From contig CAVVGT010000002.1 in assembly GCA_963747775.1 (NCBI GenBank), forward strand, positions 42,467-106,466: a DNA stretch of 64,000 nucleotides, given 5' to 3'. Both the position numbers and the translations under genes were made by a program. The notes below the pieces were generated by a model that was not told where the DNA came from, searched no databases, and was given only the letters and a program-made list of their open reading frames with translations. Each line of letters starts with the position of its first letter. Positions within the stretch are counted from its first letter, which is position 1. This DNA comes from an uncultured beta proteobacterium. GTDB taxonomy: Bacteria > Pseudomonadota > Gammaproteobacteria > Burkholderiales > SG8-39. Below, piece after piece: positions 1 to 64,000 of the stretch.

Positions 1-1159
1 ACAAGATCGGCGGCCTGGACGCGCTCGGCACGCCCAAGACCGACAGCATGTATCACGCCGGTTGGGCGTGGGCCGGCAACACGCCGTTCCACCACACGAA
101 GCTGGTGGCGTCGCATTTCGGCGGCACGCGCAACCCGATGGTCATCTCGTGGCCGAAGGGCATCAAGCCGGACCGCACGCCGCGGCCACAGTTTCACCAC
201 GTCAACGACATCGCGCCGACCATCTACGAGATCGTCGGCATCAAGCCGCCGAAGGTGGTCGACGGATTCGCGCAGGACCCGATCGACGGCGTGAGCCTCG
301 CCTACACCTTCGACGATGCGAAGGCGCCCACACGCAAGAAGGTGCAGTACTTCGACAACAACGGCAGCCGCGCCATCTACCAGGACGGCTGGGTGGCGGC
401 CACGTTCGGCCCGCTGGTGCCGTGGCTGCCCGGCGCACCCGGCCTCGCCGACTGGGATTCGGCGAAGGACAAGTGGGAGCTGTACCAGATCACCAAGGAT
501 TTCTCGCAGGCCGACGATCTCGCCGCGAAGGAACCGAAGCGCCTGGCGCAGCTGCAGAAGACGTTCGACCAGCAGGCCAGGGCGAACAAGGTCTATCCGC
601 TCGGCGCCGGCATCTGGCTGCGCCTGCACCCCGAGGATCGCATCAAGACGCCCTACACGAGCTGGCAGTTCGACGCGACCACCACGCGCATGCCCGAGTT
701 CACCGCGCCGGGACTCGGCCGCGAGAACAGCACGGTGACCATCGACGCGGAAATCGGCGAGAACGCCTCCGGCGTGCTGTACGCGCTGGGCGGATCGGGC
801 GGCGGCCTCACGCTCTACATGGACAAGGGCGCAGCTGGTCTACGAGTACAACATGATGATCATCGAGCGCTACATCGCGCGCTCGGCGTCGAAGATTGCG
901 CCCGGCAAGCGCCGCATCGAGGTCACGACCACGCTCGCCAGCGCCAAGCCGCTGTCGCCGGCCGAGGTGGTGCTGAAGGTCGACGGGCAGGAAGTGGCGC
1001 GCACGACGGTCAAGCGCACCGTGCCCGCGGCGTTCTCGGCCAGCGAGACCTTCGATGTCGGCGTCGATCTCGGCTCGACCGGTGTCGCTCGACTACTTCG
1101 ACCGCCGGCCGTTCAGGTTCGACGGCAGGATCGATGCCGTCAAAGTGCGGCTCAAGTAA
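1..1159 (+). pseudogene. arylsulfatase, C-terminal ~385 codons (5' end outside window), frame broken twice
   Basis: The 48..2783 frame reads sulfatase-like sequence (WAGNTPFHHTKL...LYMDKG) up to ~830. The continuation QLVYEYNMMIIERY...DLGS is in the 853..1179 frame. The end PVSLDYFDRRPFRFDGRIDAVKVRLK plus TAA 1157-1159 is in the third frame. One extra base near 831 and one near 1078 explain both shifts. Confidence 0.7.
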
Positions 1160-1175
1160 CCGGCATAAAGGCATC

Positions 1176-2658
1176 ATGAATCCGATCCAGCGCCTGCAGT
1201 TCCTGTCCTTGTTCTGCCTCGGCATCCTCGCCGGGGCGCCTGCTGTCGCGGCGGACCGGCCGAACATCGTCGTCATCCTGGCCGACGACCTCGGCAATGC
1301 CGATCTCGGTTATCGTGGAAGCGACATCAGGACCCCGAACATCGACAAGCTGGCGATGGAGGGCGTGCGGCTCGAATCCTTCCACGGCATGCCGGTCTGC
1401 ACCCCGGCGCGCGCGGCGTTGATGACGGGCCGATACCCGATGCGCTACGGGCTGCAGACCCTGGTGATCTTCCCGAACCACAGCTACGGCCTGCCGACCG
1501 ACGAACGGACGCTGCCGCAGGCGCTGAAGGAAGCGGGTTATCGGACCTTGATGGTCGGCAAGTGGCACCTGGGTCACGCCGACCGAAAGTTCTGGCCGCA
1601 ACAACCGCGGGTTCGAGCATTTCTATGGCAACACGGTCGGCGAAGTCGACTACTTCACCCATCATCGCGCCGGCGTGACCGATTGGCAGCGCAATGGCAC
1701 ATTCATCGCCGAGAAGGGTTACGTCACCACGCTGTTCGGCGACGAGGCCGTCAGGTTGATCGAGAAGCAGGACAAGAACAAACCGTTCTTCCTGTACTTC
1801 GCGTCGCTCGCGCCGCACGCCCCCTACCAGGCGCCGAAGGCCGACCAGGACCGCTACGCGTCCACGATCAAGGATCCGACGCGCCGCACCTACGCGGCGA
1901 TGATCACGTCGCTCGACGACCAGGTAGGCAGAATCGTCGCCGCGCTGGACAAGCGCGGATTGCGCGAGAACACGCTGATCATCTTCTCCAGCGACAACGG
2001 CGGGCCCCGCAGCGCGGTCGTGGCGAGCGGCGCGCACTCGAAGGAGGAGCGCGACGCGGGCGGCGTCAGGCAGGAGTCGTTGCCGGCGAGCAACGGCGAG
2101 CTCCGCGGCGGCAAGGGCAGTCTGTACGAAGGCGGCGTCCGCGTGCCGACCCTCTTCAACTGGCCCGCCCGGCTCAAGCCGCGCGTCGTCGACGAGCCGC
2201 TGCACATGACGGACATCATGCCCACCGCGCTTGCGCTGTCCGGTGCCAAGGCGAACCCCGCCGACAAGCCGCTGGACGGAGTGGACATCTGGGCGACGGT
2301 GGCCGAGGGCAAGCCCTCGCCTCACGACGACATCCTCATCAACGTCGAGGCGTTCCGCGGCGCGGTCATCAAGGGCAAGTGGAAGCTGGTGAAGGTCGCG
2401 CTGTTGCCGGGAAAGACCGAGCTCTTCGACCTCGCCGCCGATCCGGGCGAGAAGAACGATCTCGCCACGCAGAACCCGGAAATCGTCCGCGATCTCGAGG
2501 GCCGCCTCTTCGCGTACGCCAAGCAGCAAAAGCCGAGCGAGTGGCTGAAGGCGCAGCCGGACTACCTCGGCGCGCAGGGGAAGACCCTGTTCGATCCGGA
2601 CTTCGACATCGACGACGCGGGATTGCCGCATCTGAAGCCGGTCCTGCCCAAGAAGTGA
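1176..2658 (+). pseudogene. Cys-type sulfatase with signal peptide, one +1 frameshift
   Basis: ATG at 1176. The N-terminal part (MNPIQRLQFL...ADRPNIVVILADDLGNADLGY...VCTPARAALMTGRYP...KWHLGHADRKFWPQ) is in the 48..2783 frame. The continuation NRGFEHFYGN...VTDWQRNG... to the stop at 2658 is in the ORF 1675..2658 frame. There is an extra base near 1602 (ccgcaa-c-aaccgc). Confidence 0.75.
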
Positions 2659-2824
2659 GCCGCCGCCGTGGTGCGGGTGAGATGGGGTCCGCCCCTGTGT
2701 GCGAGCCGTGCCGCCACGCGCGCGCCAACCAGCGATCCCCCTACGGAGTTGTGGCGTCGCGTATAGATGCCCGCGGCGATTGAGCCTAGCATTGCGCTGC
2801 TGCACGATTCCCCACGCTCACCCG

Positions 2825-4012
2825 ATGACGACTCACGACCCCACCCTTCCCGGCGACGGTCTCTCGCTCGTCCGCGACGACCTCCTGTACCGGATCCAGC
2901 GCCGCTTCGGGCTCATTCCTGCCGAGGGGCTCGGCCTCGTCCGGCGCGCGGTGTTCTGGTCGCTTTTCGCGTGGGCTCCGATCGCCCTGTGGGCGTGGTT
3001 CGCCGGTCGCGCGGTGGGCGGAGAGGGCCACGAGCCGCTGCTCGCCCATTTCGGCGTGCACGTGCGCTTTCTCGTCGCGGTGCCGCTGCTGATCCTCGCC
3101 GAGGGGCTGCTGCACTCGCTGACCACCCTATTGCTCCCCCAGTTCGTGCGCTCGGGGCTGGTCCCCGAAGCTGCGCTGCCCCGTTTTCGCGCAACGCTGG
3201 CGGGTATCGCGCGGCTGCGCAATGCGACGTTGCCATGGATTGCGATCGTCGCCCTCGCCCTGGCCATGGCGACGATCCCCGAGATGGCCAATCGGGCGCA
3301 CGAGCTCGACTGGGCGGAGGAGACCGGCGGCGCCTCGCCGCACCTGGGATTCGGCGGGTGGTGGCTGCTGTACGTCGGCCGACCGATCTATCTCGTGCTG
3401 GTGCTGGGCTGGCTCTGGCGCGTCGTGCTGCTCGCGCTGCTCTTCGCCCGCATCGCGGGGCTCGGCCTGTCGATCGTGCCCACCCACCCCGACCGCCTCG
3501 GCGGCCTGGGGTTCGTCGAACGCATCCCGGTGGCGTTCGCACCGGTCGTTCTTGCGATCGGCGCGGTGCTCGCGGCCCGGTGGACGCACGACGTCGTCTA
3601 CCACGCCGCCGATCCGCTGTCGCTGCGCGTCGAGATGGCCGCGTTCGTGGTCGTGGTGGTCGCGATCTTCGTCGCGCCTTCGCTCGCGCTCTCGGGCTGC
3701 CTGCGGCGCGCGAAGAAGCGGGCGCTGCTCGAGTACGGCGCGCTCGTCGCCGAGCACGGGCGCCTCGTGCGCGATCGCTGGATCGAGGGCAAGCCGCTCG
3801 CCGACGACGCGCTCCTCCGCGCGCCGGAGATCGGCCCGGTCGCCGACACGCAGGCGGTCTACGACGCGGTCAAGCGGATGCGCACGGTGCCGCTCGGCAA
3901 GGTCTCGATCGCGCCGCTCGTGCTTGCCGCCGCGGCGCCGATGATCGCCGTGCTCGCGACGAAGGTGCCGGTGAAGAGCCTGCTGCTGGGTATTCTGAAG
4001 GCGCTGATCTAG
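2825..4012 (+). CDS. polytopic membrane protein, unknown function
   Basis: Part of ORF 2699..4012, with an internal ATG at 2825 (MTTHDPTLPG...). It has several long hydrophobic segments (WSLFAWAPIALWAWFAG, FLVAVPLLILAEGLL, LPWIAIVALALAMA, WWLLYVGRPIYLVLVLGWLWRVVLLALLFA). Third codon positions are GC-rich. Confidence 0.6.
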   Translation: MTTHDPTLPGDGLSLVRDDLLYRIQRRFGLIPAEGLGLVRRAVFWSLFAWAPIALWAWFAGRAVGGEGHEPLLAHFGVHVRFLVAVPLLILAEGLLHSLTTLLLPQFVRSGLVPEAALPRFRATLAGIARLRNATLPWIAIVALALAMATIPEMANRAHELDWAEETGGASPHLGFGGWWLLYVGRPIYLVLVLGWLWRVVLLALLFARIAGLGLSIVPTHPDRLGGLGFVERIPVAFAPVVLAIGAVLAARWTHDVVYHAADPLSLRVEMAAFVVVVVAIFVAPSLALSGCLRRAKKRALLEYGALVAEHGRLVRDRWIEGKPLADDALLRAPEIGPVADTQAVYDAVKRMRTVPLGKVSIAPLVLAAAAPMIAVLATKVPVKSLLLGILKALI

Positions 4013-4089
4013 ACCGTGCGCACGCAGGCCGACGGCAGCGTGCGCGAGCAGTTCGACGCCACGGGCGCCACCGCGCAGCGCCCGCGACG

Positions 4090-4281
4090 TCAGCCGTTTG
4101 CGTCGCCCCGCGCGGGATTGCGAAAGTGCCGCAGGAGAAACTCCTCGTCGAGCGGAGAGAGGTTGAAGCGGCGGCTCGCCTCCTCGATCGTCCGCAGATC
4201 GCGCGCCGGCTGCTCGGCCAGCCAGGCCACGGCGCGGCGCAGCCCTTCGCCTTCAGGCAGGAGGGAGTCGGCCTTCTTCAT
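4090..4281 (-). CDS. small hypothetical protein (63 aa)
   Basis: Internal ATG at 4281 of ORF 4090..4629(-). The protein MKKADSLLPEGEGLRRAVAWLAEQPARDLRTIEEASRRFNLSPLDEEFLLRHF has a natural-looking composition. It overlaps the end of the upstream gene by 29 nt. Confidence 0.45.
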   Translation of the reverse strand: MKKADSLLPEGEGLRRAVAWLAEQPARDLRTIEEASRRFNLSPLDEEFLLRHFRNPARGDANG

Positions 4282-5215
4282 CGTCGGGCCCGGCCCGCGC
4301 CGCACCGGGAAGAAGCGCCGTGCACGCGCTGCGGAACCGGTCGCAGCGTTCGGTGAACTCGCGCGTGCTCTTGGGCATGGACACCCGGGCGCGCGTGACG
4401 TGGGTGATGAGGTCCTTGCCCTCGCGGATGAGCTGCAGGGCGTCGGACACCTCCCGCTTCGCCCGCGTCGACGCGTCGGCGGCGAGCCGCGGAGCGAAGT
4501 CGGCGAGGCGCTCGGCGGCGGCGACGAACGTCGTCCAGACCTCGAAGATGTCCGGATCGGTGCGGAGCGTCTCGGTCTCGACCTTGGCCGCTTCCGCGAG
4601 ATTGCCGACGCTCGTCTCGATCCCGGCAAACGCAGGCAGGTCCGCGAAGGTTCTGATCAGCGCGTCGGCGATGGCGTCGATGTCGCGCATCGTCTCCGCG
4701 ATCTTGACGTAGCGGCCTTCGTAGAAGCTCTCGAGCGGCAGCAGGAACGCCTTGAAAGGCTCCCCCCACAGCTCGTCGATGCCTTCTTCGCCGCTCCGGT
4801 GCCGCACCAGCTTGCCGAGCTCCAGCGCTTCCTTCAGGTGTTCGCCGCACGCCCGCATGAGCGGGTTGTCGGACTGGATCTCGATGCCGAGCTTCTGGAT
4901 TTCCACCAGCTGGGTGAACACGCCCGTGGCCCGGTTGAACAGTGCGCCGGCCAGCATGGCGCCCTTGATCCGGCGCCGCGCGGGATCGGTTTCCTGCTCA
5001 TAGGCGCGACGCGCCGCGTCGAGGCGCGTGCCGGGCACGTTCAAGCCGTGCTCGGTGTGGTTGAACAGCCGGCGCGTGAGCGCGGCGATCAGGTCTTTCT
5101 TGGCTTCCAGCGTGTCGGCGGGGACCGGGTAGGTCTTGACCCAGTATCCGTAGTAGTAGACGCGCGGCTGGCCGTCGATCACGCGCCTTGCGCCGAGCGG
5201 GATGGGGGCGTCCAT
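4253..5215 (-). CDS. hypothetical protein (320 aa, predicted mostly helical)
   Basis: ORF 4253..5305(-), starting at the ATG at 5215 (MDAPIPLGARRVIDGQPRVYYYGYW...). A ggagagga RBS lies ~10 nt upstream. Composition is protein-like throughout. I do not recognise a family. Confidence 0.6.
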   Translation of the reverse strand: MDAPIPLGARRVIDGQPRVYYYGYWVKTYPVPADTLEAKKDLIAALTRRLFNHTEHGLNVPGTRLDAARRAYEQETDPARRRIKGAMLAGALFNRATGVFTQLVEIQKLGIEIQSDNPLMRACGEHLKEALELGKLVRHRSGEEGIDELWGEPFKAFLLPLESFYEGRYVKIAETMRDIDAIADALIRTFADLPAFAGIETSVGNLAEAAKVETETLRTDPDIFEVWTTFVAAAERLADFAPRLAADASTRAKREVSDALQLIREGKDLITHVTRARVSMPKSTREFTERCDRFRSACTALLPGAARAGPDDEEGRLPPA

Positions 5216-5347
5216 GGTGCAGGCCGTCCTCTCCGGGGTGGAGATGGGATCGAACCGAACGGGGTTCGAAATGGCAAGGCTAACGCCGATGCTTTTGCGG
5301 CGCAACGTGCGCTACCCGTGCCTCGCCGCCCCCCGCGCACGATCTTT

Positions 5348-5626
5348 CTAGAAACCGTGCAACCCGGCGCCCCGCAGCAGCAGCGCGCACTCCGGTTCCG
5401 TCTCGTGCAGCTCGACCAGCGCCCACTCGATTCCGATCCCGTCGCGCGCGCGGCCATGGAGCTGCAGGCGCGCCTCGAGCTTCTCGAGGCACTTCTGCAC
5501 TTCGGGCGTGCACGCACGCGGGAAGCTCCGGCCCCAGGGCTCGGTCGCCCAGGTGCCGCCGAGTCCCGGCGACGTGGCGAAAAGCAACGTCGCGACAAGC
5601 GCTGCGGGGATTCGGGTGAGGCTCAT
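5348..5626 (-). CDS. small secreted Cys-containing protein (92 aa)
   Basis: ORF 5348..5626(-). It has an N-terminal signal-peptide-like segment (MSLTRIPAALVATLLFATSPGLGG) and 4 Cys in the mature part. Confidence 0.5.
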   Translation of the reverse strand: MSLTRIPAALVATLLFATSPGLGGTWATEPWGRSFPRACTPEVQKCLEKLEARLQLHGRARDGIGIEWALVELHETEPECALLLRGAGLHGF

Positions 5627-5866
5627 GGCGGCACATTACGCTCGCGCTGCCGCGCGGTCTGTGAACCGGAGCACCGACCGGATGTGACTTCTTTACGTTC
5701 GCCCGGTGCCGTGGACGTCCGGTCCCGGGCGATTCAGCCGGAATCTCGAAGCCGCAGGATGTCGTTGGTCGTGACCGGGCGCTGGACGCCTTCGAGCGCG
5801 AGTTTGCCCGTCTCCGATGGCACGAACGCTGGGCTATGATGGGCGCCCATCCGGGCCACGCTGCGC

Positions 5867-6526
5867 ATGCTTTCCATCACCGAGTCGCTGAAGGCGGTTT
5901 CGCTCTTCTCCGGGCTCTCGCCGCAGGAGATCGCCGCGCTTGCCGACGCGGCGATCGTGCGCACGTTCCCGAAGAACACCATCGTGGTGACGGAGGGGGA
6001 ACGCAGCGATTCGCTCTACGTGATTCTCTCCGGTCGCGTGAAGGTGTTCGTCAGCGACGAGCACGGGAAAGACCTCGTCATCAATGTCGAGGGCCCCGGC
6101 GAATATTTCGGTGAGCTCGCCCTCGACGAGGGTCCGCGCTCGGCGTCGGTGGCGACCCTGGAGCCGTCCAAGATGGCGGTGATCGCGAACGACGTGCTCC
6201 GGGGCTTTCTCGCCAGCCACCCCGAGGCGGCCCTGCAGCTCATCCGGGGCCTGATCGCCCGCACGCGTCACGCGACCGAAAGCCTCAAGGACCTCGCGCT
6301 GCTCGACGTGTACGGACGGGTGGCCAAATTCCTCCTCGAGCGGGCGAAGGAGTCCGGCGGTAGGCTGGCCATCGACGAGCGGCTCACGCAACAGGACATT
6401 GCCGATCGCGTGAGCGCGTCCCGCGAGATGGTGAGCCGCATCCTCAAGGACCTGACCACCGGGGGCTACATCGCCAACGAGGGCGGGAAGATCGTCATTC
6501 AGCGCCGGCCGCCCCGCGCCTGGTAG
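5867..6526 (+). CDS. Crp/Fnr-family transcriptional regulator (cNMP-binding domain + C-terminal HTH)
   Basis: ORF 5867..6526. The cNMP-binding beta-barrel motif is present (GEYFGELALDEGPRSASV), as is the HTH (TQQDIADRVSASREMVSRILKDL). Confidence 0.9.
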   Translation: MLSITESLKAVSLFSGLSPQEIAALADAAIVRTFPKNTIVVTEGERSDSLYVILSGRVKVFVSDEHGKDLVINVEGPGEYFGELALDEGPRSASVATLEPSKMAVIANDVLRGFLASHPEAALQLIRGLIARTRHATESLKDLALLDVYGRVAKFLLERAKESGGRLAIDERLTQQDIADRVSASREMVSRILKDLTTGGYIANEGGKIVIQRRPPRAW

Positions 6527-6561
6527 CGGGGTGGTCGCGCCTTCCCGCGCACCAAAGAAAA

Positions 6562-6581
6562 AGCCCGGCCGCAGCCGGGCT
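6562..6581. terminator. bidirectional stem-loop between convergent genes
   Basis: agcccggc-cgca-gccgggct forms an 8-bp GC stem. It is flanked by aaaaa upstream and ttcttc downstream. It lies between the Crp stop (6526) and the stop of the minus-strand gene at 6603. Confidence 0.6.
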
Positions 6582-6602
6582 TCTTCGTCGTGCGGTCGTA
6601 CG

Positions 6603-6809
6603 TTACTGGGGCGAGACGCCGCCGGTGCCGCGCGCGTAGAACGCGTCGGCGTCGTTGAGCGCCGGGGTACCCGCATCGCGCACGAAGTGGGTGATCTCGA
6701 CGCCCTCGATCCGGCTGGGCATGAGTTCGAGACCGTCTTCGCTGGCGGTGGCGAGCGGCGCGGCGATGGCAAACCCGATGGCGGACAGCAGAACGGCAAC
6801 TTTCTTCAT
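6603..6809 (-). CDS. small secreted protein (68 aa)
   Basis: ORF 6603..6809(-). It has a signal peptide (MKKVAVLLSAIGFAIAAPLATA) and an aaggag RBS upstream. Confidence 0.5.
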   Translation of the reverse strand: MKKVAVLLSAIGFAIAAPLATASEDGLELMPSRIEGVEITHFVRDAGTPALNDADAFYARGTGGVSPQ

Positions 6810-7096
6810 GGTCGTACTCCTTCTCTCCTGGTGGGTGGATCAGCGGTCCTTCAGTCCGGAACCGTTTCCAGCGAAGCGCTGATGGAGCACATCGTCGCGC
6901 TTTCCGCGGGGAGAATCCGTGAACGGCGACGGTCCGATCTTGTGAACCCTGCACATTCGTCGGCCAAATGGATTAGGCCGCCCCCCGGGACGGCGGAGCC
7001 GTGTGCGCGAATCCGCGGTGGCCTCTCGCCGCTGGAAGGTCCGGACCCGCGACGAGGGTGCGCCGCCTTCCGCGCCGGGATGGAGTTCACACGAAC

Positions 7097-7117
7097 GCTG
7101 ATCTAAGATGGATCAGC
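7097..7117. promoter_or_regulatory. perfect 7-7-7 inverted repeat (candidate operator)
   Basis: The sequence gctgatc-taagatg-gatcagc ends 44 nt upstream of the cyclase-fusion ATG at 7161. Confidence 0.35.
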
Positions 7118-7160
7118 CTCCATACAGGCCGAGGTCCGCGCCTCGACACCAGGCTGGCCT

Positions 7161-8495
7161 ATGAAGCCTGAAACCCGATACGCCCGAAGCGGCGACGTTC
7201 ACATCGCCTACCAGGTCGTCGGCGAAGGCCCGCTCGATCTCGTTTTCGTGCCGGGGTTCGTGTCGAACGTGGAGGCCGCGTGGGAGTCGCCGGCGCGCAC
7301 GCGATTCTTTCGCCGCCTCGCCTCGTTCTCCCGGCTCATCCTCTTCGACAAGCGCGGCACCGGCCTCTCGGACCGGACCTCCCAGATCTTCACGCTCGAA
7401 CAGCGGATGGACGACGTGCGCGCCGTCATGGACGCGGCGGGATCGGAGCGGGCCGCGCTGTTCGGCATCTCCGAAGGGGGCCCGATGTCGGTGCTCTTCG
7501 CCGCGACGTATCCGGAGCGGACCACGGCGTTCGCCATGTACGGCTCCTACGCCAGGCGGTCGTGGGGGCCGGATCACCCCTTCGGATGGCGCGACGAGGA
7601 GTGGTCCGCTGTATTCGCCAACATCGAACGGCATTGGGGCACCCCCAAGGGAATCGACACGACGCTCTGGGCGCCCAGCATCGCGCACGACCGGGCCCTG
7701 ACGGAAAGCTGGGCGGCGTACTTGCGCGCGGCGGCCAGCCCCGGCGCCGCGCTCGCCGTGATGCGCATGAACCGCGAGATCGACGTCCGGCACGTGCTGC
7801 CGATCCTCCGGGTCCCGACATTGATCGTGCACCGGTCCGACGAGCGATGGATCAGCGTCGAGAATGGCCGCGACATGGCCCAGCGCATCCGGGATGCGAA
7901 GTTTGTGGAGGTCCCGGGCGTGGATCACGTTCCGTGGATCGGCGACGCCGACGCGATCCTCGACGAGGTCGAGGAATTCCTGACCGGCGTCCGCCGCGGC
8001 CCCGAGCCCGACCGCGTGCTGTCGACAATCCTGTTCGCGGACATCGTCGGATCCACCGAGCGGGCCGCGGCGCTGGGCGACCGGAACTGGCGGGACCTGC
8101 TTGAGCGCTACTACGCGCTCATACGCCGGGAGCTTGGCCGTTTTCGCGGCCTTGAGATCGACACGGCCGGGGATGGATTCCTGGCGATGTTCGACGGACC
8201 GGCGCGTGCCGTGTGCTGCGCACACGCAATCACCCACGGTGCGGAGCCTCTCGGGCTCCGCGTTCGCGCGGGCCTGCACACCGGCGAGGTCGAAACGGCG
8301 GGCGAGAAGCCGGGGGGAATCGCCGTGCACATCGGGGCGCGGGTGGCGACGCAGGCCGCCGCCGGCGAAGTGCTCGTCTCGAGAACGGTCAAGGATCTCG
8401 TCTCCGGCTCGGGAATCCGGTTCGAGGACCGCGGCGTGCACACGCTCAAGGGCGTTCCCGGCGAGTGGCGCCTGTTTCTCGCCGCGGGCGTCTGA
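7161..8495 (+). CDS. alpha/beta-hydrolase fused to class III adenylate/guanylate cyclase domain
   Basis: ORF 7161..8495. The N-terminal half has a hydrolase nucleophile elbow (GISEGG). The C-terminal half has cyclase motifs (ILFADIVGSTERAAALGD, EIDTAGDGFLAMF, GLHTGEVE, GIAVHIGARV). Confidence 0.9.
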   Translation: MKPETRYARSGDVHIAYQVVGEGPLDLVFVPGFVSNVEAAWESPARTRFFRRLASFSRLILFDKRGTGLSDRTSQIFTLEQRMDDVRAVMDAAGSERAALFGISEGGPMSVLFAATYPERTTAFAMYGSYARRSWGPDHPFGWRDEEWSAVFANIERHWGTPKGIDTTLWAPSIAHDRALTESWAAYLRAAASPGAALAVMRMNREIDVRHVLPILRVPTLIVHRSDERWISVENGRDMAQRIRDAKFVEVPGVDHVPWIGDADAILDEVEEFLTGVRRGPEPDRVLSTILFADIVGSTERAAALGDRNWRDLLERYYALIRRELGRFRGLEIDTAGDGFLAMFDGPARAVCCAHAITHGAEPLGLRVRAGLHTGEVETAGEKPGGIAVHIGARVATQAAAGEVLVSRTVKDLVSGSGIRFEDRGVHTLKGVPGEWRLFLAAGV

Positions 8496-8578
8496 GCGCC
8501 ACGCGCCCCCGGCGTGCCTAGCGGCGGAGCCCGATTCCCCTCCGCGAGGCCATTCGCTGTCGGTCGAGTGGCGCCGCG

Positions 8579-8851
8579 CTAGTGGCGTGTCGTGATTGCG
8601 TAATCGCCGGGCGCGAGCGCGCCGGCGCGACAAAGCCGGTTGAGGAGCTGGTAGACGGCGATGAACTTCGACGCGCCCCCGAGCCACGCGTCGAATCCGC
8701 GGTCGAGGAACGGGTCGGGGCCGCCGTGGACGAAGGCCACGACCGAGCGGCCCGACTTCAGACCGAGGTCGGATGCGGCCGAAAAAAGGCGCTTCGCAGG
8801 GAATGTTTCCTGCACCAGGCGCTCAAGCTCGCGTGCTTCGAGGACGTTCAT
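8579..8851 (-). CDS. conserved hypothetical protein (90 aa), paralogue of 21571..21846
   Basis: ORF 8579..8851(-). It aligns colinearly with the 21571 product (RELERLV..FPAK..FSA..DLGL...AFVHGGPDP.LDR..DAWL.G...F...Y.LLNRLCRAGAL.PG.YA). Confidence 0.7.
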   Translation of the reverse strand: MNVLEARELERLVQETFPAKRLFSAASDLGLKSGRSVVAFVHGGPDPFLDRGFDAWLGGASKFIAVYQLLNRLCRAGALAPGDYAITTRH

Positions 8852-9092
8852 CCCCGATCTCCTTCATCGCCGCGCAGTTTCGGGCGCGGCCTCCGGTTGA
8901 GTTTGGCTGCGTGCGCGGAGCGGCGAATCCCGTCGATCGCGCGCAGGAACAGAATAGGCGCGCGGGCCAGGCCGGCTCTGCGAACCAATCCGGACGCGCG
9001 GAGTGAGAAATTCACACCAGCCAATGGCGAACGCCGGACGGCTGCACGCAGCTTTCCGGCGACCCGAGGCGCGTTGCGCCGCGGGGTCGTGC

Positions 9093-9296
9093 CTAGTAGT
9101 TGTAGCCGTCGACCTGCTTGTACTTGTCGAACTGCATGTTCACCGCGTTGCCGCTCGCCTGCATCGACGTCGCGATGCCGCTGAGGGCCGGGTTCTTCCA
9201 GTAAGCGTCGTCGAACGTCCAGTTGTTGTCCGCGAGGGCAACGCCCGATTGCGCGGCGATGACGGCGGCGGCGATGACGAGAGTGCGCTTGAGCAT
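9093..9296 (-). CDS. small secreted protein (67 aa) with W-x-F-D-x-x-Y-W-K motif
   Basis: ORF 9093..9296(-). It has a signal peptide (MLKRTLVIAAAVIAAQSGVALA) followed by DNNWTFDDAYWKNP. An aaaggag RBS lies upstream. Confidence 0.6.
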   Translation of the reverse strand: MLKRTLVIAAAVIAAQSGVALADNNWTFDDAYWKNPALSGIATSMQASGNAVNMQFDKYKQVDGYNY

Positions 9297-9473
9297 TTTC
9301 AGTCTCCTTTACGTTCAATGAGTTTTCGGTCGGGTTTTGACGGACCGCGATTGCAGCGCGCGTCCATCTGCAGCCAGATACGGCCGTGATCGCGGCCTGG
9401 TTGCACGCCCGGCGGACGATTTGTCGAATCGGTCACGCGCAGGCGGGGCGCCCGCGGCGGCGTTAAGGAATGC

Positions 9474-10115
9474 TCAGCGCGCGGCGTCGCCGAGGTAGGC
9501 GCAGCCGCGATAGGCACCCGGCTGCGCGTCGGCGCGCCAGGCGAAGGTGACCTCCGCCCGATAGGAGAGAACGGCGTTCGCGAGCGGATCCTCGCACCGC
9601 GCCTTGATCAGAACGACGTGGATGCGCGCGGCTTCCGTCTCGCTCTTGAACTCGAAGCCGTCGCCGCGCTTCTGCAGGCCGAGCGGCGGGAACGACGTCG
9701 GCGCGCGGTCGCCGACGCGCTGGAACGCAAGCCGCGTGTCGTCGAACACCATCGACCACGACGGATCGTGTCCGCCGGCCTTCGCGACGACGCGACGCAG
9801 ATCCTCGGAGCAGCCGAGGCCACCGGTCTGGACGCGCGACACGGCGTCCACTCGGAACGCGTCGCCTTCGCGCCGGCCCGCGACCTCGACGACCATGCTG
9901 CGCACGTGGCCCGCCGCGAGGGTGGCGAAGTGCTGGCGCAGCTCGCGCGCCGCGTCCGAGTCCATCAGCTCGAGGCGCTTCCCCGAGCCGCACGGCACGA
10001 TCCACGCGAGACCGCTCTTGCCCTCGGCGTAGATGCCGCGCACCGGCAGATCCGCGGCTGCGGCCGCGGTCGCGACGAGCGCGGCGAGTGCCGCCCCGGT
10101 GAGGCGGACGCTCAT
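9474..10115 (-). CDS. secreted hypothetical protein (213 aa)
   Basis: This is the C-terminal part of composite ORF 9474..11000(-). The ATG at 10115 overlaps the SDR stop (ATGA). It has a signal peptide (MSVRLTGAALAALVATAAAAA). Confidence 0.65.
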   Translation of the reverse strand: MSVRLTGAALAALVATAAAAADLPVRGIYAEGKSGLAWIVPCGSGKRLELMDSDAARELRQHFATLAAGHVRSMVVEVAGRREGDAFRVDAVSRVQTGGLGCSEDLRRVVAKAGGHDPSWSMVFDDTRLAFQRVGDRAPTSFPPLGLQKRGDGFEFKSETEAARIHVVLIKARCEDPLANAVLSYRAEVTFAWRADAQPGAYRGCAYLGDAAR

Positions 10116-10993
10116 CGCTGCGCGCGGTCCTGCTCGTTGCGCGCCTTGATCATGTCTCGGGCGCGCTGCCAGTCGGCATCCGACCACTCGCGCAGGTCGA
10201 AGAACCCGCCCGAGCCCGCCAGATGGGCCGCGCCGTCGAGCGCAATCGTCTGCCCGGTCAGCCAGTCGCAGCCGTCCGCCACGAGGAACGTCGCCAGGTT
10301 GCGGATCTCCTGCATACGGCCGATGCGGCCCATCGGATTCTTCGCCGCGCCGCGCGCCTCGACGGTCTGGCCCGGGTTGAGGCGCGCCCCCATGCCCTCG
10401 GTCGGGAACGGACCGGGCGCGATCGCGTTCAATCGAATCCCGTGCCTGGCCCATTCGACGGCCAGCGACTGGGTCATCACGTGGAGGCCGGCCTTGGACA
10501 TGGCGGAGGGCACGACGTACGGCGAGCCGGTCCAGATCCAGGTGACCAGGACCGAGACGACGCTGCCGCGATGCCCGCCCGCGATCCAGCGCTTCCCGAC
10601 CGCCTGCGTCACGTAGAACGTCCCGTGCAGCACGATGTTGGCGATCGCGTCGAATCCGCGCGGCGAAAGATCCTCGGTGCGGCTGATGAAGTTGCCGGCG
10701 GCATTGTTGACGAGCGCGTCGAGCGGACCGCCGTCGTCCCAGATCGCCTGCGCCATCGCGTCGACTGCGGCCGCGTCGCGGATGTCCACCGCGTGCGTCC
10801 GCACCGTGCCGCCGTGCTGCGCCATCAGTGCGGACGCGGCCTCGTCGAGCACGGCCTTCCGCCGCCCGCAGATGTGGACGGCCGCGCCGAGGCCGAGGTA
10901 CTGCTCCGCAAACTCGCGCCCGAGGCCGGTGCCACCGCCGGTGACGAGGATGCGCTTGCCTTTCAGTAGGTCTGGTCGGAACATCTGCGGCAT
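10112..10993 (-). CDS. short-chain dehydrogenase/reductase (2,4-dienoyl-CoA-reductase-like)
   Basis: ORF 10112..10993(-). It has the Rossmann motif ILVTGGGTGLG, an NNAAGNF motif and SAMSKAG. Confidence 0.9.
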   Translation of the reverse strand: MPQMFRPDLLKGKRILVTGGGTGLGREFAEQYLGLGAAVHICGRRKAVLDEAASALMAQHGGTVRTHAVDIRDAAAVDAMAQAIWDDGGPLDALVNNAAGNFISRTEDLSPRGFDAIANIVLHGTFYVTQAVGKRWIAGGHRGSVVSVLVTWIWTGSPYVVPSAMSKAGLHVMTQSLAVEWARHGIRLNAIAPGPFPTEGMGARLNPGQTVEARGAAKNPMGRIGRMQEIRNLATFLVADGCDWLTGQTIALDGAAHLAGSGGFFDLREWSDADWQRARDMIKARNEQDRAQR

Positions 10994-11029
10994 CTCCCAC
11001 GTGCGTTCCCGTTCATTCTAAGGTCATCC

Positions 11030-12145
11030 ATGTCCCTGCCCGCGCCCGCCCTTCCCGGCCAACCGCTTGCGGACGTCGACACGCCCGCGCTCCTGCTCGA
11101 TCTCGACCGCTTCGAGCGCAACCTGCAGACCATGGCGGACGCGGTGCGCCTTCTCGGGGTGCGTCTGCGGCCGCACGCCAAGTCGCACAAGTGCGCCGAG
11201 ATCGCGCGGCGCCAGATCGCCGCCGGCGCGGTCGGTGTGTGCGTGCAGAAGACATCCGAGGCGGAGGCGCTCGTCGCCGGCGGCGTGCAGGACGTGCTGA
11301 TCGCGAACGAGGTCGTCGGCCGCGGCAAGCTCGCGCGCCTCGCTGAGCTCGGCAAGTCCGCGCGGATCGGCGTGTGCGTCGACGACGCCGCGGTCATCGC
11401 CGATCTCGACGCGGCGGCGCGCGCGGCCGGCTCTCGCCTCGACGTCTACATCGAGGTGAACGTCGGCGCAAACCGCTGCGGCGTTGAGCCCGGCGCGCCG
11501 GCGCTGCGGCTCGCGCAGGTCGTGAGCGGCTCGAGCAACCTGCGCCTCGCGGGCCTCCAGGCCTATCAAGGCGCCGCGCAGCACTTGCGCACCATCGAGG
11601 AGCGGCGGGCCGCGATCGCGCAGGCGGTGGAGAACGCGGGGCGCTCGCGCCGGCTGATCGAGGACGAAGGCCTCGCGTGCGACATCGTCACCGGTGCCGG
11701 GACCGGCACGTTCATCTACGAAGGGGCGAGCGGCGTCTACGACGAGCTGCAGCCGGGCTCGTACGTTTTCATGGACGCCGATTACAACCGCAATGGCTGG
11801 GACGGGTTCCCGCGCTTCGAGCAGAGCCTGTTCATCTGGTCGACCGCCATGAGCGCGCCGACGCCTGAGCGCATCGTGCTCGATGCCGGGCTCAAGGCCC
11901 ACAGCTTTGACTCCGGCATGCCGCAGGTCGTCGGGTTTCCGGGCGTGGAGTACGTGCGGCCGTCAGATGAACACGGTGTGCTGAAGGTGGCGGCGGGCGC
12001 CCGCGCCCCGCGCCTGGGCGGGAAGCTCCGGCTCGTTCCCGGCCACTGCGACCCGACCGTCAACCTCTACGACTGGCTCGTCTGCTGCCGCGGCGATCGG
12101 GTCGAGGCGGTGTGGCCCGTGACGGCGCGCGGCGCGTTCTACTGA
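11030..12145 (+). CDS. PLP enzyme with alanine-racemase-N fold (D-threonine aldolase / D-serine dehydratase-like family)
   Basis: ORF 11030..12145. It has DTPALLLDLDRFERN, the PLP-lysine region RPHAKSHK, and C-terminal HCDPTVNLYD. Confidence 0.85.
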   Translation: MSLPAPALPGQPLADVDTPALLLDLDRFERNLQTMADAVRLLGVRLRPHAKSHKCAEIARRQIAAGAVGVCVQKTSEAEALVAGGVQDVLIANEVVGRGKLARLAELGKSARIGVCVDDAAVIADLDAAARAAGSRLDVYIEVNVGANRCGVEPGAPALRLAQVVSGSSNLRLAGLQAYQGAAQHLRTIEERRAAIAQAVENAGRSRRLIEDEGLACDIVTGAGTGTFIYEGASGVYDELQPGSYVFMDADYNRNGWDGFPRFEQSLFIWSTAMSAPTPERIVLDAGLKAHSFDSGMPQVVGFPGVEYVRPSDEHGVLKVAAGARAPRLGGKLRLVPGHCDPTVNLYDWLVCCRGDRVEAVWPVTARGAFY

Positions 12146-12219
12146 GCGGGAGGCGGCTTGACGTTGGGACGGTCGCGCTCCAGAATGGCTCCAGTGGAGC
12201 CGTTTTGGAGCCATCATAG

Positions 12220-12489
12220 ATGCCGGTCAATCTTTCCGTTAAGAACGTGCCCGACGCACTGGCCGACCGGCTGCGCGCGCGAGCGGAACGCAATCGACGC
12301 TCGCTGCAGCGCGAGCTGTTGAGCATTCTCGAGGCAGCGGTCGACCAGCGGGCCCCCCCTGCACCGCTCGCCCCGGCGGCGCCGCGAAACCTCTCCATCG
12401 AAGAGATGGCCGCGCGCGCGCGGAAGCTCTTTCCGCGCGGAACTCCAAGCTCGGTCGCATGGATCCGCGCGATGCGTGACAGCCGCTGA
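12220..12489 (+). CDS. ribbon-helix-helix antitoxin (VapB/FitA-like)
   Basis: ORF 12220..12489 starts MPVNLSVKNVPDALADRLRARAERNRRSLQRELLSILE. A PIN-domain gene follows immediately. Confidence 0.8.
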   Translation: MPVNLSVKNVPDALADRLRARAERNRRSLQRELLSILEAAVDQRAPPAPLAPAAPRNLSIEEMAARARKLFPRGTPSSVAWIRAMRDSR

Positions 12490-12492
12490 CCG

Positions 12493-12975
12493 ATGGCGGC
12501 CGATCGCGCGCGGCCGCGGCAACGCTCGCCCGCCACGCTCCACCTTGCCGAGCCGCCGTCGGCTTATTTGCGCCGGCCGCGCATCGTCGCCGATGCAACC
12601 GTGCTCGCGGCTGCCGCCTTCGGCGAGGAGGACCAGGCCCAGGCAGTGGCGCTGCTGCAAGGGCGCGCGCTTGCTGCACCACACCTCGTCGACTACGAAA
12701 TGACCAACGTGGCGCTGAAGAAGCTGCGCCGCGCGGGCCTGACCGTTGATGCGGTGACCGCCTCGCTCGACGCGTTCGCGGCGCTCGCGATCGAGCGGCA
12801 CGCGATAGATCCTCCTGCCGTGTTGGCGCTGGCGCAGCGCTACAAGCTGACCGCCTACGATGCCGCCTACCTCTGGCTCGCCGAGCGGCTGGAAGCGCCG
12901 CTGGCGACGTTCGACGCGGCATTGGCGCGCGCGGCGCAAGACCACCTGGCCGGGGGCGGGAGCGAGGGCAATTGA
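12493..12975 (+). CDS. vapC: PIN-domain toxin (VapC-like)
   Basis: ORF 12493..12975. PIN acidic positions are present (IVADATVL, FGEED, TAYDAAYLWLA). The ATG at 12493 gives a ~25-aa N-terminal extension. An alternative TTG at 12568 would give MRRPRIVADATVL. Confidence 0.75.
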   Translation: MAADRARPRQRSPATLHLAEPPSAYLRRPRIVADATVLAAAAFGEEDQAQAVALLQGRALAAPHLVDYEMTNVALKKLRRAGLTVDAVTASLDAFAALAIERHAIDPPAVLALAQRYKLTAYDAAYLWLAERLEAPLATFDAALARAAQDHLAGGGSEGN

Positions 12976-13094
12976 GCCGCGCGGGAGGCGGCTCCCGCGC
13001 TCGCTACGATCCCTCCCTCCCGCCCGCTCCATGAGCCGAGCGTACGCACATCCCGGATCCGGAGCGTCGAGGCGGCTGCGCTAGAGGCCGGCAC

Positions 13095-13523
13095 TCATCG
13101 GCTCGCCGCGTCCGAGCATTCGGCCATCGGCCTGGTCGACACGCACTCATTGCAGAAGCGCCACCAGATGCGCAGGCTCGGATCGCATTCCGGATCGGGC
13201 TCGGTGCGGGCCTGGCTCCCGCGCCGCAGAAGCGCAGGCGTGCTCGCAGCCCCCGCATTCGAGAATTCCCACTCGAGGACGTCCTGCAAGCGTTCGGTAG
13301 TGTGGGCTTGCAGCCCCCATCCGGCGACCCCGAACGCCAGGATCGTCGGCATGTATCGCATCGGTCGGTTCGCATTGCGCATCGCGGAGCTCCGGTCGAA
13401 CACAGTGGTGATGCGCGCGAGGCTCGCTGGCGCGGGAGACGCCGCGATGTCCGCGAGACCGGGTCGAATTTCATTCGTCGCGCGGGCGACGGTAACCGTC
13501 GCGGTGGCGCGACTACCGGCCAT
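13095..13523 (-). CDS. hypothetical protein (weak call, start uncertain)
   Basis: This is the best-looking frame in an otherwise unassigned 0.7-kb stretch (ORF 13095..13619(-)). Third-position GC is ~80% in the 3' half. The C-terminus PECDPSLRIWWRFCNECVSTRPMAEC is Cys-rich. Confidence 0.3.
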   Translation of the reverse strand: MAGSRATATVTVARATNEIRPGLADIAASPAPASLARITTVFDRSSAMRNANRPMRYMPTILAFGVAGWGLQAHTTERLQDVLEWEFSNAGAASTPALLRRGSQARTEPDPECDPSLRIWWRFCNECVSTRPMAECSDAASR

Positions 13524-13704
13524 GCCGGCAGGAAGCAGACCCGTCGCATCCGCAACGCTCCGGCACCGCATCCCGACAACCGCATCCCGGCGGTTACTGA
13601 TGCAACGCAAAACCCTCAACTGGACATGGCGCGGAGGCGCGGGAGCGTGACGATGACGGTGCGTCGTAATCGAACGATGCGCCCACCCAACCTCCTAAAG
13701 GAAG

Positions 13705-14010
13705 ATGACCATGTCCAGGAAACTCGTTGTAACCCTCGCTTCGGCCGCGCTGCTCGCCGGTACCGGTTCGCCTGTCCTCGCGCACGGCGACTGGGCGTTC
13801 GACAACTCCTACTGGAAGCAGCAGCTCAACCGCGACGGCGAGCGCAACACACTTGGCAAGCTCGAGTCCGGGCCCTTCGCAGTCGGCCCGCGCGAGACCA
13901 TGAGCGATGCGGGCAGCGAGTCGCGTGCTGCAGGCGCCGGGTTCGCCACGGCGAACGAGGCCGAGAAAGCGCGACTCGACGCCGCCGGATTCTCCCAATA
14001 CAACCCGTAA
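13705..14010 (+). CDS. small secreted protein (101 aa) with W-x-F-D-x-x-Y-W-K motif
   Basis: ORF 13705..14010. It has a signal peptide (...LVVTLASAALLAGTGSPVLA) followed by HGDWAFDNSYWKQQ. An aaggaag RBS is present. The start may be the second ATG at 13711. Confidence 0.6.
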   Translation: MTMSRKLVVTLASAALLAGTGSPVLAHGDWAFDNSYWKQQLNRDGERNTLGKLESGPFAVGPRETMSDAGSESRAAGAGFATANEAEKARLDAAGFSQYNP

Positions 14011-14185
14011 TACGACTGGCCGCGGGCCGGGCCTCAACCGGTGCCGCGGCCAGGGCCCGCTTCGGCCGGGTCTGATCGAAGTGGCCGCAAGAGGCTCGCG
14101 CCTCGTGTCCGCGGCGTGCGCACGGCGATCGCGCGCTGAGCCCGGCGATGAGAGAGCAGGCAGGGGAGGCTGCGCGCCGCGCGAC

Positions 14186-14905
14186 TCAGCGCACGATCTC
14201 GACCGCCGCGGTGAACACGTACCCCGCGCCCCGCTCCGTGCGGATGAACCGCGGGCGCGCCGCGTCCGGCTCGAGCTTCTTGCGCAACCGCCCCACCTGC
14301 ACGTCGATCGACCGGTCGTAGACCTCGTCATTGTGCAGGCGCGACAGATCGAGCAGCTGGTCGCGCGAGAGCACCCGCTGCGGAGCGGCGAGGAACGCCG
14401 CCAGCAGATTGAACTCGCTGTTGGTCAAGGCCACGGTCTCGCCGCCAGGTGTGGTCAGGCGACGCAACCGCACGTTGAGCTCCCACCCCGCGAAGCGGTA
14501 CGCGCGGATCCGCGCCAGACCGTCGGCAACGGTCTCGTGGGCGCGGGAGCGCCGGAGCAGGGCGCGAATGCGAGCGAGCAGCTCGCGCGGCGAGAAGGGC
14601 TTCGTGAGGTAGTCGTCCGCGCCGAGCTCTAGGCCCATCACCCGGTCGGCCTCGTCCTTGCGGCCGGTGAGCATGATGATGGGCAGGTCCGAATCCTCTC
14701 GCAGCTTGCGGGCGATCTGCATCCCGTCCTCGCCCGGCAGGCGCAGGTCGAGCACTAGGAGGTCGATTGTCTCCCGGGCCATGACCCCGGCGATCTCCTG
14801 CCCGCTCGACAGGGTGGTCACGCGCACTTCGTTGTCACCCAGGTAGTCGGCGATCATCTGGCGCACCGACGGATCGTCGTCGACGGCGAGGACGTGCGCA
14901 GTCAT
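14186..14905 (-). CDS. OmpR/PhoB-family response regulator
   Basis: Internal ATG at 14905 of ORF 14186..15097(-). The receiver is typical (VLAVDDDPS, LLVLDLRLPGEDG, DDYLTKPF). The C-terminus is a winged-helix domain (RFAGWELN...LTNSEFNLL...RSIDVQVGRLRKKLE...GAGYVF). Confidence 0.9.
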   Translation of the reverse strand: MTAHVLAVDDDPSVRQMIADYLGDNEVRVTTLSSGQEIAGVMARETIDLLVLDLRLPGEDGMQIARKLREDSDLPIIMLTGRKDEADRVMGLELGADDYLTKPFSPRELLARIRALLRRSRAHETVADGLARIRAYRFAGWELNVRLRRLTTPGGETVALTNSEFNLLAAFLAAPQRVLSRDQLLDLSRLHNDEVYDRSIDVQVGRLRKKLEPDAARPRFIRTERGAGYVFTAAVEIVR

Positions 14906-15008
14906 CGTCGATTGGCCTACTTCCATCAGTCCGGTGGCTCCGTCGGGCATGGCGCTGCCACAGTAAGGGCCCCACGCCTCCCGGAAATGTAGCCGAGGGC
15001 GTCCGCGC

Positions 15009-15045
15009 GTGTCACTTGACACATTTCGACGTGCGATCGTCGCAC
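15009..15045. promoter_or_regulatory. two short palindromes in divergent promoter region
   Basis: gtgtca-ct-tgacac lies at 15009-15022 and gtgcga-tcg-tcgcac at 15031-15045. Both sit between the divergent response-regulator gene (start 14905) and receiver gene (start 15101). Confidence 0.3.
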
Positions 15046-15100
15046 TGCGGTGGCGGCCCGAATCCCTAATTGAAATCCATGCGTCGATGAGGGGCAAGCG

Positions 15101-15463
15101 GTGAAGCGAGACGGCTATATTCTTATCGTCGAGAATGACGATCTCATACGCGAGCTGCTCGAGGGCTGGCTCAGAGAGGCAGGGTACGCCGTGGTCGCGG
15201 GGTCATCCGCTGCAACTGCGCGGGGGGACGCGCCGCGCCTCGTCATCGCCAACGTTTCGAGCCCGCGCGGCGCCGGCGCGCTGATCCGGTCGCTGCAGGC
15301 GACGTATCCGGCACCAATCCTCGTGATCTCGGCGCGGTTCCGGCGCGGCCTCGGTGCGTCGAAGGTTGCGGCGCGGCAGCTGGGCGTGTGCAAGGTGCTG
15401 CCGAAGCCATTTGCGCGCGGCGAGCTGCTCGCCGCCGTCGGCGAGGCGCTCGAGGGCTCGTGA
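15101..15463 (+). CDS. single-domain receiver protein lacking the phospho-acceptor Asp (Asn instead)
   Basis: ORF 15101..15463 with a GTG start. The receiver fold landmarks are present: IVENDD (acidic pair), ILVISA (Ser/Thr) and KVLPKPF (Lys-Pro). The expected LxxxD position reads LVIANVSSP. Confidence 0.75.
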   Translation: MKRDGYILIVENDDLIRELLEGWLREAGYAVVAGSSAATARGDAPRLVIANVSSPRGAGALIRSLQATYPAPILVISARFRRGLGASKVAARQLGVCKVLPKPFARGELLAAVGEALEGS

Positions 15464-15539
15464 CGCGCGCGGCCTGCGCTGGCCGGGCAACGCGACCGTG
15501 CTGCGTGCTATTCGTGGGGATGTTCGCTGCGATTCAAAC

Positions 15540-18500
15540 ATGATTAGCCCTCTCCGCTTTTCCCCTTCCAGACTGGCGCTTGGCTACATCGCGCTCAGCG
15601 TGCTGGCGCTCGCCCTGTTCGCGGTTCCGCTCTGGTATGCCTGGCGCACGAATCTCTCGACGCTCAAGGCATACGTTCAGGGAGAGGACCAGCAGAGGCT
15701 GATCGACGCCTTCGACCGGGAGGGTGCGCCGGGACTTGCCGCGGCGATCGCGTCACAGGCGACGAGCTTGCCTGGCGACGAGATCATGATCCTCGCCGAC
15801 CCGTCAAACCGCCGCCTTGCCGGCAACCTGCCCGCCTGGCCGGCACAGGTCCCCGAGGCGCCGGGGACCTACGGTCTCGTGATCGACGTCGGCGGCGGAG
15901 CGACGATGCGGGTGGTCGGCTCGCACGTGGTGCTGCCGGGCGGATACCGCCTCCTGCTGGCGCGCGAGAGTGTCCTCTTCCACGCGTTCATCGAGCGCTT
16001 CTGGTTCGGGATTGCCGGCGCGGTTGCCATCGTTCTGCTGCTGAGTGCCGCAGCCGGCTGGCTGATCCGCCGCGGGTTGCTTTCCGAAGTGCGGGAGATC
16101 AGCCGTACCGCGTCCGCAATCGTCGAGGGCGATCTTTCACGCCGCCTGGCGACGCGTGGCAGTTCGCCAGAGCTCGACGCGCTCGCGCGGACCGTCAACG
16201 GCATGCTCGCGCAGCTCGCCAGCCAGAACGTGCAGCTGGAGGGCGAGGTCACCGTTCGCCGCCAGGCGGAGCAGGCGCTCCATAAGGCCTACGACGAGCT
16301 GGAGGGCGTGGTCGCGCAGCGAACGGCACAACTGGCGCGTGCGAACGAGTCGCTTCAGCTCTCCGAGGAACGCTACGCCCGCGCGATGGAGGCCTCGGAC
16401 GAGGGCCACTGGGAAATGAACAGTGCCACCGGCGAAATATTCGTGTCGGTGCGCATGAACCAGATCTTCGGCTGGGCCGCCGACACGCGGTTCGCCGACC
16501 ACGCGGAGTTCGTCGCGCGGGCGCCGTTCCATCCGGACGATCGCCAGCGCGTGCTGGACACCGTTCGGGGACTTGTCGCGGGCGAGTCGGAGCGCTACGA
16601 GCTGGAGTACCGCATCGTGCCTCGCCCGGGCGAGATCCGCTGGGTGCGATCGCGCGCAAAGGCATTTAGGGACGAGCGCGGCGCATTGGCGCGGTTCAGC
16701 GGCTCACTGACCGACATCACCGACCGCCGGCGCGGCGAGGAGGCGCTTGCCGAGTCCGAAGCGCGCTTCCGCAGCCTGACCAAGCTCTCGACCGATTTCT
16801 TCTGGGAGACGGACGTCGCGGACCGATTCACCTCGGTCGAGACCGGCAAGGCTTACCCCGGGGTCCGCAACGTCGCGTGGTCGAAGCTCGGCAAGACCCG
16901 CTGGGAGATCCCGCACGTCTCGCCTGACGAGGCGGCGTGGACTGCGCACCGGGCGGTGATCGCGGCGCGCCAGCGATTCGTCGATTTCGGTTTTTCCCGC
17001 ATCGAGAACGGCGAGGAGCGGTTCTATGAGCACAGCGGCGAACCCCGCTTCGACGCCCAAGGGCGATTCCTCGGCTATCGCGGCGTCGGGCGCGACGTCA
17101 CCGATCGCAAACTCGCCGAGAATGCGCTGCGCGAATCGGAGGACCGGTTCGTGCTCGCCGTGGCGGGCTCGAACGACGGCATCTGGGATTGGGACCTGAC
17201 GACCGGCGCGATGTTCCTCTCCGAGCGCGCGCAGCGGCTGTACGGACTCGAGCCCGGGCCGACCATCCGACCACGCACCGAGTGGCGCGAGATGGTAAAG
17301 CTCTACCCCCAGGACGCGGAACCGCAGCGCATCGCCGTCGAGGACTATCTCGTGGGCCGCGAGCCTCGCTACGAGGGCGAGTGGCGCGTCCGCCATCCCG
17401 ACGGAACCTATCGCTGGGTACGCATCCGCGGCCTGTGCGTGCGCGACGAGAGCGGCCGGGCCACCCGGATGGCCGGGTCGGTCAGCGATGTCGACCGGCA
17501 GAAGCGCGCCGAGGAAGCGCTGCGCGAGAGCGAAGCCCGCTTCCGCAGCCTGACCGAGCTTTCCTCCGACTGGTACTGGAAGCAGGACGAGAACCGGCGT
17601 TTCACGTACCTGTCGAGCGAGGTTGATGACCTATCCGGCTACTCGGCTGAATCCTCGATCGGCAAGACCCGGTGGGAACTTGCCAACATGGAGCCGCTGT
17701 CCTGTTCCTGGCCCGAGCACCAGGCCGTGCTCGAAGCGCGGCAGCCGTTTCGAGATTTCGAATGCTGCCGCGTGGGCGAGGACGGAACCGCCCGCTACAT
17801 CAGCGTCAGCGGCGCGCCGATTTTCGACGAGCAAGGCCGCTTCAAGGGCTACCAGGGCGTCGGGCGCAACATCACCGAGCGCAAGCGCATCGAGGAGGCG
17901 CTGCGGCTCTCCGAGGCGCGCTACGCGCGCGCCATGGAAGCGACGGTGGAGGGCCACTGGGAGTGGGACGTTGTGACCGACGACATCTTCGTGTCCCGAA
18001 CGGTGAACCGGCTTTTCGGTTTACCGGAAGATGCGCACTTCAAGAAGCGAGCGGACCTCATCGCCAATGCGCCCTATCACCCGGACGACCGGGAGCACAT
18101 CGCGTCCGCGGTGCATGCCGGACTCACGGGGGCGTCGGATCGCGCCGATTTCGAGTATCGCATCGTTCTTCCGCCAGGACAGGTCCGGTGGCTGCGCGCG
18201 CGCTGGAAGATTCTGCGCGACCCGCACGGCGCGCCGTTGCGCGTCACCGGCGTCCTGACCGACATCACCGAGCGCAAGCGCGCGGAAGAGGAACTGCGTT
18301 CCCGCCAGGAGATGCTCGACCTCGCGCAGAAGGCCGCCCGCGCGGTGGCGTTCGAATGGCGCATCGGCTCAGGCGAGGGACAGAACCGCTGGTCGCCGGA
18401 TCTCGAGGCGATGTACGGCCTCGCACCGGGCACCTACGACGGCACGTACGAGACCTGGAAGAAGCTCGTCTTCCCGGAGGACTGGCCGGCGGTGAAGGTC

Positions 18501-19853
18501 GCGATCAGGCGCGCCAACGAGACGGGCGACGTGGCCGCCGAATACCGCGTCATCCATTCGGACGGCACCGTGCACTGGCTGCAAGCGAAGGGTCGCATGT
18601 TTTTCGACGCCGAGAGGAAGCCCACGCGCATGGTCGGGTTCATGCTCGACGTGACCGAGCGGCATCAGGCCGAGGAGGAGTTGCGCCGGCTGGAGCGGCA
18701 ACTCCGCCAGGCGCAGCGGCTCGAGGCGATGGGCACCCTCGCCGGGGGCATCGCGCACGACTTCAACAACATTCTCGGCGCGATCCTCGGCTACGGGGAG
18801 ATGGCGCTGCGGGATGCGGCCAAGGGCAGCCGGCTGCGGCGCGACCTCGACAGCATCATGACCGCGGGCGAGCGCGGCCGCGCGCTGGTGGAGCGGATTC
18901 TCGCGTTCAGCCGCAGCAGCGTGGACGAACGGGTCGCGGTGCACGTGGAGCGGGTGGCCCGTGAGGCGCTCGACCAGCTTGCGGCCAAGCTGCCCGCGAA
19001 CGTGACCATTGCACCGCGATTGCGCGCGGGCCGTGCAGCGGTGCTGGGTGACCCGACACAGGTGCATCAAGTGCTGATGAACCTGGCGACGAACGCCGTT
19101 CAGGCGATGCCTTCGGGCGGCACCCTGCGCGTGCTGCTCGAGCCCGTGCGGGTCGATGTGCGGCGCGTCGACGCCACCGGCACGCTCGAGGCCGGCGACT
19201 ACGTGGTGCTGGAAGTCGCCGATTCCGGCATCGGCATATCGCCCGATGTCCTGGAGCGGATCTTCGACCCGTTCTTCACCACCAAGGAGGTCGGCGTCGG
19301 GACGGGACTCGGGCTCTCGCTCGTGCACGGCATCGTCATGGAGCTGGGAGGTGCGATCGACGTCTCGAGCAAGCCCGGCGCCGGCAGCGTCTTCACGGTG
19401 TACCTGCCGCGTGCCGGGGACGCTACCGAAGTCACCGAGAGCGAGACGCCGGATGTGCCACGCGGCAATCGCGAGCGCGTGCTGGTCGTGGACGACGAGG
19501 AGCCGCTGGTGCGCATCGCCACCGAGACGCTCGAGGGGCTTGGCTACCGGCCGGTGGGCTTCACCTCGAGTACCGATGCACTGGAGGCGTTTCGCGCCGA
19601 CCCGCTCGGATTCGATGCCGTGATCACCGACGAGCGCATGCCCGGCATGGCGGGCTCGGCGCTCATCCGCGAGGTACGCGGCATCCGCGCCGGGATTCCC
19701 ACAATGCTCATGAGCGGCTTCATCGGGGGAGTCGCGTCGAGCCGCGCCCGCGAGGTCGGCGCCGACGAAGTGCTGAAGAAGCCGGTTTCGGGGCGTGAGC
19801 TCGCCACGAGCCTCGCGCGCGTGCTGCACCGCGCACAGGTCGGCGTCCACTGA
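15540..19853 (+). CDS. hybrid sensor histidine kinase (2 TM, HAMP, six PAS/PAC, HisKA, HATPase, receiver)
   Basis: ATG at 15540 inside ORF 15354..19853. The TM helices are LALGYIALSVLALALFAVPLWYAW and FWFGIAGAVAIVLLLSAAAGWLI. PAS modules repeat. The H-box is GGIAHDFNNIL. G-boxes are DSGIGI and GTGLGLS. The receiver reads VLVVDDEE...VITDERMPGMAG...KKPV. Confidence 0.95.
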   Translation: MISPLRFSPSRLALGYIALSVLALALFAVPLWYAWRTNLSTLKAYVQGEDQQRLIDAFDREGAPGLAAAIASQATSLPGDEIMILADPSNRRLAGNLPAWPAQVPEAPGTYGLVIDVGGGATMRVVGSHVVLPGGYRLLLARESVLFHAFIERFWFGIAGAVAIVLLLSAAAGWLIRRGLLSEVREISRTASAIVEGDLSRRLATRGSSPELDALARTVNGMLAQLASQNVQLEGEVTVRRQAEQALHKAYDELEGVVAQRTAQLARANESLQLSEERYARAMEASDEGHWEMNSATGEIFVSVRMNQIFGWAADTRFADHAEFVARAPFHPDDRQRVLDTVRGLVAGESERYELEYRIVPRPGEIRWVRSRAKAFRDERGALARFSGSLTDITDRRRGEEALAESEARFRSLTKLSTDFFWETDVADRFTSVETGKAYPGVRNVAWSKLGKTRWEIPHVSPDEAAWTAHRAVIAARQRFVDFGFSRIENGEERFYEHSGEPRFDAQGRFLGYRGVGRDVTDRKLAENALRESEDRFVLAVAGSNDGIWDWDLTTGAMFLSERAQRLYGLEPGPTIRPRTEWREMVKLYPQDAEPQRIAVEDYLVGREPRYEGEWRVRHPDGTYRWVRIRGLCVRDESGRATRMAGSVSDVDRQKRAEEALRESEARFRSLTELSSDWYWKQDENRRFTYLSSEVDDLSGYSAESSIGKTRWELANMEPLSCSWPEHQAVLEARQPFRDFECCRVGEDGTARYISVSGAPIFDEQGRFKGYQGVGRNITERKRIEEALRLSEARYARAMEATVEGHWEWDVVTDDIFVSRTVNRLFGLPEDAHFKKRADLIANAPYHPDDREHIASAVHAGLTGASDRADFEYRIVLPPGQVRWLRARWKILRDPHGAPLRVTGVLTDITERKRAEEELRSRQEMLDLAQKAARAVAFEWRIGSGEGQNRWSPDLEAMYGLAPGTYDGTYETWKKLVFPEDWPAVKVAIRRANETGDVAAEYRVIHSDGTVHWLQAKGRMFFDAERKPTRMVGFMLDVTERHQAEEELRRLERQLRQAQRLEAMGTLAGGIAHDFNNILGAILGYGEMALRDAAKGSRLRRDLDSIMTAGERGRALVERILAFSRSSVDERVAVHVERVAREALDQLAAKLPANVTIAPRLRAGRAAVLGDPTQVHQVLMNLATNAVQAMPSGGTLRVLLEPVRVDVRRVDATGTLEAGDYVVLEVADSGIGISPDVLERIFDPFFTTKEVGVGTGLGLSLVHGIVMELGGAIDVSSKPGAGSVFTVYLPRAGDATEVTESETPDVPRGNRERVLVVDDEEPLVRIATETLEGLGYRPVGFTSSTDALEAFRADPLGFDAVITDERMPGMAGSALIREVRGIRAGIPTMLMSGFIGGVASSRAREVGADEVLKKPVSGRELATSLARVLHRAQVGVH

Positions 19854-19914
19854 CGCGCTTCGAGGGCCGGTTCGTCCGAGGGACGCCGCGTACGCCGCGA
19901 AACGGAGCGTGGAA

Positions 19915-20367
19915 ATGACCGAACGGTATCTGGAGGACTTCGCAGCCGGCCAGCGATTCGGCGGCGCCGGCCGGGTACGGATCGAGAAGGAGCGAATCAC
20001 GGCCTTCGCCACCGAGTTCGATCCGCAGCCGTTTCACCTCGACGAGCAGGCCGCTCGGGACTCGATCTTCGGCGGCCTCGCGGCGAGCGGCTGGCACACC
20101 GCGGCCGTCACGATGCGGCTGCTCGTGGAGAGCGATCTCAGGCCCGCGGGCGGCATCGTCGGCGCGGGCTTCGACGAGTTCCGGTGGCCGCGACCGGTGC
20201 GGCCCGGCGACGAGCTGCGCGTGGAGAGCGAGGTGCTCGAGGCGCGCCCGTCGAAATCGCGACCCGGGCAGGGCGTGATCAAGGTTCGCACGACGACGTT
20301 GAACCAGCGCGACGAGGCGGTCCAGATCACGGTCGGCAATCTCGTCGTCCCGCGTCGGCCGGCGTGA
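19915..20367 (+). CDS. MaoC-like (hot-dog fold) dehydratase
   Basis: Internal ATG at 19915 of ORF 19795..20367. The sequence reads FAAGQRF...ITAFATEFDPQPFHLDEQAA...GGLAASGWHT...RPGDEL. Confidence 0.85.
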   Translation: MTERYLEDFAAGQRFGGAGRVRIEKERITAFATEFDPQPFHLDEQAARDSIFGGLAASGWHTAAVTMRLLVESDLRPAGGIVGAGFDEFRWPRPVRPGDELRVESEVLEARPSKSRPGQGVIKVRTTTLNQRDEAVQITVGNLVVPRRPA

Positions 20368-20502
20368 ACCGCTCGATCGGTGCGCTTGCGGCCACCCCTG
20401 GCCGGGCGATCGCCGGGCGTCGTGCTCGCGGTCGGATTCATCGTGCTCGGGTTGCTGCTCGACTTCGCGCCTTTGAGGTACCCCTGAAGCGGGGGCACGG
20501 CC

Positions 20503-21435
20503 ATGATTGACCTCGCCGCATTGGACGACCGCAACGCCTTCTGGCTCCTTGCCGCGAACACGCTGCTCCACGAGCTGGGCGTGCCGGTGCCGTTGATGCC
20601 GACGGCGCTCGTGATCGGGGCGCAGGCGGCGAAGGGTGGGATCGATCCGCTGTTGTCTCTTAGCGCGATCGTCGCCGCCACGCTGATTGGCAACGCCGCG
20701 TGGTTTGCCGCGGGACGCCGGTACGGGGCGGGCGTGTTGAAGTTGCTGTGCCGCTTTTCGCTTACGGCCGACATCTGCGTCGCGCGTACCGAAAGCGCGT
20801 TCGGGCGCTGGGGCTGGTCCTCGCTCGTCGTGGGCCGGTTCCTTCCTGGCGTCTCGCTCGTCGCGCCGCCGCTCGCGGGCGCGCTCGGCATGAGCTGGGC
20901 CAAGTTCCTGGTCCTCACCGCTGCAGGGGCGGCGATGTACGGCCTCGTCCTTCTCGGCGCCGGGATGCTGCTGCACGCGCAGATCGAGTCGATGCTGCGG
21001 TTGCTGGAGGAATTCGGCTGGTACACCCTCGCCGGTCTGGCGGCGGCCTTCGCGCTCTACGTCGGGTGGCGGTGGTGGCGTCGCCGCATGGCCCGGACGC
21101 GGGACGTCCCCCGCATCTCCGTCGACGAACTGCAGGGGCTGATGGCGGCCGGCGAAGCGCCGCTGGTCGTCGACGTGCGCGGGGGCAGCACCCGGAGCAT
21201 CGACCGGCGGCAGATTCCCGGCGCGATCGGGGTTGCCCTGGACGCGATCGAGGCCGGGATCGATGCGCAGCCCCGCGACCGGCACATCATCCTGTACTGC
21301 GCGTGCCCGAACGAGGCATCGGCCGCGAAAGCGGCGCAATTCCTCCTTGCCCGCGGCTATACGCGGGCGCGCCCGCTCCTGGGCGGCCTCGACGCGTGGA
21401 TCGTCGCGGGCCATCCCGTGGAGACGGCGCCGTAA
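20503..21435 (+). CDS. DedA-family membrane protein fused to C-terminal rhodanese domain
   Basis: ORF 20503..21435. The DedA core is LLHELGVPVPLMPTALVIG...GRFLPGVSLVAPPLAG. The rhodanese part is LVVDVRG...IILYCACPNEASAAKAAQFLLARGY...LLGGLDAW, with an active-site Cys loop. Confidence 0.85.
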   Translation: MIDLAALDDRNAFWLLAANTLLHELGVPVPLMPTALVIGAQAAKGGIDPLLSLSAIVAATLIGNAAWFAAGRRYGAGVLKLLCRFSLTADICVARTESAFGRWGWSSLVVGRFLPGVSLVAPPLAGALGMSWAKFLVLTAAGAAMYGLVLLGAGMLLHAQIESMLRLLEEFGWYTLAGLAAAFALYVGWRWWRRRMARTRDVPRISVDELQGLMAAGEAPLVVDVRGGSTRSIDRRQIPGAIGVALDAIEAGIDAQPRDRHIILYCACPNEASAAKAAQFLLARGYTRARPLLGGLDAWIVAGHPVETAP

Positions 21436-21570
21436 CCGGGCTCCGCGGGCGACCAGGACAGCTCGAGCCGCGCTGCTGTCAGTTGACAGAGACGGCGGTC
21501 GACGGGACATCGCGGGGACACCCGCGTGCGCCAGGATGCAGGCGTACGAACCGACTGCAGGAGGCTCCCG

Positions 21571-21846
21571 ATGCGCGTGATCGACACCCGAGAGCTGGAG
21601 CGCCTGGTGCGCGCGAGCTTCCCCGCCAAGGAGCGTTTCTCGGCGGAGGCGGATCTGGGGCTCGACCGCCGGGGCCTGCCCGCGATTGCGTTCGTGCACG
21701 GCGGCCCCGATCCGTACCTCGACCGCCCGCTCGACGCGTGGCTCGCGGGCATTCCGTCCTTCGTCTCGCTGTACGCGCTGCTCAACCGGCTGTGCCGCGC
21801 CGGCGCGCTCGTCCCCGGCGTGTACGCGGTCAAGCGCGGTCTTTGA
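21571..21846 (+). CDS. conserved hypothetical protein (91 aa), paralogue of 8579..8851
   Basis: Internal ATG at 21571 of ORF 21526..21846, with a gcaggagg RBS upstream. The sequence is colinear with the 8579 product. Confidence 0.7.
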   Translation: MRVIDTRELERLVRASFPAKERFSAEADLGLDRRGLPAIAFVHGGPDPYLDRPLDAWLAGIPSFVSLYALLNRLCRAGALVPGVYAVKRGL

Positions 21847-22031
21847 GCGACGAGCCGCCGTAGCGCTCCGTCTTGATCCGATCCGCCGGCACGCCGTCGG
21901 CGCACTGCGAGATCCGCTTACGCGTCGGCGGAAGGCGATTCATGTCCGTTGACACAATTCCGCCAGCCCACGACATGCGAAGGTCGGCGCTGTCGCCGAG
22001 GCTACCGGGGCTGAATGGAGCGTTTTGGAAC

Positions 22032-22571
22032 ATGAGCGATACGCCGGACCTGTCAGCTCCCGTTGTCGCGACCGACCACGTGCTGGGCGCGCCCCACGCC
22101 CCGCTGACGGTCGTCGAGTACGGCGACTTCGAGTGTCCGATCTGCAAGCAGACCGCGCCCGGGTTGAAGCTGCTGCTCCAGCGCTTCCCCGGGCAGGCGC
22201 GGCTCGTCTTTCGCCACTTCCCGCTGGAGGAAGCTCATCCGCACGCGCTGCTCGCGGCCGAGGCCGCGGAGTGCGCAGCCGCGCAGGGCAGGTTCTGGGC
22301 GATGCACGACCTCCTCTTCGACAACCAGGCGCATCTGAAGCGGAAGCATCTCGACGGTTACGCCGATCGCCTGGGCCTTGACATGGACCGCTTCGCCGCG
22401 GAGATGGACGAGGACGTGTACTTGCCGCGTATCCGCGAGCACATCGAGGGCGGCCGGCGCAGCCACGTTCACGGCACACCCGGCCTCTTTCTCAATGGCC
22501 GGATCATGGACGCGTCGTTCGGTCTCCGGGCCCTGTTCGAAGCGGCTACGGCGGCGCTCGCCCCGCGCTGA
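22032..22571 (+). CDS. DsbA-family thioredoxin-fold protein (CPIC active site), no obvious signal peptide
   Basis: From ORF 21873..22571. It has VVEYGDFECPICKQ and C-terminal HGTPGLFLNG. The start could be 22032 (MSDTPDL) or the upstream 21942. Confidence 0.8.
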   Translation: MSDTPDLSAPVVATDHVLGAPHAPLTVVEYGDFECPICKQTAPGLKLLLQRFPGQARLVFRHFPLEEAHPHALLAAEAAECAAAQGRFWAMHDLLFDNQAHLKRKHLDGYADRLGLDMDRFAAEMDEDVYLPRIREHIEGGRRSHVHGTPGLFLNGRIMDASFGLRALFEAATAALAPR

Positions 22572-22578
22572 GAGTGCG

Positions 22579-24240
22579 ATGACGGATCTGCGCGAAACCC
22601 GACGGGAGCAGATGTTCCCGAAGCTCGCGCCGGCGCAGATCGGGCGCCTCGATGCTTACGGCAAGCGGACGCGCATCCGCGCCGGCGAGGTGCTCGCCGA
22701 GCCCGGCGACCGGCACGGCCGCATACTCGTCGTCCTCTCCGGCGCGATCGAGATCGTACTGCCGGGCATCGCGGGCGAGACGCCGGTGACGGTCCACACC
22801 CCGGGCGATTTCGCCGGCGAGATGAGCGCACTTCGCGGCGCGGGCGGCGCGGTGCGCGCCCGCGTCCGCGAGGACGGCGAGGTCATCGCCATCGAGCAGG
22901 AGGACCTGCGCCGGCTCGTCCAGGTCGATGCGGAGCTTAGCGAGCTCTTCATGCGGGCGCTCATCCTGCGCCGCATGGGACTGATCCTGTCCGAGCGGGG
23001 CGACGTGGTCCTCATCGGCTCGAGCCACTCGGCCGACACGCTGCGCGTGCGGCAGTTCCTCGGCCGCAACGGCTTTCCCTATGTGAGCGTCGACGTCGAT
23101 CGCGACCCTGACGTCGCGGCGTTGCTGGAGCGCTTCCGCGTCGGGGTCGAGGACGTTCCGGTCGTCATCTGTCGCGGCGAGCAGGTGCTGAAGAACCCGA
23201 CGAACGAGCAGCTCGCCGATTGCCTGCGCATGAATCCGGAAGTCGACGATGCGGCCGTGCGCGATCTCGTCGTCGTCGGCGCTGGGCCGGCGGGCCTCGC
23301 CGCGGCGGTCTACGGCGCCTCCGAGGGGCTCGACGTGCTCGTGCTCGAGACCAACGCGCCCGGCGGGCAGGCGGGAACCAGCTCGAAGATCGAGAACTAC
23401 CTCGGCTTTCCGACCGGCATCTCCGGGCCGGCGCTCGCCGGCCGGGCGCTCGTCCAGGCGCAGAAGTTCGGGGCCGATGTCACGGTCGCGAGCAAGGTGG
23501 TGCGCCTGGCATGCCACCGCAGGCCATACCGCATCGAGCTCGCGGGCGGCCGCGTCGTGCGCGCGCGGACGATCGTCGTCGCAACGGGCGCCGAGTACCG
23601 ACCACTCGCGATCGACCACCTCGCGCGGTTCGTCGGTGCGGGCGTGTACCACGCGGCGACCCACCTTGAGGCGCAGATCTGCCGGGGCGAGGAGGTCATC
23701 GTGGTCGGCGGCGGAAACTCGGCGGGCCAGGCGGCGGTCTTCCTCGCGAGCGGCTGCCGCCACGTACACCTGCTCGTCCGCTCGTCGGGCCTGGCGGCGA
23801 GCATGTCGCGTTACCTGGTTCGCCGCATCGAGGAGAGCCCGAACATCACGCTGCGGCCGTTCACCGAGATCGCGGCGCTGGAGGGCAACGGCCACCTGGA
23901 GCGCGTGACGTGGCGGAGCGGGGGTGCGGAGAAAGCCGAGGAGCGGGACATCGGGCACGTGTTCCTCATGACGGGCGCCGTGCCGAACACGCGGTGGCTC
24001 GAAGGATGGGTCGCGCTCGACGACAAGGGCTTCGCGCGCACCGGGGCGGACTTGCGCGCGGAGGATCTCGCGGCGACCGACTGGCCGCTTGCCAGGCCGC
24101 CACATCTCCTGGAGACGAGCCGTCCCGGCATCTTCGCTGTGGGCGACGTGCGCGCCGGCAGCGTCAAGCGGGTGGCGGCGGCGGTCGGCGAAGGGTCCGC
24201 CTGCGTCCAGTTTGTGCACCGCGCGCTGGGCGAGATCTAG
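22579..24240 (+). CDS. cNMP-binding domain fused to thioredoxin-reductase-like FAD/NAD(P) oxidoreductase
   Basis: Internal ATG at 22579 of ORF 22378..24240, 7 nt after the DsbA-like stop. The CNB motif is GDFAGEMSALRG. The FAD motif is VVVGAGPAGLAAA. The NAD(P) motif is VVGGGNSAGQAA. The end reads FAVGDVR. AATH occupies the position where TrxR has CxxC. Confidence 0.9.
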   Translation: MTDLRETRREQMFPKLAPAQIGRLDAYGKRTRIRAGEVLAEPGDRHGRILVVLSGAIEIVLPGIAGETPVTVHTPGDFAGEMSALRGAGGAVRARVREDGEVIAIEQEDLRRLVQVDAELSELFMRALILRRMGLILSERGDVVLIGSSHSADTLRVRQFLGRNGFPYVSVDVDRDPDVAALLERFRVGVEDVPVVICRGEQVLKNPTNEQLADCLRMNPEVDDAAVRDLVVVGAGPAGLAAAVYGASEGLDVLVLETNAPGGQAGTSSKIENYLGFPTGISGPALAGRALVQAQKFGADVTVASKVVRLACHRRPYRIELAGGRVVRARTIVVATGAEYRPLAIDHLARFVGAGVYHAATHLEAQICRGEEVIVVGGGNSAGQAAVFLASGCRHVHLLVRSSGLAASMSRYLVRRIEESPNITLRPFTEIAALEGNGHLERVTWRSGGAEKAEERDIGHVFLMTGAVPNTRWLEGWVALDDKGFARTGADLRAEDLAATDWPLARPPHLLETSRPGIFAVGDVRAGSVKRVAAAVGEGSACVQFVHRALGEI

Positions 24241-24401
24241 CGGCGCTGCGCCTAGTGAGTCGATCGAAAGCCATTGCAGTCGAAGCTCATGAACACCGTC
24301 GATGAGGGTGGTGCCAAGCCGATTGGGCATCAACGCCTGGCGCCCTCGAGGGGCGGGGAGGAGGTGACGCCTCCTGAAGCTTCAGCGGTGGCTGCGATGC
24401 G

Positions 24402-24710
24402 GTGGATTCGCCGCTACGGGTCACGTCGAGCGTCGCTGCGCTGGACGCCTTCCGCGCCGATCCCGAGGCGTTCGATGCAGTGATTACCGACGAGCGTATG
24501 CCCAGCATGTCCGGGTCGGCGCTGATCCGCGAAGTACGCCGCATAAGCCGCTCGATTCCCGTCCTGCTCGTCAGCGGCTATTTGGGCGGGATGGTGACCC
24601 ATCGCGCCTACAACGCGGGCGCCGACGAAGTGCTGAAAAAGCCGCTGTCCGCGCACGAGCTGGCCACGAGCCTCGCGCGCGTGTTGCAGCTCTCGGCGCC
24701 ACTCTTGTAA
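24402..24710 (+). pseudogene. 3' remnant of a second hybrid-kinase receiver domain
   Basis: The ORF 24402..24710 product (TSSVAALDAFRADPEAFDAVITDERMPSMSGSALIREV...GADEVLKKPLSAHELATSLARVL) is ~70% identical to the last ~90 aa of the 15540..19853 kinase. The N-terminal acidic pair and everything upstream are missing. Confidence 0.65.
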
Positions 24711-24893
24711 GTGGCAGCAGTAATGGCTCGGTGTCCGCTGACACTTGGCCGCTCCCGGACGACACCGACCCGTATGAACGGCGCCTGACACTGCCGCCGT
24801 GACAACCACCCGCCTTGCGGCGGTGACAACGGCGACAACGCCCAAGCAGGCAAACGCGTCGACCCCCCCCACCAGCACAGAGGAAACCACACC

Positions 24894-25722
24894 ATGAGCA
24901 CGATCACGACCAAGGACGGCACGCAGATCTACTACAAGGACTGGGGCACAGGGACAGCCCGTCGTCTTCAGCCACGGCTGGCCGCTGACGCGCGGACGCC
25001 TGGGAAGCGCAGATGTTCTTCCTCGCCTCGAACGGCTATCGCTGCATCGCGCACGACCGGCGCGGGCACGGCCGCTCCAGCCAGCCGTGGAACGGCAACG
25101 ACATGGACACCTACGCCGACGACCTGGCGGAGCTGTTCGAGAAGCTCGACCTGAAGGACGCGGTGATGATCGGCCACTCCACCGGCGGCGGCGAAGTCGC
25201 GCGCTACATCGGACGCCACGGCACGAAGCGCGTGGCCAAGGCGGTGCTGATGGGCGCGGTGCCGCCGATCATGCTCAAGACCGCGGCCAATCCCGGCGGG
25301 CTGCCCATCGAGGTCTTCGACGGCTTTCGCGCGGCGTATCTGGCCGATCGCTCGCAGTTCTTCCTCGAACGTCGCCAGCGGCCCGTTCTTCGGCTTCAAC
25401 CGGCCCGGCGCCAAGGTTTCCCAAGGGCTGATCCAATCGTGGTGGCTGCAGGGCATGATGTCCGGCCACAAGAACGCCTACGACTGCATCAAGGCGTTCT
25501 CGGAAACGGACTTCACCGAAGACCTGAAGAAGTTCGACGTGCCGACGCTGATCATCCACGGCGACGACGATCAGATCGTGCCGATCGGCGCCTCGGCGAT
25601 GCTCTCGGCCAAGCTCGTCAAGAACGCCGACGCTGAAGATCTATCCGGGCGGGACGCACAGCCTGGGCGACACGAGCAAGGACCAGCTCAACACGGACCT
25701 GCTCGCGTTCGCGAGAGCGTAG
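24894..25722 (+). pseudogene. alpha/beta hydrolase (non-haem haloperoxidase/arylesterase-like), four +1 frameshifts
   Basis: The pieces are MSTITTKDGTQIYYKDWGTG (24894 frame), [41 protein letters not shown]...GHSTGGGE...RSQFFL (25013 frame), [17 protein letters not shown]...[15 protein letters not shown]...[10 protein letters not shown]...AKLVKNA (25455 frame) and [15 protein letters not shown]...AFARA plus TAG 25720-25722. Extra bases lie near 24954, 24991, 25369 and 25629. Length is 829 nt, which is 275 codons plus 4. Confidence 0.8.
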
Positions 25723-25758
25723 GCGACCGGAAATCCATCATCGACCAAGGAGATCATC

Positions 25759-26475
25759 ATGCCAGGACTTGCAACCGCAGCGGCCGTCAGCATCGTGCTC
25801 GTACACGGCGGCTTTGTCGACGGCTCCGGCTGGGAGGATGTCTACAAGAGGCTGAAGCGGGACGGCTACAGCGTGTCCATCGTTCAGCATCCGACGGTAT
25901 CGTTGGCCGGTGACGTTGCCGCGACCAACCGCGTTATCGACGCGCAGCACGGCCCAGTGATCCTGGTCGGCCATTCCTACGGTGGTGTCGTGATCACCGA
26001 GGCCGGCAACAATCCCAAGGTGGCGGCATTGGTCTACATCGCTGCCTTCGCGCCGGACCGGGGCGAGTCGGTAGCCATGCTCATCAAGGATCCTGTGCCG
26101 GGTACGCCGGTGCCTCCGATCCTGCCGCCCAAGGATGGTTTCCTGGCCCTCGACAAGGCGAAGTTCGCTGCTTCGTTCGCCGCGGACGTGGACAAGGACA
26201 AAGCCGAGTTCATGGCCAACTCGCAGCTGCCATGGGGTGTCGATGCCCTCAACGGCGCGATCAGCGAGCCGGCGTGGAAGGCCAAGCCGAGCTGGTACCT
26301 GGTCGCCACCGACGACAGGATGATTCCACCGTCCGCTCAGCGCCTGATGTCGCAGCGCGTCGGTGCAAGTGTCGTCGAGGTCGCGGGCAGCCACGCGGTC
26401 TACGCTTCGCAGCCCGAGGCGGTAGCGGCGCTCATCAGGAGCGCTGCGGCGGTCGTGAAGCAGCGCGGAAGCTGA
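25759..26475 (+). CDS. alpha/beta hydrolase (238 aa)
   Basis: ORF 25759..26475. It has [14 protein letters not shown], the nucleophile elbow VGHSYGG and C-terminal GSHAVY. Confidence 0.85.
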
Positions 26476-26561
26476 GACATCACGCGGCGGCGGCAGCGCG
26501 ACTCAGGGAATCGAGCGCGCCTGCCGTGCGATCCGCGCAACTCTTGGAGAAGGAGCCTGAC

Positions 26562-27074
26562 ATGCTCGGCCTCACGCCGCTCGGCACGATCCACACCGCG
26601 ATCAGCCTGATCGCGCTCGCTGCGGGCTTCATCGCGCTCGCACGCGACAAGGAGATCTCGACCTGCGGGCCCGCGGGAGTCGTCTTCGTCGCCGGGACCT
26701 TCGCCTCGGCGCTCACCGGGCTCGGTATCTTCCAGCACGGCGGCTTCGGCGTTCCGCACGTGTTGGCGATCGTCACGATCCTGGTGCTGGGCGTCGCCCT
26801 CTTGGCCGAGAGAAAGCGCGTCCTCGGCCGGGCATCCGTATACGTCGCGATGCTCGGCTACTCGCTCGTGTTCTTTTTCCACTTCATTCCGGGCACAGTG
26901 GAGACGCTGACGCGGCTGCCTGCGGGCATGCCGTACCTGTCGCACCCGGAGGACCCGAAGGCGCAGCCGATCATCGGCGCCTTCTTCCTTCTCTTCCTCG
27001 TGGGGGCGACGCTGCAGGTGCTGCGCCGGCGCGCGATCTCACGCGCGCACGCGGCTGTGCCGGCTGATGCGTAG
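26562..27074 (+). CDS. membrane protein (about 4-5 TM), unknown function
   Basis: Internal ATG at 26562 of ORF 26232..27074, with a ggagaaggag RBS upstream. Hydrophobic helices are present (TAISLIALAAGFIALA, VVFVAGTFASALTGLGIF, VLAIVTILVLGVALLA, VAMLGYSLVFFFHFIP, IIGAFFLLFLVGATL). Confidence 0.65.
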   Translation: MLGLTPLGTIHTAISLIALAAGFIALARDKEISTCGPAGVVFVAGTFASALTGLGIFQHGGFGVPHVLAIVTILVLGVALLAERKRVLGRASVYVAMLGYSLVFFFHFIPGTVETLTRLPAGMPYLSHPEDPKAQPIIGAFFLLFLVGATLQVLRRRAISRAHAAVPADA

Positions 27075-27471
27075 TCCCGCGCTCAAGCGTTTGCCGGGAC
27101 ACGTGCCGTCAGATACTGCCAATGCGTGGCGGAGGGGCGCGTGGACCTTGATCCCCTTCGCGCGGTCGGGATTTCGCGCCGTTCCGGTGGCACGACCTGT
27201 CGATTCCGGGCTCTGCCCGACGACTAGAGGTGTCCCGGCGACCCTGGAGCCCGAGAGAATGCGACCCTCGCTCAAGCCGGCCACCGCGAATCGGCCGCGC
27301 CGATCCGATCCGCGGCGCGCCCGATTGTTCACCGGCGCGAACGGCTCAATTAATGAAGTCTTAGTCTTTCCTGGCGGATCAATCGGCTAAAGTGAGCCGG
27401 TTCGCGAATCCGTCAGTCATCTGCATACGCCGGCCGTCGAGAATCACCGGCAATCCGAAGGGACACCGTCG

Positions 27472-28662
27472 ATGAACGCATCCGCCTTCGATCCCGCGCT
27501 GCGCGCCGCCGCGCTGGCCCTCGCCGCGGCCCTCGCGCTCGCCGCGTGCGGCGACGGCCGCGGCGATGCAAAAGCCCAGGCCGGCCCGCCGCCCGCGCCG
27601 CCGGTGAGCGTCGCCGCCGCCATCGAGAAGGAGGTGATCGAGTCCGACGAGTTCCCGGGGCGGGTGGAGGCCGTAGAGCAGGTCGAGGTGCGCGCGCGCA
27701 TCAACGGCTACCTGCAGTCGGTGCACTTCAAGCCCGGCGTCGAGGTGAAGAAGGGCGACCTGCTGTTCACGATCGACCCGCGCCCGTTCGAGGCGCAGAT
27801 CGCCGCCGCGGAGAGCCAGGTGGCGGGCACCCGCTCGCAGCTCGAGCTCGCGCGCACCGAGCTCGCGCGGAACGAGCAGATGTGGGCCGACCGCGCCACG
27901 TCGAAGCGCGAGTTCGACGACGCGGCCACGAAGGTGCGCACGCTCGAATCGCAGCTCAAGGCGAACGAGGCGGCGCTCGTCACAGCGCGCCTCAACCTCT
28001 CGTACACGCGCATCACTTCGCCGATCGCGGGCCGCGTCGGCAAGGCCGAGATCACCATCGGCAACCTGGTGCAGGGCGAGATGCCCCCGTCGCCGCTGCT
28101 GACCACCGTGGTGTCGATCAACCCGGTCTACGTCGCGTTCCAGGCGGACGAGGGCGCGTACCTGAAATACATCGCCGGCGCGCGGTCCAGCGCACTGGTG
28201 GTGGCCGTCGGCCTCGCCGACGAGGACGGTTTCCCGCACGCGGGCAAGCTCGAATTCGTCGACAACCGCGTCGACCCGGCGAGCGGCACGGTGCGGATGC
28301 GCGCGACGGTGGACAACAAGAGCGGGCGATTCACGCCCGGGCTGTTCGCACGCGTGAAGCTCGGCGACACCGCGAAGCCGCGCAAGGCGGTGCTCGTCAC
28401 CGACCGTGCCATCGGCACCGACCAGAGCAAGCGCTACGTGCTGGTGGTCGACGCGGAGAACAAGGCGGTCTACCGCGAGGTGCGGATCGGCCGGCTGGCC
28501 GACGGCCTGCGCGTGATCGAGTCGGGCCTGAAGCCGGGCGAGGTGATCGTCGTGAACGGGCTCCAGCGCGTGCGCCCGGGCGCGCCGGTGACGCCGCAGA
28601 CCGTGCCGATGGAAGCGGAGGCGCCGAACGGCCGCAACGGCGCGGCCAGCAAGCGGACGTGA
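27472..28662 (+). CDS. RND efflux periplasmic adaptor (membrane fusion protein), lipoprotein
   Basis: ORF 27472..28662. It has a lipobox (LALAACG), a typical MFP hairpin and barrel (VRARINGYL..., LFTIDPRPFEA, YTRITSPIAGRVG). Confidence 0.9.
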   Translation: MNASAFDPALRAAALALAAALALAACGDGRGDAKAQAGPPPAPPVSVAAAIEKEVIESDEFPGRVEAVEQVEVRARINGYLQSVHFKPGVEVKKGDLLFTIDPRPFEAQIAAAESQVAGTRSQLELARTELARNEQMWADRATSKREFDDAATKVRTLESQLKANEAALVTARLNLSYTRITSPIAGRVGKAEITIGNLVQGEMPPSPLLTTVVSINPVYVAFQADEGAYLKYIAGARSSALVVAVGLADEDGFPHAGKLEFVDNRVDPASGTVRMRATVDNKSGRFTPGLFARVKLGDTAKPRKAVLVTDRAIGTDQSKRYVLVVDAENKAVYREVRIGRLADGLRVIESGLKPGEVIVVNGLQRVRPGAPVTPQTVPMEAEAPNGRNGAASKRT

Positions 28663-28666
28663 CGCC

Positions 28667-31600
28667 ATGAACCTCTCGCAATTCTTCATCGACCGCCCGA
28701 TCTTCGCGGGCGTGCTGTCGATGATCGTGTTCCTCGCCGGCCTGATCTCGATCTGGGTGCTGCCGGTCTCGGAGTACCCGAACGTCGTCCCGCCGTCGGT
28801 CGTCGTGCGCGCCGTGTACCCGGGCGCGAACCCCAAGGTCATCGCCGAGACCGTCGCCGCGCCGCTCGAGGAGCAGATCAACGGCGTCGAGAACCTCCTC
28901 TACATGGAGTCGCAGGCCACCACCGACGGCGTGCTGCAGCTCACCGTGACTTTCAAGATCGGCACCGACGTGGACCTCGCCGAGACCCAGGTGCAGAACC
29001 GGGTGCAGCGCGCGCTGCCGCGCCTGCCCGAGGAGGTGCGCCAGATCGGCGTGGTGACGCAGAAGAGCTCGCCCGACTTCGCGATGGTCGTGCACATCCT
29101 GTCGCCCGACGAGCGCTACGACGAGCTGTATCTGCGCAACTTCGCCGTCCTCAACGTGAAGGACAACCTGCAGCGCATCCCGGGCATGGGGCAGGTGCTG
29201 GTGTTCGGCGCGGGCGACTACGCGATGCGGGTCTGGATCGACCCGCAGAAGCTCGCCAGCCGCAACCTCACCGCCGGCGACGTGGTCAAGGCGCTGCGCG
29301 AGCAGAACAAGCAGGTGGCGGCCGGCGTCGTCGGCGCGCCGCCGGCGACGCGGCACACCGAATTCCAGCTCTCGGTCAACGCGCAGGGGCGCCTCGCGAC
29401 CGAGGAGGAGTTCGCGAACGTCATCGTCGCGACCTCGCCCGACGGCGGCGTGCTGCGCCTCAAGGACGTCGCGCGCGTCGAGTTGGGCGCCGGGGAGTAC
29501 GCGCTGCGCTCGCTCCTCAACAACAAGCCGGCGGTCGCGATCGGTATCTTCCAGGCGCCGGGGTCGAACGCTATCGCCCTGTCGAACCAGGTAAGGCGCG
29601 CGATGGCGGAGATGAAAAAGGACTTCCCCGCCGGGGTCGACTACGACATCGTCTACGACCCGACCCGCTTCGTGCTGCAGTCGATCGAGGCGGTGATCGA
29701 GACCCTGCTCGAGGCGATCCTGTTGGTGGTGCTGGTGGTGATCGTCTTCCTGCAGACCTGGCGCGCCTCGATCATCCCGCTGGTGGCGGTGCCGGTGTCG
29801 ATCGTCGGCACCTTCGCGTTCATGCTCCTGTTCGGCTTCTCGATCAACACGCTGACGCTGTTCGGGCTGGTGCTCGCGATCGGCATCGTGGTCGACGACG
29901 CGATCGTGGTGGTGGAGAACGTCGAGCGCAACCTCGAGCTCGGGTACGACTCGAAGGAGGCGACCTACCGCGCGATGCGCGAGGTCAGCGGACCGATCGT
30001 CGCCATCGCGCTCACGCTGTGCGCGGTCTTCATCCCGATCGCGTTCGTGAGCGGCCTGACCGGACAGTTCTACCGCCAGTTCTCCCTGACCATCGCCATC
30101 TCGACCGTGATCTCGGCGTTCAACTCGCTCACGCTGTCGCCGGCGCTCGCGGCGCTGCTGCTGCGCTCGCACGATGCGCCGAAGGACCGGCTCACGCTCT
30201 GGATGGACCGAGCGTTCGGGTGGTTCTTCACGCGGTTCAACCGGTTCTTCAACCGCTCGGCGACGAAGTACCAGAGCACGGTCGCGCGCGTGCTGAACCG
30301 CAAGGCGCTCGCGTTCGGGGTGTACCTGGTGCTGCTCGGCGTGACCTACGTCGGCTTCAAGGCCGTGCCGCACGGCTTCGTTCCCGGGCAGGACAAGCAG
30401 TACCTCGTCGGCTTCGCCCAGCTGCCCGACGGCGCCTCGCTCGACCGCACCGAGGAGGTGCTCCGGCGCATGTCCGACATCGCCATGAAGACGCCCGGGA
30501 TCAAGGATGCGGTCGCGTTCCCCGGCCTGTCGATCGCCGGCTTCACCAACGCGCCCAACGCCGGCATCGTGTTCTTCGGCCTGGACGCGTTCGAGAAGCG
30601 GCGCTCGCCGCAGCTCTCCGGCGGCGCGATCGCCGGGGCGGTCAACCAACAGCTCGCCGGGATCCAGGATGCATTCATCGCCGTGTTTCCGCCGCCGCCG
30701 GTGAACGGGCTCGGCACCATCGGCGGCTTCAAGCTGCAGGTCGAGGACCGCGCCGGCCTGGGCGACCAGGCGCTCTACGACGCGATGAAGGCGGTGCAGA
30801 TGCGCACGTTCCAGACGCCTGAGCTCGCGCCCGCCTTCTCGAGCTTCCAGATCAACGTGCCGCAGCTCTTCGCCGACGTCGACCGGGCGAAGGCGAAGCG
30901 CATGGGCGTCGCGCTCACGGACGTGTTCGACACCATGCAGATCAACCTGGGGTCGCTGTACGTGAACGACTTCAACCGCTTCGGGCGCACCTACCGGGTG
31001 GTGGTCCAGGCCGACGCGCCCTACCGGTCGCGCGCCGAGGACATCGCACAGCTCAAGACGCGCAATGCGAAGGGCGAGCTGGTACCGCTCGGCTCGCTCC
31101 TGCGCGTCGAGCAGAGCTTCGGGCCCGACCGCGCCATCCGCTACAACGCGTTCCCCTCGGCGGACCTGAACGGCGGGGCGGCGCCGGGCTTCAGCTCGGG
31201 CCAGGCGCAGGCGGCGATCGAGCGCATCGCGAAAGAGACCCTGCCGCGCGGGATCACGTTCGAGTGGACCGACCTCACCTACCAGGAGATCCTAGCCGGT
31301 AACACCGCGGTGCTGGTCTTCCCGCTGTGCGTGCTGCTCGTGTTCCTCGTGCTGGCGGCGCAGTACGAGAGCCTGAAGCTGCCGCTCGCAATCATCCTGA
31401 TCGTGCCCATGTGCCTGCTGTTCGCGATCGCCGGCGTCTACTTCACCGGCGGGGACAACAACATCTTCACGCAGATCGCGCTGTTCGTGCTGATGGGGCT
31501 CGCGTGCAAGAACGCGATCCTGATCGTGGAGTTCGCGCGCGAGCTGGAGATGAAGGAGCCGGCGCACGACCCGGTGCGCGCCGCGCTCGAGGCCTGCCGC

Positions 31601-31831
31601 ATGCGGCTCCGCCCGATCCTGATGACCTCGTTCGCGTTCATCATGGGCGTGCTGCCGCTCGTCTTCTCGACCGGCGCGGGATCCGAGATGCGCCACGCGA
31701 TCGGGATCGCGGTGTTTTCAGGGATGCTCGGCGTGACGTTCTTCGGCCTCTTCCTGACGCCGGTGTTCTACGTCCTGCTGCACCGCAGGTTCGGCAAGCG
31801 GGTGGTGAAGCCCGCGCCGGCGGCGGCCTGA
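28667..31831 (+). CDS. RND efflux permease (AcrB/MexB-type, HAE1)
   Basis: ORF 28667..31831, 1054 aa. It starts MNLSQFFIDRPIFAGVLSMIVFLAG and has the 12-TM, two-large-loop layout typical of the family. Confidence 0.95.
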   Translation: MNLSQFFIDRPIFAGVLSMIVFLAGLISIWVLPVSEYPNVVPPSVVVRAVYPGANPKVIAETVAAPLEEQINGVENLLYMESQATTDGVLQLTVTFKIGTDVDLAETQVQNRVQRALPRLPEEVRQIGVVTQKSSPDFAMVVHILSPDERYDELYLRNFAVLNVKDNLQRIPGMGQVLVFGAGDYAMRVWIDPQKLASRNLTAGDVVKALREQNKQVAAGVVGAPPATRHTEFQLSVNAQGRLATEEEFANVIVATSPDGGVLRLKDVARVELGAGEYALRSLLNNKPAVAIGIFQAPGSNAIALSNQVRRAMAEMKKDFPAGVDYDIVYDPTRFVLQSIEAVIETLLEAILLVVLVVIVFLQTWRASIIPLVAVPVSIVGTFAFMLLFGFSINTLTLFGLVLAIGIVVDDAIVVVENVERNLELGYDSKEATYRAMREVSGPIVAIALTLCAVFIPIAFVSGLTGQFYRQFSLTIAISTVISAFNSLTLSPALAALLLRSHDAPKDRLTLWMDRAFGWFFTRFNRFFNRSATKYQSTVARVLNRKALAFGVYLVLLGVTYVGFKAVPHGFVPGQDKQYLVGFAQLPDGASLDRTEEVLRRMSDIAMKTPGIKDAVAFPGLSIAGFTNAPNAGIVFFGLDAFEKRRSPQLSGGAIAGAVNQQLAGIQDAFIAVFPPPPVNGLGTIGGFKLQVEDRAGLGDQALYDAMKAVQMRTFQTPELAPAFSSFQINVPQLFADVDRAKAKRMGVALTDVFDTMQINLGSLYVNDFNRFGRTYRVVVQADAPYRSRAEDIAQLKTRNAKGELVPLGSLLRVEQSFGPDRAIRYNAFPSADLNGGAAPGFSSGQAQAAIERIAKETLPRGITFEWTDLTYQEILAGNTAVLVFPLCVLLVFLVLAAQYESLKLPLAIILIVPMCLLFAIAGVYFTGGDNNIFTQIALFVLMGLACKNAILIVEFARELEMKEPAHDPVRAALEACRMRLRPILMTSFAFIMGVLPLVFSTGAGSEMRHAIGIAVFSGMLGVTFFGLFLTPVFYVLLHRRFGKRVVKPAPAAA

Positions 31832-31841
31832 GGAAACGGTG

Positions 31842-33290
31842 ATGAAGCGATTCCTCATTCTCACGCTCGGTCTGCTGGCCGGCTGCTCGCTCGCGCCGAA
31901 GCTCGAGCAGCCCGAGGTCGACGTGCCCGCGCGCTACAAGGCGCTCGGCCCCGACGAGCCGCGCGGCGAATGGAAACCCGCGCAGCCCGCCGACGCCGTG
32001 CCGCGCGGCGCGTGGTGGAAAGCATTCAACGACCCGACGCTCGACGAGCTCGAATCCCAGGCGATCGCCGCGAACCAGACGCTGAAGATCGCCGCGGCGC
32101 GGCTCGCGCAGTCGCGCGCGGTCGTCGGCGTCGTGAACGCCGAACGCTTCCCGAGGGTGGACGCCGGGTTCGGGCCCTCGCGGATCAAGCAGACCGGCGT
32201 TTCGCTCGGGTTGCCGCAGGGCACCGACATCCCGGCCTATACCGTCTGGCGCGGGCAGCTCACCGCGAGCTGGGAGGCGGACCTGTTCGGACGCATCTCC
32301 GACAACGTCGCCGCCGCACGCAGCGACGCGGACGCCGCCGCCGCGCTGTACGGCGCGACGATGCTCGCGGTGCAGGCGGACGTCGCGCAGGCGTACTTCG
32401 GGCTGCGCCAGGCCGACGACGAGCTGCGCGTGCTGCGCGAGACGGTCACTTCGCGCGCGGAGACCCTGCGGCTCGTGCAACGGCGGTTCGACGCCGGCGA
32501 CATCAGCGAGCTCGACCTCGCGCAGGCGAAGACCGAGCTCGGTCTCGCGCAGACCCAGGTGTACGGGCTCGAGCGCCAGCGTGCGCAGCTCGAGAACGGG
32601 CTCGCCGTGCTGCTCGGCAAGGCGCCCGCGTCGTTCAGCGTGGCGAGCGCGCCGCTGCCGGCCTCGCTGCCGTCGGTTCCGCCCGGGCTGCCGTCCACGC
32701 TCCTCGAGCGCCGTCCCGACGTCGCCGCCGCGAGCCGCACGATGGCCGCGTCGAACGCGCGCATCGGCGTCGCGAAGGCCGCGTTCTACCCGGTGCTCCG
32801 GATCACGGGCCTGGCCGGCTACGAGTCGAACGACCTCTCCGAGCTCTTCCAGTGGTCGAGCCGCACCTGGGCGCTCGGTCCGCTGTTCGGCACGATCCTC
32901 TCCATGCCGATCTTCGACGGGGGGCGCAACCAGGCGAACCTCGACCGCTCGTACGCGGTGCTCGAGGAGTCGGTCGGCGCCTACCGGCAGACCGTGCTCG
33001 GCGCGTTCGCGGAGGTCGAGGACAACCTCGTCGCGCTGCGCACGCTGGCGGGCCAGGCCGAGGCGACCCGCGACTCCGTCCAGTCCGCGACCCGCGCGCT
33101 GCAGATCTCCGAAACGCGTTATCGCGCCGGGGCCACGAGCTATCTCCAGGTCGTCGACTCGCAGCGCACGCTGCTCGTCGTCCAGCGACTCGACGTGCAG
33201 ATCCGCGGCGCGCGCGCCGCGTCCACCGTCGCGCTCATCCGCGCGCTGGGCGGCGGGTGGGATCCGGCTGCGGACGTGTCGGGCAACTAG
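31842..33290 (+). CDS. RND outer-membrane factor lipoprotein (NodT/OprM family)
   Basis: ORF 31839..33290, with the ATG at 31842. It has a lipobox (LLAGCSL), AWWKAFNDPTLDEL and C-terminal ALIRALGGGW. Confidence 0.9.
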   Translation: MKRFLILTLGLLAGCSLAPKLEQPEVDVPARYKALGPDEPRGEWKPAQPADAVPRGAWWKAFNDPTLDELESQAIAANQTLKIAAARLAQSRAVVGVVNAERFPRVDAGFGPSRIKQTGVSLGLPQGTDIPAYTVWRGQLTASWEADLFGRISDNVAAARSDADAAAALYGATMLAVQADVAQAYFGLRQADDELRVLRETVTSRAETLRLVQRRFDAGDISELDLAQAKTELGLAQTQVYGLERQRAQLENGLAVLLGKAPASFSVASAPLPASLPSVPPGLPSTLLERRPDVAAASRTMAASNARIGVAKAAFYPVLRITGLAGYESNDLSELFQWSSRTWALGPLFGTILSMPIFDGGRNQANLDRSYAVLEESVGAYRQTVLGAFAEVEDNLVALRTLAGQAEATRDSVQSATRALQISETRYRAGATSYLQVVDSQRTLLVVQRLDVQIRGARAASTVALIRALGGGWDPAADVSGN

Positions 33291-33307
33291 CCGGACAAGA
33301 CCGACCC

Positions 33308-33964
33308 ATGGCGCCGCTCAACGATCTCATCCAGCACTACGGGTACGCATTCGTGCTCGCCGCGGTGCTGGTCGAGCAGGTCGGCGTGCCGATCCCCGCG
33401 TTTGCCGTGCTGGTCGTCGCGGGCGCGCTGGCCGCGAACGGCACGATGTCGGCGCCGCTCGTCTTCGTGCTGGCGGTGCTCGGGGCGGTCGCGGGCGACC
33501 TGCTCTGGTTCCAACTCGGCCGACGCTTCGGCGCACGAGTGCTGCTGGCGCTGTGCGGCCTCGGGTCCTCGCCCGAGCGCTGCGCCGACGATCGCAACGC
33601 CCTGTTTGCGCGCTTCGGGCTCAGGTCGCTTCTGGTCACCCGTTTCTTGCCCGGGCTCGCGGCGCTCGGGCCGTCGCTCGCCGGGGTCGCCGGCTACCGG
33701 CGGCGGCACTTCGCGGCCTACGATGCGATGGGTGCCGTGCTGTGGGCGGGCACGGCCCTCGCGCTTGGCGTGGTCTTCCACCGCGAGATCGATCGCATGC
33801 TCGTCCTGATGCAGGCGGCCGGAGCCCAGGCGGCGGCCGTGCTCGGTGCGCTCGCGCTCGCCGTCCTGGCCGTGATCGTGTGGCGCACGCGCGACCGGCT
33901 CGGGCGGTTCGGCCGGACGCTGCTTGGCGCGCTGCGCGATCGGTCCTGTCGCTGCGGGTGCTAG
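33308..33964 (+). CDS. DedA-family membrane protein
   Basis: ATG at 33308 within composite ORF 31970..33964. It has VLVEQVGVPIPAFAVLVVAG...TRFLPGLAALGPSLAG. It is a paralogue of the N-terminal part of 20503..21435. Confidence 0.8.
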   Translation: MAPLNDLIQHYGYAFVLAAVLVEQVGVPIPAFAVLVVAGALAANGTMSAPLVFVLAVLGAVAGDLLWFQLGRRFGARVLLALCGLGSSPERCADDRNALFARFGLRSLLVTRFLPGLAALGPSLAGVAGYRRRHFAAYDAMGAVLWAGTALALGVVFHREIDRMLVLMQAAGAQAAAVLGALALAVLAVIVWRTRDRLGRFGRTLLGALRDRSCRCGC

Positions 33965-34044
33965 CAAGAGCGTCGCAGCGGCTCCTGCGCGCCTCGCGAG
34001 GTGACTCTCCACGCGACTGACGGGACATAAGTCCCGCTGAAGAA

Positions 34045-34623
34045 TCAGCGGCCTTTCCTCTCCTCCGGCGCAACGAACCCGATGGGCCTCTTCTTCGGCT
34101 CGGGCGACGTCATGAGCGCGCGCAGGGCATCGATCACTTCCCTGAACTGCGCGCGTGTGCTCGCGGCTAGTGTGTCCTGGCTTAGCGCGAGTGCTTCAGT
34201 CTTCCGCTCCAATTCTTCGAGCTTCCTCGCCAGCGCCTTGTGGGTGGCCAGCACCTCGCGCAGTTGGACGAACGCTCTCACGACGAAGTGACTCGCTTCG
34301 ATGGCGCGACGTGAACTCAACACGTTCGCTGCCATGAGTGCGCCGTGCTCGGTGAAAGCGAGCGGCAGGTACTTGCGATGTTGCCCGCGGCCTGCCTCTA
34401 AGGTCGCAAAATGCGACCTTAGAGCTTCCCACGCGTCGGCAGTGAGGCGAAACGCGAAGTCGGGTGGAAACCGCTCGGCGTTGCGTCCAATCTGCTCGTT
34501 CAAGCGTTTGGTCGGGACGCCGTACAAGCGGGCGAGATCGACATCCAACATCACCCTCTGCCCGCGGACGCACAGAATCCGCGACTCGATCGGTGCGTTG
34601 GCAAGGATGGTGGGCGCGCCCAT
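34045..34623 (-). CDS. ORF6N (KilA-N-like) DNA-binding domain protein
   Basis: Internal ATG at 34623 of ORF 34045..34983(-). It reads ILCVRGQRVMLDVDLARLYGVPTKRLNEQIGRNAERFPPDFAFRL...HRKYLPLAFTEHGALMAANVL, with a coiled-coil-like tail. Local GC is lower than the flanks. Confidence 0.75.
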   Translation of the reverse strand: MGAPTILANAPIESRILCVRGQRVMLDVDLARLYGVPTKRLNEQIGRNAERFPPDFAFRLTADAWEALRSHFATLEAGRGQHRKYLPLAFTEHGALMAANVLSSRRAIEASHFVVRAFVQLREVLATHKALARKLEELERKTEALALSQDTLAASTRAQFREVIDALRALMTSPEPKKRPIGFVAPEERKGR

Positions 34624-34825
34624 CAGGCGAAGGCTGGGACTGTCTCGATCATCGGCTCGGCAGCGGTGCCGAGGGTGCGAACCGAATTGGCGTGCATGGA
34701 GAGCAGTAGGGGCGCGCACGGTAGCTCGTCCCCCTTTATAGCTTGTGCAGGGGCTCATCCGGTGAGCCCGTATGGTTTCCGAGCGGAGACTCCGAACGGG
34801 CGAGACGCGCGTCCCCCGTTTGCCG

Positions 34826-36010
34826 TTATCCCACCGGCACCGGCTGCTTCGCCACCCGCTCGCCCGGGAAGGCCAGCGCTGAAACGAGGATGAGCGCCGC
34901 CAGCGCCGCCAGGATCGCGAAGAGCGGCTGGAAGTCGCCGTACGTGCGGTGCACCCAGGCGATGAGCGGCACCGAGGCCGCACTCGCGGCGAACGACACC
35001 ACGTAGCGCACCGCGTAGGCGCGGGCGCGCCACTCCTCGGCGGTGTACTTCGCGACCATCGTGTCGTTGATCGGAATCTGCCCGAACACGAAGAACATCA
35101 TCGCCACCGCGACCACGAGCATCGCGTAGCCCGAGAGCGAGCCGGCGGCGAACAGCAGCGGGATCTGCAGCGCGGCGACGGCGACGAACACCCCCTTCAC
35201 CGAGCGCCGGTCGATCCAGTTCCCGACGATGAGCTGCGCCATCGCCGCGATCAGGTAAGTGATGCACACCAGCACGCCGATGCCGAAGTTGGTGCTGGTG
35301 AGCGCCGCGAGCCGTTCGTCGAAGACCTTGGGCATCGACACGGTGGTGGCGTTGAAGATGATGCCGCCGCACGCGGTCGCGACCGCGACGATCAGGAACA
35401 CTCGCGCGAGGAGGGCGCGCGGCACGCGCGTCTCGGCTTTCTTCGCGGTGCCCCGGGCGACCTCGACACCGCGGCTCACTACTACGAAGCCGATCCCGAT
35501 CCCGATGCAGAGAAGCCCCGGAAGGACGAACGCGGCTCGCCAGCCGGCCAGGTCGGCGAGCGCGCCCGAGAACAGCGCCGCGAACGCGAGCCCGGTGTTG
35601 CCGAACACCCCGTTCACGCCGAGCGTGCGGCCGAGATCGCTGCGATTGGCAACCAGCATCGCGATGCCGACCGGGTGGTAGATGGCGGCGAACATGCCGA
35701 TCGTCGCGAGGCCGGCGGCGAGCTCGGCGGGCGTGCGCGCGAATCCGGTCAGGAGCGTCGCCAGGCCGATCCCGAAGAAGAACACCCGCATCATCCCGGT
35801 GCGGCTCCAGTGGTCGGCGAGCCAGCCGGCCGGGATCGAGAACGCGCCGAACGCGATGAACCCGCCGAGGGCGAGCGGCAGGAGCTCGCCGTAGGACATC
35901 TGCCAGGCTTCCCCGATGGCGAGCACCGCCGTCGGGAAGATCAGCATGACCAGGTGATCGAGCGTATGCCCGATATTGAGAAACAGGTCGAGGCGGGACC
36001 GGTTGTTCAT
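34826..36010 (-). CDS. MFS transporter
   Basis: ORF 34826..36010(-), 394 aa, about 12 TM. It has an MFS loop motif (GWLADHWSRTGMM). Confidence 0.85.
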   Translation of the reverse strand: MNNRSRLDLFLNIGHTLDHLVMLIFPTAVLAIGEAWQMSYGELLPLALGGFIAFGAFSIPAGWLADHWSRTGMMRVFFFGIGLATLLTGFARTPAELAAGLATIGMFAAIYHPVGIAMLVANRSDLGRTLGVNGVFGNTGLAFAALFSGALADLAGWRAAFVLPGLLCIGIGIGFVVVSRGVEVARGTAKKAETRVPRALLARVFLIVAVATACGGIIFNATTVSMPKVFDERLAALTSTNFGIGVLVCITYLIAAMAQLIVGNWIDRRSVKGVFVAVAALQIPLLFAAGSLSGYAMLVVAVAMMFFVFGQIPINDTMVAKYTAEEWRARAYAVRYVVSFAASAASVPLIAWVHRTYGDFQPLFAILAALAALILVSALAFPGERVAKQPVPVG

Positions 36011-36813
36011 CGCGGCATGCTACCCTCGCGGCGCGCGCGGCGCAGCCATGCCGCCCGACGCGCCCGCATCACGACGCCCGTCGCCGCGAGCGCTGCCACG
36101 ACCGCGAGCGGGTACGCAACCGCGGCGCCGAGCGTCTCGAGCGACGCGGCGACGACGAAGTGGAACACCGCAAACGCGAACAGCCCCGAGACGAATCCCG
36201 CGACGAGGCGAGCGGTCGCGTCGGCGCCGTACAGCGCGCGCGTGAACGCCGGGAGGACCGAGCCGGTGATCGGGAACGCGATCAGGACGCCGGAGCGCTG
36301 CGGTCCGAGGGCGGCGGCGCCGAGCATCACCGCGGCGGCGAGCGCGGCCGCGGCGACGATGCGCACCGCCAGCTCGATGCCGGGAATGTGCACCGGACCG
36401 CTCGCCGGCGGCACTCGCGGCAGCGTGCCGAGGAGGAGCACGAGCGCCGCCAGCGTGAGCGCGAATCCGCCGAGCGGCGGGAGCGGCACCGCGCCCAGCA
36501 CCGGCGCCGCGATCACGAACGCCGCCCAGCCGACGAGCAGCGACGCCAGCCAGTTGAATCGCCGCGCCGCCCAGGCGTACGTCCAGCAGTGCAGCGCCGC
36601 CGCGCCGGTGACCTGCAGCGTGGCGGCGGCGGACGCCGCGGCGAACGCGGGACCGGGGTCGTGCGCGAGGAAGACGCTGATCGGCCCGGCGATGAGCGGG
36701 AGCCCGCTGATCCACCCGGAGACCGAATGACCCCAGCGCCGGCCCGCGACGCTCGCGAGCCAGACGACAACGGGGACGAGCGAGATTTTGAGGAGGACAG
36801 CCATCGCGGGCAC
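36007..36813 (-). CDS. membrane protein, unknown function
   Basis: ORF 36007..36813(-) overlaps the MFS start by 4 nt. It is hydrophobic throughout. The start could be 36813 or 36804. Confidence 0.6.
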   Translation of the reverse strand: MPAMAVLLKISLVPVVVWLASVAGRRWGHSVSGWISGLPLIAGPISVFLAHDPGPAFAAASAAATLQVTGAAALHCWTYAWAARRFNWLASLLVGWAAFVIAAPVLGAVPLPPLGGFALTLAALVLLLGTLPRVPPASGPVHIPGIELAVRIVAAAALAAAVMLGAAALGPQRSGVLIAFPITGSVLPAFTRALYGADATARLVAGFVSGLFAFAVFHFVVAASLETLGAAVAYPLAVVAALAATGVVMRARRAAWLRRARREGSMPR

Positions 36814-36849
36814 GCCGGCGGGCGGCGTGCTCGCGACGGCGGGCGGAGC

Positions 36850-37107
36850 TTACTTCATGCTCGCGACGAGCGCGGCGAACTCGCCGCGGTCGAGCTTCCC
36901 GTCCTTGTTCACTTTGAACTTCGCGAAGCGCTCCGCGATAGCCGGGATCTTCGTCGCCTCGGCGCGCGTAATGAATCCGTCGCCGTCAACGTCGAGCCGC
37001 TGGAATTCCCTATCGATACTCCGACGCGTCGAGCTCTGGCCGAGCGCGGGCTCGGCGGTCATGCCGAGGGCGATAATGGACGCTGCGAGGAAACTGGGAT
37101 TCAGCAT
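36850..37107 (-). CDS. secreted EF-hand calcium-binding protein
   Basis: ORF 36850..37107(-). It has a signal peptide and two EF loops (DVDGDGFITRAE and NKDGKLDRGEF). Confidence 0.75.
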   Translation of the reverse strand: MLNPSFLAASIIALGMTAEPALGQSSTRRSIDREFQRLDVDGDGFITRAEATKIPAIAERFAKFKVNKDGKLDRGEFAALVASMK

Positions 37108-37263
37108 CGGAACTCCTTTCTGCTGTCGAGGGCAGCCGGCGCGTGGCCGACCGGGTCTGTGACGCAGAGATCGTGCCCGAAGGGTGTTTCCCTATGATGA
37201 AGCGCGCGTGAACGTCGGCTTGCGGCGACGTGAATCGCGCGTGACGCGGAAACGCCCGCGATT

Positions 37264-38247
37264 TCAGCGCAGTGTGGTGTCGCCCGCGGACGACGCCGCG
37301 AGCGCGTCCGCGAGATGCGCGATCGAGGTGTTGCCGCCCGAGAGCACGAGCCCGACGCGCTGGCCGCGCAGCTCGTCGCGCATGCGGTGCGCCGCCGCGA
37401 GCACCGCGCCGGCCGCCGACTCGGCCAGCGAATGGCAGCACTCGATCCACCACGCCATGCCGCGGCGGATCTCGTCTTCGGTCGCGAGCCGGAAGTCGTC
37501 GAGCTGCGCGCGCAGGATCGCGAGCGTCAGCTCTGCGGCACGGCCGGTGGCGAGGCCTTCGGCGTACGTCTCGTTCGGCCGCGTCTCGATGCGGCCGGCG
37601 CGCCAGGAGTCGTGCACCGCAGGCGCGGCGGCGGCCTGCACCCCGATTACCCGGATGCCCGGCTTCACCGCCTTCGCCGCGATGCACGTGCCCGCGGCGC
37701 CGCTGCCGAGGCCGACCGGCACGACGATCGCGTCGAGCGCCGGCTGGTCCTCGAGCATCTCGAGCGCGTAGGTGCCGACACCGGCGATGAGGTGGGGCTC
37801 GTTCGCCGAGTGCACGAAGCGCAGCCCGTCGCGTTCGGCGATGGCGCGCGCGTTCGCCGCGGCGTCGTCGAATTTCGCGCCCCGTTCGGCGATCTCCGCG
37901 CCGAAGCCGCGGATCGCCGCAACCTTCCCGGCGTTCGCGCCCTTGGGCACGCAGATCACCGCGCGCACGCCGAACAGGCTCGCGGCAAAAGCGATCGACT
38001 GCCCATGATTGCCGGTGCTCGCGGTGACGACGCCGCGCCGGCGCTCTTCGGGCGCGAGCGTCGCGACGAGGTTCACGCCGCCGCGCACCTTGAACACGCC
38101 GATCGGCTGGTGGTTCTCGTGCTTGACCCAGGCCTCGCAGCCGAGCAGCGCGTCGAGCGCCGGGTAACGGAACAGCGGCGTGCGCGGCAGGTGCGGCGCG
38201 ATGCGCTTGCGCGCGGCGAGAACGTCGACGAGGTTCGGCGGATTCAT
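37264..38247 (-). CDS. PLP-dependent threonine/serine dehydratase family enzyme
   Basis: Internal ATG at 38247 of composite ORF 37264..39294(-). It has the PLP-Lys motif (HENHQPIGVFKVRGG), ASTGNHGQS and GLGSGAAG. Confidence 0.85.
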   Translation of the reverse strand: MNPPNLVDVLAARKRIAPHLPRTPLFRYPALDALLGCEAWVKHENHQPIGVFKVRGGVNLVATLAPEERRRGVVTASTGNHGQSIAFAASLFGVRAVICVPKGANAGKVAAIRGFGAEIAERGAKFDDAAANARAIAERDGLRFVHSANEPHLIAGVGTYALEMLEDQPALDAIVVPVGLGSGAAGTCIAAKAVKPGIRVIGVQAAAAPAVHDSWRAGRIETRPNETYAEGLATGRAAELTLAILRAQLDDFRLATEDEIRRGMAWWIECCHSLAESAAGAVLAAAHRMRDELRGQRVGLVLSGGNTSIAHLADALAASSAGDTTLR

Positions 38248-38376
38248 GGCGCGCAGGATAGCAGGGCCGCAGCCGCGCAAAGGCCGCGCTGAGGGTCGGG
38301 GAATTGACGCGTGACAATCCCGGCCGCTTGGGAAGAGAATGCGCTCCACGGCTGTTCTCACGCCAGGAGGATCGCC

Positions 38377-39438
38377 ATGAGCCGAAACCAACGCCGCGCC
38401 CGTCCGCTTGTCCTCGCTCTCGCCGCGGTTTTCGCGACGTCTCTCGCCTGGATCCCGGCCGGGTACGCGCAGAGCGAGCGCGAGCAGACGCTCACCAAGA
38501 AGGATCCCGCCGAGGCGGAATTCGAGCGCAAGGTCGAAGAGATGTTCACCTCGATCGTGCGCGTCCGGATGAAAGCGGTCGAAGACGCGCGCTCGAGCGC
38601 GACGCTCGGGCCGGCGCGCGCGGGAAGCGGCATCGTGATCGAGCCGGGCTGGGTGCTCACCATCGGTTATCTCGTCATCGAGCCGGACTCGATCGAGATC
38701 ACCGCGTCGAACCACAAAACGCTGCCGGCCACGCTGGCCGGCTACGACCACGCCACCGGATTCGGGCTGTTGAAGGTGCAGGGCGATCTCGGGGTGAAGC
38801 CGCTGCCGCTCGGCGACTCGGCGGCGCTCGCGCTGCGCGAGCCCGTCGTCGTCGCGCCGTTCGGTGGCCAGGACACGGCGAGCCTCGCGCAGGTGACCTC
38901 GAAGCGCCGCTTCACCGGGAGCTGGGAGTACCTGCTCGACAGCGCGATCTTCACCGCGCCCGCCACCGACGGCTGGGCGGGGGCCGCGCTCGTCAATCGC
39001 GACCTCAAGCTCGTGGGGGTCGGGTCGCTGCTGGTGCGCAACGCCGCCGAGCCCGACGCCCTGCTCCTCGGCAACATGTTCGTGCCCACCGATCTGCTCA
39101 AGCCGATTCTCGCGCAGCTCAAGGCGCAGGGCCGCGTGGCCGGCCCGCAACGCCCGTGGCTCGGCCTCGCGACCGAGGAGATGCAAGGCCGGCTGCTGGT
39201 GACGCGCGTGTCGCCCGAGAGCCCGGCTGACCAATCGGGCATCCTCCAGGGCGACGTCGTGGTGAGCGTCGGCGGGCAGGCGGTCAAGACGCACGTCGAG
39301 CTCTACGAGCAGGTGTGGAAGCTCGGCGCGGCCGGGGTCGAGGTGCCGATCAAGATCCTCCGCGGCGTGGACGAGCGCGACGTGCGGGTGAAGTCGATCG
39401 ACCGGTTCGAATACTTCAAGGCGAAGAAGCCGTTGTGA
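38377..39438 (+). CDS. secreted trypsin-like (S1C/DegP-like) domain + PDZ protein with all three catalytic residues substituted
   Basis: Internal ATG at 38377 of ORF 38311..39438, with a caggagga RBS upstream. It has a signal peptide. The His box reads GWVLTIGYLV (Y for H). The Asp box reads DHATGFGLLKV (G for D). The Ser box reads TDGWAGAALVN (A for S). The PDZ-like C-terminus includes GDVVVSVGGQAV. Confidence 0.8.
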   Translation: MSRNQRRARPLVLALAAVFATSLAWIPAGYAQSEREQTLTKKDPAEAEFERKVEEMFTSIVRVRMKAVEDARSSATLGPARAGSGIVIEPGWVLTIGYLVIEPDSIEITASNHKTLPATLAGYDHATGFGLLKVQGDLGVKPLPLGDSAALALREPVVVAPFGGQDTASLAQVTSKRRFTGSWEYLLDSAIFTAPATDGWAGAALVNRDLKLVGVGSLLVRNAAEPDALLLGNMFVPTDLLKPILAQLKAQGRVAGPQRPWLGLATEEMQGRLLVTRVSPESPADQSGILQGDVVVSVGGQAVKTHVELYEQVWKLGAAGVEVPIKILRGVDERDVRVKSIDRFEYFKAKKPL

Positions 39439-39455
39439 CGAGGGAAAGGGAACGC

Positions 39456-40142
39456 GTGACGACAGGAAGGATTCCGACTCCGCGCATCGGCGACGAGGGC
39501 GGGCTCGAGGCGGCGCGCGCGGCGCGCCGCAGGCTGCTCGCGGCCTCGGTCGCGGGTCTTGCGCTCGCGGGCGTGCCGTACGCCGGGCGCGCGCAGGCGC
39601 GCGTGCCGACGCCGCGCCAGACCGCCGGGCCGTTCTATCCGCGCGACTTTCCGCCCGACGACGACAACGATCTCGTGTCGGTCAAGGGGCAGCCGGGAAT
39701 CGCGAAGGGCGAGCTGCTCCTGCTTGCGGGTGTCGTCGTCGACACGAACGGGAAGCCGGTCGCCGGCGCGCGCGTGGAAATCTGGCAATGCAACGCGCTC
39801 GGCCGTTATCACCATCCGGGCGACCACTCGAGCGCGCCGCTCGATCCGGCCTTCCAGGGCTGGGGCCAGTTCATTACGGGTGCGGACGGGGCCTACCGGT
39901 TCCGCACGATCAAGCCGGTGCCGTATCCCGGCCGCACGCCTCATATTCACTTCCGCGTCACGGGCTCGGGGTTCCAGGACCTCGTCACCCAGATGTACGT
40001 GGAAGGGGAGCCGGGCAACGCGCGCGACGGGCTGTACGGCTCGCTCGACCCGCGCGATCGGGCGTTGGTGACCGTGCGGCTGGACCGCGCCGCCGACGGC
40101 AAGGCGCTGGCGGGACGGTTCGAGATCGTCGTGCGCGTGTAG
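39456..40142 (+). CDS. intradiol ring-cleavage dioxygenase-family protein with twin-arginine signal
   Basis: Same frame as ORF 39315..40142. The start is GTG at 39456 (RBS gagggaaaggga), or GTG at 39435 overlapping the protease stop. It has a Tat motif (ARRRLLAASVAGLALAG). The core is TAGPFYP...VEIWQCNALGRYHHP...GRTPHIHF. Confidence 0.8.
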   Translation: MTTGRIPTPRIGDEGGLEAARAARRRLLAASVAGLALAGVPYAGRAQARVPTPRQTAGPFYPRDFPPDDDNDLVSVKGQPGIAKGELLLLAGVVVDTNGKPVAGARVEIWQCNALGRYHHPGDHSSAPLDPAFQGWGQFITGADGAYRFRTIKPVPYPGRTPHIHFRVTGSGFQDLVTQMYVEGEPGNARDGLYGSLDPRDRALVTVRLDRAADGKALAGRFEIVVRV

Positions 40143-40189
40143 GTCGCGCCGCCGGCCGTCGGCGGGGCAATTGCTACACTGGCGGCCGC

Positions 40190-41248
40190 ATGGATTCCTT
40201 CGTCGGCACCACCCCGGTCCAGGACCGCCAGCGCTTCGACGTCGGCGCGCTCGACGCGTATCTGCGCGAGCGCGTCACCGGATACCGCGGCCCGCTCGAG
40301 GTCGAGCAGTTCAAGGGCGGCCAGTCGAACCCGACATTTCTGTTGAGGACGCCGGGTGCGAGCTACGTGATGCGCGCGAAGCCCGCGCCGGCGGCGAAGC
40401 TCCTGCCCTCGGCGCACGCGGTCGACCGCGAATACCGCGTCATCACCGCGCTCGGCGGCGCCGGCTTGCCGGTGCCGCGCACGTTCGCGCTCTGCGAGGA
40501 CGAGGGCGTCATCGGCCGCGCGTTCTACGTCATGGACTACGTCGCCGGCCGCGTGCTGTGGGACCAGGCACTGCCCGGGATGAGCCGCGACGAGCGGCGC
40601 GCGATCTACGACGAGATGAACCGTGTGATCGCGCAGCTGCACGCCGTCGACTTCAAGGCGATCGGCCTCGAGACCTTCGGCAAGCCGGGCAACTACTTCG
40701 CGCGCCAGCTCGACCGCTGGTCGAAGCAGTACCGCGCCTCCGAGACCGAAAAGATCGAGGCGATGGACCGGCTGATGGCGTGGCTGCCCGGCGCGATCCC
40801 CGCGGGCGACGAGACGACGATCGTCCACGGCGACTACCGGCTCGACAACCTCGTGTTCCACCCGACCGAGCCGCGCATCCTGGCGATCCTCGACTGGGAG
40901 CTCTCGACGCTCGGTCACCCGCTCGCCGACTTCTCGTATCACTGCATGAGCTGGCACATTCCGCCCGCTCAATTCCGCGGCATCGCGGGCCTCGACCTGC
41001 CCGGCCTGGGCATCCCGACCGAGGAGGCGTACGTCGCGACGTATTGCCGCCGCACCGGGCGCGACCGCATCGGCCACTGGGACTTCTATCTCGCCTACAA
41101 CATGTTCCGGCTCGCGGCGATCCTCCAGGGAATCATGAAGCGCGCGCTCGACGGCACGGCCGCAAGCCAGCAGGCGCTCGACGCCGGCAAGCGCGCCCGC
41201 CCGCTCGCGGAGATGGGCTGGCAGTACGCGCAGCGCGCCGGCGCCTGA
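40190..41248 (+). CDS. phosphotransferase-family kinase (APH / acyl-CoA-dehydrogenase-associated type)
   Basis: ATG at 40190 within ORF 39788..41248. It has FKGGQSNPTFLL, the catalytic loop HGDYRLDNLVF and ILDWELS. Confidence 0.85.
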   Translation: MDSFVGTTPVQDRQRFDVGALDAYLRERVTGYRGPLEVEQFKGGQSNPTFLLRTPGASYVMRAKPAPAAKLLPSAHAVDREYRVITALGGAGLPVPRTFALCEDEGVIGRAFYVMDYVAGRVLWDQALPGMSRDERRAIYDEMNRVIAQLHAVDFKAIGLETFGKPGNYFARQLDRWSKQYRASETEKIEAMDRLMAWLPGAIPAGDETTIVHGDYRLDNLVFHPTEPRILAILDWELSTLGHPLADFSYHCMSWHIPPAQFRGIAGLDLPGLGIPTEEAYVATYCRRTGRDRIGHWDFYLAYNMFRLAAILQGIMKRALDGTAASQQALDAGKRARPLAEMGWQYAQRAGA

Positions 41249-41281
41249 ACCCTGGTCGTCCCCAATAACCCGGAGATCCTC

Positions 41282-41941
41282 GTGACCCTCAAGCTTTGCG
41301 GCTTCGCCACCAGCAACTACTACAACAAGGTAAAGATGCAGCTGCTGGAGAAGGGCGTCCCGTTCGAGGAAGTGCTGGTGTGGCCCTCGCACGACGAGGC
41401 GCACCTCGCGCGCTCCCCGCGCGGCAAGCTGCCGTACATCGAGGTCGACGGCCGCACGCTCGCCGAGTCGTCGGCGATCTGCGAGTACGTCGAGGAGGCG
41501 TACCCGCAGAAGCCGCTGCTGCCGAAGGACGCCTTCGAGCGCGCGAAGGTGCGCGAGCTGATCGTGTTTCTTGAGCTGCACGTCGAGCTGGTGATGCGGC
41601 GGCTGTACGCCGAGGCGTTCTTCGGCGGCAAGGTTTCCGACGAGACGAAGCAGCAGGTGGAGAAGGACCTGCCGCGCGGCCTCAAGGCGCTCGTGCAGCT
41701 CGCGAAGTTCGCGCCGTTCATCGCCGGGCCGGCGCTCACGCTCGCCGACTGCGCCGCGGCCCAGCACCTGCCGCTCGTCGCGATGGCCACGAAGCGCATT
41801 TACGGCCGTGACTTCGCCGAGCCATACCCGCAGATTGCGGCGTACCTGAAGGAGATGAACCAGCGGCCGATCATGCAGAAGATCGCCGCGGATCGCAAAG
41901 AGAACACGAGGCTGTACGCAGAGAAGAACGCCAAGCGTTGA
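41282..41941 (+). CDS. glutathione S-transferase
   Basis: ORF 41282..41941 with a GTG start. The N-terminal thioredoxin-like part is KLCGFATSNYYNKVK...GKLPYIEVDGRTLAESSAICEYV. The C-terminal domain is helical. Confidence 0.85.
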   Translation: MTLKLCGFATSNYYNKVKMQLLEKGVPFEEVLVWPSHDEAHLARSPRGKLPYIEVDGRTLAESSAICEYVEEAYPQKPLLPKDAFERAKVRELIVFLELHVELVMRRLYAEAFFGGKVSDETKQQVEKDLPRGLKALVQLAKFAPFIAGPALTLADCAAAQHLPLVAMATKRIYGRDFAEPYPQIAAYLKEMNQRPIMQKIAADRKENTRLYAEKNAKR

Positions 41942-41951
41942 GCCCCGTCGC

Positions 41952-42680
41952 ATGACTGCGCCCGTTCGCAACGCCCTGGGCCAGCCGGTCGGCGCGCCGC
42001 TGCCCGACTGGAAGCCGCGGTCGCGCCCGCCGCGCACGCCGATGGAAGGGCGGTTCTGCCGCGTCGAGCCGCTCGAGCCGGACCGTCACGGCGCCGATCT
42101 GTACGCCGCGAACGCGCTCGACCGGGACGGGCGGAACTTCACCTACCTGTCGGGCGGACCGTTCGCGACGCGCGACGCCTATTTCGAGTGGCTGAACGGG
42201 TTCTGCCGCGGCGACGATCCGCTCTTCCACGCGATCGTCGATCGCGCGAGCGGCAGGCCGGTCGGCGTCGCGAGCTTCATGCGCATCGACCCGGGCAATG
42301 GCGTGATCGAGGTCGGGCACATCAACTACTCGCCGCTGCTGCAGCGCAAGCCCGCGGCGACCGAGGCGATGTACCTGATGATGAAGCGCGCGTTCGAGCT
42401 CGGCTACCGGCGCTACGAGTGGAAGTGCGATTCGCTCAACGCGCCGTCGCGCGCGGCCGCGCAGCGCCTCGGCTTCTCGTTCGAGGGCATCTTCCGCCAG
42501 GCGATCGTCTACAAGGGCCGCAACCGCGACACGGCGTGGTACTCGATCATCGACGGCGAGTGGCCGGCGCTGCGCGCGGCGTTCGAGCGCTGGCTCGATC
42601 CGGCGAACTTCGACGCGCAGGGCAGCCAGCGCGTGTCGCTGTCGTCGCTCACCGGGCCGCTGGTGAAGCGGCGCGGCTGA
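41952..42680 (+). CDS. GNAT N-acetyltransferase (RimJ/RimL-like)
   Basis: ORF 41952..42680. It reads IEVGHINYSPLLQRKPAATEAMYLMMKRAFELGYRRYEWKCDSLNAPSRAAAQRLGFSFEG. Confidence 0.85.
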   Translation: MTAPVRNALGQPVGAPLPDWKPRSRPPRTPMEGRFCRVEPLEPDRHGADLYAANALDRDGRNFTYLSGGPFATRDAYFEWLNGFCRGDDPLFHAIVDRASGRPVGVASFMRIDPGNGVIEVGHINYSPLLQRKPAATEAMYLMMKRAFELGYRRYEWKCDSLNAPSRAAAQRLGFSFEGIFRQAIVYKGRNRDTAWYSIIDGEWPALRAAFERWLDPANFDAQGSQRVSLSSLTGPLVKRRG

Positions 42681-42684
42681 GGCC

Positions 42685-43210
42685 GTGATGCGCCGGGTCC
42701 GGTACTACGTCGCGTCGAGCCTGGACGGCTACATCGCGCGCACCGACGGCAGCATCGGTTGGCTGTTCCACGACACCGACTACGGCTACGCGGCGTTCTA
42801 CTCGACCATCGACACGGCCGTCATGGGCCGGACCACCTACGAGCTGTCGCTGTCGTTCGGCGAGTATGCGTTTCCGCGCGTGAAGGTGTACGTCTTCTCC
42901 AGGACGAAGGCCGGGACGCGAGACGAGCGCGCGGAGTTCGTCGCGGGCGACGTCAGCAAGTTCGTTGCAGGCTTGCGCACGCAGCCGGGGCGGGACATCT
43001 GGCTGGTCGGCGGGGCGCAGCTCGCGCGCGAGTTTCTCGCCGCGGACCTGATCGACGAGTACATCGTGTCGATTCATCCGGTGCTTGCTCGGATCGGGGA
43101 TTCCGCTGTTCCCTGTCAACGCGCGTGAGACTGTGCTGCGATTCGAGGGCGCGCGGACGTTTCAGAGCGGGCTCGTGCAGTTGCGGTACGAGCGAGTGGG
43201 CGGGAGCTGA
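42685..43210 (+). pseudogene. RibD C-terminal/dihydrofolate-reductase-like protein, one +1 frameshift near the 3' end
   Basis: ORF 42685..43128 (VRYYVASSLDGYIARTDGSIGWL...DIWLVGGAQLAREFLAADLIDEYIVSIHPVL) loses homology at 43087. After dropping one base (gtgctt-g-ctcgga) it continues LGSGIPLFPVNARETVLRFEGARTFQSGLVQLRYERV to TGA 43208-43210. Confidence 0.75.
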
Positions 43211-43255
43211 AGGAGGAGCGGTGTCGGCGCCAGCGGCGTGACTGTCTACCGGCGC

Positions 43256-43273
43256 CCGGCTATCGATAGCCGG
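43256..43273. repeat. perfect 18-bp palindrome at the GC-content boundary
   Basis: ccggctatcgatagccgg is its own reverse complement. It lies 46 nt after the upstream stop and 90 nt before the ATG at 43364. Confidence 0.8.
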
Positions 43274-43363
43274 TTCCGTGTGCCCCTAGCCAGACCCGGC
43301 TGCAGCTGCCAAGCTTTGATGGTGTCGAATTCAAGTTAGCCGTCACGCCGAAGGGGAAGCGCA

Positions 43364-43702
43364 ATGGCGAAGTTGCATCAGGTATTTGTAGGATGTCCTT
43401 TCGCGACGGAGATCCGAAAGGTCTACGATCGCCTCAAGAAGGAAGTCGAGGTCGAGACGCCGCTGTCCATTGTCTTGGCTGATACCGTGGGCGTAAGTTC
43501 ATCTGACTATCTCCTAGAGAGCATTACTGAACTCATTCGAGATTCGGCTGGGTGCATATTCGACGCCACCGGTGGAAATCCAAACGTATCGCTTGAGGTA
43601 GGCATCGCTCACACGGTGCCAGTGGACTTCATGCTTACCCTCAAGACACGTCAAAAGCGGTCGAACGTAAGGCAACCAAAAGACACTCGTCTACGGAGAT
43701 GA
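43364..43702 (+). CDS. minimal nucleoside-2-deoxyribosyltransferase-like / TIR-like Rossmannoid protein (112 aa) with basic tail
   Basis: ORF 43364..43702, with an aagggga RBS 8 nt upstream. It has QVFVGCPF (strand 1 plus Gly/Pro loop) and CIFDATGGNPNVSLEVGIAH (the Asp...Glu strand-helix pattern of the NDT-like superfamily, recalled from memory). GC is about 50%. Confidence 0.55.
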   Translation: MAKLHQVFVGCPFATEIRKVYDRLKKEVEVETPLSIVLADTVGVSSSDYLLESITELIRDSAGCIFDATGGNPNVSLEVGIAHTVPVDFMLTLKTRQKRSNVRQPKDTRLRR

Positions 43703-44004
43703 CTATGGCTCCGGATCCCACTCCCGCTGCAGGTGCTAACTCGCGCTCGGAGACCGTGCTGCGTCGCCTCCTGGGAGGCATGTCGATCTTCACCTTGCTG
43801 ATGACAGTTCCCCAGGTTCTGACAATATGGGTCGGTCAACAGGCGGCTGGAGTTTCGGTGTTGTCGTGGAGCGCGTATCTTCTGTCCGCGCTGCTCTGGT
43901 TCTGGTTCGGAATCCAGAAACGCGACAAGAACATCTATTTGCTGTGCGTGGGCTGGATCGCACTGAACAGTGCTGTGATCGCGGGCGCTCTAGTCTATGG
44001 ATAG
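43699..44004 (+). CDS. SemiSWEET-like PQ-loop membrane protein (101 aa, 3 TM)
   Basis: ORF 43699..44004. Its ATG overlaps the upstream stop (ATGA). It has the PQ motif in TM1 (LLMTVPQVLTIW), WFWFG in TM2, Asn in TM3 (IALNSAVIAG) and ends ...LVYG. Confidence 0.7.
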   Translation: MTMAPDPTPAAGANSRSETVLRRLLGGMSIFTLLMTVPQVLTIWVGQQAAGVSVLSWSAYLLSALLWFWFGIQKRDKNIYLLCVGWIALNSAVIAGALVYG

Positions 44005-44041
44005 CCACGCAGTAATTGCACGCGCTTAGGGGAGGAAAACA

Positions 44042-44335
44042 ATGCCCGCCTACGTGATCTTCGACGTCGACATCCGCGATCCCGACCGCTATCAGGACTT
44101 CATGAAGAAAGTGAAGCCTGCGCTCGACGAAGCCGGCGCGCGCTACCTGGCTCGGGGCGGGGCGCACAAGGTCTACGAAGGCGACTGGAGTCCCCGGCGC
44201 ATCGTGCTGCTGGAGTTTCCCTCGGTCGCGGCCTGGGAGGCCTTCTACTACGGGCCCGTGTACCAGGGCGTCAAAGCGATACGCGATGAATGCAGCGCCG
44301 CCCGCCTGGTGAGCGTGGAAGGATTCGCGGCGTGA
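44042..44335 (+). CDS. DUF1330-family protein
   Basis: ORF 44042..44335, reading MPAYVIFDVDIRDPDRYQDFMKKVKPALDEAGARYLARGG...IVLLEFPS. A ggggagga RBS lies upstream. Confidence 0.8.
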   Translation: MPAYVIFDVDIRDPDRYQDFMKKVKPALDEAGARYLARGGAHKVYEGDWSPRRIVLLEFPSVAAWEAFYYGPVYQGVKAIRDECSAARLVSVEGFAA

Positions 44336-45894
44336 CCGTGACTTCGGGCGTCGCGCAGGCACAAGCGCCCGATCCGGCATACGGCGTCGACGACGGCCCC
44401 ACGCTCCGCCACGCCGACATCCACCGTCGGCCCGACGCCGCCCGCAAGCGCGCCGTCGTGGACGCCCTCCACAAATTCCTCCCGCCGCACTGCCTGCTCT
44501 ACGTCGACGAGGACACCCGCCCGTACGAGTGCGACGGCCTCACCGCGTACCGCCAGACGCCGCTGTGCGTGGTCCTGCCGGAGACCGAGGAACAGGTCCG
44601 CCGCACGCTCGTGACCTGCCGCGAACTGGACGTACCGGTGGTCGCGCGCGGCGCGGGCACGTGCCTCTCGGGCGGCGCGACGCCGCACGCCTCGGGGGTC
44701 CTGCTGGCGCTCGCGAAGTTCAACCGCATCCTGCGCATCGATCCGGTCGCGCGCATCGCCGTCGTCCAGCCCGGCGTGCGCAACGTCACCGTATCGGAAG
44801 CGGCGGCGCCCTACGGCCTCTTCTTCGCGCCGGATCCGGCGTCGCAGCTCGCCTCGACCATCGGCGGCAACGTCGCTGAAAACGCCGGCGGCGTGCATTG
44901 CCTCAAGTACGGCCTCACCGCGCAGAACGTGATGGCCATTCGCGCAATCACGATCGAGGGCGATATCGTGGAGCTCGGCTCATCCGCGCTCGATGCGCCC
45001 GGTTACGATCTGACGACGCTGATCAACGGCTCCGAGGGAATGCTCGCGATCGCGACCGAAGCGACCCTGAAGCTGCTCCCGAGGCCGATGCTCGCGCGCG
45101 TGATCCTCGCCTCGTTCGCCGAGGTGGACGCCGCCGGTGACGCGGTCGCCGCCGTGATCGCCAACGGCATCATCCCCGCCGCGCTGGAGATGATGGACCA
45201 GGCCACCACCCGTGCGGTGGAAGAGTTCGTGCACGCCGGCTACGACCTCGACGCGAAGGCGGTGTTGCTCTGCGAGTCGGACGGCACGCCGGAGGAAGTG
45301 GACGAGGAGATTGCGCGGATGACGGCGGTGCTGCGGGCTGCCGGGGCCTCCGGGATCCACGTGTCGGGCAGCGACGCGGAACGCGCCCGGCTCTGGGCCG
45401 GCCGCAAGGCGGCGCTCGCGACGATCGGGCGGCTCTCGCCCGATTACTACGTGCTCGACGGCAGCGTGCCCCGCCGCCGCATTTCGGAAGCGCTGCGGTT
45501 CATTGCCGGGCAGGAGCAGAAGCACGGCTTGCGCTGCCTGAACATGTTCCACGCGGGCGACGGCAACCTGCACCCGGTCATCCTCTTCAACGCCAGCGAT
45601 CCCGCCCAGGTGCACCGCGGCGAGGCGTTCGCCGACGAGGTGCTGCGCAAGTGCGTGGAGCTGGGCGGCACGGTCACCGGCGAGCACGGCGTGGGAATCG
45701 AGAAGCTCGGTGCCATGTGCGCCCAGTTCACGGCGGGCGAGCTCGGCACGTTCTTCGGGGTCAAGCGGGCCTTCGATCCGCCGGGGCTCCTCAATCCGGG
45801 CAAGGCGGTGCCGACGCTCGCGCGCTGCGCCGAGTTCGGCCGGATGCACGTGCGGCACGGGCAGCTGCCGTTTCCCGGGCTGGAGCGGTTCTGA
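44332..45894 (+). CDS. FAD-linked oxidase (glycolate oxidase GlcD-like)
   Basis: GTG at 44332 overlaps the DUF1330 stop (GTGA), within ORF 44290..45894. It reads VVARGAGTCLSGGA...GGVHCLKYG...GDGNLHP...GEHGVGIEK. Confidence 0.9.
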   Translation: MTVTSGVAQAQAPDPAYGVDDGPTLRHADIHRRPDAARKRAVVDALHKFLPPHCLLYVDEDTRPYECDGLTAYRQTPLCVVLPETEEQVRRTLVTCRELDVPVVARGAGTCLSGGATPHASGVLLALAKFNRILRIDPVARIAVVQPGVRNVTVSEAAAPYGLFFAPDPASQLASTIGGNVAENAGGVHCLKYGLTAQNVMAIRAITIEGDIVELGSSALDAPGYDLTTLINGSEGMLAIATEATLKLLPRPMLARVILASFAEVDAAGDAVAAVIANGIIPAALEMMDQATTRAVEEFVHAGYDLDAKAVLLCESDGTPEEVDEEIARMTAVLRAAGASGIHVSGSDAERARLWAGRKAALATIGRLSPDYYVLDGSVPRRRISEALRFIAGQEQKHGLRCLNMFHAGDGNLHPVILFNASDPAQVHRGEAFADEVLRKCVELGGTVTGEHGVGIEKLGAMCAQFTAGELGTFFGVKRAFDPPGLLNPGKAVPTLARCAEFGRMHVRHGQLPFPGLERF

Positions 45895-45959
45895 CTCCGG
45901 CGCCGGCATTCCGTCGCGTGGCGGAGCGGCATACAATCGTTGCGGCACAAGGGAACGCC

Positions 45960-46181
45960 ATGAGATCGAGACGATCCGCGCTTTTCCTGACCGTCGCGCT
46001 GCTGGCGCCCGTGTCCGGCGGATGCGCGATGCAGGACGTGTCGCGAAACGTCTACGAAGGCGCCCGGCTCCGCAACGAGAGCCTGCGGGGGACGCCGCGC
46101 GAGACATCGGCGGCGCCGTCGATGAGCTACGACGATTACGAGACGGCGCGCAACAGCGCGGCGACCCCTAAATCTCATTGA
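45960..46181 (+). CDS. small lipoprotein (73 aa)
   Basis: Internal ATG at 45960 of ORF 45651..46181. It has a lipobox (LLAPVSGGC). Confidence 0.55.
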   Translation: MRSRRSALFLTVALLAPVSGGCAMQDVSRNVYEGARLRNESLRGTPRETSAAPSMSYDDYETARNSAATPKSH

Positions 46182-46354
46182 CAGCGATAGAGCGTGGGTC
46201 GTGAGCTCGCGCCGACCGTAGCAAGGAGGCAGGACGGTGTTCCCGGCACCGCGTACGCGCCGGTGCGATTGCAGGCGTTCGCCGTGGCATGATTCCGGGC
46301 GGCCGCGTGGTCGCGATGTCCGCGCACTGCGCGCGGTCTTCTTTCGGAGACGCG

Positions 46355-47251
46355 ATGAAGTTCGAAATCCCGCGTCGCGCGTGCGCGACGTTTCTCGCAG
46401 CGGTGCTCGCCGGCGCCGCGTCTGCGGCCGAGTGGCAGCCGTTCGTCTCCGTCACGCCGCTCTACCAGGGCAAGGGCGATCTGGACGGCGGCGGCGACTT
46501 TTCGATGTGGGGCGCGATCGTGCGCGCCGGCGCGACGACCGACCTCGGCGGCGGCAACCGCGCCGGCGTGACGCTCAGCTACGACTACACCGACTACTCG
46601 TTCTCGAACCCCGTCGGCTTCGGCGGCGTCGCGCCGTGGAACGTCATCCAGCACTACGGCGTGGCGGTGCCGCTCTCGTTCGCGCTGCGCGACGACTGGT
46701 CCCTGGGCGTCGCACCTTCCGTCGACTGGTTCCGCGAGAACGGCGCCGATTCGGGCGACTCGTTCGGCTGGGGCGCGATCGTCTCCGCGACCAAGCGCTT
46801 CGCCGACGGCAACCGTCTCGGTCTCGGCGTCGGCGTGTTCGACCGCCTCGAGAAGACGAGCGTGTTCCCGTTCCTCGTCGTCGACGTGCGGCTCACCGAC
46901 CGCTGGCGGCTGGTGAACCCGCTTCCCGCCGGCCCGACCGGCGGCGCCGGTCTCGAGCTCGACTATCGCTTCGACAGCGGCTGGAACCTCGGCCTCGGCG
47001 CGGCGTGGCGCACGGCGCGCTTCCGCCTCAGCGAGAGCGGGCCGGTGCCGAACGGCATCGGCGAGGAGCGCGGCGTGCCGGTGTTCTTCCGCGCCACGCG
47101 GAGCCTCGGCGAGCGCTCGTTGCTCAACCTCTACGCCGGGGTCGTGGTGGGCGGGCAGCTGATCGTCGAGGATCCTTCCGGCAACGAGCTGCGCAAGGTC
47201 GACTTCGATCCGGCGCCGCTCTTCGGCGCGACCTTCTCGACGCGCTTCTAA
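46355..47251 (+). CDS. outer-membrane beta-barrel-like protein
   Basis: Internal ATG at 46355 of ORF 46289..47251. It has a signal peptide (ATFLAAVLAGAASAAEW), alternating beta-strand-like pattern, many Gly/Asp turns and a terminal ...FSTRF. Confidence 0.65.
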   Translation: MKFEIPRRACATFLAAVLAGAASAAEWQPFVSVTPLYQGKGDLDGGGDFSMWGAIVRAGATTDLGGGNRAGVTLSYDYTDYSFSNPVGFGGVAPWNVIQHYGVAVPLSFALRDDWSLGVAPSVDWFRENGADSGDSFGWGAIVSATKRFADGNRLGLGVGVFDRLEKTSVFPFLVVDVRLTDRWRLVNPLPAGPTGGAGLELDYRFDSGWNLGLGAAWRTARFRLSESGPVPNGIGEERGVPVFFRATRSLGERSLLNLYAGVVVGGQLIVEDPSGNELRKVDFDPAPLFGATFSTRF

Positions 47252-47264
47252 GCGCGCGGCGCGA

Positions 47265-48863
47265 GTGAAGGCGGATACGCTCGCAGCCCTTCTCGAAGAT
47301 CGCGCGGGGCGGGCGCCCGACGCCGCCGCGCTGCTCGACCGGGACCGTCCGGTCGCCTGCGCGGCGCTCGCCGACGAAGCGGCGCGGCTCGCCGCGGGGT
47401 TGGTCTCGATCGGCGTCGGCGCGGGCGACCGCGTCGCGCTCTGGCTGCCGAATCTGCCCGCGTGGCTCGCCACGTTCTTCGCGTGCGGGCGGCTGGGCGC
47501 GATCGCGGTGTCGGTCAACACGCGCTTCCGCAGCCACGAGGTGCAGGACATCGTCGAGCGGGCAGGGTGCAAGGCGATCGTATTCTGGCCCGGCTTCCGG
47601 AACATCGACTTCGCCGGGATTCTCGCCGAGTGCGATCCCGGCACGCTCGGCACGCTGACGCACGTCGTCGCGTATGCGGAGGGTGACGAGCCTCTGCCCG
47701 ACCGCGTCCACGAGCGGCGGGTCGTCTCGTATCGCGCGCTCGTCGAGCGCGAGCCCATGCGGGAGGCGGCGGGCCGGCCCGAATCGGGCTGCGTCATCTT
47801 CACGACCTCGGGCACCACGAAGGCGCCGAAGTTCGTGCTGCACGATCAGCGCACCGTCCTGCGTCACGCGCACGATGTCGCGCGCGGCTTCGGCTACGAA
47901 GCGCCGGACACGCGCGTGCTGGTCACGGCGCCGCTCTGCGGCGTGTACGGCTTCACCAACGCAATGGGCGCGCTCGCCGCCGGCGCGCCGATCGTGATGT
48001 ATCCGACGTTCGATGCAGCGGAATCCGCGCAGGCGCTGCTGCGCCATCGTGTGACGCACACGCACGCGAGCGACGAGATGATCGGCCGCATGCTCGAGGC
48101 GGTGCCGGGCACGCCGGCATTCCCGGACGCGAAGTTCTTCGGTTACGCGGCGTTCTCGCCGGCGTATGCGGACCTCCCGCAGCGCGCCGAGGCGCGCGGG
48201 CTCACCGTCGTCGGCCTCTACGGCATGAGCGAGGTGCACGCGCTCATGGCGCGCCAAAGCGAGACGGCGTCGTTCGCCGAGCGCGTGCTCGCCGGCGGGC
48301 GCTGCGTCGCGCCGGCGGGGCGCGTGCGCGCGCGCGACCCGGAATCGGGTGCGATCCAGCCGCACGGCGTCGCGGGCGAGCTCGAGCTCAAGGTGCCGAG
48401 CTGCATGGTCGGCTACTTCGGCGACGAGGCGGCGACGCGCGCCGCCTTCACCGACGACGGGTTCCTGCGCACCGGCGACCTCGGGTACTCGACTGCGGAC
48501 GACGCGTTCGCGTTCCTCGCGCGCCTGGGCGACGCGCTGAGGCTCGGCGGGTTTCTCGTGAGCCCGGCGGAGATCGAGGACGTGCTGCAGGAGCAGCCCG
48601 CGGTGGCCGCCGCGCAGGTCGTCGGCGTCGACACGCCCGCGGGAAAGAAGGCGTTCGCGTTCGTCATCGTGAAGCCGGGTGCGCGCTTCGACGCCGCGGC
48701 GCTGATCGACCATTGCGCGCAGCGCCTCGCGAAGTTCAAAGTGCCGGTGCGCGTGGAGCCGATCGACGCGTTTCCGGTGACGCCCGGTGCCAACGCGACC
48801 AAGATCCAGAAGTCGAAGCTGCGCGAACGTGCGCAGGCTTCCCTCGCGAGGAGAGACGGATGA
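47265..48863 (+). CDS. AMP-dependent acyl-CoA synthetase/ligase
   Basis: ORF 47265..48863 with a GTG start. It has the AMP-binding motif IFTTSGTTKAPK, a GELELK-type motif, and TGDLGY...FLARLGD. Confidence 0.9.
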   Translation: MKADTLAALLEDRAGRAPDAAALLDRDRPVACAALADEAARLAAGLVSIGVGAGDRVALWLPNLPAWLATFFACGRLGAIAVSVNTRFRSHEVQDIVERAGCKAIVFWPGFRNIDFAGILAECDPGTLGTLTHVVAYAEGDEPLPDRVHERRVVSYRALVEREPMREAAGRPESGCVIFTTSGTTKAPKFVLHDQRTVLRHAHDVARGFGYEAPDTRVLVTAPLCGVYGFTNAMGALAAGAPIVMYPTFDAAESAQALLRHRVTHTHASDEMIGRMLEAVPGTPAFPDAKFFGYAAFSPAYADLPQRAEARGLTVVGLYGMSEVHALMARQSETASFAERVLAGGRCVAPAGRVRARDPESGAIQPHGVAGELELKVPSCMVGYFGDEAATRAAFTDDGFLRTGDLGYSTADDAFAFLARLGDALRLGGFLVSPAEIEDVLQEQPAVAAAQVVGVDTPAGKKAFAFVIVKPGARFDAAALIDHCAQRLAKFKVPVRVEPIDAFPVTPGANATKIQKSKLRERAQASLARRDG

Positions 48864-49642
48864 GCGAAACGGTCAAGGTGGAGAAAGTCGGTGCGATCAC
48901 GCAGCTCGTGCTCAACCGTCCGGCGGCGTACAACGCGCTCGACGCGGAGATGGTGGAAGCGCTCGCGTCGCGCCTGACGCTGCTCGCGCGCGACGGCACC
49001 GTGCGCGGCGTCGTGATCACCGGCGCGGGGAAGGCGTTCTGCTCGGGCGGCGATCTGCGTTGGGTGACTTCGCATCCGCAGGGCGCGGCGGGCGCGTTCC
49101 ACGCGCTCGCGGCGCGCTTCCATCTGGCCGCGCTGGAGATCCGGCGCATGGCGAAGCCGGTCGTCGCTGCGGTCAACGGCGTCGCGGCCGGCGGCGGGTT
49201 CTCGCTCGCGCTGGCGTGCGACTTCCGCGTCATGGCGGAATCGGCAGTCCTGCGGCAGGCGTACACGTCGAGCGGGCTGTCGATCGACGGCGGCGGGACC
49301 TTCGCCCTGCCGCGTCTCGTCGGCGGCGCGCGCGCACTGGAGATCGTGGCGCTCGATCCGCCGATTCCGGCGCGGCAGGCGCTCGAGTGGGGGCTCGCGA
49401 CGAAGGTCGTCGGCGATGGCGCTGCGGTTGGCGAGGCGATCGCGCTCGCCGAGCGCGTCGCCGCCGGTTCGCTGCACTCGTACGGGCTGTCGAAGCGGCT
49501 GCTCGGCGACGCGTTCGACACGCCGCTCGAGGCGCAGCTCGAGCGCGAGCGCGAGGCCCTCGCCGCGTGCGGCGCGCACGTCGACGGGCAGGAAGGGCTG
49601 CGTGCATTCGTCGAGAAGCGGAAGCCCGCGTTCTCGCGCTGA
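48860..49642 (+). CDS. enoyl-CoA hydratase/isomerase (crotonase family)
   Basis: ATG at 48860 overlaps the ligase stop (ATGA). It reads LNRPAAYNALD...ITGAGKAFCSGGDL...VAAVNGVAAGGG. Confidence 0.9.
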   Translation: MSETVKVEKVGAITQLVLNRPAAYNALDAEMVEALASRLTLLARDGTVRGVVITGAGKAFCSGGDLRWVTSHPQGAAGAFHALAARFHLAALEIRRMAKPVVAAVNGVAAGGGFSLALACDFRVMAESAVLRQAYTSSGLSIDGGGTFALPRLVGGARALEIVALDPPIPARQALEWGLATKVVGDGAAVGEAIALAERVAAGSLHSYGLSKRLLGDAFDTPLEAQLEREREALAACGAHVDGQEGLRAFVEKRKPAFSR

Positions 49643-49786
49643 TCTCCAAGCAGGCCGACATGCTGCGCCGCAAAGTCATGGCGGGCCTGCCGGGGACCGA
49701 GCAGCGCGCATTCGGGCCGCTTGCGGGTGTCCTTCAGGTGGAGAAGAATGCCGCCTCGTTCCGCACAACTCAAAGGGGGAGAAGCC

Positions 49787-50903
49787 ATGGCAGTTGACCC
49801 GCGTCGCCGGCAGATCGTGCTCGGTTCGGCCACGGCCGCCGCGCTCATGCAACTCGGACTTGCGCCGCGCGCGTCCGCGCAATCGAATCGGCTCGCGAGC
49901 GTGCCCACCGTGGACAACCTGACCATCCGCGTGCTCACCGACTCGAGCTACGACACCCCGCGCGTGGGCACCTCGAAGTGGGTGAAGACCCGCCGCACCG
50001 GGCTCGTTTCGCCGACCGACGTCCGCAAGACGCTGCACAACGAATGGGGCCTGTCGCTCGCGATCGAGACGACGAGCGGCGGCGAGACGCGCAACCTGCT
50101 GCTCGACTTCGGCTACACGCCCGAATGCGCTCCTCAACAACATGGAGGTCATGGGCGTCGACGGCACGAAGATGCAGGCCCTCATCGCGAGCCACGGCCA
50201 CTACGACCATTTCGGCGGGCTGATCGGGTACCTGCAGAAGTATCGCGACTCGCTCCCCGCCGACCTGACGATGTACATCGGCGGCGAGGATCTCTTCTGC
50301 CTGCGCAAGACGGGGACGGGCGCGCCCGGCCACTTCGCCGATTGGGGCGTGCTGGATCGCCGCGACCTCGAGAAATACCGCATCCGGGTGGTGAGCTGCG
50401 AGCAGCCGACGGTGATCCTCGGCCACGGGTTCACGACCGGCACGATCCGGCGCACCAGTTTCGAGCGCGTGCTGCCCAACACGATGGTCGAGTACTTCAA
50501 GCGGGACGGCGTCGGTTGCGACATTCCGTCGGCGAACGCCAAGGCGCAGGGCAAGCCGGTTCCCGACGAGCACATCCACGAGCACGGCACCTGCTTCAAC
50601 GTGAAGGACCGGGGCCTCGTGGTCATTTCCTCCTGCGGCCACGCCGGCATCGTCAACTCGGTGCGCCAGGCCATGGAGGTCTCGGGCGTGAAGAAGGTGC
50701 ACGCCGCGCTCGGCGGCTTTCACCTGTTCCCGGCGCCCGACGACTACGTGAGCAAGACCGTGGCCGAGCTCAAGGTGATCGATCCGGACGTGATCATCCC
50801 GATGCACTGCTCCGGGCCGACGATGGTCGCGATGTTGCGGAGCGACCTCTCCGACCGGCTGATCGTCTCGTCCACCGGCACCGAGTACGTCTTCGGAGCC
50901 TAG
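49787..50903 (+). pseudogene. Tat-exported metallo-beta-lactamase-fold hydrolase, one +1 frameshift
   Basis: MAVDPRRRQIVLGSATAAALMQLGLAPRASA...LLLDFGYTPE is in the 49721 frame. The continuation ALLNNMEVMGVDGTKMQALIASHGHYDHFGG... is ORF 50142..50903. There is an extra base near 50126 (cccgaa-t-gcgctc). Confidence 0.8.
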
Positions 50904-51563
50904 ATGGACCAGGGTGGCGCGCGGCTCGGCATTCGCGCGCACGCCCTGATCGCGGCGGTCGTCGTCGCCGTCGCCGCGTCGACCGCATGGTTCGCCACGC
51001 GCGACCCGTCGCCCGCCGAGCGGCGCGCCGACGCCGCGCGGCTCATGAACGAGCTGATGTCGGGCAAGTTTCCCGTGGGCGGCGCGTTCGTCCTATCCGA
51101 ACCGGAGGGACGGCGCGTCGCCCTCGCCGATTTCCGGGGCAAGCTGGTGCTGCTCTATTTCGGCTACGCCACCTGCCCCGACGTCTGCCCGACCGACCTC
51201 GCGATCATCGGCCAGGCGCTGCGCGATCTTGGCGACGCAGGCGACCAGGTGCAGCCGGTATTCGTGACGCTCGACCCGGAACGCGACACGCCCGTGGTGC
51301 TGCGCGAATACGCGGCGGCGTTCCATCCGCGCTTCGTCGCACTCACCGGCACGGAAGGCGAGATCCGGCGCGTCGCCACCGACTACAAGGTGTTCTTCGA
51401 GAAGGTGCCCCTGCCCGGCACGAAGACCTACGTCATCGACCATACGGCGTACACGTTCCTGCTCGACCGCGAGGGGCGTTTCGTCAGCCTCTTCCCGCCC
51501 GGCACGCCGCCCGCGCGAATGGCGGTCCTGCTGCGCGAGCAGCTCGCGGCGACGCCCCGTTGA
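50904..51563 (+). CDS. SCO1/SenC-family copper chaperone / thiol-disulfide protein
   Basis: ORF 50904..51563. It has a TM anchor, LLYFGYATCPDVCPTDL (CxxxC) and a conserved ...IDHT segment. Confidence 0.85.
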   Translation: MDQGGARLGIRAHALIAAVVVAVAASTAWFATRDPSPAERRADAARLMNELMSGKFPVGGAFVLSEPEGRRVALADFRGKLVLLYFGYATCPDVCPTDLAIIGQALRDLGDAGDQVQPVFVTLDPERDTPVVLREYAAAFHPRFVALTGTEGEIRRVATDYKVFFEKVPLPGTKTYVIDHTAYTFLLDREGRFVSLFPPGTPPARMAVLLREQLAATPR

Positions 51564-51730
51564 CGCACGAACAAAGCATTGTCTATTCCGGAAGTGCGGG
51601 AGCAGAATGCCCTCGAACCCGGGCGCGGCAAGGGTCGCGCTGGCCCGGAAAGCCCCGCGACCCGGGGCCAGAAGAAGGAGCGGGAGCGATCCATTTTCCT
51701 TTCATGTCGTTTCAACGCAGGGGGGCCGAA

Positions 51731-52345
51731 ATGAAACGTTTGTCCGTCTTCACCGTGAGTTTTCTGGTGGTCGCGTCAGCCGTTCTGGGCTGCGCACAAA
51801 TGTCCGGTTCAGACGCCGGGTGGACCACGCTCATCGACGGCGCCAAGGGCCTCGACAACTGGAACCGCATCGGCGACGCCAACTGGCGAGCGGAGGACGG
51901 CGCCATCGTGGCCGACCGGGGCAAGGGCGGCTATCTCGTCTCGAAGGGCTCGTACAAGGACTTCCAGATCAGGGCCGAGTTCTGGGCCGATCACACCACG
52001 AACAGCGGCATCTTCATCCGCGTCTCCGATCCCGCCAAGGTCACCGCCGCGAGCTCCTACGAGGTGAACATCTTCGACCAGCGCCCCGAGCCGGCCTACG
52101 GCACTGGTGCGATCGTGGATTTCGCCGCCGTATCGCCGATGCCCAAGGCGGGCGGCAAGTGGAACACCTATGAGATTACGGCCAAAGGCGCGCAGCTGAT
52201 CGTCGTGCTGAACGGCGTCCAGACGGTCAACATCCAGAACGGCAAGTTCCCGCAGGGACCGTTCGCCCTGCAGTTCGGCAACGGTCCCAAGGACGCTCCC
52301 GGCGGCGCCATCAAGTGGCGAAAGGTGCAGGTCAAGGCGCTGTAA
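51731..52345 (+). CDS. DUF1080 (3-keto-disaccharide-hydrolase-like) lipoprotein
   Basis: ATG at 51731 in the frame of composite ORF 49721..52345. It has a lipobox (SAVLGCA), then GWTTLIDGAKGLDNW...SNSGIFIR...YEVNIFD...IKWRKVQVKAL. Confidence 0.8.
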   Translation: MKRLSVFTVSFLVVASAVLGCAQMSGSDAGWTTLIDGAKGLDNWNRIGDANWRAEDGAIVADRGKGGYLVSKGSYKDFQIRAEFWADHTTNSGIFIRVSDPAKVTAASSYEVNIFDQRPEPAYGTGAIVDFAAVSPMPKAGGKWNTYEITAKGAQLIVVLNGVQTVNIQNGKFPQGPFALQFGNGPKDAPGGAIKWRKVQVKAL

Positions 52346-52351
52346 TCCGCG

Positions 52352-52384
52352 CCGGCGGCGCGTTCGCCGCCGGATGTTTTCGTT
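52352..52384 (+). terminator. rho-independent terminator
   Basis: ccggcggcg-cgtt-cgccgccgg forms a 9-bp stem followed by atgttttcgtt. It starts 7 nt after the stop at 52345. Confidence 0.65.
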
Positions 52385-52413
52385 CGAGCGGCCCTCGATC
52401 GGGGCCGCTCGAA
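52383..52413. terminator. second strong hairpin between convergent genes
   Basis: ttcgagcggccc-tcgatcg-gggccgctcgaa forms a 12-bp stem. There is no clear U-tract on either strand. Confidence 0.4.
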
Positions 52414-52453
52414 CGTCCGATCTCGGCCGGTCCGGGACTTTCGCGACCGCCGC

Positions 52454-53095
52454 TCAGATGATCCCGTCCCGCGCCATCGCGTCGAACACGATCCCGACGT
52501 ACTGCTGGACGGAGGCCGCGTCGTCGGATTCGCCGTCGCGGTCGGTCGTGCCGATCATGCCGCTCCATGCAAGCGCGCCGGTCCGCGCGTCGAAGAGCCG
52601 CGTCTCGGAGACGGTGCGCGTCGGGCCGCTGGCCGTCGTCTGCGGCGGGACGTAGGTCGTCTGCCACACGCCGGCGTAGTAGCCGTAGAAGCCGCCCCAC
52701 CCGTAGCCCACGGTGACGGTGTAGCCGGGCGAAGTGACGGTCGTCACGTCGACGCTGGTGGTGCGCGCGATGAGCATCCCATCGACGCGCGTCTCGGCGA
52801 TCACCTTCCGCAACGTGGCTTCGTCGGCCGCGCCGGACGTACCGAGCGTGGCGTAAGCCGGCACGCCCTGGATGCCGCGCTGGCCCAGCAGCGCGACCAT
52901 GCGATCCTCGAACACGCGCCCCAGCACGTTCTCGTGCGTGACCGCGACGACGAGCACGCGCTTGAAGGGCTTGCCGACGTACTCGGGGTTCGCGTGCTGC
53001 TGCAGGAGCCGGTTCGGCGCGCAGCTCGCCACGCAAGCCAGCGCAACGAGGGCGAGGGAGAGCGCGCGCAGCCGGCGCGCGATGGGGTGGGTCAT
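52454..53095 (-). CDS. lipoprotein, unknown function
   Basis: Internal ATG at 53095 of ORF 52454..53203(-). It has a lipobox (LVALACVASCA) and a Gly/Tyr-rich patch (GYGWGGFYGYYAGVW). Confidence 0.7.
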   Translation of the reverse strand: MTHPIARRLRALSLALVALACVASCAPNRLLQQHANPEYVGKPFKRVLVVAVTHENVLGRVFEDRMVALLGQRGIQGVPAYATLGTSGAADEATLRKVIAETRVDGMLIARTTSVDVTTVTSPGYTVTVGYGWGGFYGYYAGVWQTTYVPPQTTASGPTRTVSETRLFDARTGALAWSGMIGTTDRDGESDDAASVQQYVGIVFDAMARDGII

Positions 53096-53349
53096 GACGG
53101 AAACTCCTGGTGAAGTGGGCGAAGGGCCGGCACGGACCCTGCGCCGACGGTGTGGGATTCGCCGAACAGGATACCGGTAATTCCACAAGTGCCGTCGGGA
53201 CACACCGCGATCGGCGGGCGAAGGGACGGGGGGTCGCTACTTCAGGTACTCTCCGCCCGCGCTGAGCAGGACCGCGCGAATCGTGTTGCTGCCTTTCTTC
53301 CCTTCCCTCCACTCCCCAATAAGAAGTTCCAAATGCCAGGAGGCTCCAC

Positions 53350-54960
53350 ATGAATCTCTTAAGACATCTCTCCGCAGGCGTGACTGCGATCGCCCTCGCC
53401 CTATTCGCGGCGGCGCCCGCGCTCGCCCAGGCGCCGGCCAAGAAGCCCAACATCATCCTGATCATGGGCGACGACATCGGCTGGGCCAATATCGGCGCCT
53501 ACAACCAGGGCATCATGTCGATGAGAACGCCGAACCTCGACCGGCTCGCGGCCGAGGGCATGCGCTTCACCGACTACTACGCGGAAGCGAGCTGCACCGC
53601 GGGACGCGCCAACTTCATCACCGGCGAATTGCCCATCCGTACCGGGCTGACGACCGTGGGGCAGGCCGGGTCGCCGATCGGAATGCCGGCGAAGGCGCCG
53701 ACGATCGCGACGGCGCTGAAGGCGATGGGCTACGCCACCGGCCAGTTCGGCAAGAATCACCTGGGCGATCTGAACCAGTTCCTGCCCACGCTGCACGGCT
53801 TCGACGAGTTCTACGGCTATCTCTATCACCTGGACGCGATGGAGGACCCGTGCCACCCCAATTACCCGCAGAAGCTGCGGGCGACGGTGGGCCCGCGCAA
53901 CATGGTCCATTCGTGGGCGACGACCGTGGATGACGCGACCGTGCAGCCGCGCTGGGGCAAGGTCGGCAAGCAGAAGATCGAGGACGCGGGCGAGCTCTGT
54001 CCCAAGCGGATGGAGACGGTCGACGACGAGATCCTCGCCAACGCGCTCAAGTTCGTCGACAAGGCACGCAAGGACGGCAAGCCGTTCTTCCTCTGGCTGA
54101 ACCCGACGCGGATGCACGTCGTCACGCACCTGTCGCCGAAGTACCAGGGCATGCGCAACTCGGACAACAACTGGACCATCCAGGAAGCCGGCATGGCGCA
54201 GATCGACGACATCGTCGGCGCCGTGATGAAGTACGTGAAGGACGCCGGCATCGAAGGCGACACCATCCTCGGCTTCACGACCGACAACGGCGCGGAGAAC
54301 TTCACCTGGCCCGACGGCGGCCAGACGCCGTTCGCCGGCGGCAAGGGGACGGCGCTCGAAGGCGGCTTCCGCGTGCCGATGATCCTGCGCTGGCCGGGCA
54401 AGGTGCCGGCGGGCAAGGTCGAGAACGGCATCGTGTCGGGTCTCGACTGGTTTCCGACCTTCGTTGCGGCGGCCGGTGACCCCAACATCGCGGCGGACCT
54501 GAAGAAGGGCAAGAAGCTCGGCGACACCACGTACAAGGTGCACCTGGACGGCTACAACCAGATGGACCTGATTACGGGCAAGGGCCCCTCGGCGCGCCAC
54601 GAGATCTTCTACTTCACCGAGGGCACGCTGTCGGCAGTCCGGATCGACGACTTCAAGTACCGGTTCACCGATCAGCCGCAAGGCTGGCTCGGCGGCACGA
54701 TCAAGGTCGACTGGCCGATCCTGACCAACCTCCGCTCCGACCCGTACGAGCGCACGGGCATGCCGAACGGTGCGAACGGGTCACTGGCGTACTACAACTG
54801 GTTCGTGTACGAGTTCTGGCGCTTCCAGTTCGTGCAGAAGGAGGTGGAGAAGGTCGCGCGGACCGCGATCGAGTTCCCGCCGATGCAGGCGGGTGCGAGC
54901 TTCAACCTCGAGGCCGTCAAAGCGCAGATCGAGAAGGCCCGGGCGGCGCACGGCCAGTAA
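53350..54960 (+). CDS. arylsulfatase (intact, signal peptide)
   Basis: ORF 53350..54960. It reads PNIILIMGDDIGWANIG...ASCTAGRANFITG (Cys-x-x-x-Arg active-site motif)...GKNHLGD...TTDNGAE...KGTALEGGFRVP. Confidence 0.9.
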   Translation: MNLLRHLSAGVTAIALALFAAAPALAQAPAKKPNIILIMGDDIGWANIGAYNQGIMSMRTPNLDRLAAEGMRFTDYYAEASCTAGRANFITGELPIRTGLTTVGQAGSPIGMPAKAPTIATALKAMGYATGQFGKNHLGDLNQFLPTLHGFDEFYGYLYHLDAMEDPCHPNYPQKLRATVGPRNMVHSWATTVDDATVQPRWGKVGKQKIEDAGELCPKRMETVDDEILANALKFVDKARKDGKPFFLWLNPTRMHVVTHLSPKYQGMRNSDNNWTIQEAGMAQIDDIVGAVMKYVKDAGIEGDTILGFTTDNGAENFTWPDGGQTPFAGGKGTALEGGFRVPMILRWPGKVPAGKVENGIVSGLDWFPTFVAAAGDPNIAADLKKGKKLGDTTYKVHLDGYNQMDLITGKGPSARHEIFYFTEGTLSAVRIDDFKYRFTDQPQGWLGGTIKVDWPILTNLRSDPYERTGMPNGANGSLAYYNWFVYEFWRFQFVQKEVEKVARTAIEFPPMQAGASFNLEAVKAQIEKARAAHGQ

Positions 54961-55056
54961 GCGCCCCGCGCGAGTCGGCTTCACGCCGCGCGGTTCGCCT
55001 TTCCGGCGGGCAGCGCGGCTTCGTTTTTTTGGGACGGGTGGGCCCTGGGGCCCCCC

Positions 55057-55943
55057 TCAGCGCGATTCGGAAAAAAACTCCTGCAGCATGAATTCCTCGA
55101 GCCCCGCGTTGTCGCTGGGGCGAGCCGAGAGGGTCAACTCGCGGCCCAGGCGAGGCGAAATCCAGACGAAGTCTCCGGACTCGTGATCGCGGATGATCGA
55201 GATCATCTTGCGCACCACCGCGATCCGGATGTCGCTGTTGGCGCCTTTCTCGACCTCGATCAGCTGCTTCGCCCTCCGGCGGATGTCCTTGTTCCAGCCG
55301 AAAAAGGTGAACTCGGCGCTGGTATAGCCGACGCGCTCGAGCTGGAAGATGCCGCCGCCTTTGCGCTCTTGGCCGTAAATCGGTGTGCGGTTCAGTCCGA
55401 GGTTTTCGGCGACGATGCGGTTGTGTCGCGCTCGCTCGTCCTCGACCGACGGCGTGCTCGCCGTGCTGCCTTCGGCCGAGGCGCCGCGCGCGCGGCGTCG
55501 CGCCTCGAGGTACGAGGAGAAATCCCCCTCGATCGGGGTGGGCGCAGGTGCAGGCGTCGTCGCAGCGGGCGGAACCGGCGGCGCGACGACCGCGGGCGCC
55601 GGTTCGTTCCTCGCGATGACCGGTGGCGGGGGCGGGGGCGCGAGGCGGCCCGAGTTGGCGGTGCGCGCTTCGCGGCGGGTGGGGGCGACGGGGGCGCCGG
55701 GGATGCGGACGGGGCGGGCGGGGCACGGCTCTCCGGGGTCGGCGGCGGCGCCAGGCGCACCGCCAATGCACCGCTTGCTTTCCCGCGCGCCGCGCGCGCC
55801 GAGAACTGGTCGGCCAGGTGCGGCACCAAGAGCCACAGCACCGCCGCGTGGATGAGCAGCGACAGCGCGAACGCGATCCGGATGGTGGGGATCGTTACGC
55901 TCGCGCCGTCGGTGCGAGGGGGTTCGTAGAGCGAGTTGCTCAT
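55057..55943 (-). pseudogene. membrane-anchored Pro-rich protein with conserved C-terminal domain; frame change inside the Pro-rich tract
   Basis: The N-terminus (MSNSLYEPP...IRIAFALSLLIHAAVLWLLVP...APPPTPE...SPPPAAKRAPP) is in ORF 55392..55943(-). The C-terminus (...NSGRLAPPPPPPVIARNEP...GGGIFQLERVGYTSAEFTFFGWNK...EFFSESR) is in ORF 55057..55950(-). The length of 887 nt is not a multiple of 3. Confidence 0.6.
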
Positions 55944-56134
55944 CGGTCACCCGGAGCGGGCGCCTTGCACCACGGGCCTACGGGGAACCAGGGGGCGAGG
56001 GCGGTCCGGGAGTTACACGGGGGTCCGCTAGGTCGTCGGAGACTACTTCCAGCAAAGAATATACACGCGAAAATCCCACCCTTCCCGCCTTGTCGAACCG
56101 AGAGGGGATCTCCGGAGCCGGGCCGTTTCTTGCG

Positions 56135-57178
56135 TCACACCGTCGCCACCGGCGTTGTCGGCGAGCCGACCGCGCCGGGCAGCCGCAGCGGCGGCGCGGT
56201 GAGCAGGAAGCGGCTGCGCTGGTTCGCCCGCAGCCAGGTCGCGAGATCGCGCAGCCACCACAGCTCGCCGAGCGGGACGCCGAGCTTGAACAGGCAGTGC
56301 TCGTGCAGCGGCAGGTTGGCGCGAACGCCGTCCTTCGGTTTGGCCGGGTACAGCTCGACCGCGTAATTGTCGGCAATGATCGCGGCGACGCCGCTGTCGG
56401 TGATCCACTGCAGCAGCCTGTCGTCGCGGCCGTCCAGGCACGCGCACGAGTTCTCGAGCACCTCGAGGTCGGGATCGCGGTTCATCCGCAGGATTACCGC
56501 GCTGAAGCCGGTGTGAAGGCACAGCAGGTCGCCGGGCTCGACGGCGACGCGATCCTTCTCCATGGCACGCATCAGGTCGTCGTAGCCGACCGCGACGCGT
56601 GCATCGCCGCAGTGCGCATGCAGGTCGACCAGCACGCCGCGGCCCTGGATGCACTTCAGCGCGAGGTGCTCGACGCCGAGGTTCTTCGCGCCGACGTGCG
56701 GACCGCAGGGATCCTCGATCACCTCGCCGAGGTAGCGCACCGCGCCCACGACGTGCTCGTCGGCGCGGTAGCCGTTGTAGTAGACGCGCTCCGGAACCCC
56801 GTCGCCGTCGGCGTCGAACCAGCTCCCCACGTGCGCGAGCGAATCCCACTGCGTGGAGTACTGCAGGCACAGCGTCACCTGATCGTCGCTGATCACGTCG
56901 GTCGCCTGCGCGTCGATCTTGCGGAGCGGGAAGTTCATGAACGGCTTCCCGTCGCGGTACGTCGCGTCGAGCCGCGGTGGATGACGGCGGGGATTCAGCT
57001 TGTTGCCGCCGGGGTAATCGAGCGGGAGCGACAGGCAGAACGCGAGGCCCTCGCGCACCTCGGCGACCGCCTGTTTCACCTTCCCGGGCGTGAGGAGGTT
57101 GAGCCGCCCGATCTGGTCGTCGGGTCCGAAGTCGCCCCAGGTGGAACCTTCGGGACGGTGCTTCCAGCGGGGATTCAT
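56135..57178 (-). CDS. cyclase-family (kynurenine-formamidase-like fold) protein
   Basis: ORF 56135..57178(-), starting MNPRWKHRPEGSTWGDFGPDDQIGRLNLLTP. The overall pattern is as I recall for proteins annotated as cyclase family. This is a family call from memory. Confidence 0.7.
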   Translation of the reverse strand: MNPRWKHRPEGSTWGDFGPDDQIGRLNLLTPGKVKQAVAEVREGLAFCLSLPLDYPGGNKLNPRRHPPRLDATYRDGKPFMNFPLRKIDAQATDVISDDQVTLCLQYSTQWDSLAHVGSWFDADGDGVPERVYYNGYRADEHVVGAVRYLGEVIEDPCGPHVGAKNLGVEHLALKCIQGRGVLVDLHAHCGDARVAVGYDDLMRAMEKDRVAVEPGDLLCLHTGFSAVILRMNRDPDLEVLENSCACLDGRDDRLLQWITDSGVAAIIADNYAVELYPAKPKDGVRANLPLHEHCLFKLGVPLGELWWLRDLATWLRANQRSRFLLTAPPLRLPGAVGSPTTPVATV

Positions 57179-57334
57179 GCGCTTTCCTCCGGGGCAGGGC
57201 TGGGACAGAGTCTAGCGTGGCGCCGCACGGCGCCGAACCGCCGCGGTGCGGAGACGCCCGCAGTTGATACGCGATGGGCGCAGGGTATAGTCTCCGCCGC
57301 CTGCGGTTTCGAGGCGTCCTCTCGAGGCAAAGCC

Positions 57335-57532
57335 ATGACAGCGAAAGTCAGTGAAGCCTACGTCACCGAAGTCCTGGCGATCCAGGGCGCTACCGTTGCG
57401 CCCGAGGCGCCGAAGGCGATCTCGGCCGCGCTGAGTGCCCAGCTCGCGGCGGCCGCGCCGGCCTACGCGGCGCTGCCGTTCGAGGCCGAACCGGGAACCT
57501 TTCTCGCGGTGCTGGCGAAGGAGCAGCCGTAA
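57335..57532 (+). CDS. small AtzG-like (DUF4089-like) protein, amidase partner
   Basis: This is the last 65 codons of composite ORF 56090..57532, from the ATG at 57335. It is Ala-rich and acidic (MTAKVSEAYVTEVLAIQGATVAPEAP...). Its stop overlaps the amidase ATG (TAATG). Confidence 0.55.
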   Translation: MTAKVSEAYVTEVLAIQGATVAPEAPKAISAALSAQLAAAAPAYAALPFEAEPGTFLAVLAKEQP

Positions 57533-58947
57533 TGGCCGCCGGCATCACCAGCCTCACCCTGACCGAGGTCGCCGCGCGCATCCGGGCGCGCGAGGTGTCC
57601 GCGACCGAGGTCCTCGACGCGGTGCTCGCGCGCGCGAAAGCGGTGCAGCCGAAGCTCAATTGCTTCCTGCGCATCGACGAGGAGCTCGCGCGCGCCGCCG
57701 CGAAGCTCGCCGACGCCGATCTCGCGCGCGGGCATCTGCGCGGGCCGCTGCACGGCGTGCCGCTCGCGCACAAGGACATGTACTTCCGCGCCGGCGTGCC
57801 GTCATCGTGCGGCTCGCGCGTCAAGGGCAAGGAGCCGGAGAAGGTCACGGCGACCGCGCTCAAGCGCCTCGACACGGCCGGCGCGATCCAGTTCGGCGTG
57901 CTGCACATGGCGGAGTTCGCTTACGGCCCGACCGGGCACAACTACCACGACGGGCACTGCCGCAATCCGTGGAACACCGCGCACGTTACCGGCGGATCGT
58001 CGAGCGGCTCGGGGTCGTCGGTCGCGGCGCGCGCCGGCTTCGCGGCGCTCGGCTCGGACACCGGCGGCTCGATCCGCCTGCCGGCGGCGATCTGCGGCAT
58101 CACCGGACTGAAGGTCACCTACGGCCGGGTGAGCCGGGCAGGTGCGATGCCGCTCTCGTTCTCGATGGACACGGTCGGTCCGCTCGCGCGCAGCGCGCAG
58201 GATTGCGCGCTGTTGCTAGGCGTTCTCGCCGGTGCCGATCCCGCCGACCCGACCGCGGCGACCGAGGCGATACCGGACTATGCCGCGCGACTCGCGCTGC
58301 CTGCGAAAGGGATGCGGGTCGGCATCCCGATGAGCTACTTCACCGAGGACATGGACTCGGGCGTCGGCGCGGCGATGACCGAGGGCCTCAAGGCGCTCGA
58401 GTCGCTCGGGTGCGAGATCGTTCCGGTCAGCCTGCCGGCCGAGATGGCGGCGATCGACGTCGCGGGGACGCACGTCATCGCCGCGGAGGCCGCGGCCTAC
58501 CACGGCAACTGGCTGCGCACGCGGCCGCAGGATTACTCGCCGCAGGTGCGCGCGCGCCTCGAGCGCGGCCTCGCGCTGCCGGCGACGCGCTACATCGACG
58601 CGCTGCGCCTGCGCGGCCACGCGCTCGCGGAGTTCTCGAAGTCGGTGTTCGCCAAAGTCGACGTGCTGCACGCGCCGTGCCTGCCGATCCCGTCGCCGAC
58701 GATCGCCGAGACCGACGTGGGCGGCGCGCCGACCATGGACCGCACGCTCGCGCTGATGACGAAGTTCATGCGGCCGTTCAACTATCTCGGCCTGCCGTCG
58801 CTCGCGCTGCCGTGCGGCTTCCTCGCGAGCGGGCTGCCGGTGGGCATGCAGCTCGTCGGCCGGCCGTTTGCGGAGGACGTGATCCTGCGGCTCGGTCACG
58901 CGTTCCAGCAGGCGACCGACTGGCACAAGAGAGAGCCGCGCCTTTGA
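57532..58947 (+). CDS. amidase-signature enzyme (GatA/AtzE-like)
   Basis: ORF 57532..58947. It has the catalytic Lys region (GVPLAHKDM) and the signature TGGSSSGSGSSVAA...GSDTGGSIRLPAA. Confidence 0.9.
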   Translation: MAAGITSLTLTEVAARIRAREVSATEVLDAVLARAKAVQPKLNCFLRIDEELARAAAKLADADLARGHLRGPLHGVPLAHKDMYFRAGVPSSCGSRVKGKEPEKVTATALKRLDTAGAIQFGVLHMAEFAYGPTGHNYHDGHCRNPWNTAHVTGGSSSGSGSSVAARAGFAALGSDTGGSIRLPAAICGITGLKVTYGRVSRAGAMPLSFSMDTVGPLARSAQDCALLLGVLAGADPADPTAATEAIPDYAARLALPAKGMRVGIPMSYFTEDMDSGVGAAMTEGLKALESLGCEIVPVSLPAEMAAIDVAGTHVIAAEAAAYHGNWLRTRPQDYSPQVRARLERGLALPATRYIDALRLRGHALAEFSKSVFAKVDVLHAPCLPIPSPTIAETDVGGAPTMDRTLALMTKFMRPFNYLGLPSLALPCGFLASGLPVGMQLVGRPFAEDVILRLGHAFQQATDWHKREPRL

Positions 58948-59119
58948 GCGCTCAGGCGGGAACCCCGAGTTTGAGCGGGCCGCCCGTCATCTTTCGCTGC
59001 CTCGCCGTCACGAGCACCGGGGGACCCGCGGCCATTGCCGGTGAAGCCGGCAGTCGCTGCATGACGGCCAGGGTGCACGCGCGGCGGGCGCGGGCGTTCG
59101 CCCGATCCCGGCAACCAAC

Positions 59120-59983
59120 GTGGCCGTCGCGCTCGCAGTCCTGAGCGCCTTGTGCTTCGGCGTCGGGCTGGTGACCGCCCGAGTGGGCCTGCGTTGGCTC
59201 GACGCGCGCGCCGGCGCCGCAATCAGCATCCCGATTGCGGCCGCGCTGTTCGCCCTCGCGGCGCCGCTCGCGATCGATTTTTCCGCCTTCAGCCTTCGCG
59301 CCGCGCTGATCTTCGCCGCCATCGGCGTCTTCTTTCCGGCGCTGGTGACGCTCTTCACCTTCCGGTCGAACGAGGAGCTGGGCCCGACGGTCACCGGTGC
59401 GGTGTCCGGCACCGCGCCGCTGTTCGCACTGCTCGGTGCGGCGCTGGTGCTCGGCGAGCGAATCCCGGCGGAGGCGGCGATCGCGGCGATCGGCGTGGGG
59501 GCCGGCGTCGCGCTGCTGTCCTGGAACCGGCGCGGCGTGCGGCGCGGGTTTGCCGGCCGGGCGCTGCTGTGGCCGTTCGCGGGTGCGATGGTGCGCGGAT
59601 TCGCGCAGGTCGGCGCGAAGGCGGGACTGCTGCTTTGGCCGAATCCCTTTGCCGCGGGCCTGATCGCCTATGTGATGTCGTCGGCAACCGTCGTCGGCGT
59701 CGACCGGCTCGGCCGCAGGGGGAAGCCGCGGCTCACTCCGCGCGGCTTCTGGTGGTTCGGCTTCACCGGGGTACTGAACGGCGGCGCGGTGCTGCTGATG
59801 TACACGGCGCTGACGCTGGCGCCGGTGTCGACCGTCGCCCCGTTGGTCGCCACGTATCCGCTCGTGACCGCGCTGCTCAGCGCCGCCGTGCTGCGCGAAG
59901 AGCGCGTCACGCGCCGCGTGCTGATTGGCGCGACGATCACCGTCGCGGCGATCGCCTATCTGGTAGCGTCGCCGGGCGCGTAG
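59120..59983 (+). CDS. EamA/DMT-family transporter
   Basis: ORF 59120..59983 with a GTG start. It has 10 hydrophobic helices arranged as two EamA-like halves. Confidence 0.85.
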   Translation: MAVALAVLSALCFGVGLVTARVGLRWLDARAGAAISIPIAAALFALAAPLAIDFSAFSLRAALIFAAIGVFFPALVTLFTFRSNEELGPTVTGAVSGTAPLFALLGAALVLGERIPAEAAIAAIGVGAGVALLSWNRRGVRRGFAGRALLWPFAGAMVRGFAQVGAKAGLLLWPNPFAAGLIAYVMSSATVVGVDRLGRRGKPRLTPRGFWWFGFTGVLNGGAVLLMYTALTLAPVSTVAPLVATYPLVTALLSAAVLREERVTRRVLIGATITVAAIAYLVASPGA

Positions 59984-60269
59984 GCACGAGGGCGGCTTGC
60001 GAACCAAAGCAGCTTCTTGACGAATCATAGGCCTGCAGGTGCGCGTAACTCGCGCACGTCTACACCGCCGTAGCGGCCTTTTGCGAGCTCCCTGCCTGAG
60101 TGTCTGCGATCGGCCCAACAGCGGCCGTCCGGACTTACCTCCCAATTCTCGTCAAAACGGCCGTTCGTAGGAACGCGGCATCTAGGGCCTCATCGGGGCT
60201 GTTACTGCCGTAGACAAGCGACGACGCTCATACGCCATTGAAGCTGGAGCGCGACTAATATCCGGCTTC

Positions 60270-61277
60270 ATGGCCAAGATCTTCCTCAGCTATCGACGCG
60301 ACGACACTCAAGGGGAAGCCGGACACCTAATGGCCGAGCTGCGCCAGCGCTATGGCCCTTCGAGCGTTTTCATGGACATCGGGGCGATCGAGCCGGGCGC
60401 GGACTTCGCCCACACAATCGAGCGGGCCATGCTGGACAGCGAGATCGTGCTGGTTCTGATCGGCAAAGCCTGGCTCGACGCGCGCGACGCGCGCAGTCGG
60501 CGCCGGCTCGAGGATCCACGCGACTGGGTGCGGCTCGAAGTCGAACTCGCACTGGCGAACCGGCGCCGCCTCATTCCCGTGCTGGTCCAAGGATCGCAGA
60601 TGCCAGCCGAAGAGGCGCTGCCCGAGTCGATGCGTCCGATGGTACGGTTAAATGCGCATGAGATTTCGGCACGGCGTTGGGACTATGACTTTCAGGCGCT
60701 CGCAAGTGTGCTGGACCGGCTGTTTGCCGGGGGCGCGCCGGCTGATTCAGCCACCGCGGCGCAACCGACCGCCAAATTCCCGCGCAAGCTCCTGGTAGGC
60801 GGTGGTTTGATCGTGGCAGTCGCAACCTTAGTCACGGCGCTGTATTCCGTGGGTTGGATCGGGTCCAACAAGCCGGACGAATCCAAGCAAAATGTGGAAA
60901 TCAACGCACAACGGAACTCGGGGTCAGACGTCCCCATGATTGAAGCGCTGCAAGCTCAAGTGGCTGAGCTTGAACGACAGGTTAGCAATCTCAAATCCGC
61001 CGCGACACAGAACCCAACCACGACCCCACAGGCTAAGGCACGAGAGTTACAGGACGGTCGAGACAAGATCATTCTTGAAATAGATGCAAGGATTGGGGAC
61101 ATAGATCAACGGAGGCGCGCCGCAGAACAAGCCCTCCCGTTGACGTCCGGTACGATCGAGAGGGCGAAGCTCGAGAACGAGATCCGCAATTTATCTCAAA
61201 TGCGAGTGGCGTTAGAGAATTTGCGTGAGACTACGGAGGAGCTAAGTAAGGACGTCATAACGAAGATTAAGGGATAA
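60270..61277 (+). CDS. TIR-domain protein with one TM helix and C-terminal coiled-coil region (335 aa)
   Basis: ORF 60270..61277. TIR hallmarks are present (MAKIFLSYRRDD, IVLVLIG, DWVRLEVELAL with the conserved Glu, IPVLV). The TM helix is LLVGGGLIVAVATLVTALYSVGWIG. A heptad-like Gln/Glu/Arg-rich tail follows. The 3' half has much lower GC. Confidence 0.85.
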   Translation: MAKIFLSYRRDDTQGEAGHLMAELRQRYGPSSVFMDIGAIEPGADFAHTIERAMLDSEIVLVLIGKAWLDARDARSRRRLEDPRDWVRLEVELALANRRRLIPVLVQGSQMPAEEALPESMRPMVRLNAHEISARRWDYDFQALASVLDRLFAGGAPADSATAAQPTAKFPRKLLVGGGLIVAVATLVTALYSVGWIGSNKPDESKQNVEINAQRNSGSDVPMIEALQAQVAELERQVSNLKSAATQNPTTTPQAKARELQDGRDKIILEIDARIGDIDQRRRAAEQALPLTSGTIERAKLENEIRNLSQMRVALENLRETTEELSKDVITKIKG

Positions 61278-61589
61278 GAGGCGATGACTGCTTCAGCCAT
61301 TGTGCTTGATTGGTCGCCCAACAATGCACTCAACACGGACGCGCAATGGACGCGCGTCGGGTAGCTTAGCCGTTGAACGTCCGTACATGGACGCCCCGGG
61401 TTGCCAAGCGTTCAGTTCGCGATGGATTTAGGCAGGATCGCGACCTCCTCGCAAACGTTGATCTTCTTGAAAGAGCACCGGATGTTAAGCGCCGCCTAGA
61501 CGCCGGGGGGCTGACGCCTGGGGTGGTGGTGGATAACATGTTGCGCAACCTAGCCTTGACCGCCTGCAATCATCGAGGGGGACGTTGGC

Positions 61590-62051
61590 GTGCATCGATA
61601 CGAAGCCCGGATCACCTGGCAGCGCGACGGCGCCAAGTTCACCGACAACCGCTATAGCCGCGGCCACGAGTGGTCGTTCGACGGCGGCGCGACCGTGCGT
61701 GCTTCCTCGTCGCCTCTGACCGTGAAGGTGCCGTACTCGGTTGCGGAAGCGGTCGACCCCGAGGAGGCGCTCGTCGCGGCGACCTCGAGCTGCCACATGC
61801 TCTGGTTCCTGTCGCTCGCCGGCCGGGAGGGCTTCGTCGTGGACCGCTACTCGGACGACGCGTTCGGGGTAATGGAGGACAACGCGGAGGGCAAGCTCGC
61901 CTTCTCCCGCATCACGCTGCGCCCGCGCATCGAGTTCGCGGGCGAGAAGCGACCGTCCGCCGACGAGCTCGCGGCGCTGCACCACTCGGCCCACGAAGAG
62001 TGCTTCATCGCGAACTCGCTGAAGTGCGACGTCGTAATCGAGGGAAGCTAG
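61590..62051 (+). CDS. OsmC/Ohr-family peroxiredoxin-like protein
   Basis: ORF 61590..62051 with a GTG start. It has two conserved Cys contexts (ATSSCHMLWFL and HEECFIANS). Confidence 0.85.
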   Translation: MHRYEARITWQRDGAKFTDNRYSRGHEWSFDGGATVRASSSPLTVKVPYSVAEAVDPEEALVAATSSCHMLWFLSLAGREGFVVDRYSDDAFGVMEDNAEGKLAFSRITLRPRIEFAGEKRPSADELAALHHSAHEECFIANSLKCDVVIEGS

Positions 62052-62060
62052 ACTGCGGCG

Positions 62061-62717
62061 ATGCCCCGGCTCCTCGTCATCAACCCCAACACCACGCAGG
62101 CAATCACCGAGCTTGTCGCATGGCACGTGCGCAATGCGGTCGGGCCCGGGTTCGAGATCGTCGCGGCAACGGGCAGCTTCGGCTGCGCCTACATCAGCTC
62201 GGAGGCCTGCTATGCGATCGGTGCGCACGCGGCGCTCGACTGTCTCGAGAAGCACGGGGCCGGATGCGACGCAGTGCTGCTCGCGTGCTTCGGCGACCCG
62301 GGGCTTTTCGCGCTGAAGGAGACGAGTCCGGTGCCGGTGCTCGGCCTCGCCGAGGCGTCGATGACCGAGGCGGCGGAGACGGCCGGGCGCTTCTCGATCG
62401 TGACCGGCGGTGTGGTGTGGAAACCGATGCTCGAACGGTTCACGGCACAGATCGGCTATGCCGACCGTCTCGCGAGCGTGCGCACCGTTGCGCTCGCGGG
62501 CGGGCAGATCGCCGCCGACCCGGATGCGGCGCTTGCGATCCTTGCCGAGGAATCCCGCGCGGCGGCGGAACGGGACGGCGCCAAGGTGGTGATCCTCGGC
62601 GGAGCCGGTCTCGCCGGGCTCGCTGCGCGCATCGCCGACCGCGTGCCGGTGCCGGTGCTCGACAGCGTGCTGGTCGGCGCGCGGCGGATCGCTGCGCTGG
62701 CCGGAAAGTCGCACTGA
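62061..62717 (+). CDS. Asp/Glu/hydantoin racemase family protein
   Basis: ORF 62061..62717, reading RLLVINPNTTQAITE...VLLACFGDPGL...VVILGGAGLAG. Confidence 0.85.
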   Translation: MPRLLVINPNTTQAITELVAWHVRNAVGPGFEIVAATGSFGCAYISSEACYAIGAHAALDCLEKHGAGCDAVLLACFGDPGLFALKETSPVPVLGLAEASMTEAAETAGRFSIVTGGVVWKPMLERFTAQIGYADRLASVRTVALAGGQIAADPDAALAILAEESRAAAERDGAKVVILGGAGLAGLAARIADRVPVPVLDSVLVGARRIAALAGKSH

Positions 62718-62734
62718 CCCAAAGGAGCGAAACG

Positions 62735-63517
62735 ATGGCAGAGAGATTGCTCGCCGGCGACACGGCGCTCGTCACCGGCGGCGCGTCGGGAATCGGGCGG
62801 GGGGTCGCGACCGCCTTCGCGCGCGAGGGCGCGCGCGTCGTGCTCGCGGACGTGGAGGCGGCGCGGGGCGAGGAGGTCGCCGCGGCGATCCGCGCCGCGG
62901 GCGGCGACGCGCGCTTCGTGACCGCCGACCTGTCGACGCGCGACGGGGCGGCAACGCTGCTCGCGAACGCGCTGGCGGCGCTCGGATCGCTCTCCATCCT
63001 CGTCCACAGCGCGAGCCCGCGGCGCCTCGAAGCCGATACCGTTGCGGCGGTGAGCGACGAGACCTGGGACCGCATGCTCGCGGTCAACCTGCGCGCCGGC
63101 TTCCAGCTCGGCCGCGACGCGGCACGCCACATGCGCGAGCGGGGCATCAAGGGCCGCATCCTGTTCATGACCTCGCTGCACGCCGAGTCGCCGCGCAACC
63201 TGCCGCACTACAGCGCGTCCAAGGCCGGGCAGACGATGGTGATGAAGGAGCTCGCGCGCGCCTTCGGGCCGCACGGCATCCGGGTGAACGCGATCGCGCC
63301 GGGCGCGATTCCCGGCGGCGGTTTCGACGCGAAGGGCGCGGGCATCGAGCGGCTCACGCGCTGCACCAGCCTGCGGCGTCTCGGCACGCCCGAGGACATT
63401 GCGGGGATGGCGTTAGCGCTTGTGTGCGAGCGCTTCTCGGCTTACGTCACCGGAACGACCGTCGCCGTCGACGGCGGTCTGGCGTTGCACAACTGGATCG
63501 AGCCGCCGGAGCTCTGA
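62735..63517 (+). CDS. short-chain dehydrogenase/reductase
   Basis: ATG at 62735 within ORF 61670..63517, with an aaaggag RBS upstream. It has ALVTGGASGIGRG, YSASKAG and IRVNAIAPG. Confidence 0.9.
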   Translation: MAERLLAGDTALVTGGASGIGRGVATAFAREGARVVLADVEAARGEEVAAAIRAAGGDARFVTADLSTRDGAATLLANALAALGSLSILVHSASPRRLEADTVAAVSDETWDRMLAVNLRAGFQLGRDAARHMRERGIKGRILFMTSLHAESPRNLPHYSASKAGQTMVMKELARAFGPHGIRVNAIAPGAIPGGGFDAKGAGIERLTRCTSLRRLGTPEDIAGMALALVCERFSAYVTGTTVAVDGGLALHNWIEPPEL

Positions 63518-63529
63518 TTTCAGGCGACT

Positions 63530-64000
63530 TCAAAGCGGATTCCCTGGGTTGCGGCCCTCGAGAATGTCGCGCATGCGCGCCTCGACGGCCGGCAGGATGC
63601 GCGGATGCGTGAGCACGTAGAAGCGCTCGTCGCGGACCGCCTCGAAGACCCGCTGCGCGATGTCCGCGGCCGACAGCCGGCCCGACTGCACCGCCTTGCG
63701 CATGTTGGCGTCGCGTGCCAGGTCCTCGTCGCTCTTAGCGCGCGTCTCGCTCAGGGCGGCGGGGCGCGAGCGCTCCGACTCCGCGATGCCCGACGGGAAG
63801 TAGGCCGGGCACACGCACCGAGCACCGCACTTTCGCGCCGCGCGCGGCGAGGTCGTGGTGCAGCGTCTCGCTCAGCGCCACGACCGCGTGCTTCGAGACG
63901 TTGTACATGCCCATGCCGGGCGGCGCAGATCAGGCCCGCGACCGACGCGGTGTTGACGATGTGGCCTTCGTCGTTCTGCGCGAGCGAGGATCGGCGTGAA
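63530..64000 (-). pseudogene. short-chain dehydrogenase/reductase, 3' part (5' end outside window), two +1 frameshifts
   Basis: ORF 63530..63814(-) gives the C-terminus (CPAYFPSGIAESERS...). Upstream sequences YNVSKHAVVALSETLHHDLAARGAKVRCSV and HIVNTASVAGLI are each in a different frame. Extra bases lie near 63815 and 63927. Confidence 0.75.

Follow-up and report, generated by a model that had tools for sequence, protein, structure and literature searches.

A low-GC islet joins a truncated TIR/NDT-like gene to an unrelated SemiSWEET-like gene

Introduction

Do two short genes that overlap by a few nucleotides and lie together in a patch of low GC content form a functional unit, or did they come to be neighbours by chance? 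This question is raised by a locus in a 64,000 nt stretch of DNA from an uncultured beta proteobacterium, which is referred to here as the window. A first-pass annotation of the locus had described a two-gene cassette in which a minimal NDT/TIR-like enzyme (ORF1) is translationally coupled to a SemiSWEET-like membrane protein (ORF2), and had proposed that the pair might be a compact defence or toxin module, or a horizontally acquired salvage pair. Here we analyse composition, gene families, the junction between both reading frames and their co-occurrence in related loci. The features of the locus are listed in Table 1.

Table 1. Features of the islet and its borders (positions in the window).
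Feature	Position	Strand	Remarks
Perfect 18 bp palindrome CCGGCTATCGATAGCCGG	43256..43273	.	GC-rich spacer after the RibD_C-like gene
Upstream region of the truncated TIR-like gene	43301..43363	+	GC 0.56; retained together with the gene fragment
GTTAGC motif	43335-43340	+	in the ORF1 upstream region
Purine-rich ribosome binding site GAAGGGGAAG	43350-43359	+	before the ORF1 start
ORF1	43364-43702	+	112 aa; from the ORF list
ORF1 N-terminal domain, predicted NDT/TIR-like, residues 1-99	43364..43660	+	strands 1-4, helices 1-3; cut in the Lys/Arg-rich linker
ORF1 tail, residues ~100-112, NVRQPKDTRLRR then TGA	43661..43702	+	read from the SemiSWEET 5′ leader
5′ leader of the SemiSWEET-like gene	43662..43704	+	GGAG ribosome binding site 43695-43698
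ORF2 as called from the upstream ATG	43699-44004	+	101 aa
SemiSWEET-like gene	43705..44004	+	99 aa from the family start; three hydrophobic helices, PQ, conserved Trp
Right border of the foreign patch	44007..44008	.	SemiSWEET-locus homology stops at ~44006; L142 homology from 44008

Results

The low-GC islet is foreign DNA

The islet (43301-44007) has a GC content of 0.547, compared to 0.683 and 0.695 in its flanks. Measured in 200 bp windows GC is 0.51-0.60 from 43300 to 44100 and 0.64-0.75 on either side, and the 750 bp window with the lowest GC of the whole 64 kb starts at 43311 (GC 0.545; window mean 0.689, sd 0.031). Third codon positions follow the same trend, with a GC3 of 0.60 for ORF1 and 0.69 for ORF2 versus 0.84-0.95 in the neighbouring genes. 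All three measures bear out the drop in GC that had been annotated between ~43290 and ~44040, and on composition the proposed horizontal acquisition of the patch holds as well. Only one further region of similarly low GC is found in the window, at ~60.4-61.8 kb. The window also contains another low-GC insert, independent of this one, that carries a TIR gene.

The right border coincides with a break in synteny. In the closest relative, contig L142 (GlcD 91% aa), the DUF1330-GlcD region aligns from exactly 44008 onwards, and the gene upstream of this border is a different one from that in the window. Since GC and GC3 are low and L142 aligns only from 44008, next to a different upstream gene, we conclude that the patch is real foreign DNA. 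The analysis yielded no clean empty site; the L142 contig does not contain the left flank of the window, and the next relatives (L143 and L144) have no synteny upstream. A search around the islet for repeats flanking it in direct or inverted orientation, for IS ends and for attC-like sites returned just short repeats at chance level, the islet has no Rfam match, and promoter or terminator consensus sites were not found around it. Its neighbours in the window encode GST, GNAT, RibD_C, DUF1330 and GlcD and are metabolic rather than defence genes. Just upstream of the islet, the RibD_C-like gene contains a probable frameshift (~43085-43128). Two other possible origins of the patch were considered. 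A tRNA-linked island was rejected, as the tRNA-Pro reported by ARAGORN (40051-40138, 88 nt) is situated where a coding region ends and matches no Rfam tRNA at E ≤ 1. An origin from a phage is unsupported, a viral contig collection containing no relative of either family.

The islet had been described as entered through a palindrome. The palindrome is indeed a perfect one of 18 bp, but its occurrence is within chance expectation. Its surroundings (43211-43300) have 71% GC and lie off the composition break, and it is probably outside the islet proper. The window contains two perfect 18 bp palindromes, compared to a mean of 1.67 in first-order Markov simulations, 84% of which yield at least one. 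The palindrome is missing from all 141 loci checked. Being at chance-level frequency and common to no related locus, it was rejected as an entry signal.

ORF1 is the first part of a longer gene

ORF1 itself has no Pfam, NCBIfam, PADLOC or PDB-sequence match. Direct family scans having given nothing usable, its fold was approached via a structure model and remote relatives. The AlphaFold model (pLDDT 75) shows four strands along with three helices; the top Foldseek match is the NDT 2a0k (E 6.5e-4, TMq 0.64), followed in this order by DNPH1, SPARTA TIR, TIR-STING and ThsB. Among 70 remote family members, 26 match PF10137 (best 2.9e-6) and five match PF05014 (best 3.7e-7); some remote superfamily members match the PADLOC model for the CBASS TIR effector. 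Both lines bear out the annotated NDT/TIR-like relationship, and the assignment of the modelled N-terminal domain to this Rossmannoid fold appears largely right. The motifs quoted for ORF1 and ORF2 are present in the respective sequences.

The "minimal" enzyme, in contrast, is a 3′-truncated fragment. The family of ORF1 comprises 1,499 representative clusters at E ≤ 1e-3, and its members are ~226-235 aa long (e.g., P0176, 226 aa), with similarity to ORF1 stopping at residue ~99-100. In the alignment, family members continue after TRKPR with ...IISDLQGRNRIEYKTY...LPYMKRW...GRGGGYYYP(T)K. This C-terminal part consists of a fifth strand (IISDLxG) and a helical domain, which may be a winged helix. 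According to tblastn, about 70 of the 86 family loci have it in the same frame after the N-terminal part, whereas it is found nowhere in the 64 kb window at E ≤ 10. The fold expected of an NDT/TIR-like Rossmannoid domain is a flavodoxin-like one with a parallel sheet of five strands. In the model of a longer relative PIISD forms a further beta strand after the linker, which the four-stranded model of the window copy lacks; the family falls into this fold class, but the copy in the window is incomplete. The aspartate of the missing SDLxG motif (D122) is nearly invariant across the wider superfamily. ORF1 is thus the first ~99 codons of a longer TIR/NDT-like gene.

The part that remains is well preserved. 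Its 99 codons are free of stops and frameshifts, and all nine invariant residues of the family are kept, among them D67, N72, N74 and E78. The invariant N-terminal motif of the family, FD...NPNVxLExGxA, reads FD...NPNVSLEVG in the window copy, and the invariant E78 is located in the helix after strand 3. Upstream, the good ribosome binding site that had been noted before ORF1 is present, and a motif similar to the GTTAGC of the window, (C)GTTAG(N)C, is found 25-35 nt ahead of the start in several other loci of the family (L003, L005, L063, L064, L066, and L067). The motif may act as a promoter element; a sigma-70 consensus was not found in the ORF1 upstream region. The mean dN of the fragment is 0.161, compared to 0.178 among intact relatives. 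Because dS is saturated, dN/dS is uninformative on whether ORF1 is a pseudogene. The lack of excess non-synonymous divergence means that the truncation is recent or that the fragment is still selected, two cases that these data cannot separate.

In modelled fold, the N-terminal domain resembles the CAP12/Pycsar TIR-like proteins (PF10137) and the NDT/DNPH1 proteins (PF05014), and the family shares with both an acidic residue and a Glu-Gly motif after strand 3 (in the FD...NPNVSLEVG stretch). It differs from them in its stand-alone architecture with a helical C-terminal domain and in having no recurrent cyclase, sensor or effector partner. The ORF1 of the window differs further in lacking strand 5 and everything beyond it.

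An intact, conserved frame with a good ribosome binding site and a dN that is not raised could also be expected of a functional stand-alone N-domain protein, acting independently of the SemiSWEET-like protein, for instance as a decoy or as a fragment with a dominant-negative or regulatory effect. The fragment is modelled with moderate confidence, and two loci from independent samples (L001 and L002) carry an in-frame stop in the same linker and thus represent a natural split form, which makes a product consisting of the N-domain only not unthinkable. Unlike the window, however, L001 and L002 still encode the C-terminal part directly after the stop. Other short copies of the family look like decay products: an IS1595 transposase cuts L005, the sequence of L006 diverges beyond IISDL, and L003 contains a frameshift. 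Moreover, the modelled four-stranded sheet is missing a core strand, and the tail of ORF1 is an accidental leader sequence, as described below. We therefore consider a stand-alone function of the fragment unlikely.

ORF2 is a divergent SemiSWEET-like protein

ORF2 had been called from an upstream ATG (43699). The family, however, starts at the second ATG (43705): the majority of relatives have 99 aa, the first ATG is replaced by GTG or ACA in several of them, and the GGAG is spaced 0 nt from the first and 6 nt from the second ATG. Kyte-Doolittle analysis gives hydrophobic segments at residues 21-45, 47-71, and 76-99. Residues 18-98 align to the solved three-TM SemiSWEET 4qnd with an E of 3.5e-6 for ORF2 alone and of 3.7e-9 with the family profile, and 23 of 25 relatives match MtN3_slv, which supports the SemiSWEET-like annotation. 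The protein is a divergent member, scoring below the curated cut-offs of Pfam MtN3_slv (15.3 vs. 23.7 bits), PQ-loop (14.2 vs. 22) and NCBIfam SemiSWEET_3 (E 4e-8, 33.3 bits, cut-off 100). With a dN/dS of 0.06-0.11 against relatives, the intact gene is evolving under strong purifying selection.

Most of the SemiSWEET hallmarks listed for ORF2 stand. It resembles the solved SemiSWEETs of Vibrio sp. (4qnd), Leptospira biflexa (4qnc) and E. coli (4x5m) in its ~99 aa and three hydrophobic helices. The PQ in TM1 (P38 and Q39, invariant in 25 relatives) aligns with the PQ of 4qnd and 4qnc, and W67 of LWFWFG is conserved and aligns with the pocket Trp of the Lb and Vs proteins. The Asn cited for TM3 (N90), on the other hand, occupies a variable D/N position and does not correspond to the canonical pocket Asn. 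The latter (Lb N64) is aligned with the invariant C83 of ORF2 in the profile alignment, and in the 4qnd alignment it falls at an insertion adjoining P/C. According to a review of 1,922 SemiSWEETs the pocket Asn is highly conserved (PMC5972207). An invariant Cys in its place suggests that the solute is perhaps not a canonical sugar, and sugar-metabolism neighbours were not seen at the loci of the clade.

Clustered at 90% identity, the SemiSWEET-like clade comprises more than 2,000 clusters, the best-scoring 120 of which are 79-95% identical to ORF2. It is further set apart from the solved proteins by an N-terminal extension of ~20 aa that is rich in Pro and Ala and by members of 55-95% identity in MAGs assigned to several phyla, with unrelated gene contexts. 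Cross-phylum transfer of SemiSWEETs has been described as rare (PMC5972207).

The overlap belongs to the leader of the SemiSWEET-like gene

The two reading frames overlap as annotated, with the ATGA at 43699-43702 containing both the stop of ORF1 and the start of ORF2 as called; the stop lies 2 nt ahead of the family SemiSWEET start. This arrangement had been read as translational coupling, but it does not show that the two genes are partners. Comparison with SemiSWEET loci lacking ORF1 showed that the stop and the overlap lie within the conserved leader of the SemiSWEET-like gene itself. Homology to such loci starts at 43662 (L017) or 43678-43679 (L018, L145-L150), and the sequence AAAGACACTCGTCTACGGAG(A/G)TGAC(T/C)ATGG is conserved in all of them. 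The 3′ two-thirds of the ORF1 tail stretch, including GGAG and TGA, thus recur in eight loci, none of which has an ORF1 relative. Altogether, in about 50 loci the nucleotide similarity to SemiSWEET loci sets in at 43662-43690 and ends at 44003-44010. At the position where the ORF1 tail begins, the proteins of the ORF1 family continue differently. Two unrelated pieces are therefore joined at about 43655-43662, and because the stop, the GGAG and the overlap belong to the SemiSWEET leader, the ATGA coupling is a by-product of the junction at ~43660.

Such a junction might also arise during assembly, from chimeric reads of different organisms in this metagenome-derived sequence. The probable frameshift in the RibD_C-like gene hints at an imperfect sequence, and the exact product of neither ORF is on record elsewhere. 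However, the patch lies between two high-GC segments, the right one of which is colinear with L142 from 44008, and a chimera would be likelier to end a contig than to place two foreign pieces, 0.7 kb in all, within it. The independent low-GC insert with a TIR gene in the same window argues against an artefact as well, which we regard as highly improbable.

The two genes do not co-occur elsewhere

An ORF1 relative was found within up to 5 kb at none of 55 species-representative SemiSWEET loci and at none of the six closest metagenomic SemiSWEET loci. Conversely, none of the 86 ORF1-family loci contains a SemiSWEET relative, where many of the contigs are short and the context evidence is limited beyond the immediate downstream position. 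The homologues are thus never adjacent in the 147 related loci, an outcome that had been named beforehand as speaking against a two-gene system. Beyond local synteny among close relatives, neither family has a recurrent neighbour; MOSC/YiiM downstream of the nearest SemiSWEET copies is such a case of local synteny. The neighbours of the ORF1 family are mostly housekeeping genes, with merely sporadic defence matches. The suggested comparison with known defence systems by PADLOC gave no match for either protein.

These data bear on the annotated idea of a defence, toxin or salvage pair, according to which both genes would constitute a genuine module of recent formation, in which the TIR/NDT-like fragment makes or cleaves a nucleotide-derived molecule that is passed or sensed by the SemiSWEET-like channel. 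The fold assignments hold, the invariant D67, N72, N74, and E78 are kept in a fragment without excess dN, and with stop and start 2 nt apart coupling is physically possible. Yet the pairing is absent from all related loci, the overlap is the SemiSWEET leader sequence in loci without ORF1, the fragment has lost the near-invariant SDLxG strand and the entire C-terminal domain, and the metabolic surroundings and the PADLOC result do not point to defence. The module is largely refuted by the lack of co-occurrence, and we give it very little credence. A system made of ORF1 and ORF2 is not supported; the two were joined by chance, the SemiSWEET-like gene being unrelated to ORF1 and widespread.

The likeness to Thoeris and to CBASS/Pycsar systems with TM effectors is superficial and amounts to a low-GC patch in which a TIR-like ORF adjoins the gene of a small membrane protein. 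The pair differs from them in that its adjacency is not conserved and in its membrane protein, a transporter homologue that occurs on its own at more than 60 loci. A keyword search of a systematic survey of TIR signalling systems returned neither SWEET nor PQ-loop.

Discussion

The islet is most probably a mosaic of two unrelated, horizontally acquired pieces at a synteny breakpoint upstream of DUF1330-glcD. The first piece (43301-43660) consists of the upstream region and the first ~99 codons of a stand-alone family gene of ~230 aa, and the second (43662-44006) is a SemiSWEET-like gene in full length, together with the leader and ribosome binding site that belong to it. Illegitimate recombination or a deletion at about 43655-43662 would have joined both; the first piece has lost the fifth strand (SDLxG) and the C-terminal domain. 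The ORF1 fragment would then be a recent gene remnant that has no dedicated role, and the SemiSWEET-like protein the functional cargo, judged by its sequence probably a homodimeric three-helix uniporter for a small solute.

The SemiSWEET-like gene may now be transcribed from the upstream region of the remnant, and ribosomes translating the remnant would terminate 2 nt before the SemiSWEET start. An incidental translational coupling of the remnant and the SemiSWEET-like gene is possible and has no bearing on function. That the fragment is a newly captured, expressed upstream ORF which controls SemiSWEET translation, or a partner acting on a nucleotide-derived metabolite, seems very unlikely; if true, a gene fragment would here have given rise to a new two-gene module.

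With a mosaic of horizontally acquired DNA at a breakpoint of synteny as the preferred explanation, the finding is an ordinary one. Since the proposed conflict system of a TIR-like and a SemiSWEET protein is unsupported, the pair does not merit further study as a defence system. As a worked example, the islet shows clearly how a truncated gene and the leader of an unrelated one can mimic a translationally coupled operon. It also draws attention to both families. The ~230 aa TIR/NDT-like family with its helical C-terminal domain is uncharacterised, stands alone and is frequently truncated. The SemiSWEET-like clade is unusually conserved, occurs in MAGs of several phyla and has an apparently altered substrate pocket.

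A low-GC patch with two overlapping reading frames

The first-pass annotation had described a low-GC islet with two overlapping reading frames, and this description was borne out. In 200-bp windows the GC content is 0.51-0.60 between about 43300 and 44100, compared with 0.64-0.75 around it; the patch as a whole has 54.7% GC, against 68.3% and 69.5% in the 2-kb flanks. The lowest-GC 750-bp window of all 64 kb lies in the patch, about 4.7 sd under the mean. Third-position GC is 0.60 in ORF1 and 0.69 in ORF2, compared with 0.84-0.95 in five neighbouring genes, and the patch is therefore compositionally foreign. The stop of ORF1 and the start of ORF2 overlap in the sequence ATGA.

Features in and around the patch. 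Positions refer to the window.
Feature	Position	Strand	Size or remark
Patch	43301-44007
ORF1	43364-43702	+	112 aa
ORF2	43699-44004	+	101 aa
GGAG	43695-43698
Second ATG of ORF2	43705	+
Palindrome	43256-43273		18 bp, perfect
(C)GTTAG(N)C motif	43335-43340
RibD_C/DHFR-like gene	42685-43210	+	two overlapping frames, 42685-43128 and 43085-43210
tRNA-Pro(TGG), rejected	40051-40138		88 nt
TIR_2 gene	60270-61277	+	335 aa
Second low-GC region	~60450-61820

The islet was also thought to be entered through a palindrome. The palindrome exists and is perfect, but it lies in a GC-rich portion of the spacer and is common to none of the related loci in which it was sought. The window contains two perfect 18-bp palindromes, compared with a mean of 1.67 in first-order Markov simulations (84% of runs had one or more), and we rejected it as a remarkable feature.

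Only one other part of the window shows a strong dip in GC (750-bp minimum 0.549). It encodes a protein with the N-terminus MAKIFLSYRRDD and a canonical TIR_2 domain (PF13676, 56 bits vs. a cut-off of 28); behind this domain come a hydrophobic helix and a long tail resembling a coiled coil. Downstream of the gene is an OsmC-like one. The TIR_2 gene is a candidate for a stand-alone defence gene of the TIR-transmembrane type.

ORF1 is a truncated member of a longer family

ORF1 matched neither curated models (Pfam, NCBIfam, PADLOC) nor solved-protein sequences. Its AlphaFold model (pLDDT 75; four strands, three helices) has nucleoside 2-deoxyribosyltransferases as best PDB matches (2a0k, E 6.5e-4, TMq 0.64), followed by DNPH1 and then the TIR domains of SPARTA, TIR-STING and ThsB. 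A profile search of 1.84 billion representatives identified 1,499 superfamily proteins (E<=1e-3), whose usual length is about 225-235 aa. The domain scan covered 70 of these: 26 matched PF10137 (CAP12/Pycsar TIR), five PF05014 (NDT), and in a few the C-terminal part matched winged-helix models. Some members match the PADLOC CBASS TIR effector model. The NDT/TIR-like fold assigned on first reading is thus largely right.

The accompanying view of ORF1 as a minimal enzyme did not hold. Relatives were found 55 times in the large protein set and at 93 confirmed places in metagenome contigs, the best 80 of which were kept as loci. The aligned family is longer than ORF1: ...DFLLTLxTRKPR is followed by a Lys/Arg/Ala-rich linker, by IISDLQGRNRIEYKTY..LK.QL..RYL..LPYMKRW and by a helical C-terminal part ending in ...RGRxGGxYYP(T)K (complete representative P0176, 226 aa). 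PIISD forms an additional beta strand beyond the linker in the model of a longer relative, and the Asp of SDLxG is almost invariant across the superfamily. In a tblastn census the C-part follows the N-part in frame in about 70 of 86 loci, and most of the remaining loci end at contig ends. In the window, family similarity extends no further than residue ~99-100, and a search of all 64 kb as permissive as E<=10 gave no sign of the C-part. Without the PIISD core strand and the whole C-terminal domain, ORF1 is a truncated gene.

The 99 retained codons are intact, every invariant residue is kept and non-synonymous change is not in excess (mean dN 0.161 vs. 0.178 among intact relatives, with dS saturated). 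This fits a recent truncation; it would also be compatible with a selected N-terminal fragment that has a function of its own, which we consider unlikely. Other short forms of the family look like decay: one is cut by an IS1595 transposase (L005), one diverges past IISDL (L006) and one is frameshifted (L003).

In two independent samples (L001, 6313-6321; L002, 643-651) an in-frame stop in the Lys/Arg linker leaves an N-part of 104 aa and, still encoded in the same frame, a C-part of 117 aa. Natural splitting of the gene, readthrough of the stop or early decay could each explain this. At two further loci (L070, ~4870-4960; L071, ~4880-4960) the gene starts a few tens of bases past a tRNA-3′-end-like sequence (GGGTTGCCGGTTCGATCCCGGCTGGCTCCA). 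The 3′ end of a tRNA is a typical island integration site. The (C)GTTAG(N)C motif is also present upstream of the gene in L003, L005, L063, L064, L066 and L067, distantly related loci, about 25-35 nt 5′ of the start codon, and may be a promoter or regulatory element.

ORF2 resembles SemiSWEETs

ORF2 alone matches the solved SemiSWEET 4qnd (E 3.5e-6), more weakly 9kon, 4qnc, 4x5m and 4rng, and NCBIfam SemiSWEET_3 (E 4e-8), with scores under the curated Pfam and NCBIfam cut-offs. A 25-relative profile raises the 4qnd match to E 3.7e-9; MtN3_slv is matched by 23 of 25 relatives and PQ-loop by 20. The protein has three hydrophobic segments, its invariant PQ aligns with the PQ of solved SemiSWEETs, and the Trp in LWFWFG with their pocket Trp. 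The conserved SemiSWEET core consists of PQ, Trp and Asn (review of 1,922 SemiSWEETs; PMC5972207). ORF2 shares the first two, whereas the pocket Asn (Lb N64) is replaced in the alignment by an invariant Cys; the Asn in TM3 that had been named as a hallmark is a variable D/N position. Apart from this residue the original call stands, and by these matches and residues ORF2 is a divergent SemiSWEET-like protein. Values of dN/dS of 0.06-0.11 against eight relatives indicate that the gene is functional.

At a 90% identity threshold the clade, a very large one, forms more than 2,095 clusters, of which the best-scoring 120 are 79-95% identical to ORF2. Relatives in 55 species-representative genomes carry the labels Burkholderiales, Binatia, Udaeobacter, Chloroflexota, Pyrinomonadaceae, Xanthobacteraceae and Myxococcaceae. 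Across MAGs labelled Betaproteobacteria, Binatia, Verrucomicrobiota (Udaeobacter), Chloroflexota, Acidobacteriota and Myxococcota (L007-L061, window 43705-44004) identity is 55-95%, nucleotide similarity is limited to the ORF plus <=40 bp of leader, and no neighbour is conserved. This suggests a single small gene often transferred across phyla, which differs from the reported pattern for SemiSWEETs (PMC5972207); binning errors are possible. Residue 82 (~43942-43944), adjoining the invariant Cys, is Leu in the window (NIYLLCVGW) and Pro in nearly all relatives (NIYLPCVGW). In the closest Burkholderiales MAG locus (L017, 3400-4840, minus strand) an IS110-type transposase, apparently in two frames, is located immediately upstream of the SemiSWEET gene.

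The overlap lies in the SemiSWEET leader

The ATGA overlap had been read as translational coupling. In blastn comparisons with SemiSWEET loci, similarity spans only about 43662/43690 to 44003-44010 in every locus. The stretch AAAGACACTCGTCTACGGAG(A/G)TGAC(T/C)ATGGCTCC, which takes in GGAG and the terminal TGA of ORF1, is conserved among the closest SemiSWEET loci (L017, L018, L145-L150), none of which has an ORF1 relative. Several have GTG or ACA in place of the first ATG, most ORF2-family proteins are 99 aa long, and GGAG is spaced 6 nt from the second ATG. The leader conserved without ORF1, the alternative first codons and this spacing show that the last ~13 codons and stop of ORF1 derive from the leader that belongs to the SemiSWEET gene, so the overlap does not speak for partnership. 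Two pieces are joined at about 43655-43662, and the "coupling" is a by-product of the join. No repeats, IS ends or attC-like sites were found flanking the patch.

Genomic context and co-occurrence

All genes flanking the patch lie on the plus strand and are metabolic: GST, a GNAT acetyltransferase and a RibD_C-like reductase, with DUF1330 and then GlcD on the downstream side. The reductase gene, upstream of the patch, has an apparent frameshift consistent with a 1-nt indel near 43090 (HPVL/LGSGIPLF); either the gene is a pseudogene or the sequence is in error. The tRNA-Pro predicted by ARAGORN coincides with the 3′ end of a coding region and was matched by no Rfam tRNA model at E<=1, which makes a false positive very probable.

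The closest relative found, contig L142 (GlcD 91% aa identity), aligns from exactly 44008 on with 90.5% nucleotide identity; the membrane-protein gene that precedes its DUF1330 is a different one. Thus, the right border is precise and the patch coincides with a break in synteny; no clean empty site was found. That the patch is an artefact of assembly is very hard to credit. Downstream of glcD the two lineages differ by a second indel: L142 (2349-4221, vs. window 45895-46246) carries a stretch of about 1.9 kb, absent from the window, with a 236-aa ORF and a gene resembling acyl-CoA:6-APA acyltransferases.

The pair had been proposed as a defence, toxin or salvage system. No ORF1 relative was found near the SemiSWEET gene in 55 genome loci (flanks of at most 5 kb, shorter near contig ends) or at the six closest metagenomic loci, which are flanked by a methyltransferase or lipoyl-synthase-like gene and a MOSC/YiiM gene; conversely, none of 86 ORF1-family loci contains a SemiSWEET gene. 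Relatives of either family were absent from the viral contig set, and neither family has a recurrent partner gene. The TIR-like family mostly adjoins housekeeping genes; matches to defence models among its neighbours are sporadic. Homologues of the two genes are thus adjacent in none of the loci compared, an outcome that the first-pass annotation itself had named as refuting its proposal, and a true new two-gene module is highly improbable.

The observation is thus largely confirmed, the palindrome excepted. The evidence supports the assigned domains but not the proposed system, and the patch is probably an accidental mosaic. The uncharacterised TIR-like family of ~230 aa and the cross-phylum SemiSWEET-like clade with its altered pocket are side observations of modest interest; horizontal acquisition and the decay of a gene account for the finding itself, which is an ordinary one.
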